In this document: in pieces, positions 1 through 10,510 of the stretch | Layout: each line of letters opens with the position of its first letter | How positions within the stretch are numbered: the stretch's first letter is position 1 | Virus record (IMG/VR): IMGVR_UViG_2690315922_000021 | Coordinates: 1-10,510 of that record | Reading direction: 5' to 3' (one strand) | DNA: 10,510 nucleotides | Source of the DNA: a virus | Taxonomy: Duplodnaviria > Heunggongvirae > Uroviricota > Caudoviricetes | Notes under the pieces: model-generated | The model's database searches: none | What the model was told of the DNA's origin: nothing | Seen by the model: the letters and a program-made list of their open reading frames with translations, nothing else | Translations under genes and position numbers: made by a program

Positions 1-600
1 ATGCAAATTGGCTATATTCGTGTGTCAACAAATGACCAGAACACGGATTTACAACGCAATGCACTGAACTGCGCAGGATGTGAACTGATTTTTGAAGATA
101 AAATCAGCGGAACGAAATCAGCCAGACCGGGATTGAAAAAACTGCTCAGAACGCTATCAGAAGGAGATACGCTGGTTGTCTGGAAGCTGGACAGACTGGG
201 CAGAAGTATGAAACACCTGATCACGCTTATTGAGGAATTGCGGGAAAAAGGTGTTAATTTCCGTAGTCTGACGGACAGCATTGACACATCAACACCCATG
301 GGGCGTTTCTTTTTTCACGTCATGGGGGCTTTAGCCGAAATGGAACGTGAATTAATTGTAGAGCGTACACTGGCCGGGCTGGCAGCAGCACGCGCACAAG
401 GACGCATTGGCGGACGTCGCCCGAAGTTGACAAAAGAACAACACGAGCAAATAGCGAGGCTGATTAAAAACGGTCATGACAGGAAACAACTGGCGATCAT
501 TTACGACATCGGCATATCGACGATTTATCGTTATCACCCTGTAGGCGATATACAGGCTGAAGAAACAACCAGGCAGACTCAGGAAAATGAAAACCGCTAA
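1..600 (+). CDS. Serine-recombinase DNA invertase (Gin/Hin/Pin/Cin family)
   Basis: 199-aa ORF starting at the ATG at position 1. N-terminal catalytic block GYIRVSTNDQ (Ser9), conserved LVVWKLDRLGRS and SLTDSIDTS...GRFFFHVMGALAEMERELI blocks, C-terminal HTH region (GRRPKLT...LAIIYDIGISTIYRY). Length and motif order match Mu Gin / Salmonella Hin as recalled from memory. Confidence 0.93.
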   Translation: MQIGYIRVSTNDQNTDLQRNALNCAGCELIFEDKISGTKSARPGLKKLLRTLSEGDTLVVWKLDRLGRSMKHLITLIEELREKGVNFRSLTDSIDTSTPMGRFFFHVMGALAEMERELIVERTLAGLAAARAQGRIGGRRPKLTKEQHEQIARLIKNGHDRKQLAIIYDIGISTIYRYHPVGDIQAEETTRQTQENENR

Positions 601-619
601 TCTGACCATTAGCGGTTTT
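590..619. terminator. Bidirectional intrinsic terminator between convergent invertase and gpU genes
   Basis: Perfect 12-bp inverted repeat AAAACCGCTAAT (590-601) / ATTAGCGGTTTT (608-619) with a 6-nt loop. A-run on one side and T-run on the other give a U-tail on either strand. It overlaps the invertase stop (598-600) and lies just past the gpU stop (627-629). Confidence 0.6.
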
Positions 620-626
620 GCGTTAA

Positions 627-1121
627 TCAAAACAGCCCTTTAACGGAGCTGGCCGCGCTGTTAAGGGATGATGTGACCTTGTCTTTGAAGCCGGACAGCA
701 TATCACTGAACGATGAGGATTGCAGGCGCTCCCGCAAATCCTCATCACAGCGTTCAAGAGTCAGTGAAAATTCTATCTTTTTCGCCTTACCGTAGCGATC
801 AAACTCGGAGCGGGTCGTATTCGTTCCGGTCAGGACATACATGCCGTAAATCTGCCCGACACCATCAATCAGAGGCCAGGGGCGTCCTGTATATGCCTGC
901 GTGGTCAGCAACGAAAGCGACACTTCGCCACCTGTAATTTCAGGATAAAGCACGCCGGAAAGCACGATGCGATCATCACCTGCACCGATATACTGCCAGC
1001 TTGCTGAACGGTTAACACGTTCATTTTTCACATGCCGCCAGCTTTTGTTTTGCTGTAACTGCTGATGCGGCAGTGTGCGCAGCTCAAAAACAAACATGCC
1101 GTAGATCATCATCATGACCAT
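627..1121 (-). CDS. U: Phage tail protein gpU (P2 GpU family)
   Basis: 164-aa ORF directly downstream of the tape-measure stop, with GAGGAG Shine-Dalgarno upstream. Sequence (MMMIYGMFVFELRT...KSWRHV...SASWQYIG...LYPEITGG...WPLIDG) resembles P2 gpU as recalled. The true start may be the second or third ATG (1115 or 1112). Confidence 0.85.
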   Translation of the reverse strand: MVMMMIYGMFVFELRTLPHQQLQQNKSWRHVKNERVNRSASWQYIGAGDDRIVLSGVLYPEITGGEVSLSLLTTQAYTGRPWPLIDGVGQIYGMYVLTGTNTTRSEFDRYGKAKKIEFSLTLERCDEDLRERLQSSSFSDMLSGFKDKVTSSLNSAASSVKGLF

Positions 1122-1127
1122 GACTCC

Positions 1128-3944
1128 TCAATCTTTATCGTAAAAACTGCCACGTCCGGCACGGGCGCGCCGTTCCATCTCTGCCCTGACCATTTCACCG
1201 ACCAGTTTCGCCAGTTCGCGGGGATTCTGCGTAACAACGTTATGCAGATGAACATGAATTTCACCGCCAAATCCGGAGGCAACAGGCTCCCGGTTACGGG
1301 AAGTTACAGGAACTGATGCCACTGGAGATCGTATGGCCTCCGCCACCGGGCGGGAGCTGGCCGCAACAACAGGGACCAGCGCCGGAGGCAGCGGAGCCGG
1401 GACCACGGGTGTGATATTAATTGCGGGGGCAGGCTTACTGACCTGCGCAATCTTCCGCTCCTGCCACTCCCCACGAACAGCAAGTGCGCGGGGCAGGTTC
1501 TTAAAGACAATATCGCCGGGGCCAATGCGTTTTTTCGTCTCATCAACCAGCTTACCTGTGTTATCAGCAATTTTGCTGAGTCTGCGTAGCGTCCCGGTAT
1601 TGCTGTCTGTGAGCGGTTTGTTGTCTTTGGGTTTATCACCTCCGGTGCCATTGCCATTTTCCACAGGCTTCGGCGGATTGATTTTCGCAAGGTCCCCCTG
1701 AAGCAAGGCAACCTTGTCCTGAAGAATGGCCGCACGCTGTGCGTCTTCGATTTTCTTGCGCGCCCTTTCCGCTTCATCCGGAAGGACGCCAAGTTTTTCA
1801 AGTATCCACGCCAGCGTATCCAGTAGCATTTTTGCAGGTGTCAGAACAAGCTGTAACGCACCGCCAAGAACGTTACCGAATATCTCGCCAGCACTGGTAC
1901 ATTTATCCAGCGTTTCCTTGCTGGACTCCATCGGTGACAGCAGCGATTTAAACCAGTTAAACACCTGGCTGATCCCGCTTCCGATTGCGTCAAAAACAGG
2001 ACCAAACCGTTCAAAGGTTTCGCGCAACGGGGTCAGCCTTTCCATAATCCCGCTGAACACCCCGGCAAAAAATGCCCTGATGGGATCCCAGTATTTCCAG
2101 ATAAGAACGGCAGCTCCGGCAAGCGCAGCCACGATAAGACCAACCGGACTGAACAGCGCCCCGATAGCGCCTCCCAGTAAAGAAACGGAACCCGTCACCA
2201 TTCCCCACAGCGCAGGCAACACCCTGACGACATTCATTGACCGGGTAAGAATGTCAAAACCAAGACGCAGGGTGGCCAGCTTCCCGTAAAGCACCCCAAT
2301 AACCAGCGACAACGAGCCAATCGTTGCAGTCATTGCCAGCAACGCACCGCCTGCTATCAGTAGCTGGCGCGTCAGTACCGGATGGGCCTGCGCCAGCGAG
2401 GTGATTTTTTCAAGCACCCGCGTGAACCACTGCGTGACAGAACGCAGCGGACCGTCAACCAGATCACTGATGCGAATACGAAGACCTTCCCATGCGCTGT
2501 CGAGATTTTTCAGGTCCCCATCAAGATTATCGGCCATTACTTTTGCGACGCGATCGGCCTCTCCCCTTGCCCCCTGCAATTCTCTGGTCAGTTTTTGCAG
2601 CTCTCCTGAACCAGCCGCCGCAACAAGCGTCTGCAAACCAACGAACGCCTCTTCTCCGGCGATGTCCTTGAAGAAGGATACCTGGTCCACCTGTCCGTAT
2701 TTTTGTGTCGCCTTATAGAGATCAAGCAGCACATCCTCCATCGGGCGCATTTTGCCTCTGGCGTCAGCAACTGACACCCCAAGCTCTTTCAGAGCATCAG
2801 CCGCAGCTTTTGGCGGTGATGCAAGGCGGGACAGACTTGCGCGCATGGCCGTACCAGCATCGCTTCCGCGAAGACCATTATTGGCAAGCATCCCGGCCAT
2901 GGCCGCCGCTTCTTCAAGACTGATACCAAGTTTTGCGGCAACCGGACCGGTATACTTCATGGTTTCGCCCAGCGCGCGTAAATCAGTATTGGTCCGGGTG
3001 AATGCTGCTGTCAGCGTATCGCCAACCCGGTCCATTTGATCGGCTGTCAGATTGAACTGTGTGAGGATATTGGAGCCTATATCAGCCGTCTCGCCGAGTT
3101 CGACGCCACCTGCCAGCGCCATATTAAGAACACCGGGCAATGCGGCCTGAATGGCCTGCGGAGTAAAACCAGCCATTGCCAGAAAGCTCTGCCCGCTGGC
3201 GGCATCACTCGCAGTAAACTGTGTTTCAGAGCCAAGTTTTAACGCCTGCTCACGCAGCGCCTTAAACTGCGGGCTGTTTTTGTCGATTCGCGTCAGTGCC
3301 TGAACGCGGGACATCTCTTTGCCGAACCCGATCGCAGGCTGCAAAAAACGCCCGGCAGCATAGCCGCCCGCCGCTGCCGCACCAATTGCCAGCGCACCAC
3401 CTGTTTTCAGTTTCCCCGCGGTTTCCTGCGCGCGCGAATACCGCTCACGCGCCCGCGTTACACGCGCAAGCGCCTGCCGTTCGCGTTCAAGCTGGTTGTT
3501 GTACTGTTCGGTGCGTCTGATGGCCTGCTGGATGGTGTTATCGCTGCCTGTCAGGGAAATGCCGTGTCGTTTCAGTTCTCCGCCAAGTTCCCGCATTTTC
3601 TGAATTTCCCGTGTGCGCGATTCATTCAGGCGTTCAAGCCGGGTGCTTAACTGCTGCATCAGCTTTTGTTGTTTTTCGCTGAGCACTGTACCCGTGCGTT
3701 GTAACTGATTAAGGGCGTTAAGCTGGCGTCGTGCTTTCACGATGCCCGCATCCGCTTTACTGACAGCGTCACGGGCGCGCTCAAATGAACGCGCCTGACG
3801 CTCGAGATTTTTGATCGCCCCCTGCGTTCGCTGGATGGAGTCACCAAACTGCCCCATCAGGCGGCGGGCGTTTTCGGCAGGCCGGGTCAGCCTGTCAACG
3901 GCGCTGAAAGCGACCCGGATATCAAGAGTCTTCATTGTCTGCAT
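1128..3944 (-). CDS. T: Phage tail tape measure protein (gpT)
   Basis: Roughly 940-aa ORF immediately downstream of the chaperone E/E' pair and upstream of gpU. Coiled-coil-prone N-terminal region, a central Gly/Ala-rich hydrophobic segment and a C-terminal region, typical of tape measure proteins. The track ORF begins at a GTG at 3971; ATG at 3944 or 3935 is more likely, so the start is uncertain by about 30 nt. Confidence 0.9.
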   Translation of the reverse strand: MQTMKTLDIRVAFSAVDRLTRPAENARRLMGQFGDSIQRTQGAIKNLERQARSFERARDAVSKADAGIVKARRQLNALNQLQRTGTVLSEKQQKLMQQLSTRLERLNESRTREIQKMRELGGELKRHGISLTGSDNTIQQAIRRTEQYNNQLERERQALARVTRARERYSRAQETAGKLKTGGALAIGAAAAGGYAAGRFLQPAIGFGKEMSRVQALTRIDKNSPQFKALREQALKLGSETQFTASDAASGQSFLAMAGFTPQAIQAALPGVLNMALAGGVELGETADIGSNILTQFNLTADQMDRVGDTLTAAFTRTNTDLRALGETMKYTGPVAAKLGISLEEAAAMAGMLANNGLRGSDAGTAMRASLSRLASPPKAAADALKELGVSVADARGKMRPMEDVLLDLYKATQKYGQVDQVSFFKDIAGEEAFVGLQTLVAAAGSGELQKLTRELQGARGEADRVAKVMADNLDGDLKNLDSAWEGLRIRISDLVDGPLRSVTQWFTRVLEKITSLAQAHPVLTRQLLIAGGALLAMTATIGSLSLVIGVLYGKLATLRLGFDILTRSMNVVRVLPALWGMVTGSVSLLGGAIGALFSPVGLIVAALAGAAVLIWKYWDPIRAFFAGVFSGIMERLTPLRETFERFGPVFDAIGSGISQVFNWFKSLLSPMESSKETLDKCTSAGEIFGNVLGGALQLVLTPAKMLLDTLAWILEKLGVLPDEAERARKKIEDAQRAAILQDKVALLQGDLAKINPPKPVENGNGTGGDKPKDNKPLTDSNTGTLRRLSKIADNTGKLVDETKKRIGPGDIVFKNLPRALAVRGEWQERKIAQVSKPAPAINITPVVPAPLPPALVPVVAASSRPVAEAIRSPVASVPVTSRNREPVASGFGGEIHVHLHNVVTQNPRELAKLVGEMVRAEMERRARAGRGSFYDKD

Positions 3945-4190
3945 TCCCGCTGCGAAGTGCCGCCCGCTCACGCCAGCTAACCACTTCGCCGGGCGTCATC
4001 ATGAAGATTTCGGCGGGCGACCAGTTAAAAATGGCGGCGATATCTGCCACCAGATCTTCGATGTGCTCAAAGCACACCAGGGTGATTACGCTGCCGTCTC
4101 CTGCACGCTCTTCGCGCCAGAGTCTGGCTCGCTCATAAAATTTACAGCCACAGCGCACAACTGAATAAAATCGCGTGACGACATTTTTTT
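3922..4190 (-). CDS. E': Tail assembly chaperone E' (-1 frameshift extension giving the E+E' fusion)
   Basis: The -1 frame relative to gpE is closed by a TAA immediately upstream of the A7 run (4184-4190 on the minus strand) and then stays open to a stop at 3922-3924, overlapping the tape measure start. This is the conserved chaperone frameshift arrangement (lambda G/GT, P2 E/E'). Confidence 0.7.
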
Positions 4191-4460
4191 AATCATCACT
4201 TCATCCAGTCGTGGCGAGGTCACGCGAGGCAACAGCGTGAACATGGTATCCGCTTTCAGATTCAGCACATCAGACAGCGACAGACCACGCAGGGATCCAG
4301 CCTGTTCAATAGCCCCGGTGATCTCCACATACGTGATTTTTTCGCCACCACGCTCAATTGGTCGGGTCAGTTTTACGCCACGTTCGACAGCCATATCCTC
4401 ACCTGCCGTCACATCATCCGCCACGGTGTTATTCCGGGTTTCAGTATCGATGTCTTTCAT
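4086..4460 (-). CDS. E: Tail assembly chaperone gpE
   Basis: 124-aa ORF between the tail tube and tape measure genes. Strong Shine-Dalgarno AAGGAGA 6 nt upstream of the ATG at 4460. Contains an A7 slippery run 33 codons before its stop. Confidence 0.85.
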   Translation of the reverse strand: MKDIDTETRNNTVADDVTAGEDMAVERGVKLTRPIERGGEKITYVEITGAIEQAGSLRGLSLSDVLNLKADTMFTLLPRVTSPRLDEVMIKKMSSRDFIQLCAVAVNFMSEPDSGAKSVQETAA

Positions 4461-4515
4461 CAGTTGTCTCCTTTTCAGTCAGAGGCGACGCACTGCGCCG
4501 CCTGCATATTACTTA

Positions 4516-5028
4516 TCAGCCAAGCCCAAGCGCGGAACGGATACGGTCAGGCACAATGTCCTTGCCGTCCTTCCGGTAGATGTGGTTCAACAGGTCGATT
4601 TCCCACAGCGGGCGATCGTTAACGCTCAGCTTGTAGTAGGTGTTTTTGACAGCGTAAGTGTGTGATGTGGCTTCGCCCTGTTTGGCTTCCCCCATATCAA
4701 TTTCCGTCACACGCCCGCGCATCTCGATTTCATACAGATCGCTTTCTGCATCGGTGTAGTATTCACCCGCAAAACGCAGCAGCGTGCCGTCAATCGTGCC
4801 GCCATATTTAAGGAACAGCGCACGAACAGCTCCCCCCATGACAAAACTCGCATCAAGCGCGGAGTCGTCCAGACCGAGATCAATACTTACCGCCCCCATC
4901 ATGCCACCACCACGATAGCTGTCGGTTTTGCGCGTCAGTTTGGGCGGCGTGACGGATGTCACTTTGCCCACTTCGTTTTCACCATCCACAAACAACGTAA
5001 AAAAGCGAAGATGTTTTGGTACAGCCAT
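4516..5028 (-). CDS. FII: Phage tail tube protein (gpFII)
   Basis: 170-aa ORF whose ATG overlaps the sheath stop codon (ATGA-type overlap at 5026-5030), indicating translational coupling. Size and position match P2 FII. Confidence 0.9.
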   Translation of the reverse strand: MAVPKHLRFFTLFVDGENEVGKVTSVTPPKLTRKTDSYRGGGMMGAVSIDLGLDDSALDASFVMGGAVRALFLKYGGTIDGTLLRFAGEYYTDAESDLYEIEMRGRVTEIDMGEAKQGEATSHTYAVKNTYYKLSVNDRPLWEIDLLNHIYRKDGKDIVPDRIRSALGLG

Positions 5029-6212
5029 CAGGCACCTCCCAGCACCGCAAATGCGGGACCAAAGAATTCATCAGTAAACGTCTGGTAAAGCTCCATGTCT
5101 TCCAGCGGGGGAACAGGCGTATATTTGTAGCGAATACGCACACGTCCCTGACGTAAATTCGTGGTGCCGTTATCCACCACGTCATACCAGCACTCCGCAC
5201 CAATCAGTTTCCCGGCAGTAACCAGCGAATCCAGTTTTGCCCTGATGGCACTGATAACATCCTTCACATTCGCAGGCGTCAGTGGACTGTCGATGGTTTC
5301 AAACTGCGCTTCCGCAATTGAATCAGCCAGCACCTGTGCGGTTCGGGTATACACCTCAAAGATGTAGGCGTTCGTTTCCGGTGTGCGGTTGCCCCAGAAG
5401 CGGAACCCGTTGCGACGAATAATGGTCGTGATTTCTTTGTTGTTGAGGCTGTTGGCATCGCTGTCTTCGGCCTGCAACGACCAGAACACATGCCTGGACA
5501 TTCCCAGCACATTTTTAACCGGAACGTTGGACAATGATTTGTGCCAGCCCTGCTCATGGTCAATGTACGCACGAAGGCCGCACGCATAGGCAGGCGCGGG
5601 GAACGTTTCGTTTTTGCCACTTTTCGGGTTGTAGGCGATGAAGTCCGGCCATAAGAGCATCACCTCACGTTCGTTGAATTTCTGGCGATAGGTAATCGCC
5701 TCAGCCATCGTGTTACAGCCGTGACATGAGGCATACACAAACGCGCGCAGTTTACCTGCAATCACGCACAGGGATTTTGTTACAGCCTCCGTGTCCAGCT
5801 CCGGCGCGGCCAAAATACGCGGACGGTATCCGATGCTTTCATCCTGCTCTGCAACAAGCAGCGCATACATCCCCGTATAGCTGCCGTCATCCTCAGAACC
5901 ACCGATAACCAGTTGATCCTGCGTCTTTCCGTCTTCTTCTTTGTGTTCAGCCACGCGAACGACGATCACCTTTGTGCTCACCTGGTCTGAGATGGCCTTA
6001 AGCGCACGATAAAGCGTCCCCGTTGTTCCGCATTTTCCCAGCACGTCATTGACGCGGGTCAGCAGTGTGGGCTTGTTCAGCGGGAACAGCTTCGCGTCCG
6101 CATCATCCGCCGTTGCCACGATACCGATAACGCTGGAATCAACATCGTTAATCGCTGTTACCAGGTCGGTATTTTCCGTAACACGGGCACCATGAAAACG
6201 AGTTTCACTCAT
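5028..6212 (-). CDS. FI: Phage contractile tail sheath protein (gpFI)
   Basis: 394-aa ORF with blocks resembling P2 FI as recalled (LRAFVYASCHGCNT, LLWPDF, GLRAYIDHEQGWHKSLSNV, IRRNGFRFWGNRT, YTRTAQVLADSIAEA, YKYTPVPPLE). Confidence 0.95.
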   Translation of the reverse strand: MSETRFHGARVTENTDLVTAINDVDSSVIGIVATADDADAKLFPLNKPTLLTRVNDVLGKCGTTGTLYRALKAISDQVSTKVIVVRVAEHKEEDGKTQDQLVIGGSEDDGSYTGMYALLVAEQDESIGYRPRILAAPELDTEAVTKSLCVIAGKLRAFVYASCHGCNTMAEAITYRQKFNEREVMLLWPDFIAYNPKSGKNETFPAPAYACGLRAYIDHEQGWHKSLSNVPVKNVLGMSRHVFWSLQAEDSDANSLNNKEITTIIRRNGFRFWGNRTPETNAYIFEVYTRTAQVLADSIAEAQFETIDSPLTPANVKDVISAIRAKLDSLVTAGKLIGAECWYDVVDNGTTNLRQGRVRIRYKYTPVPPLEDMELYQTFTDEFFGPAFAVLGGA

Positions 6213-6369
6213 AGCTTCAGCCCCTTGTATCCGTTAAATGATTCGGCAACAATCATCACCCACCACGCGCGTAATCTCACCCCTGCGCCGTTCTCCCGAC
6301 CCGGCGACAACAAAAAGCAGTAACCTCCTCCGCACGCACATGCGACCATGCCGCACAGGGAGGGAACAG

Positions 6370-7479
6370 ATGACCGACACCACCATGCAATTGCTCAGTC
6401 AGGGCACAGACCCCGTGAAAATGCCGGATTTTGATATTCTCGCGGAGGGTAAAACGCTGTCAGGCGTGGCAGAGCGCCTGATGAGCCTGTCACTGACCGA
6501 CAACCGGGGATTTGAGGCGGACCAGCTCACCATCACGCTGGATGATGCGGATGGTCAGTTGCAGCTACCGCCACGGGGCGCGCGCCTGACGGTTCTCATT
6601 GGCTGGAAAGGAGAACCGCTGACAGAAAAAGGCACTTACATTGTTGATGAAATCGCTCACGAAGGACCGCCGGACAGGCTGACTGTTTCAGCCAGAAGCG
6701 CAGATTTTCGGGATGAATTTAACGTTAAACGTGAGGTGTCCTGGCATGATGTGACCATTGAGCGTGTGGTATCCGCCATCGCTCATCGGTATGGTCTGAA
6801 ACCGCAAATCAGCGAAATGCTGATGGATATCGAAATCGACCACGCCGACCAGACCGAAGAAAGCGACATGTCCTTCCTTACGCGCATGGCGGAAATGCTG
6901 GGCGCAATCACCACGGTAAAAAGCGGTAATCTGTTATTCATTATGCCAGGCGGTGGCGTGAACGCACAGGGCCAGCCGTTGCCATCGTTCGCCATCACGC
7001 GCAGCAGTGGCGATCGCCATCAGTTCCGCATTGCTGACCGCGAAGCGTATACGGGGGTACGCGCTTACTGGCTTGATCTTAATTACGGGAAAAAGAAAAA
7101 AGTCAGCGTGAAACGCCGCAAACCGCCAAAACCCAAAAAGGAGAAAAGCAGCAGCCGTGAAGGTGATTATATGGAAGGCGCGGAAGGCAATGTGTTTGTG
7201 TTACGCAAGACTTATCAGAACGAGCAGGCAGCAAGACGCGCAGCGGCGGCAAAGTGGCAGCAGCTACAACGCGGAGCCGCATCATTCTCCATCACGCTGG
7301 CACGTGGTCGTGCAGAACTCTACCCCGAAATGCATGGCACGGTAACAGGATTTAAAAGCGAGATTGATAATCAGGACTGGATTATTGCAAAAGCCGAGCA
7401 CACCATCGATAACAGCGGCTTTACCACGCAGCTTGAGCTTGAGGCAAAAATCCCGGAATGGATAGCAGAAACAGAGTGA
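6370..7479 (+). CDS. D: Phage late control protein D (gpD, baseplate hub, gp27/VgrG-like)
   Basis: Long ORF. The start is placed at the ATG at 6370, preceded by GGAGGGAA; the track start at 6238 would add an S/P/R/T-rich 44-aa extension and crowd the divergent FI start. Assigned as gpD by size and by position immediately upstream of ogr. Contains a Lys/Arg-rich low-complexity insert. Confidence 0.85.
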   Translation: MTDTTMQLLSQGTDPVKMPDFDILAEGKTLSGVAERLMSLSLTDNRGFEADQLTITLDDADGQLQLPPRGARLTVLIGWKGEPLTEKGTYIVDEIAHEGPPDRLTVSARSADFRDEFNVKREVSWHDVTIERVVSAIAHRYGLKPQISEMLMDIEIDHADQTEESDMSFLTRMAEMLGAITTVKSGNLLFIMPGGGVNAQGQPLPSFAITRSSGDRHQFRIADREAYTGVRAYWLDLNYGKKKKVSVKRRKPPKPKKEKSSSREGDYMEGAEGNVFVLRKTYQNEQAARRAAAAKWQQLQRGAASFSITLARGRAELYPEMHGTVTGFKSEIDNQDWIIAKAEHTIDNSGFTTQLELEAKIPEWIAETE

Positions 7480-7521
7480 GCAACTTAGAATAGCAGCAGC
7501 ACCACGTTAAGGGAGGTCGCT

Positions 7522-7782
7522 ATGTTCCGTTGTCCGCTTTGTGGCGCATCTGCCCGTATCCGCACCAGTCGTCCGGAAAATGATTCAAACACCGTGCGGC
7601 AAAAGTATTACCAGTGTAACAACCTGGAATGCGGCGTATGCTTCTCAACACTGGAAGCTTTCCATAAATTCACATCAAAACACGCCTCCGGCGTTCACTC
7701 TTCAGAAGGTATCCCGTGGCATGAGCTGCCAGCTTCACACAGGGGAAACAATCAGATGAGTTTGCCTTTACCTCAGAATTAA
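7522..7782 (+). CDS. ogr: Ogr/Delta-family zinc-finger late transcription activator
   Basis: 86-aa ORF beginning MFRCPLCGA...TSR with a C-x2-C-x22-C-x4-C arrangement (CPLC ... CNNLEC), matching P2 Ogr (MFHCPLC...). Shine-Dalgarno AAGGGAGG upstream. Position immediately after D as in P2. Confidence 0.88.
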   Translation: MFRCPLCGASARIRTSRPENDSNTVRQKYYQCNNLECGVCFSTLEAFHKFTSKHASGVHSSEGIPWHELPASHRGNNQMSLPLPQN

Positions 7783-7791
7783 CAGGCAGAA

Positions 7792-7820
7792 TTGCCGGAG
7801 TAACAAAAAAGCGATAGATT
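7792..7820 (+). promoter_or_regulatory. Candidate sigma70 promoter for the hok-like transcript
   Basis: TTGCCG (7792-7797), 17-bp spacer, TAGATT (7815-7820), upstream of the mok/hok-like frames. Sequence inspection only. Confidence 0.25.
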
Positions 7821-7870
7821 ACGCGCGGGTGCCTTTCGGCTGATGGTCGGAGGGAATACCCGAAGGCCAG

Positions 7871-8107
7871 ATGTGGAAAGGCCCCGGAAAACATTTCTGT
7901 TTAACCGAGGCCCTAACACTTCTTACCTTCGCAAGTAGAAGGTTAGCGCCTCTCCTCTCAGGAGACAAGCGTTATGACGCAAATTCCGTTAAAAACCCTG
8001 TTACTTTGCATAACTGCGGTAGCGATAATCTGGATCCTCCACACATCACCGTGCGAGTTACGATTCAGGTTTGCTGGCACGGAAATTGCGGCATTCTTAC
8101 TATGTAA
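7871..8107 (+). CDS. mok-like overlapping leader frame (modulator of killing) of the hok-type locus
   Basis: Frame-shifted ORF that starts about 100 nt upstream of the hok-like ORF and ends 7 nt before its stop, the same overlap geometry as mok/hok. AAGG 5 nt upstream of the ATG at 7871. Confidence 0.4.
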   Translation: MWKGPGKHFCLTEALTLLTFASRRLAPLLSGDKRYDANSVKNPVTLHNCGSDNLDPPHITVRVTIQVCWHGNCGILTM

Positions 8108-8114
8108 TAAGTAA
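7974..8114 (+). CDS. Hok/Gef-family type I toxin (small membrane peptide)
   Basis: 46-codon ORF absent from the ORF track (below length cutoff): MTQIPLKTLLLCITAVAIIWILHTSPCELRFRFAGTEIAAFLLCNK. Has an N-terminal transmembrane helix with conserved Cys-x-Thr and the C-terminal CE[LI]R[FY]R.G..E[IV]AAF signature of Hok, HokB and RelF as recalled. Shine-Dalgarno AGGAGA 8 nt upstream of the ATG. Confidence 0.7.
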   Translation: MTQIPLKTLLLCITAVAIIWILHTSPCELRFRFAGTEIAAFLLCNK

Positions 8115-8200
8115 GATAACCGCGACGGGGGAGTAATCCCCCGTCAATCGGTTGCTAAGGTTGGTCGAAACGGCACCCTATCTCACAGACATGAACAACA

Positions 8201-8234
8201 AACCCGCAGCGTAAAAACTGCGGGTTTTCTTTTT
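8201..8234 (+). terminator. Rho-independent terminator (3' end of hok-like transcript)
   Basis: CCCGCAG (8203-8209) / CTGCGGG (8218-8224) stem with loop CGTAAAAA, followed by TTTTCTTTTT (8225-8234). Confidence 0.75.
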
Positions 8235-8258
8235 GGTGCCCTCACAAATGAGGGCACC
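8235..8258. repeat. Perfect 9-bp inverted repeat GGTGCCCTC-N6-GAGGGCACC
   Basis: Arms at 8235-8243 and 8250-8258. Not followed by a U-tract on either strand, so it is either a second hairpin of a tandem terminator or a protein-binding dyad upstream of the com-like gene. Confidence 0.5.
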
Positions 8259-8280
8259 ATACATAAGCAATAGGCATAAC

Positions 8281-8320
8281 AGATCGATGCAATAAATCCG
8301 ATCGATAAAAACGATCGATT
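8281..8320. promoter_or_regulatory. Cluster of three GATCGAT repeats upstream of the com-like gene
   Basis: AGATCGAT (8281-8288), CGATCGAT (8299-8306), CGATCGAT (8312-8319). GATCGAT was not found elsewhere in the window on visual scan. Lies 45-85 bp upstream of the com-like start. Confidence 0.5.
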
Positions 8321-8363
8321 TGTTATCATATCGGCAGCAGTAACCACACAAGAGGTGCCGCAA

Positions 8364-8561
8364 ATGACGCAAAATGTACGATGCAAAAATTGCAACAAAC
8401 TACTTGCCCGCGCCTCATTTCACTACATTGAAATAAAATGTCCGCGCTGCAAAACACTTAACCAGATAACGAGAGCCATCGAGCACCCCACACACATTAG
8501 GAGTTATGACCGTGGGGATCGCAATCCAGCACCAACCAGCACATACACCGGAACACACTAA
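8364..8561 (+). CDS. com: Mu Com-like zinc-finger translational regulator
   Basis: 66-aa ORF from the ATG at 8364 (the track starts at a GTG at 8355). RCKNCNKLL...HIEIKCPRCK...EHPT matches the Mu Com Cys4 zinc finger (RCKNCNKLL...HIEIRCPRCK...EHPT) as recalled. Shine-Dalgarno AGAGGTG upstream. The 3' end overlaps the start of the downstream methyltransferase. Confidence 0.85.
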   Translation: MTQNVRCKNCNKLLARASFHYIEIKCPRCKTLNQITRAIEHPTHIRSYDRGDRNPAPTSTYTGTH

Positions 8562-9297
8562 GGTTTATCAGACTGACAATGCCACGCTCTGTCGTGGGAA
8601 TGCGCTGGAAATATTGCCGCTGATTGAGCCAGAAAGCATTGATGCCTTAATCACTGACCCGCCTTACAGTTCGGGTGCGACACACAAGGCCGGACGCACC
8701 AACCAGGGCAGCCATGCAAAATATCTGAACGGCGAGAACATTCACCGTTTTGATGGGTTCGCGGGTGAAAACATGGACGCCCGTTCGTGGGCTTACTGGA
8801 CACAATTATGGATGGCACAGGCACACCGCGCAGTCAGGCCGGGCGGTTATGCCCTGGTATTTACTGACTGGCGACAATTACCAGCTTTAACCGATGCGTT
8901 TCAGGCCAGTGGCTTTACATGGCGCGGCATCATTGCGTGGAACAAGGGGAGGGGGTCACGAACACCACATACCGGGTATTTCCGGCATCAGTGCGAATAC
9001 ATCGTCTGGGGCAGCAAAGGCCATTTAGATAAATCGCCTTCGGGACCGTTCGACGGCTGCATGACATTCCCGGTTATCCCGTCAAAGAAAATGCACCCGA
9101 CCGGAAAACCAGAAGAACTAATGGCGGAACTGGTCAGGACTGTGAATAGTGGCGGAACAGTCCTTGATCCTTTTATGGGGTCAGGGACAACGGGTGTGGC
9201 TGCACTGAAAGCAGGACGCAAATTTATTGGTATAGAAACCAGTGATCATTATTTTGATGTAGCAACACAACGGCTAAAAACGGCGATCGAACCATAA
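8506..9297 (+). CDS. DNA methyltransferase, beta-class amino-MTase (probably N6-adenine), orphan
   Basis: 263-aa ORF with motif IV DPPY near the N-terminus (LITDPPY) and motif I FMGSGTTG near the C-terminus, the IV-then-I order of beta-class N6A/N4C methyltransferases. Shine-Dalgarno AGGAG upstream of the ATG at 8506. No restriction endonuclease partner in the window. Confidence 0.9.
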   Translation: MTVGIAIQHQPAHTPEHTKVYQTDNATLCRGNALEILPLIEPESIDALITDPPYSSGATHKAGRTNQGSHAKYLNGENIHRFDGFAGENMDARSWAYWTQLWMAQAHRAVRPGGYALVFTDWRQLPALTDAFQASGFTWRGIIAWNKGRGSRTPHTGYFRHQCEYIVWGSKGHLDKSPSGPFDGCMTFPVIPSKKMHPTGKPEELMAELVRTVNSGGTVLDPFMGSGTTGVAALKAGRKFIGIETSDHYFDVATQRLKTAIEP

Positions 9298-9302
9298 GAC
9301 AA

Positions 9303-9330
9303 AGCCCGCAATGTTGCGGGCTTACTCTAC
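9303..9330 (+). terminator. Probable intrinsic terminator downstream of the methyltransferase
   Basis: AGCCCGCAA / TTGCGGGCT inverted repeat (9303-9322) followed by a pyrimidine-rich TTACTCTAC tract. The U-tract is weak. Confidence 0.4.
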
Positions 9331-9462
9331 CTCTCGAAAATGTGGTCACTGCGTGGACATACGCTGATACAAATCCTTTTATATCAATAAATTAAATCTT
9401 TGTTTTTTTCATCAACAAGGATTTTCACGTTTGTGGTACCTGTATGAGACGAGAGTTAACCA

Positions 9463-9479
9463 AACAAGTGTGCCATAAT
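9463..9479 (+). promoter_or_regulatory. Candidate extended -10 promoter for flk
   Basis: TGTGCCATAAT (TG-n-CATAAT) about 50 bp upstream of the flk ATG in an AT-rich region. Sequence inspection only. Confidence 0.25.
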
Positions 9480-9526
9480 CTCGCGCCCAGGCATACTTGC
9501 GATGATTTCAGGTATAAGGATACATA

Positions 9527-10510
9527 ATGATACAACCTATTTCCGGCCCTCCTCCCGGGCAACTGCCAGACCGGGAAAACAGCGCAGGCAATCAGCCTTT
9601 ATCCAGTCTGCAACGAACCGCCCTGGAAAGCTTGATGACCAAAGTAACCTCGCTGACGCAACAACAGAGAGCGGAGTTATGGGCCGGCATCAAACACGAC
9701 ATCGGCCTGCCAGGCGATTCACCTTTACTCTCGCGCCACTTCCCCGCTGCGGAACATAACCTCGCGCAACGTCTGCTTGCCGCGCAAAAGAGCTATTCTG
9801 CTCGTCGGCTTTTAGCCCAGTTAGGAGAATATTTACGGTTGGGAAATAACCGTCAGGCGGTTACGGATTACATCCGAAATAACTTTGGTCAGACACCGCT
9901 TAACCAACTCTCGCCAGAACAATTAAAGACCATTCTTAACCTGTTACAGGAAGGGAAAATGGTTATTCCTCAACCACAGCAACGTCAGGCTACCGATCGT
10001 CCTTTATTACCGGCGGAGCATAATACGCTTAAACAACTGGTGACTAAACTCGCCGCGGCGACAGGGGAACCCAGCAAGCAGATCTGGCAGTCGATGCTGG
10101 AGCTTTCTGGTGTGAAAGATGGCGAACTAATCCCGGCAAAACTGTTTAACCATCTGGTCACCTGGTTGCAGGCGCGTCAGAGCTTAAGCCAACAAAATAC
10201 CCCGACGCTGGAATCGCTTCAGATGGCGCTAAAGAAACCGCTGGATACCAACGAGCTGGCAGCACTATCCGCGTATATCGAGCAAAAATATGGCCTTTCC
10301 GCGCAATCCGTCCTTTCTTCTGTACAGGCTGAGGATATCCTGAACCAGCTCTATCAACGGCGGGTTAAAGGGATTGATCCACGAGACATCCAGCCACTGC
10401 TCAATCCCTTTCCACCATTAATGAACACATTGCAAAATATGGCGACACGTCCCAGCGTGTGGATTTTATTAGTCGCCATCCTCATCATGCTGGTCTGGCT
10501 GGTACGTTAA
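9527..10510 (+). CDS. flk: Flagellar regulator Flk (C-tail-anchored inner-membrane protein), host chromosomal gene
   Basis: 327-aa ORF beginning MIQPISGPPPGQ, Gln-rich, with a single C-terminal hydrophobic anchor (WILLVAILIMLVWLVR). Matches enterobacterial Flk as recalled. Shine-Dalgarno AAGGA upstream. Confidence 0.8.
   Translation: MIQPISGPPPGQLPDRENSAGNQPLSSLQRTALESLMTKVTSLTQQQRAELWAGIKHDIGLPGDSPLLSRHFPAAEHNLAQRLLAAQKSYSARRLLAQLGEYLRLGNNRQAVTDYIRNNFGQTPLNQLSPEQLKTILNLLQEGKMVIPQPQQRQATDRPLLPAEHNTLKQLVTKLAAATGEPSKQIWQSMLELSGVKDGELIPAKLFNHLVTWLQARQSLSQQNTPTLESLQMALKKPLDTNELAALSAYIEQKYGLSAQSVLSSVQAEDILNQLYQRRVKGIDPRDIQPLLNPFPPLMNTLQNMATRPSVWILLVAILIMLVWLVR

Follow-up and report, generated by a model that had tools for sequence, protein, structure and literature searches.

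An inverted FI-U tail gene block beside gene D is a fixed trait of a clade of P2-like phages

The late genes of phage P2 (NC_001895) include the F operon, in which FI, FII, E, E', T, U and D follow the late promoter P_F, with ogr behind them; all of these genes are co-directional. In this operon E and E' overlap, D overlaps the end of U, and an Ogr-type dyad lies ~70-80 nt upstream of FI. The P2 late-promoter consensus has been given as TGT-N12-ACA (PMC3931495). Two other late promoters of P2, pP and pO, are divergent and drive the operons for packaging (Q, P) and for the head (O...) from mapped transcription start sites (TSSs). They have a single annotated activator site, one TGT-N12-(A/C)CA dyad, midway between the two operons, with the -10 hexamers 34 nt outside the half-sites and the TSSs ~111 bp apart. 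A further group of systems that bears on the present locus is that of the Gin/Cin/Pin/Hin invertases, i.e., the G segment of Mu, the C segment of P1 and the P segment of e14. In the P2-like phage P88, an invertase gene comes directly after an invertible tail-fibre segment, which has 26-bp gix-like sites TTATC(G/T)AA(T/A)ACCTCGGTTTACAGGAA at both ends.

The DNA analysed here, referred to as the window, comprises 10,510 nucleotides (positions 1 to 10,510 of IMG/VR record IMGVR_UViG_2690315922_000021). It is the right arm of a P88-like prophage adjoining flk, assigned to Xuanwuvirus (Peduoviridae) on the basis of this right arm. The type phage P88 (NC_026014) aligned to positions 7-8234 in one piece with 92% identity, and P884B11, 500465-2 and the Citrobacter phage ΦSM showed 93-94% nucleotide identity to the window; these four, Chuche and PhiR44_2 are all collinear with it at 92-94% identity. 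In P88 and ΦSM, both of the genus Xuanwuvirus, positions 7-8186 are collinear (92-94% nucleotide identity), and the order and strands of the genes are the same as in the window, with the invertase on the plus strand, U, T, E', E, FII and FI on the minus strand, and D and ogr on the plus strand. The 157-bp FI/D spacer and its dyad are also found in both phages. However, the invertase proteins are just ~87-88% identical to that of the window, and the region to the right of ogr is unlike theirs, with hok, a Com-like gene and a DNA methyltransferase gene in the window. The prophage site differs as well, since P88-type prophages of other E. coli strains lie beside ihfA/pheT.

The same eight genes as in the P2 F operon and ogr are present (Ogr is 36% identical to that of P2), and the P2-type tail and late-control set is complete, with Pfam/PHROGs matches for each of FI, FII, E/E', T, U, D and Ogr. 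All ORFs of the FI-U block are intact. The gene identities and strands given in the first-pass annotation agreed with the ORF, Pfam and PHROGs results. The block begins on the minus strand with the tail sheath gene FI (5028..6212; Pfam sheath domains, phrog_23 at 1e-125), followed by the tail tube gene FII (4516..5028; Phage_tube, 2.1e-45) and the tail assembly chaperone gene E (4086..4460; a weak Phage_TAC_7 match under the curated cutoff). As in P2, E overlaps E' (GpE; 3922..4158, minus strand; Phage_P2_GpE, 2.1e-12), which lies in the -1 frame behind a putative frameshift and overlaps the start of T. The maximal ORF of the tape measure gene T spans 1128..3971 on the minus strand (PhageMin_Tail, 1.6e-56), and its start is likely to be 3935 according to the comparison with P88, whose T gene has 2,808 nt, and to the RefSeq annotation. 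The last gene of the block encodes the tail protein gpU (627..1121, minus strand; Phage_P2_GpU, 1.5e-38; phrog_76). On the other side, gpD (late control D or baseplate hub; 6370..7479, plus strand; Phage_GPD, phrog_52 at 2.7e-166) is divergent from FI and is 99-100% identical to the D protein of 80 IMG/VR loci. An Ogr/Delta-type zinc-finger late activator (7522..7782, plus strand; Ogr_Delta, 5e-14) is encoded in the same direction as D. At the left end, U and the convergent invertase gene are separated by 26 bp, where a terminator-like scan and reading of the sequence showed a hairpin (590-619) with a 12-bp stem, a 6-nt loop and runs of A and T at its sides. This hairpin is probably a bidirectional intrinsic terminator that closes the FI-U operon.

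Compared with P2, the FI-U block is inverted in place. This had been proposed in the first-pass annotation, and it was borne out both by NC_001895 and by canonical relatives that carry an invertase (e.g., locus L086). With everything from P_F to U turned round, D no longer belongs to the F operon and forms a divergent transcription unit of its own. Wherever both genes could be placed, in 166 phage and IMG/VR loci, the minus-strand FI adjoins the plus-strand D without exception, so that these relatives all have the block in one orientation, as read from assemblies, which very rare inversions inside a population would escape. Among 5,426 complete E. coli genomes, the inverted order is present in at least 1,107, counted as collinear matches covering ≥80% of window positions 1-7800, and when the canonical U-to-D junction was searched for with a chimeric sequence, no joined match turned up in the 1,390 E. 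coli genomes carrying both halves. Isolated, plaque-forming phages with the inverted order include P88 (PMC5285337), ΦSM (PMC6456863), PhiR44_2 and SEN4/5 (PMC5261728). The inverted order is thus an ordinary fixed lineage trait of a P2-like clade and not a live DNA switch. The first-pass annotation had named intact relatives with a normally divergent FI/D order as the evidence that would speak against a live switch; functional phages have this order, and the fixed ancestral arrangement that it had kept as a fallback is the reading that stands.

All sampled loci with a D protein at least 59% identical to that of the window are inverted, and the five with at most 53% identity (Kapieceevirus, CP019275, P2, a Shewanella phage and a Burkholderia phage) are all canonical. 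In neighbour-joining trees of D and of FI alike (unbootstrapped, with five canonical outgroup loci) the inverted loci formed one clade. We infer a single ancestral inversion event from these sequence comparisons. The segment from P_F through U (FI, FII, E/E', T, U), located between the tail-fibre module and D, would have been inverted in place in the ancestor of one enterobacterial clade of Peduoviridae, comprising Xuanwuvirus, Reginaelenavirus, Reipivirus, Senquatrovirus and related uncultured lineages, and would have remained fixed since. Taken as a whole, a one-time inversion in place that was later fixed, with a dyad serving divergent promoters and an unrelated invertase, is very probably the correct explanation of this locus.

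If the block was inverted, D would need a promoter of its own in the 157-bp spacer (6213-6369), as the first-pass annotation pointed out, and a conserved architecture predicted to be that of a bidirectional late promoter was found there. An Ogr-type activator dyad, TCT-N12-ACA, is located at 6292-6309 (centre 6300.5), a predicted binding site marked by its conservation across loci. The dyad T[GC]T-N12-ACA is present as a single copy, at the same offset from FI and with a freely variable N12, in 165 of 166 related loci, the remaining one having TGT-N12-AGA. The left half-site is TCT in Xuanwuvirus and TGT, as in the P2 consensus, in SEN5, Kp4871-3 and other families. An extended motif, GTTCT-N12-ACAACAAAAGC, recurs in the divergent P/O spacer of P88 itself. 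On either side, 34 nt beyond the dyad, there is a putative -10 hexamer, GATGAT on the minus strand for FI (6252-6257) and GACCAT on the plus strand, 34 nt after ACA, for D (6344-6349). When the divergent spacers were grouped into 14 families (<80% identical to each other), a.A...T hexamer exactly 34 nt outside the half-site was found in 13 of the 14 on each side, and none of the other offsets from 0 to 69 exceeded 21%.

The rule of a hexamer 34 nt out and a TSS 7 nt beyond it recovered both annotated TSSs of P2 (3016 and 3127), and for the window it predicts TSSs at ~6245 for FI and ~6356 for D, 111 bp apart. The dyad is therefore centred ~55 nt upstream of the predicted TSSs, as expected of an Ogr/Delta-dependent late promoter. 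Such a promoter should also combine a poor -35 region with a -10 element at constant spacing, and the -10 hexamers here have the spacing of P2 pP/pO. A Shine-Dalgarno sequence, GGGAGGG, occurs at 6358-6364, just downstream of the predicted D TSS. The predicted D leader is very short (~14 nt in the window and shorter still in Kp4871-3), which, like the TCT half-site of Xuanwuvirus, counts against the prediction. The geometry of the spacer equals that of pP/pO, whereas the predicted promoters would serve the FI-U block and D(-ogr) instead of packaging and head operons. Because the conserved dyad and -10 hexamers match the geometry of P2 pP/pO, D most likely has its own late promoter with one activator site in common with FI; both promoters and the binding of Ogr are deduced from conservation and from analogy with P2. 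The inversion would have brought the activator dyad beside D, and the single central site would serve two divergent late promoters in the architecture of pP/pO. The dyad symmetry of the Ogr activator site would be what keeps the inverted arrangement functional. P_FI would transcribe leftwards from FI to U and end at the hairpin, and P_D rightwards through D and probably into ogr too.

Temperate phages commonly exchange tail modules, and an FI-U cassette from another contractile-tail phage, taken up in reverse by illegitimate or homologous recombination, would leave an end state that looks identical to an inversion in place. However, the identities to P2 are 45% for FI, 46% for U and 49% for D, and this similar divergence argues for an inversion in place and not for an imported cassette. 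FI, FII, U and D are all ~42-49% identical to P2, and the block and its neighbour D would therefore have a common history. The FI and D trees also agree on the clade split, and the activator site lies 68-79 nt from the start codon of FI, in agreement with P2 P_F (73 nt). An imported cassette is thus unlikely.

The invertase gene beside the block could also suggest a live switch, in which the 5.6-kb FI-U block would be turned over by the Gin-like enzyme or through homologous recombination, so that D would be coupled to the F operon or uncoupled from it. The gene (1..600, plus strand; Pfam Resolvase and HTH_7, phrog_125 DNA invertase) encodes a serine DNA invertase of the Gin/Cin/Pin type, closely homologous to Mu Gin (PDB 3UJ3/4M6F, E ~1e-90, residues 1-185). 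It was described in the first-pass annotation as lying in place of D. This is not the case, because canonical P2-like phages have it at the same site, at the end of the H/G segment; in those relatives that carry it, the order is invertase, FI...U, D and ogr. The invertase gene closes the tail-fibre (H/G) inversion module, located upstream of the window, and is an accessory gene that about half of the close relatives lack. Lineages without any invertase, among them SEN5, PhiR44_2, Kp4871-3, Kp4848-1 and roughly half of the Xuanwuvirus loci, have the inverted block too, so that the order does not depend on a cognate invertase. The tail-fibre segment bounded by gix sites served as a positive control and was found in both orientations among the same relatives, each supported by at least six robust examples. 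In contrast, the FI-U block has no gix sites and a single orientation (166 of 166 loci), and the alternative junction was seen in none of the 1,390 E. coli genomes. No evidence supported the supposed connection of the invertase with the FI-U inversion; the enzyme is unrelated to the block and flips only the tail-fibre segment upstream, which has good gix sites of its own.

The block boundaries offer two other points for a live switch. One is the 9-bp inverted match of the first-pass annotation, which is real, with the arm at 6230-6238 placed correctly and the other at 639-647 rather than 640-648. A match of at least 9 bp arises in 2-4% of shuffles or of random window pairs of equal size and is therefore marginal, and the 9-mer is unconserved in the genera compared outside Xuanwuvirus. 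No extended or significant inverted repeats were found at the boundaries. The other point is a pair of pseudo-gix sequences. The search for ~26-bp inverted gix/hix-like sites at both junctions gave none above chance level: compared with the gix sites of P88, no sequence in the window scored better than 15/24, a typical maximum for shuffled sequence, and a score of at least 15/24 was present somewhere in 93% of shuffled windows. The AAACC-NN-GGTTT core is absent. Two of the seven best matches are located at the block boundaries in inverted orientation, at 623-648 (+) and 6212-6237 (-), and both overlap the 9-bp match. These could be relics or weakly active substrates of the invertase, in which case the invertase would have catalysed the ancestral inversion, or the block would still flip on very rare occasions; such flipping would give a few cells a canonical FI...U-D operon again, invisible in assemblies. 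We consider this very improbable, and so is the live switch itself, which the present results largely refute. A decaying, scrambled prophage remnant or an assembly error particular to the window can be rejected, with next to no probability left to it. Some relatives are clearly rearranged (L066) or IS-hit, but the ORFs of the block are all intact, and over 1,100 complete genomes have the same order, as do the collinear genomes of isolated plaque-forming phages (PMC5285337, PMC6456863, PMC5261728).

An invertase beside an "inverted" operon mimics a phase-variable switch, and the main use of recognising the order as fixed is to avert such misreading. Genomes with the inverted order are public and annotated, although no paper describing the inversion or the D promoter was found in the literature search. 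About one in five complete E. coli genomes contains a member of the clade with this order, a large clade of functional P2-like phages, and the inverted block is a clean synapomorphy uniting Xuanwuvirus, Reginaelenavirus, Reipivirus and Senquatrovirus in Peduoviridae. The spacer with a single dyad and two predicted promoters suggests that a dyad-symmetric activator site may let an inversion split an operon while late control is kept, and from it the TSSs of D and FI can be predicted precisely enough to be tested. The gap between D and ogr, 42 bp and empty in the window, is a cargo hotspot among relatives, two of which (L092 and L093) have DUF3800- or GmrSD-encoding insertions there.

In the P88-like prophage of the window, ORF, Pfam and PHROGs evidence placed a serine invertase at 1-600 (+), gpU at 627-1121 (-), the tape measure T at 1128-3971 (-), E and E' at 4086-4460 and 3922-4158 (-), the tube protein FII at 4516-5028 (-), the sheath FI at 5028-6212 (-), gpD, preceded by a 157-bp spacer, at 6370-7479 (+) and Ogr at 7522-7782 (+). 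The invertase is closely homologous to Gin of phage Mu (PDB 3UJ3/4M6F, E about 1e-90). Positions 7-8186 aligned as one collinear piece, at 92-94% identity, with Escherichia phage P88, Xuanwuvirus P884B11, 500465-2 and Citrobacter phage ΦSM, and the annotated gene order and strands of these P88-type phages equal those of the window. Judged by this collinearity, the window is the right arm of a prophage of the genus Xuanwuvirus, and its organization is the genus-level one of P88 and ΦSM, both of which form plaques and are released on induction or spontaneously (PMC5285337, PMC6456863). E. coli matches over the whole window reached at most 96.5% identity. The prophage abuts flk here (9298-9526, with flk at 9527-10510); other E. 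coli Xuanwuvirus prophages abut ihfA/pheT.

The F operon of P2 has the tail and D genes of the window in another arrangement, FI through D all being read in one direction with ogr after them. The first-pass annotation was therefore correct in describing the FI-U block as inverted in place relative to P2. The arrangement is already known as data, since it can be seen in public genomes that are annotated and classified by ICTV. The literature covered on Xuanwuvirus, P88, SEN4/5 and P2-like inversions, which did not include the review of Casjens and Grose (2016), yielded no paper that discusses the inversion or a promoter for D.

The inverted order occurred in every sampled locus in which D was at least 59% identical to that of the window, including Xuanwuvirus, Reginaelenavirus, Reipivirus, Senquatrovirus (SEN4/5 is a functional myovirus; PMC5261728) and several unnamed IMG/VR lineages. 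The canonical order was present in all five sampled loci with D at most 53% identical (Kapieceevirus, CP019275, P2, Arsenicumvirus of Shewanella and Tigrvirus of Burkholderia). Inverted loci formed a single clade in the neighbor-joining trees of both D and FI, and the divergence of the block genes from P2 was approximately equal to that of D. The simplest reading of these sequence comparisons would be a single ancestral in-place inversion.

Whether the block might still be a live switch, as had been considered earlier, could be judged from its orientation in related genomes. Of 5,426 complete E. coli genomes, 1,107 matched window positions 1-7800 collinearly over at least 80% of their length. 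When the junction expected after a flip was searched for with a synthetic query (the U 3' end joined to the spacer and D), both halves were present in 1,390 of the complete E. coli genomes and were joined in none. Moreover, FI (-) adjoined D (+) in all 166 phage and IMG/VR loci retrieved with the D protein of the window or of SEN5. The tail-fiber segment that the two gix-like sites of P88 (TTATCGAATACCTCGGTTTACAGGAA and TTATCTAAAACCTCGGTTTACAGGAA) enclose served as a positive control and was seen both ways round among the same close relatives (e.g., flipped in locus L065, 99% identical over 2.5 kb, and unflipped in L051, 97% identical); assemblies therefore do record an active switch in these phages. 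Unlike the tail-fiber segment, the FI-U block is not an active switch, and the alternative of a fixed ancestral arrangement is the one supported. One IMG/VR locus, L066 (1-6612 of IMGVR_UViG_2654587728_000014), appeared to offer an alternative orientation (U+, inv-) and was rejected because it is rearranged or chimeric and carries no flipped FI-U block. Its tail-fiber cassette (Hc' G' / G Hc) has an invertase gene on either side, the two in opposite orientation, and T breaks off at about aa 468, directly beside the second invertase. Identity to the window is 98.5% in the left part and 93.6% in the right part, which suggests that two prophages recombined or that the region was misassembled.

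No evidence linked the invertase next to U with the FI-U block. Gix- or hix-like sites, for which the junctions had been proposed as candidates, did not emerge: the best score in the window (15/24) was at chance level, not above the chance maximum, and the core AAACC-NN-GGTTT was not found. Similarly, an inverted-repeat search across the window yielded none at the block boundaries. The 9-bp inverted match reported there previously is real (639-647 and 6230-6238) but marginal, since windows of this size would give such a match by chance in 2-4% of cases. Rare or relict action of the invertase at boundary pseudo-sites is a highly improbable reading. An inversion made through the real gixR fails on logic, as this site is upstream of the invertase gene, which would itself have been inverted, contrary to observation. 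In PhiR44_2, SEN5, Kp4871-3 and Kp4848-1, and likewise in about half of the Xuanwuvirus loci, there is no invertase and G (+) is directly followed by U (-) to FI (-) and D (+), while canonical P2-like elements that carry the invertase (L086) have it (+) followed by FI (+) to U (+) and D (+). The invertase therefore belongs to the tail-fiber module, and its position is constant whichever direction the FI-U block points. The Gin-type tail-fiber switch is located upstream and is unrelated to the block.

A single ancestral inversion would have placed D apart from the promoter of the F operon, and a promoter of its own in the spacer (6213-6369) had been predicted. When the FI/D spacers of four genera were aligned, one dyad stood out as conserved. 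It reads TCT-N12-ACA in the window (6292-6309), whereas SEN5 and Kp4871-3 have TGT-N12-ACA, which is the P2 late-promoter consensus recognized by activators of the Ogr/Delta family (PMC3931495, citing Christie and Calendar 1985; Julien and Calendar 1995). Exactly one T[GC]T-N12-ACA dyad was present in 165 of the 166 loci, at an offset from the FI start codon that held constant at 68-79 nt and with a freely varying N12 interior, the only exception being TGT-N12-AGA. When spacers were grouped into 14 families at <80% identity, 13 of them had a -10-like hexamer (.A...T) on either flank of the dyad, exactly 34 nt beyond the half-site; at any other offset between 0 and 69 nt the share was at most 21%. 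This spacing rule, with the TSS placed another 7 nt beyond the hexamer, was applied to the annotated activator site that pP and pO of P2 share, where the promoter architecture is the one predicted here, and recovered both annotated TSSs, 3016 and 3127. The extended motif GTTCT-N12-ACAACAAAAGC is also found in the P/O spacer of P88 itself.

From the conserved dyad, the hexamer spacing and the fit to pP/pO, we infer that one Ogr-bound dyad would drive two divergent late promoters, P_FI (-10 GATGAT at 6252-6257, TSS near 6245, -) and P_D (-10 GACCAT at 6344-6349, TSS near 6356, +). The comparative evidence for the predicted separate D promoter is strong. P_FI is most likely the former P_F, moved along with the inversion, since FI and the dyad are spaced much as at P2 P_F; P_D would be a new promoter enabled by the symmetry of the activator site. 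The FI-U operon would terminate at the hairpin at 590-619, common to the convergent invertase gene, and late read-through into ogr could still occur as in P2 because D stays co-directional with ogr. The exact motif TGT-N12-ACA gave only two coding-region matches in the window, at chance level; that search missed the real site because its half-site is TCT, and only the cross-genus comparison detected it. A generic sigma-70 scan gave nothing useful in the spacer. A third extended-motif match inside T (GTTCT-N12-ACAGC, 1850-1871, -; ACAAC in P88) lacks -10-like hexamers at the 34-nt offsets and was dismissed as probably due to chance.

In its longest form the D ORF (6238-7479, +, 413 aa) has as its start codon the ATG at 6238, which would fall within the predicted FI 5' UTR; the upstream extension is probably untranslated, as D homology begins only at about 6370. 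The D-ogr gap, 42 bp in the window (7480-7521), is a cargo hotspot in relatives, with DUF3800- or GmrSD-encoding insertions in the loci L092 (13480-14972) and L093 (8963-11154); in other E. coli prophages, the annotations under the matches further include PIN-domain, ParA and YecA genes. In L092 and L093, RefSeq/PGAP places the start of gpD internally and annotates a CDS of 801 nt (L092 12679-13479, L093 8162-8962) under the name 'contractile injection system protein, VgrG/Pvc8 family', leaving about 300 nt of the D frame unannotated and adding a spurious antisense pseudogene fragment.

Rightward of ogr, a Hok/Gef toxin ORF is followed by a Com-like zinc-ribbon ORF, which overlaps an N6/N4 DNA methyltransferase, and then by flk of the chromosome. 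The Hok/Gef-family ORF (7974-8114, +; 46 aa; Pfam PF01848, 2.5e-8) has an annotated counterpart at the equivalent place in P88 and E. coli relatives. Rfam and tRNA scans of the window gave zero matches, including none to hok/Sok RNA at gathering score. The Mu Com-like ORF (8355-8561, +) overlaps the start of the methyltransferase (8506-9297) by 56 nt, a layout resembling Mu com/mom with the methyltransferase standing where Mu has Mom. This segment is missing from most Xuanwuvirus phages; the alignment of phage Chuche to the window reaches 8497, and this phage carries a 'gpCom' annotation.

What the first reader, a model, noticed from the sequence alone, without database searches (positions are those of the whole stretch)
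7871..8114. hok/gef-like type I toxin locus missing from the ORF track
A 46-codon ORF with a good Shine-Dalgarno encodes a peptide with a single transmembrane helix and the Hok-family C-terminal signature (CELRFRFAGTEIAAF versus CEIRYRDGHREVAAF in Hok). A longer frame-shifted ORF (7871-8107) overlaps it with the same geometry as mok, and a strong intrinsic terminator sits about 90 nt downstream. A Sok-like antisense RNA is therefore expected on the minus strand around the mok-like start (about 7800-7900), but I could not map its promoter or terminator convincingly. At the edge of a prophage this could act as an addiction or abortive-infection module.
Basis: partly seen in the sequence, partly recalled or inferred. 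Interest (0 to 1): 0.7.

Follow-up and report, generated by a model that had tools for sequence, protein, structure and literature searches.

The report
Known hok/sok toxin-antitoxin in prophage
This is a real but ordinary hok/sok-type toxin-antitoxin cassette carried near the end of a P2-like prophage; identical copies are already annotated as Hok/Gef in many E. coli genomes, and the only open point is whether this subfamily needs the classical mok leader ORF.

Summary
A 46-codon ORF (7974-8114, +) passes the Pfam Hok/Gef gathering score (33.8 vs 22 bits). A 78-codon ORF (7871-8107) overlaps it, and an intrinsic terminator lies 86 nt downstream.

The same DNA occurs at 100% identity in E. coli chromosomes, where RefSeq annotates it as 'Hok/Gef family protein' between ogr and a com/DNA-methyltransferase pair of a P2-like prophage. 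A similar locus is in 1257 of 5426 complete E. coli genomes. The exact peptide is already listed in a 2025-26 Hok catalogue.

An alignment of 57-58 distinct relatives plus RNA folding recover the hok/sok RNA architecture:
- a conserved hok promoter and an mRNA 5' end at 7827;
- 5'-3' tac/fbi pairing, and an alternative tac/ucb hairpin;
- a covarying target stem-loop;
- a minus-strand Sok-like gene (-35 at 7968-7963, -10 TAACCT at 7945-7940, RNA about 7933 to 7877).

The antisense RNA lies at about 7877-7933, not 7800-7900. The mok-like ORF is not conserved: 33 of 57 relatives have no ATG-initiated ORF reading past the hok start, including the closest non-identical ones.

Toxicity and transcripts were not tested. 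Verdict: already known, low interest.

The parts
7792..7820 (+). hok promoter: -35 TTGCCG (7792-7797), 17-nt spacer, -10 TAGATT (7815-7820)
   Evidence: Same register as the R1 and 933W hok promoters, with 6 nt between the -10 and the G of GG(G/C)(T/G)GC. TTGCCG, the 17-nt spacer and a TA...T hexamer are kept in lambdoid loci whose upstream flank is unrelated. It matches only 8 of 12 consensus positions, so the scan did not flag it.
7827..8236 (+). hok mRNA (full length, about 410 nt), from the inferred 5' end to the terminator U-run
   Evidence: The 5' end is where the Rfam hok-leader model starts here and in 933W and R1-like loci. MFE is -168.2 kcal/mol with z = -9.6 against shuffles. The consensus structure has 97.9% of cells paired and 12 pairs with compensatory changes, against 5.5 +/- 1.3 in shuffles.
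7827..7837 (+). tac element (GGGUGCCUUUC) at the mRNA 5' end
   Evidence: It pairs with fbi in the full-length fold and with ucb when the 3' end is removed. It is nearly invariant across 57 sequences.
7871..8107 (+). 78-codon overlapping ORF ('mok-like'); doubtful as a functional element
   Evidence: The ORF is present, with GAAGG at 7862-7866 as a possible SD. The aligned ATG sits in frame 0, 1 or 2 relative to hok in relatives. It is a two-codon ATG-TGA in the lambdoid clade. There is no ATG ORF past the hok start in 33 of 57 relatives.
7875..7885 (+). ucb / anti-SD box (GGAAAGGCCCC)
   Evidence: It pairs with tac in the truncated fold. Its GGCCCC pairs with GAGGCC (7907-7912) in the full-length fold, equivalent to the R1 mok-SD/aSD stem (PMC9841398). 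It is nearly invariant.
7907..7952 (+). target (sokT-like) stem-loop: conserved base helix GAGGC.CUAAC/GGUUAG.GCCUC, variable covarying upper stem, and a loop holding a YUNR-type tetranucleotide (UUCG here)
   Evidence: It folds in 22 distinct sequence variants with different upper-stem sequences that stay complementary. The loop CCUU(C/A/G)..CAAG is conserved. The base helix is 99.1% paired (helix 6).
7877..7933 (-). Sok-like antisense RNA (about 57 nt). The 5' tail is complementary to the target loop. A GC-clamped hairpin spans 7914 to 7878, followed by UUUCC. The ends are inferred to within a few nt.
   Evidence: It is positionally homologous to the annotated sokW of phage 933W. The fold is -30.7 kcal/mol, z = -5.5. 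No transcript data exist.
7940..7968 (-). Sok-like promoter: -35 TTGTCT (7968-7963), 17-nt spacer, -10 TAACCT (7945-7940)
   Evidence: The -10 TAACCT and the 17-nt spacer are kept in 57 of 57 relatives, and the -35 is TTGnnn in 56 of 57. The same hexamer in the same register is the sokW -10. The primers in PMC8621323 mutate it (AGGTTA to CGGCTC on the sense strand) to make the 'pro-less' construct that loses antitoxin activity.
7960..7964 (+). hok Shine-Dalgarno AGGAG, opposite a CUCC anti-SD at 7952-7955
   Evidence: Read from the sequence. The local hairpin appears in both folds. CUCC...GGAG is conserved in the alignment.
7974..8114 (+). hok-family toxin gene (46 aa)
   Evidence: Pfam PF01848 scores 33.8 bits against a gathering score of 22. 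The identical CDS is WP_032140709.1 'Hok/Gef family protein'. It is entry 1818 in the supplement of bioRxiv 10.1101/2025.08.07.668861.
8086..8094 (+). downstream box (UUGCGGCAU) pairing with the hok start codon region 7974-7982
   Evidence: A 9-bp long-range helix, 99.1% paired in 25 sequences (helix 8). It is present in both the full-length and truncated folds.
8118..8153 (+). post-stop stem-loop (AACCG...CGGUU enclosing GACGGGGGA-GUAA-UCCCCCGUC)
   Evidence: This helix has the most compensatory changes (4 pairs) (helices 14-15). It is the counterpart of the GC-rich hairpin after the R1 and 933W hok stops.
8160..8178 (+). fbi element (core GGCACCC 8172-8178, extended pairing from 8160)
   Evidence: It pairs with mRNA positions 1-18 in the MFE. 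The core is kept in nearly all relatives. In L009 and L055 both the 5' (UUCGAUG) and 3' (AUCGUAA) partners change together.
8200..8236 (+). intrinsic terminator of the hok mRNA
   Evidence: A 10-bp stem with 6 GC pairs, followed by TCTTTTTGGT.

Best explanation
The region 7790-8236 is a complete hok/sok-type type I toxin-antitoxin cassette. It is carried as an accessory gene between ogr and a com/DNA-methyltransferase pair, about 1.3 kb from the right end of a P2-like (Peduoviridae, P88/Xuanwuvirus-like) prophage.

Shown here: the 46-aa product is a Hok/Gef-family peptide, and the surrounding DNA carries the conserved sequence and structure elements of a hok mRNA and of a convergent antisense gene.

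Inferred mechanism, by homology with R1 hok/sok and 933W/Sp5 hokW-sokW:
1. A stable mRNA of about 410 nt starts at 7827 and folds into a closed form in which its 5' end (tac) pairs with fbi (8160-8178).
2. Slow 3' trimming removes fbi. tac then pairs with ucb (7875-7885), which remodels the leader.
3. A short-lived Sok-like RNA of about 57 nt (7933 to about 7877, minus strand) contacts the target loop through its 5' tail. It forms a duplex that blocks expression and is cut by RNase III.
4. When Sok supply stops (prophage loss, host transcription shut-off by an infecting phage, or prophage induction), the long-lived mRNA is translated. Hok inserts in the inner membrane and collapses the membrane potential.

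The step I consider least certain is how hok translation is opened. The 78-codon overlapping ORF may act as mok in this clade, but it is not conserved among relatives.
For: Toxin identity:
- Pfam HOK_GEF is above the gathering score.
- Identity is 35% to R1 Hok and 29% to HokW across the TM-to-C-terminal motif.
- Identical DNA is annotated 'Hok/Gef family protein' in RefSeq.
- The peptide is listed in a Hok catalogue. Relatives 72_1621 (50% identical) and 79_1563 (about 65% identical) were in that study's toxicity panel and are not among its 3 non-toxic sequences.

hok mRNA:
- RF01794 matches 7827-7985 on the hok strand with E 2.9e-8. The model matches the same strand and register in 933W and an R1-like plasmid.
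- The full-length fold has z = -9.6 with 5'-3' closure. The truncated fold switches to tac/ucb.
- The consensus structure has 97.9% of cells paired. Twelve pairs carry compensatory changes, against 5.5 in shuffles and 0-7 in slid controls.
- The hok promoter is kept in unrelated flanks.

Sok-like gene:
- The -10 TAACCT and the 17-nt spacer are kept in 57 of 57 relatives.
- This is the same hexamer that was mutated to abolish sokW function.
- The antisense transcript folds into a hairpin plus U-tract, z = -5.5.
- The most variable part of the leader is exactly the Sok 5'-tail/target upper stem, which covaries.

Context: P2 tail genes, ogr, com and a methyltransferase, followed by flk.
Against: - No experimental data exist for this locus. 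Toxicity, both transcripts and their ends are inferred.
- Both promoters are weak by consensus (8 of 12 and 7 of 12 matches), and the promoter scan flagged neither.
- RF01794 is below its gathering score (47.4 vs 59). NCBIfam Hok models are far below their cut-offs.
- The tac/fbi core is nearly invariant, so it offers little covariation support (helix 1).
- The residue before the conserved Cys is Pro here, where most Hok proteins have Leu.
- The Sok terminator has only three U residues.
- The mok element that R1 requires is not conserved in this subfamily, so the translation-activation step is unresolved.
Confidence: 0.88

Rival explanations
1. The classical three-gene hok/mok/sok reading of the first stage. 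The 78-codon ORF 7871-8107 is a true mok whose translation is needed to open the hok ribosome-binding site. Sok acts by blocking mok initiation.
For: The ORF exists, overlaps hok out of frame and stops 7 nt before the hok stop, as R1 mok does. A GAAGG sits 4 nt upstream of its ATG. The ATG is kept in most relatives and in 8 of 10 sequences of the window's own Hok clade. The predicted Sok 3' end (about 7877) lies within the first few codons, close enough to interfere with 30S binding. The hok start codon is locked in a conserved long-range helix (helix 8), which suggests that an upstream ribosome is needed.
Against: Thirty-three of 57 distinct relatives have no ATG ORF reading past the hok ATG. 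The aligned ATG falls in all three frames. It is followed directly by TGA in the lambdoid clade. The closest non-identical relatives (L020 and L021, Hok 91% identical) carry 1-2 nt indels that end the ORF 35-36 nt before hok. The start lies about 45 nt from the mRNA 5' end, not after the conserved GAGG where R1 and 933W mok start, and no ATG, GTG or TTG follows that GAGG here. Conservation of the ATG is also explained by its lying inside the doubly constrained ucb and Sok-tail segment.
Confidence: 0.25
2. A decayed, non-functional hok remnant. The peptide or its regulation is inactive, as in several E. coli K-12 chromosomal hok loci, and the cassette merely hitch-hikes in the prophage.
For: Toxicity is untested. 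There is a Pro in place of the usual Leu before the conserved Cys. The Rfam and NCBIfam scores are sub-threshold. Natural knock-outs exist: an IS element sits between the SD and the ATG in strains TUM2820 and RM14723.
Against: The ORF, both promoters, tac, ucb, fbi, the target loop and the terminator are all intact and kept across 57 distinct sequences, with compensatory changes. Copies at 99% identity or higher are in about 29 complete genomes, and relatives are in 1257. In the catalogue study 42 of 45 tested Hok homologues were toxic, and alanine substitution of conserved residues in R1 Hok did not prevent toxicity. IS disruption in some strains is what one expects if the intact gene is costly.
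Confidence: 0.07
3. The molecular device is the same, but its main biological role is not prophage addiction. It may help lysis and phage release on induction (as hokW-sokW does in Sp5), or it may abort infection by other phages (as reported for R1 hok/sok against T4).
For: hokW-sokW doubles Sp5 progeny release, and HokW appears after RecA-dependent induction (PMC8621323). That paper also cites T4 inhibition by R1 hok/sok. hok genes are about four-fold enriched in prophages (bioRxiv 10.1101/2025.08.07.668861). The cassette sits among accessory genes next to a methyltransferase.
Against: Nothing in the sequence distinguishes these roles. HokW is only 29% identical and sits in a lambdoid phage, not a P2-like one.
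Confidence: 0.4

Closest known systems
hok/sok (parB) of plasmid R1 and its IncF relatives
   Same: A Hok-family toxin. The promoter-to-+1 register is the same. tac, ucb, fbi, the SD/anti-SD hairpin, the target stem-loop and the GC-rich post-stop hairpin all occur in the same order. There is a convergent antisense promoter inside the leader with a 17-nt spacer (TATCCT in R1, TAACCT here).
   Different: The protein is only 35% identical and is 46 aa rather than 52 aa. No start codon follows the conserved GAGG where R1 mok begins. The leader is about 24 nt shorter. The Rfam leader model scores 47 bits here against 87 bits for the R1-like locus. The element is prophage-borne rather than plasmid-borne.
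hokW-sokW of Stx2 phages 933W/Sp5 (the source of the 'MokW-like' label in RefSeq phage records)
   Same: A prophage-borne hok/sok locus. The Sok -10 hexamer TAACCT is identical and in the same register. The 5' end GCGGGTGC and the fbi complement are similar. It has been shown experimentally to be a type I TA (PMC8621323).
   Different: Protein identity is 29%, and HokW is 51 aa. 933W has an annotated mokW start that SokW overlaps, which the window lacks. SokW is 71 nt, against about 57 nt predicted here. The host phage is lambdoid rather than P2-like. Some Stx phages carry a separate 46-aa hok of the window's type, so the two are distinct paralogous lineages.
Prophage-associated 46-aa Hok clusters in the Escalera-Maurer et al. 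catalogue (entries 72_1621, 79_1563 and 1818)
   Same: The window peptide is entry 1818. The P88-type (MSQKSL...) and lambdoid-type (MSQKPL...) relatives share the whole RNA architecture and, in P2-like phages, the position next to ogr.
   Different: Hok identity is 50-67%. The window's clade keeps a long overlapping ORF, which most of these relatives lack.
Chromosomal hokA/C/E loci of E. coli K-12 (from my own knowledge: Pedersen and Gerdes 1999 reported them inactivated by IS elements)
   Same: The same family. The same kind of natural inactivation is seen for this locus in some strains, with an IS between the SD and the ATG.
   Different: The window copy is intact. NCBIfam HokA and Hok-subfamily models score 25-28 bits against cut-offs of 73-89, so it is not an orthologue of those genes.

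Membership tests
Hok/Gef toxin family (Pfam PF01848) | Profile match at or above the curated gathering score | tested here: met
   33.8 bits against 22, E 2.5e-8, covering residues 9-44 and profile positions 7-42 of 42.
Hok/Gef toxin family (Pfam PF01848) | Peptide of about 50 aa with one N-terminal hydrophobic helix and the conserved Cys/Thr...Cys-Glu...Glu positions | tested here: met
   46 aa, with hydropathy peaking at 2.75 over residues 8-22. C12, T14, C27, E28 and E37 correspond to the catalogue's conserved C16, T18, C31, E32 and E41. Only L30 is replaced, by Pro.
Hok/Gef toxin family (Pfam PF01848) | Kills or arrests cells by membrane damage when expressed | not testable with these tools
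   Indirect only. Relatives 72_1621 and 79_1563 were in a toxicity panel in which all but three other sequences were toxic.
Named Hok orthologue groups (NCBIfam HokA equivalog NF007290; Hok subfamily NF007279) | Score above the curated cut-off | tested here: not met
   27.7 against 89 and 25.2 against 73 bits. It is a Hok-family member but not one of these named groups.
hok/sok-type type I TA locus (RNA architecture) | Match to the Rfam hok-leader model RF01794 at the gathering score | tested here: not met
   47.4 bits against 59, although E is 2.9e-8 and the match is full length (1-157). P88 and Stx-phage relatives score 42-48 bits. 933W scores 113 bits and the R1-like locus 87 bits.
hok/sok-type type I TA locus (RNA architecture) | 5' tac element complementary to a 3' fbi element upstream of the terminator | tested here: met
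   GGGUGCC (7827-7833) pairs with GGCACCC (8172-8178). The pairing extends to 18 bp in the MFE. It is kept in 25 of 25 representatives at 98.9% paired. The flanking partners change together in L009 and L055.
hok/sok-type type I TA locus (RNA architecture) | Alternative tac/ucb hairpin once the 3' end is removed | tested here: met
   The fold of 7827-8158 pairs positions 1-11 with 50-59 (GGAAAGGCCCC), z = -6.9. This is a prediction only.
hok/sok-type type I TA locus (RNA architecture) | Convergent cis-antisense RNA gene with its own promoter inside the leader | tested here: inconclusive
   The promoter hexamers and spacer are conserved in 57 of 57 relatives and are homologous to the experimentally mutated sokW -10. 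The hairpin plus U-tract is predicted. No transcript evidence is available.
hok/sok-type type I TA locus (RNA architecture) | Target stem-loop presenting a YUNR-type loop to the antisense 5' tail | tested here: met
   A stem-loop forms at 7907-7952 in 22 sequence variants. The upper stem covaries, and the loop contains UUCG, UUAA, UUGA or CUAA. That YUNR loops speed antisense pairing is from my own knowledge (Franch et al. 1999).
hok/sok-type type I TA locus (RNA architecture) | Conserved mok leader ORF overlapping the hok start, whose initiation region Sok covers | tested here: not met
   The ORF is present in the window, but 33 of 57 relatives lack it, its frame varies, and there is no start codon at the R1/933W mok position.
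hokW-sokW orthologue group (933W/Sp5) | Close sequence relationship to HokW, and a mokW start overlapped by SokW | tested here: not met
   Identity to HokW is 29%. There is no ATG at the aligned mokW position. The 'MokW-like' product name in phage RefSeq records is a loose label.

The most novel reading that the evidence does not exclude
The prophage-borne 46-aa Hok subfamily (the window's clade plus the P88-type and lambdoid-type clusters) may have dispensed with mok. It keeps the tac/ucb/fbi switch, the former mok SD/anti-SD hairpin and Sok, but most members have no leader ORF reaching hok. Hok would then be translated from its own AGGAG. Sok would act by RNase III cleavage, by blocking refolding or by occluding a standby site, rather than by repressing a leader peptide. 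If so, the paradigm 'Sok controls hok only through mok' would not hold for a group found in about a quarter of complete E. coli genomes.
Probability: 0.3. Interest if true: 0.4.

Novelty: already known. Interest (0 to 1): 0.15.

Why it matters
It matters little as a discovery. NCBI's pipeline already annotates the gene, a published catalogue lists the peptide, and the hok/sok mechanism is a textbook paradigm.

The practical value is an element-by-element map of this cassette in window coordinates: promoters, tac, ucb, fbi, the target loop and the Sok-like gene. The catalogue paper explicitly did not attempt such a map for Mok, Sok or the mRNA ends.

A second useful point is that the mok ORF is not conserved in this widespread prophage subfamily. 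That can be tested with a handful of point mutants. If confirmed, it would modestly revise how hok translation is thought to be licensed.

Tried and rejected
1. Chance ORF. I rejected this on the Pfam score and on conservation of the ORF in 86 fetched loci.

2. An R1/933W-type mok start after the conserved GAGG (7907-7910). There is no ATG, GTG or TTG within reach, either here or in relatives.

3. An in-frame N-terminal extension of Hok. Stops lie upstream in frame. The 72-aa database protein P0001 comes from a strain with an IS inserted before the ATG, not from a longer native form.

4. The consensus promoter scan found neither the hok nor the Sok promoter at its 9-of-12 threshold. Both assignments therefore rest on homology and conservation.

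5. The word-indexed protein search returned only 6 close relatives. Relatives were obtained instead from the phage, E. coli, IMG/VR and GTDB DNA collections.

6. Reading the strand of the Rfam 'sok' hit as evidence for Sok on the plus strand. I rejected this because the model matches the hok-sense strand in 933W, where sokW is annotated on the opposite strand.

7. Assignment to the hokW group, as the RefSeq phage label suggests. I rejected this on 29% identity and different leader features.

8. The weak Rfam hits BSnc120 (8179-8271, minus strand) and osmY (4445-4504) are far below their gathering scores. I read them as terminator-like hairpins or chance.

Full report
**Observation.** One runs 7974..8114 (+, 46 aa) and the other 7871..8107 (+, 78 aa). 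An AGGAG lies 9 nt upstream of the 46-codon ORF. A terminator-like hairpin (8200-8227, then TCTTTTT) begins 86 nt after its stop. The peptide passes the Pfam Hok/Gef model above the curated threshold (33.8 vs 22 bits, E 2.5e-8). It aligns with R1 Hok over the helix-to-C-terminus segment (35% identity), and its hydropathy fits a single membrane helix. The 78-aa ORF matches no family.

**What the locus is.** The 511-bp region 7780-8290 occurs at 100% identity in several E. coli chromosomes and at 99% or more in about 29. A similar locus is in 1257 of 5426 complete genomes, and the listed hits are annotated 'Hok/Gef family protein' next to an 'ogr/Delta-like zinc finger' gene.
- In strain CFSAN018748 the identical CDS is WP_032140709.1. 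It lies after P2-type tail genes and ogr, and before a Com-family regulator and a DNA methyltransferase. Host genes follow.
- The window has the same layout: gpU, tape measure, tube, sheath, gpD, ogr, hok, com, methyltransferase, then the host gene flk.
- Related phage records (P88, Xuanwuvirus; Peduoviridae) carry the same gene labelled 'MokW-like host killing'.
- The exact peptide is entry 1818 in the supplement of a Hok catalogue (bioRxiv 10.1101/2025.08.07.668861). That study reports hok enrichment in prophages. It also found 42 of 45 tested homologues toxic, including relatives of this peptide.

The gene is therefore known and annotated. Its absence from the first stage's ORF track probably reflects a length cut-off, but I could not check that.

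**RNA anatomy.** I collected 86 homologous loci, reduced them to 58 distinct sequences (57 after dropping one with masked Ns) and aligned them. For comparison I used phage 933W, where hokW, mokW and sokW are annotated, and an R1-type IncF plasmid.
- The hok promoter (-35 TTGCCG 7792-7797, 17-nt spacer, -10 TAGATT 7815-7820) is in the same register as in R1 and 933W. It is retained in lambdoid loci whose upstream flank is unrelated.
- The Rfam model RF01794 matches 7827-7985 full length (E 2.9e-8, but 47.4 bits against a gathering score of 59). In 933W and the R1-like plasmid the same model matches the hok-sense strand from +1 to the hok ATG, at 113 and 87 bits. The model therefore describes the hok leader and fixes the likely 5' end at 7827. 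It does not indicate the Sok strand.
- The full-length RNA (7827-8236) folds at -168.2 kcal/mol (z = -9.6). Its first 18 nt pair with 8160-8178, which is the tac/fbi pairing.
- Without the 3' end (7827-8158), the 5' end instead pairs with GGAAAGGCCCC at 7875-7885, which is the tac/ucb pairing. This reproduces the switch described for R1 (PMC9841398).
- On 25 representatives the consensus structure has 97.9% of cells paired. Twelve pairs have compensatory changes, against 5.5 +/- 1.3 in column shuffles and 0-7 in slid controls. Most of these lie in the post-stop hairpin (8118-8153) and in coding-region helices.
- The tac/fbi core is almost invariant, so it is uninformative for covariation. Its extension does change on both sides together in two divergent loci.
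- A conserved 9-bp helix ties the hok start codon (7974-7982) to 8086-8094.

**The antisense gene.** On the minus strand, a -10 TAACCT (7945-7940) and a 17-nt spacer are kept in 57 of 57 sequences, and the -35 is TTGnnn in 56 of 57 (TTGTCT here, 7968-7963).
- In 933W the same hexamer sits 6 nt upstream of the annotated sokW 5' end.
- The primers used by Takada et al. to build their 'pro-less' sokW mutant change exactly this hexamer, and that construct loses antitoxin activity (PMC8621323).
- By register, the Sok-like RNA would start at about 7932-7933 and end after GGGGCCUUU at about 7877, giving about 57 nt. It folds into a 5' tail plus a GC-clamped hairpin (z = -5.5).
- The sense-strand target (7907-7952) forms a stem-loop in 22 variants. 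Its base and loop are conserved, and its upper stem is hypervariable but complementary. That pattern is expected for the specificity determinant of a cis-antisense pair.

**The mok question.**
- In R1, mok translation up to the hok SD is required for Hok synthesis (PMC9841398). In R1-type and 933W loci an ATG follows the conserved GAGG. Here and in all relatives no ATG, GTG or TTG follows that GAGG (7907-7910).
Its ATG is widely conserved as sequence. Relative to hok, however, it falls in frame 0, 1 or 2. It is an ATG-TGA dicodon in the lambdoid clade. In the closest non-identical relatives (Hok 91% identical) it runs into stops 35-36 nt before hok.
- Only 24 of 57 distinct sequences have any ATG ORF reading past the hok ATG, against 8 of 10 in the window's own clade.
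- The ATG lies inside a segment constrained both by ucb and by the Sok 3' end, which can explain its conservation.

I therefore treat the ORF as unproven (about 25% likely to be functional). How hok translation is opened is the unresolved step.

**Function.** Nothing in the sequence tells prophage addiction from lysis assistance or abortive infection. The nearest experimental precedent in a prophage, hokW-sokW, promotes phage release after induction. R1 hok/sok has been reported to impair T4 (PMC8621323). In two E. coli strains an IS element with a 9-bp target duplication (7965-7973) separates the SD from the ATG. This is a natural knock-out, compatible with the intact gene being potentially harmful.

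**Comparison and verdict.** The locus works like R1 hok/sok and is a member of the Hok/Gef family by the Pfam criterion.
- It is not an orthologue of HokA-E or R1 Hok (NCBIfam scores are far below cut-off).
- It is not an orthologue of HokW (29% identity).
- It belongs to a set of 46-aa prophage-associated Hok clusters that are already catalogued.

The finding is real and mostly correctly interpreted, but it is already known. The residual interest is the apparent dispensability of mok in this subfamily.

Noticed in passing
window 7965-7973; locus L092 (E. coli TUM2820) 624-1765: In strains TUM2820 and RM14723 an IS element of about 1.09 kb (integrase-core transposase) is inserted between the hok SD and the ATG. 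It duplicates 9 bp, ACAAGCGTT. PGAP then calls a chimeric 72-aa 'Hok/Gef' protein there. This is a natural knock-out of the same locus.
   Followed up: yes
window 8236-8259: A palindrome with 10-bp perfect arms, GGTGCCCTCACAAATGAGGGCACC, lies directly after the hok terminator. It is partly conserved in other P2-like loci. Together with the terminator it gives a weak Rfam BSnc120 hit on the minus strand (23 bits against 114). Its role is unknown: it could be a second or bidirectional terminator, or a protein site.
   Followed up: partly
window 8298-8329: The palindrome CGATCGATAAAAACGATCG overlaps the only promoter-like site the scan reported (TCGATA, 16 nt, TATCAT, with TG). It sits just upstream of the com-like gene and is possibly the regulatory region of the com/methyltransferase pair.
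   Followed up: no
window 8355-8561 and 8506-9297: A Mu Com-like zinc-ribbon ORF overlaps the start of an N6/N4 DNA methyltransferase gene. The layout resembles com-mom, but with a methyltransferase in place of Mom. It is the last prophage cargo before the host gene flk.
   Followed up: partly
window 1-600: A serine resolvase/invertase (Resolvase plus HTH_7) lies next to the P2-type tail genes. It is probably a tail-fibre inversion (Hin/Gin/Cin-type) recombinase.
   Followed up: no
window 9527-10510: The flanking host gene flk (annotated as such in the matching E. coli records) has no Pfam hit. Over the query 7500-10510, which includes flk, the best match is 80-90% identical in most E. coli genomes. 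The source may therefore be an unusual lineage or a related Escherichia species.
   Followed up: no
window 7827-7985; L090 703-877; L091 232-403: The Rfam family RF01794, named 'sok antitoxin', matches the hok-sense strand from mRNA +1 to the hok ATG, even where sokW is annotated on the opposite strand. The model describes the hok leader, so the strand of a hit should not be read as the Sok strand.
   Followed up: yes
loci L004, L005, L008: Loci of the P88-type hok (Hok identical to phage P88's, 48% to the window's) appear in genome records labelled Planococcaceae MAG, Vagococcus sp. (a 226-kb contig) and Xanthomonas pisi (an 857-bp contig). The most likely cause is enterobacterial contamination or mis-binning in those assemblies.
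   Followed up: no
locus L003 (phage Lyz12581Vzw) 2170-2310, compared with L090 (933W) 872-1027: Among Stx-converting lambdoid phages, one record (Lyz12581Vzw) carries a 46-aa hok of the window's type. This is distinct from the 51-aa hokW of 933W, so two different hok lineages circulate in this phage group.
   Followed up: partly

Follow-up and report, generated by a model that had tools for sequence, protein, structure and literature searches.

The stretch of DNA considered here carries three closely spaced copies of the heptamer GATCGAT just upstream of a com-like gene, and the question that this locus raises is whether the repeats form a control region for the genes that follow and, if so, what would act on them. 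The initial annotation had likened the cluster to the control region of mom in phage Mu, and had also offered it as a binding site for a dimeric regulator or as the target of the adjacent methyltransferase. In the text below, the window means the whole stretch of DNA that was analysed, with a length of 10,510 nucleotides.

Genomic setting of the com cassette

The window covers the right-hand end of an E. coli prophage of the P2-like type, which is integrated beside flk, and its features are collected in Table 1. A hok/sok-type toxin-antitoxin module (7827–8114) is situated between ogr and the com cassette, and this module is the source of most of the 1,024 E. coli records that were matched by a query of 8100–8560. 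The terminator-like hairpin at 8200–8227 ends the module and delimits the com control region on its upstream side. The interval from this terminator to the ATAG element contains a perfect 10-bp inverted repeat (GGTGCCCTCA-caaa-TGAGGGCACC, 8225–8248), which is present in some of the related loci, while L085, L093 and L097 carry unrelated sequence (…ggtatccccatcc…) instead; it is an indel-polymorphic hairpin among these loci. At the other end of the cassette, a non-coding gap (9298–9526) separates the stop codon of the methyltransferase from flk. The junction of prophage and host (attR) should be placed within this gap, because the integrase gene comes after the methyltransferase in phage Chuche, whose gene order (ogr, hok, com, methyltransferase, int) is the same as that of the window.

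Table 1. Features of the window, with positions counted from its first nucleotide.
Feature	Position	Strand	Remarks
Tape measure	1128–3971	-	
Tail sheath	5028–6212	-	
gpD	6238–7479		
ogr	7522–7782		
sok-like RNA	7827–7985		Rfam sok, 47.4 bits, under the gathering score of 59
hok	7974–8114		Pfam HOK_GEF, Hok/Gef, E 2.5e-08
Intrinsic-terminator-like hairpin and T run	8200–8227	+	10-pair stem, tail TCTTTTTGGT
ATAG element	8270–8273		12 nt upstream of the first GATC; core OxyR recognition tetranucleotide
Predicted OxyR tetramer site	8279–8315		ACAGATCGATGCAAT-N7-ATCGATAAAAACGAT, 15/20 to the consensus
GATC1 (first GATCGAT copy)	8282–8288		Dam site, about -54 relative to the predicted start of transcription
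GATC2 (second GATCGAT copy)	8300–8306		Dam site at about -36; abuts the -35-like hexamer
Predicted sigma-70 promoter	8302–8329	+	Only promoter-like site in 7800–8700
-35-like hexamer	8302–8307		TCGATA; a 16-nt spacer follows
GATC3 (third GATCGAT copy)	8313–8319		Dam site within the promoter spacer, about -23
Extended -10	8321–8329		TGtTATCAT; hexamer TATCAT at 8324–8329, preceded by TG
TAACCACAC motif	8341–8349	+	Aligned by MAFFT with Mu AATAACCACAC
com homologue	8364–8561	+	65-aa zinc-ribbon protein; Pfam Zn_ribbon_Com 1e-11, PHROG gpCom 2.6e-17
Predicted RNA hairpin	8486–8517	+	CCCCAC/GUGGGG; 8486–8491 pairs with 8512–8517, inner CAU/AUG
Beta-class DNA methyltransferase	8506–9297	+	263 aa; Pfam N6_N4_Mtase 3.4e-33
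flk	from 9527		

The gene downstream of the repeats had been called com-like, and this was borne out by the Zn_ribbon_Com match, by a PHROG match described as 'gpCom control of modification' and by 60% identity to Mu Com over 42 residues. Its Shine-Dalgarno sequence, AAGAGG, is located at 8350–8355 ahead of an ATG start at 8364. The neighbouring open reading frame, likewise proposed to encode a methyltransferase, does contain an N6_N4 DNA methylase domain (Pfam), and its start overlaps the last 56 nt of com, as in Mu, where com also overlaps the start of the downstream DNA-modification gene. The enzyme is probably of the N6-adenine type, with a TDPPY motif near the N-terminus; among solved structures, its best relative is 5hek, a DpnA-type adenine methyltransferase (8.8e-21). 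RefSeq labels it only as 'DNA-methyltransferase', and its specificity could not be inferred from PDB, NCBIfam and PHROGs, which gave only generic beta-class adenine/N4 methylase matches. A search with the methyltransferase alignment returned, among the matches listed, mostly distant PF01555 relatives without com, and thus gave no information on the control region. Identity with M.EcoGII was rejected on length, that enzyme having 349 aa (PMC5778455).

An arrangement in which a methyltransferase gene takes the place of mom after a com homologue has been described by Drozdz et al. (2012) for Mu-like prophages, where Hin1523, Nma1821 and Hia5 are com-linked non-specific adenine methyltransferases (PMC3299994), and the window shares it. 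However, the promiscuous adenine methyltransferases of that study are alpha-class according to Murray et al. (PMC5778455) and stand in a Mu-like context, whereas the enzyme of the window is beta-class and stands in a P2-like context; membership in the alpha-class promiscuous Hia5 group was rejected on the basis of its class and of the location of TDPPY near the N-terminus. The word 'OxyR' does not occur in PMC3299994, nor is a GATC-based control region discussed there, and our literature search found no paper on the P2-like com-methyltransferase cassette, its control region or its RefSeq accessions.

The Com homologue is presumed to be a translational activator. In the minimum-free-energy fold, the predicted hairpin at 8486–8517 encloses the start codon (AUG) of the methyltransferase together with its Shine-Dalgarno sequence (z -1.2, not significant), and an analogous hairpin of Mu encloses the annotated GUG start of mom, neither fold being significant against shuffles. 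By homology, the hairpin of the window is a candidate for a block to translation that Com relieves.

Clustering of the GATCGAT repeats

A scan of the window confirmed the three repeats reported initially, which are spaced 18 and 13 bp apart, as its only copies; all three are on the plus strand, and no GATCGAT was found on the reverse strand in the whole window. By count alone this is not unusual, since at least three copies were present in 23 of 200 shuffles, and the window contains no excess of GATC, with 35 sites for an expectation of 37. Three plain GATCs fell inside 31 bp in 586 of 5000 shuffles, while three copies of GATCGAT inside 31 bp were obtained in none of 5000, and any 7-mer occurred three times inside 40 bp in 15 of 1000. 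The clustering of the longer motif is thus non-random, and the decisive evidence is comparative.

The unremarkable count of the 7-mer would be in keeping with a block that has no function, be it a relic inherited from a Mu-type region, a short direct repeat liable to slip or recombine, or else a hairpin or terminator of low strength, and a terminator-like stem of 6–7 pairs was indeed flagged by the scan at 8298–8318. This stem is an automatic consequence of the palindromic GATCG repeats and lacks a proper T run, and we rejected it as a terminator; no RNA family was found over the repeats in Rfam. The conservation of the block among related loci, described below, bears further on this explanation.

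A predicted OxyR site over the predicted promoter of the com operon

The window was scanned with the OxyR consensus ATAGnTnnnAnCTAT-N7-ATAGnTnnnAnCTAT, each 37-mer being scored out of 20 at 10,474 positions. Only four 37-mers in the whole window scored at least 13, and all of them are located at 8270–8328. The top score of 15 was reached in two overlapping registers, one at 8270–8306, which begins with the ATAG element, and the other at 8279–8315. In the latter register, the predicted half-site ATCGATAAAAACGAT is bounded by the pair of GATCs that are 13 bp apart, and the other half-site, ACAGATCGATGCAAT, contains GATC1. Scores of 15 or more were obtained in 4 of 300 dinucleotide shuffles of the window and in 3 of 5000 shuffles of the local 201 bp. 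By the same measure, the proven site of agn43 scores 14 and that of Mu 13, compared with 15 for the window. In Mu (13), L106 (14), L118 (15), L119 (13) and L148 (13), too, the highest score falls in the register equivalent to 8279–8315. Which bases OxyR would contact at the predicted site is uncertain, given the degeneracy and AT-richness of the consensus and the tie between the two overlapping registers.

The predicted sigma-70 promoter places the transcription start near 8336, and the predicted OxyR site covers its -35 element and spacer. The extended -10 follows GATC3 at a fixed distance of 11 nt, and TGnTATCAT is kept in 33 of the 34 related loci, varying only at n (T, C or G), as expected if it serves as an extended -10. 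The P2 type of late promoter, which depends on Ogr and carries TGT-N12-ACA centred near -55, was considered and rejected, as no such site was found upstream of com; the only matches in the whole window are at 680 and 8439. The second of these (8439–8456, TGTCCGCGCTGCAAAACA) is inside the com coding sequence, where it encodes CPRCKT, and is probably due to chance. Footprinting with Ogr is therefore unlikely to be informative.

On the evidence of the sequence and of the comparisons given below, we consider it likely, with a probability of about three in four, that an OxyR operator, predicted at about 8270–8320, contains the three GATCs as Dam sites and lies over the -35 element and spacer of the com-methyltransferase promoter.

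Relationship to the com-mom control region of phage Mu

The right end of Mu was retrieved and aligned directly (locus L003), its mom upstream region reading GATCGAATCAATTAAATCGATCGGTAATACAGATCGAT. The GATCs of Mu are located at 1160, 1178 and 1191 of this locus, so that their spacing of 18 and 13 bp is identical to that of the window. Over the GATC block, 30 of 38 positions are identical, and in both sequences ATAG stands 12 nt upstream of the first GATC. Judged from this alignment, the block and the module to which it belongs are evolutionarily homologous to the com-mom control region of Mu, and not just analogous to it. The homology is visible in direct alignment only: a distant blastn search of 8230–8420 against phages returned only phage Chuche and one chance match, and Mu was not recovered. 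As the control of Mu mom by Dam and OxyR is established (PMC3378877), the proposal of a Mu mom-like control region upstream of com gains support from the shared spacing, the sequence identity and the position of ATAG, and equally from the OxyR-consensus match and the conservation of the GATCs upstream of com.

The promoter region differs. A stretch of about 40 nt of Mu with a T6 run and a TAAGAT -10, which makes up the C-dependent Pmom, is absent from the window in the alignment, and directly after GATC3, where Mu has this promoter, the window carries an 11-nt segment with the extended -10 (TGTTATCAT). No Mu-like weak promoter dependent on the activator C, with a T6 run and a 19-bp spacer, was found upstream of com in the window, and whereas the OxyR site of Mu is situated upstream of the activator site, that predicted for the window spans about -57 to -21 and lies over the core promoter. 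The host elements differ as well, the window belonging to a P2-like prophage in which Ogr is encoded and C protein is absent, and so do the payloads, Mom in Mu and, without any Mom, the beta-class PF01555 N6_N4 methyltransferase in the window. The comparison with Mu mom made in the initial annotation is therefore supported for the operator and fails for the promoter, which has a conserved extended -10 overlapped by the predicted OxyR site in place of the C-dependent Pmom.

A further element is common to the window and the C-footprint region of the Mu mom promoter, namely the motif TAACCACAC, whose Mu equivalent AATAACCACAC is carried by an oligonucleotide listed in PMC4461284. In the window it falls between the predicted -10 and the Shine-Dalgarno sequence of com, i.e., in the predicted 5′ leader of the mRNA. 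The motif is kept in loci of the window type (taaccacat, tagccacaa).

The regulatory outcome need not match that of Mu, because the activator-dependent promoter segment of Mu is missing. By its sequence, the operator looks Mu-like, while the promoter logic looks more like that of agn43 or gtr, with a self-sufficient promoter that OxyR would repress directly. The locus can thus be described as a Dam/OxyR operator of the Mu mom type that appears to have been recombined with a different promoter and a different payload, the mechanism itself being not new.

Conservation of the GATC layout among com loci

Comparison loci were collected from IMG/VR by Com protein homology alone, and the region upstream of com was then read. 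Loci of the window type, in which com precedes the methyltransferase gene, carry the GATC triple at 18/13 bp, and this also holds for L106 and L118, two diverged members whose bases between and beside the GATCs are not those of the window. The triple was found as well in the Mu family and in L213 and L214, which are more distantly related. The distance between ATAG and GATC1 is likewise unchanged in the window type, L106, L118, the Mu family and L214. A 13-bp GATC pair is present at the equivalent place in the large com-mom group L119–L155, and an 18-bp pair in another com-mom group, L157–L163; Mom homologues are encoded in the com loci L129–L159. The GATC layout therefore precedes both com-methyltransferase and com-mom operons, and the GATCs and their spacing persist at Com identities of 44–98% while the intervening bases change.

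Several details of the L119–L155 group were also observed. Its loci carry only the 13-bp pair (atcGATCgtttttgtcGATCgat), about 60–80 nt upstream of com, with further GATCs 31–32 bp upstream in some of them, and in L148–L155 the second GATC precedes a -10-like TATACT by 11 nt, which is the distance from GATC3 to TATCAT in the window. L156 and L207 encode an alpha-class, Dam-like (D12-type) methyltransferase after their com homologue, which brings the number of unrelated DNA-modification payloads coupled to Com to no fewer than three: Mom, a beta-class methyltransferase and one of the alpha class.

Among the 34 loci of the window type, 30 carry the three GATCs at 18/13 bp, and only 26 have all three as GATCGAT. 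The departures from the 7-mer keep GATC, as in GATCaAT at GATC1 of L100 and GATCgGT (L113) and GATCaAT (L106) at GATC3, besides GATCgTC. As these variants retain GATC while the 7-mer breaks, the selected unit is, as far as the natural variants indicate, GATC, the Dam site, at fixed spacing, and neither the 7-mer nor the palindromes ATCGAT and CGATCG. GATC2 is mutated in only one of the 34 loci, L090, a natural single-site variant in which it reads GAAC and the sequence is otherwise identical.

The same variants bear on the explanation that the palindromes are sites of the adjacent methyltransferase or of a dimeric regulator of the phage, with feedback by self-methylation and no part for Dam. 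GATCGAT does include the palindrome ATCGAT, copies 2 and 3 include CGATCG as well, and a methyltransferase that modifies the adenine of GATC could in principle lock the operon on. Nevertheless, the natural variants GATCaAT, GATCgGT, GATCgTC and aGATC retain GATC and break ATCGAT or CGATCG, and the same GATC spacing precedes com-mom operons that encode no methyltransferase, that of Mu among them. Both observations speak against this explanation, which we regard as very improbable. That GATCGAT is absent elsewhere in the 10.5 kb is uninformative on the target of the methyltransferase either way.

A block without function can also be weighed at this point. L115–L117 have lost about 31 bp from the first to the third repeat, at about 1430–1470 of each locus (8282–8313 of the window), and with them all three GATCs; the sequence there reads ...cataacaAATCAATTTGTTATCAT..., whereas the extended -10, com (82–83% identical) and an intact 263-aa methyltransferase ORF are retained. 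The block is thus dispensable for keeping the genes, which would be in keeping with a lack of function; the same loci may serve as natural operator-less controls. On the other hand, conservation of the GATCs and their spacing over the above range of Com identity, with changing bases in between, and of the extended -10 next to them at a fixed 11 nt, argues against this explanation, and we hold an element devoid of function to be very improbable.

In loci from high-GC phages, the GATC cluster was not seen upstream of com. The com loci without it (L207, L212, L216–L224, L228–L230, L241 and L244), many of which are from such phages, share an upstream pattern of …gcgacc…, …ccgtcgacgg… palindromes and …ctatca…, which suggests a separate, non-Dam control region for these operons. 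Within E. coli, the 84-bp block was found in 173 of 5,426 complete genomes (about 3%), and it is unannotated by RefSeq in all records listed.

Comparison with known Dam-dependent control regions

The operator predicted for the window can be set beside agn43 (flu), a proven Dam/OxyR switch in which three GATCs lie in one OxyR site at 19/13 bp, against 18/13 bp here. Both contain an ATCG-N7-CGAT half-site that scores 8/10 to the OxyR half-site consensus, and in the window OxyR is predicted to act purely as a repressor of a sigma-70 promoter, itself a predicted one. There is no sequence homology between the two beyond the motif, and the operator of agn43 is located at or downstream of the transcription start, while that of the window is predicted over the -35 element and spacer.

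The gtr operon of Salmonella/P22 and opvAB resemble the window in having a 13-bp pair that overlaps the promoter, this pair being at about -36 and -23 in the window. In gtr, both GATCs of a 13-bp pair fall in one OxyR half-site, and the pair formed by GATC3 (-46) and GATC4 (-33) overlaps the promoter (PMC2909390). Methylation of GATC abolishes the binding of OxyR in both agn43 and gtr (PMC2909390). The four GATCs of gtr form two pairs in three half-sites, which provide alternative activating and repressing positions, whereas the window has three GATCs and apparently a single predicted tetramer site.

Closely spaced GATCs could also be read by proteins other than OxyR. SeqA requires at least two nearby hemimethylated GATCs, and its binding to such sites after replication could silence the promoter transiently; alternatively, methylation near the -35 element could act directly on RNA polymerase, and OxyR would be inessential in either case. 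Such a sensor would suit the distance of 31 bp from GATC1 to GATC3, which amounts to about three helical turns and puts both on the same face of the helix, a spacing that recurs in the com loci L226, L151, L154 and L155, and the position of GATC2 against the -35-like hexamer would suit an effect on the polymerase. However, positions that match OxyR outside the GATCs are conserved as well, namely ATAG at -12 and the ATCG...CGAT half-site, and the 13-bp pair is an OxyR half-site signature in gtr and not a whole number of helical turns. The homologous region of Mu is, moreover, an experimentally established target of OxyR (PMC3378877). We therefore hold a mechanism of this kind, taken as a substitute for OxyR, to be improbable, though those of SeqA and OxyR could coexist.

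Proposed mechanism and significance

The sequence of the window establishes the sites and their spacing, the homology to Mu, the match to the OxyR consensus, the conservation and the gene content, whereas OxyR binding and its loss upon methylation, the point at which transcription starts and what Com does are inferred. According to the proposed model of a Dam-sensitive OxyR operator, OxyR would bind the sites when these are unmethylated, and probably also when they are hemimethylated, and would block RNA polymerase at the extended -10 (8321–8329). Full methylation of the three sites by Dam would prevent this binding and permit transcription, and Com would then relieve the RNA hairpin that hides the ribosome-binding site of the methyltransferase.

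A further possibility is that the locus behaves in lysogens as a heritable Dam/OxyR ON/OFF switch of the agn43 type, which would make the orphan DNA adenine methyltransferase phase-varying. Behaviour like that of agn43 rather than Mu is conceivable because the activator-dependent promoter of Mu is replaced by a self-sufficient extended -10 that is covered by the operator. Heritable switching at this locus is a speculative and, in our estimate, rather unlikely extension of the model. If it did occur, one epigenetic mark, that of Dam, would gate a second epigenetic writer, and subpopulations might arise with different methylomes or with different protection of the released phage against restriction. 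Should the methyltransferase also methylate the adenine of GATC, the ON state would be self-reinforcing.

Overall, the analysis would extend the control logic of Mu mom, in which Dam methylation, OxyR and then Com act in succession, beyond Mu to another phage family and another DNA-modifying enzyme, and it points to the GATC-18-GATC-13-GATC layout as a conserved and characteristic feature of the com operons that occur in phages with Dam-positive hosts. The analysis also flags an unannotated regulatory element as a candidate for the methylation-gated, and possibly phase-variable, expression of an orphan methyltransferase.

Follow-up and report, generated by a model that had tools for sequence, protein, structure and literature searches.

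The window, a 10,510-nt stretch of DNA from a tailed-phage record of IMG/VR (IMGVR_UViG_2690315922_000021), probably carries a complete mom-operon control cassette of phage Mu, fronting an orphan beta-class DNA methyltransferase in place of Mom, in a P2-like prophage. A Com operator, a hairpin with a GUG codon and a GATC triad are all present, in support of the proposal, made in a sequence-only reading, that the control logic of mom has been moved onto another DNA-modification enzyme. The locus is the right-end cargo of a P88/Xuanwuvirus-type P2-like Escherichia coli prophage, where gpD and Ogr mark the host phage as P2-like. On the 5' side of the cassette are found ogr, a hok/sok-like module and an intrinsic terminator (8200..8227, + strand; stem AAACCCGCAG/CTGCGGGTTT, then TCTTTTT), the latter lying between the ogr and hok/sok region and the com cassette; on the 3' side, the methyltransferase gene is followed by the host gene flk. 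In strain 5283 an IS1 adjoins the locus.

The com gene (8364..8561, + strand) starts at ATG 8364, preceded by the ribosome-binding site AAGAGG (8350-8355), reaches its stop at 8561, and encodes a protein of 65 aa, with a CCCC zinc ribbon, that belongs to the Mu Com family. Profile searches, by which the first assignments could be checked, were run on both proteins: Com matches the Pfam profile PF10122 (Zn_ribbon_Com) with E=1e-11 and 44.5 bits, against a cutoff of 22.9, while the methyltransferase matches PF01555 (N6_N4_Mtase) with E=3.4e-33. The former match, along with 60% identity to Mu Com over 42 residues, bears out the initial description of the protein as a Com homolog. The N-terminal zinc ribbon has the pattern CxxC-15-CxxC, and its cysteines (C7, C10, C26 and C29) are invariant in an alignment of 25 Com sequences. 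No model matching Com was found in NCBIfam, and no relative was found by sequence in the PDB. Values of dN/dS are 0-0.22 for the zinc ribbon and 0.9-2.1 for the C-terminal half, where dS is depressed. The C-terminal EHPT, originally listed as a motif of the protein, did not hold up as such: it corresponds to the operator and a hairpin arm, described below, read in the com frame.

The second gene (8506..9297, + strand) encodes the orphan beta-class methyltransferase: its reading frame runs from ATG 8506 to the stop at 9297 (263 aa), with a likely start at GUG 8512, so that the length is 261-263 aa, depending on the start. Both catalytic motifs, DPPY (8656-8667) and FMGSGTTG (9172-9195), are intact, and confirm, together with the PF01555 match, the SAM-dependent amino-methyltransferase recognized at first sight; the beta class follows from their order, since motif IV (DPPY) precedes motif I (FMGSGTTG). 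The gene is under purifying selection, with dN/dS of 0.03-0.13. Its relatives in the PDB are 5hek, 6pbd (CcrM) and 1g60, and the closest solved structures are adenine methyltransferases: on the basis of these and of DPPY, the target base is probably N6-adenine. The names of the homologs are all generic, with no characterised close homolog among them, so that they allow no specificity to be deduced. Should it be broad in specificity, the enzyme would be a candidate tool enzyme, as well as a phage host-range determinant against restriction systems. No restriction gene was found among the neighbours (ogr, hok/sok, com, flk), as had been noted for the window: the cognate endonuclease gene that a Type II restriction-modification system would have next to the enzyme is absent.

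Inside com, 25-40 nt 5' of the payload start codon, lies the predicted Com RNA operator (GAGAGCCAUCGAGCACCCC, 8471..8489, + strand), an exact match to the SELEX consensus for Com binding, NGAGNNCC(N)2-3GAGNNCCNN (PMC6483171). This consensus is matched once in the window (8471-8487, + strand), with 0.01 matches expected by chance, and recurs at the corresponding place in 58 related loci. The operator is predicted to fold into a short hairpin, where GAGC (8473-76) faces GCAC (8485-88) across the loop CAUCGA, with CC(N)3GAG in the loop (8476-8483). The second pair of the stem is, in the lineage of the window, an A.A mismatch, which could weaken the hairpin.

When 60 non-redundant Com loci were compared, the hairpin pattern NNGC-C(N2-4)GA-GCNN turned out to occur about 115 times more densely in the 3' half of com (3.4 per kb against 0.03 per kb). 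The two variable base pairs of the operator are complementary in 39 of 53 unselected instances (expected 14%; p=2e-22), and 11 different pair types occur there: this count and the density contrast are the evidence relied on. The 100% pairing seen in a separate alignment was rejected as circular, its sequences having been picked by a pattern requiring complementarity. With a covariance model from which the window was left out, 8468-8491 comes first among the matches in the window, but at E=0.12 only. The motif is too short to reach window-wide significance alone; Rfam features no family at either the operator or the inhibitory hairpin.

On these comparative grounds the conserved operator bears the marks of an RNA structure rather than of a DNA site: it is strand-specific, is found in the transcript and shows compensatory changes. 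The product name given by RefSeq (PGAP) is "Com family DNA-binding transcriptional regulator", according to which Com would be a DNA-binding transcription factor, activating or repressing transcription of the methyltransferase gene rather than its translation. That the conserved element is a strand-specific transcript hairpin with compensatory changes, located inside com, makes such a role extremely improbable, as does the behavior of Mu Com, which is an RNA-binding translational activator (PMC6483171, PMC3378877). The RefSeq product name is therefore probably misleading.

A predicted translation-inhibition hairpin (8486..8517, + strand) adjoins the operator: CCCCAC (8486-91) pairs with GUGGGG (8512-17), while in the inner stem CAU (8495-97) pairs with AUG (8506-08). 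The ribosome-binding site GGAG (8500-03) falls in the loop, and both AUG 8506 and GUG 8512 are paired. The hairpin is the minimum-free-energy fold (-11.9 kcal/mol), but in isolation it exceeds shuffled sequences only modestly in stability (z=-1.7; 9 of 200 shuffles reach the same level), and over 101 nt (8440-8540) the folding is not superior to that of shuffled sequence (z=-0.46). Folding energy alone being unconvincing, the argument for the hairpin rests on homology and comparative evidence: the arms are identical to those of the Mu mom hairpin, the GUG of the 3' arm shares the reading frame of the payload, be it Mom, a beta methyltransferase or a C5 methyltransferase, in all enterobacterial loci examined, and the inhibitory hairpin of Mu takes in the mom GUG start codon (PMC6483171).

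The methyltransferase probably starts at the in-frame GUG 8512 rather than at AUG 8506, both because GUG lies 8 nt from GGAG (8500-03), compared with 2 nt for ATG, and because it is homologous to the GUG of Mu mom. The reading frames and their 56-nt overlap (8506-8561, in different frames, the methyltransferase being counted from ATG 8506) are as first described; the overlap is refined to 50 nt with the likely GUG start. Such a layout, with com directly upstream of its payload and overlapping it, is that of most of the 159 Com loci with a downstream ORF.

The features shared with Mu com-mom include the Com zinc ribbon, the overlap of com with the payload start, the operator hairpin with CC(N)3GAG in the loop, a neighbouring inhibitory hairpin (arms CCCAC/GUGGG) whose 3' arm contains an in-frame GUG, and three upstream GATC sites, 18 and 13 nt apart, over an OxyR-like site. 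The inhibitory hairpin of the window differs in its loop, which is 20 nt long and contains an extra AUG, compared with 11 nt in Mu. The payloads also differ: Mom is an acetamido-adenine enzyme, and its profile PF25680 is matched by Mu Mom and by the payload of one of the Com loci, L107, while the window payload, a beta-class SAM-dependent enzyme, matches PF01555 instead. Mu, moreover, is a transposable Mu-like phage, the phage of the window a P2-like one, and three elements of Mu are missing from the window: the C-activator site, the T-run promoter and a leader of about 45 nt.

In the alignment of the upstream region with Mu, the C-activator site, which has the consensus TTAT-N6-ATAA, is absent upstream of com, and the stretch of Mu that extends from TAACCACAC to the com ribosome-binding site has no counterpart in the window; the GATC sites of the two align. 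Inspection by eye revealed no activator site of the P2 Ogr type (TGT-N12-ACA) upstream of com. The GATC triad (8270..8315) consists of sites at 8282-85, 8300-03 and 8313-16, spaced 18 and 13 nt; relative to com they lie at -82, -64 and -51, the corresponding positions in Mu being -109, -91 and -78. The two best matches of the window to the OxyR consensus (8270-8306 and 8279-8315, 15 of 20 positions) overlap the triad, which may be seen as a putative Dam-sensitive OxyR operator. In Mu, too, the best OxyR-consensus match is the GATC triad, which we take to be the experimentally defined OxyR site; a study by Hattman and Sun in 1997 is said to deal with OxyR and the mom promoter. The three-GATC/OxyR arrangement of Mu is backed in part by the reference list of PMC3378877 and by the Mu sequence itself.

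A predicted sigma-70 promoter (8302..8329, + strand; TCGATA-16-TATCAT, the -10 being preceded by TG) shares positions with GATC sites II and III and is the sole such match in 7700-9600. Expression in lysogens might be possible from this promoter, and the methyltransferase could then be an enzyme of lysogenic conversion, transcribed in the prophage from its own promoter, possibly phase-variable by Dam/OxyR, and methylating the host chromosome, with altered host gene expression or restriction identity as the outcome. The extended -10 of the promoter, the absence of a Mu C-activator site and the terminator, which insulates the cassette from the phage late genes, all fit this explanation, as do the position at the prophage end, where conversion genes are often found, and the GATC/OxyR arrangement, which matches the logic of agn43, a phase-variable gene under Dam/OxyR. 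We nonetheless hold lysogenic conversion to be unlikely. The promoter is a consensus match only, while the gating by Com and hairpin, which in Mu holds a harmful enzyme off, has been kept and is conserved. Precedents also weigh against it: the com-linked methyltransferases of the FluMu and Hia5 prophages give no detectable methylation in lysogens (PMC3299994), and M.EcoGI and M.EcoGII, also of prophages, are silent in the lysogen (PMC5778455).

The preferred reading is a switch that keeps the enzyme off, in which RNA binding, gating of translation, timing of expression and anti-restriction are modelled on Mu and its relatives. Transcription would start from a promoter overlapping three Dam (GATC) sites, resembling the OxyR operator of Mu Pmom. 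On the resulting bicistronic mRNA, com would be translated freely, while the start region of the methyltransferase would be locked by the CCCCAC/GUGGGG hairpin. The Com zinc ribbon would then bind the adjoining short hairpin, with CC(N)3GAG in its loop, as suggested by homology to Mu and by the conservation of the cis-element; once bound, it might open, or outcompete, the base of the inhibitory hairpin, exposing ribosome-binding site and start codon. The methyltransferase would in this way be produced only after Com accumulates, and, by analogy with Mom, Hin1523 and Hia5, could methylate the phage DNA as it replicates and ahead of packaging, so that this DNA would be shielded from restriction once in the next host. 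Of the two roles initially put forward, epigenetic or anti-restriction, a lytic-phase anti-restriction one is ranked as likelier than lysogen epigenetics, given the undetectable lysogen methylation of FluMu and Hia5 (PMC3299994). Since the enzyme is likely made only after induction, methylome surveys of lysogens will probably miss it.

Whether the pairing of com with a methyltransferase had been described was left open by the sequence-only reading. For Mu-like phages it has: com is associated with an adenine methyltransferase in FluMu (HI1522.1/Hin1523), Hia5, Pnm1 (NMA1821) and B3 (ORF47/48) (Drozdz 2012, PMC3299994), and Morgan et al. 2002 are cited for such genes in the same paper. As in the window, a Com homolog is found there directly 5' of an adenine methyltransferase replacing mom, a Com binding site has been proposed at the 5' end of the methyltransferase gene, and expression in the lytic phase only, with an anti-restriction role, is presumed. 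These enzymes, however, were aligned by the authors with the Dam-family M1.DpnII and EcoDam (PMC3299994), reside in Mu-like phages and fall in BLAST groups separate from the beta-class enzyme of the window; for Hia5 and Hin1523 a near-complete lack of specificity has been shown. The window methyltransferase does not belong to the Hin1523/Hia5 family and groups with PF01555 proteins, while the payloads of Haemophilus type (L048, L056 and others) make up a BLAST superfamily of their own, with no Pfam match in the two representatives tested, L048 and L058.

The com-methyltransferase pair of the window already carries an annotation in GenBank and RefSeq. A literature search combining com, P2-like phage and methyltransferase returned Mu-like precedents only. 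The new points are that the host phage is P2-like, that the payload is of the beta class and that there is evidence for a cassette moving as a module.

Two further groups of phage-borne enzymes may be compared. M.EcoGII and M.EcoGI are non-specific beta-class adenine methyltransferases (Murray et al. 2018, PMC5778455), located, like the present amino-methyltransferase, on E. coli prophages; they are toxic if constitutively expressed, and are proposed to act against restriction once the prophage is induced. The paper mentions neither zinc nor mom, and its available text describes no com gene. They are longer (349 aa, compared with 261-263 aa) and reside on another prophage type; an M.EcoGII-like, non-specific nature was considered for the window enzyme, the comparison being one of length and description only. 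Com-less homologs, P0040 and P0080, are also orphan methyltransferases, found in Mu-like prophages of Salmonella and E. coli: they are about 250 aa long, match PF01555 and are 55-62% identical to the window enzyme, but lie downstream of Mor, inside the block of late/lysis genes, and have neither com nor operator nor inhibitory hairpin. These homologs operate in their Mu-like prophages with no com gene, so that the enzyme is not necessarily so toxic as to call for gating.

The survey of 160 Com loci showed that the gene following com may be a D12 methyltransferase, Mom, a beta methyltransferase, a C5 methyltransferase or a Hin1523-type methyltransferase. Between L107, which carries Mom, and L117, which carries a C5 methyltransferase, 92% identity is confined to the cassette, and homology between the window and L117 stops at 8518. 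The recombination junction appears, from these comparisons, to lie about 10-15 nt or less past the start codon. The identity of L107 and L117, the breakpoint between window and L117, the dN/dS of the Com C-terminal half and the survey of payload families lead us to favor, with some reserve, a unit of about 250 bp, comprising the Dam/OxyR GATC sites, com, the Com operator, the inhibitory hairpin and GUG, which would act as a payload-agnostic, horizontally mobile "safety gate". It would have spread from Mu-like to P2-like phages and been joined to no fewer than five families of unrelated enzymes: Mom, D12/alpha N6A, beta N6/N4, C5 cytosine and Hin1523-type methyltransferases. As a corollary, the A-x-E-H-P-T / A-x-S-x of the Com C-terminus would be the footprint of the operator in the com frame, rather than a feature of the protein. 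The locus itself indicates that the multilayer "off until late" circuit of mom is peculiar neither to Mom nor to Mu-like phages, and represents a reusable control module for DNA-modifying enzymes; the unit formed by Com, operator and hairpin, a compact and naturally portable translational switch, could serve for the expression of toxic genes.

The com-methyltransferase DNA is matched in 316 of 5426 complete E. coli genomes (about 6%); at more than 95% identity the locus is found in about 200 complete E. coli genomes, and it is present in Salmonella and in the isolated phage Chuche as well. This spread bears on the idea of a decaying remnant, a cargo without a current role in which the methyltransferase or Com would be nonfunctional. 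Truncated methyltransferase ORFs in some related contigs (174 aa in L085, 161 aa in L102), the mismatch in the operator stem and the IS1 of strain 5283 could be taken as signs of decay. In the window both ORFs and the catalytic motifs are intact, the selection seen on the methyltransferase and on the Com zinc ribbon is purifying, and the sequence is closely maintained in the genomes just mentioned: decay is, on this evidence, highly unlikely. Directly past the methyltransferase stop codon, a GC-rich hairpin (AAGCCCGCAA-TG-TTGCGGGCTT, 9302..9323), without a T-run on the + strand, marks the end of the cassette, ahead of the phage/host junction at about 9426.

The pairing described by the sequence-only reading, a Mu Com-like gene followed by a DNA methyltransferase gene, holds as written. 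The 65-aa product of com (8364-8561) matches Pfam Zn_ribbon_Com in a profile search (E=1e-11, over the curated cutoff), is 60% identical to Mu Com across 42 residues and retains the four zinc-binding cysteines, all in keeping with the clear homology claimed for it. The residues EHPT, cited as a Com hallmark, have another origin: in the com frame they are encoded by GAG CAC CCC ACA, where the 3' arm of the operator (the RNA target of Com, inside com) is followed by the 5' arm of the inhibitory hairpin, which covers the methyltransferase start. The methyltransferase ORF (8506-9297; PF01555, E=3.4e-33) does overlap com by 56 nt, and DPPY (8656-8667) precedes FMGSGTTG (9172-9195), as in the beta class. 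Among solved structures, the closest to it are those of adenine methyltransferases (H. pylori DpnA-like 5hek; CcrM 6pbd). No restriction gene is found in its neighbourhood, as the same reading had stated. Sequence and comparison thus establish both protein families and the orphan status of the enzyme, as well as purifying selection, indicated by the dN/dS ratios of the com zinc ribbon (0-0.22) and of the methyltransferase (0.03-0.13). The C-terminal half of Com gives ratios of 0.9-2.1, with depressed dS; the disordered Com tail is reported to be dispensable for RNA binding (PMC6483171).

In Mu, the Com-binding hairpin adjoins a translation-inhibition structure, the stem of which holds the mom GUG start codon (PMC6483171). 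Judged from sequence, these cis-regulatory elements of the mom operon are present in the window. The published Com-binding consensus (PMC6483171) has exactly one match, GAGAGCCAUCGAGCACC (8471-8487, + strand; 0.01 expected by chance); in the window's lineage the operator stem carries one A.A mismatch (GAGC/GCAC). The next six bases after the match, CCCCAC (8486-8491), form a stem with GUGGGG (8512-8517). It is recovered in the minimum-free-energy fold together with an inner stem (CAU 8495-97 / AUG 8506-08), which leaves the ribosome-binding site GGAG (8500-03) unpaired in the hairpin loop. Mu shares these arms (CCCAC/GUGGG), and they are placed likewise with respect to its operator. GUG 8512, in frame with the methyltransferase, is likelier to be the start codon than AUG 8506, because it lies 8 nt from GGAG, versus only 2 nt for the AUG, and because it is the sole candidate in related loci with no AUG in the loop. 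The proposal that mom regulatory logic is carried over to a different modification enzyme is therefore borne out, at the level of predicted elements, by a Mu-type operator and an inhibitory hairpin with an in-frame GUG.

The operator was also evaluated by comparison across 160 Com loci, drawn from viral contigs as well as reference genomes and reduced to 60 non-redundant representatives. In the 3' half of com, complementary-stem instances of NNGC-C(N2-4)GA-GCNN reach a density of 3.4 per kb; the remainder of these loci gives 0.03 per kb. When complementarity is not imposed, both variable stem pairs are complementary in 39 out of 53 instances (chance 14%; background 8/55; p=2e-22), with eleven different pair combinations, which favours a genuine RNA structure over a DNA site. 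A covariance model was derived from 39 such hairpins, the window left out; its top match in the window is 8468-8491 (13.6 bits; E=0.12 over the 21 kb searched).

Some loci feature other arrangements. In L045 (2594-2640), a Pseudoalteromonas locus with a beta-class modification gene, the operator hairpin is ACGC/GCGU and the inhibitory stem, just ahead of AUG, is GCGUCAC/GUGACGC; since both use the bases GCGU, the two structures are mutually exclusive, which makes the switch clearer here than in Mu or in the window. A tandem pair of operator-type hairpins is present in the 3' part of com in L149, L150, L151, L037 and L028, for example GCGC-CACGA-GCGC then ACGC-CACGGA-GCGU. Such pairs agree with the bipartite nature of the SELEX motif and with a suggestion that Com may use more than one site (PMC6483171).

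Upstream of com, GATC sites are found at 8282, 8300 and 8313 (-82, -64 and -51 relative to the com start codon). They are spaced 18 and 13 nt apart, exactly like the three sites upstream of Mu com (-109, -91, -78), and the two regions align. The Mu triad, where the OxyR site has been defined experimentally (Bolker & Kahmann 1989; Hattman & Sun 1997; both cited in PMC3378877), is the best match of an OxyR consensus scan of Mu; in the scan of the whole window, the two best matches (15/20 positions) fall on the GATC cluster. Among the Com loci surveyed, such clusters are confined to enterobacterial ones, as expected if control depends on Dam. In the alignment to Mu, the C-activator site, T-run promoter and ~45 nt leader are absent upstream of com. 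By consensus match, a sigma-70-like promoter is predicted at 8302-8329 (TCGATA-16-TATCAT, with TG before the -10 hexamer), overlapping GATC sites II and III. A perfect 10-bp palindrome (GGTGCCCTCA-caaa-TGAGGGCACC, 8235-8258), between a terminator (8200-8227) and the triad, is followed by no T-run and might bind a protein or form a second hairpin.

Com binding to the operator would relieve the inhibitory hairpin, expression would be limited to lytic growth, and the enzyme would methylate adenines of phage DNA, allowing evasion of restriction. The main rival, for which the GATC/OxyR-like cluster is also relevant, is that the enzyme is made in the lysogen and acts there as an epigenetic conversion factor, perhaps with phase variation through Dam and OxyR; we regard it as improbable. 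The com-linked enzymes of FluMu and Hia5 showed no detectable activity in lysogens, and Com sites have been proposed at the 5' end of hin1523 (PMC3299994); the prophage beta-class enzymes M.EcoGI and M.EcoGII are silent in lysogens and toxic if expressed (PMC5778455).

The replacement of mom by an adenine methyltransferase behind com is already published for Mu-like phages: FluMu (HI1522.1/Hin1523), H. aegyptius Hia5, Neisseria Pnm1 and Pseudomonas B3 (PMC3299994). No description of com with a beta-class enzyme in a P2-like phage, or of a modular cassette, was found in the literature searched, an absence that is weak evidence. The payload, i.e. the gene overlapping com or next after it, was classified in the best 80 matches of each scan, so that counts are not frequencies: D12-class N6-adenine methyltransferase (56 loci, 29 clusters), Mom (37, 6), beta-class PF01555 (35, 5), C5 cytosine methyltransferase (11, 4) and Hin1523/Hia5-type protein (10, 6). 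Among these matches the beta-class group comprises unrelated marine lineages and the window's own; of the surveyed loci, only those of the window's lineage combine a beta-class payload with a P2-like context (gpD, Ogr and Hok upstream).

Two viral contigs, L107 (2392-2668, Mom) and L117 (2392-2669, C5 methyltransferase), share 92% identity over one stretch alone, which begins ~110 nt upstream of com and ends ~13 nt beyond the GUG; past it they are unrelated. The shared stretch contains the GATC sites, com, operator, inhibitory hairpin and ~13 nt of payload, and would place a recombination junction directly after the start codon. Similarity of the window to L117 stops at 8518, right after GUGGGG. 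Comparison thus indicates that the cassette behaves as a module. Homologs of the methyltransferase (55-62% identity) also occur without com: Mu-like prophages from Salmonella and E. coli (L164 3001-3741; L165-L167 3001-3753) have them among late and lysis genes, surrounded by holin and lysozyme genes downstream of Mor. The enzyme family is thus not tied to the Com gate. In Clostridia and other Firmicutes (L061, L070, L072, L079), a Com-like zinc-ribbon ORF and a terminator-like hairpin precede a 700-800-aa protein, with no Pfam match in the two representatives tested (L061, L072); these loci seem not to be DNA-modification cassettes.

The window belongs to a P2-like prophage of P88/Xuanwuvirus type and, across 7400-9425, shares 92.7% identity with Escherichia phage Chuche. 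Its tail genes, gpD, Ogr (PF04606) and hok/sok-like module are followed by com and the methyltransferase, and these by host flk. Of 5426 complete E. coli genomes, 316 contain matches to the 1.1 kb from 8300 to 9400; a single match spans at least 80% of the query in 171. RefSeq names the products "Com family DNA-binding transcriptional regulator" (e.g. WP_001353016.1, L163 3065-3262, for 8364-8561) and "DNA-methyltransferase"; in phage Chuche the GenBank names are "gpCom control of modification" and "DNA methyltransferase". The RefSeq name for Com is at odds with its documented RNA-binding, translational role, as well as with the covariation seen in its target at the RNA level.

Since identity to Chuche stops near 9426 and flk (flagella biosynthesis regulator, NCBIfam E=4e-142) begins at 9527, the prophage/host junction is placed at ~9300-9526; in E. 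coli strain 5283 an IS1 is inserted in this region (L163 4286-4983). The hok/sok-like type I toxin-antitoxin module (7827-8114, + strand), between ogr and com, includes an Rfam sok match (7827-7985; 47.4 bits, under the gathering score of 59) and a 46-aa Hok-family ORF (7974-8114; weak NCBIfam HokA and Hok matches, annotated Hok/Gef in RefSeq). A second Mu-related module of the prophage is a Hin/Gin-type serine invertase (1-600, + strand; PF00239 plus HTH_7), its DNA 74% identical to Mu gin across 384 nt, which adjoins the gpU and tape-measure tail genes on the opposite strand.
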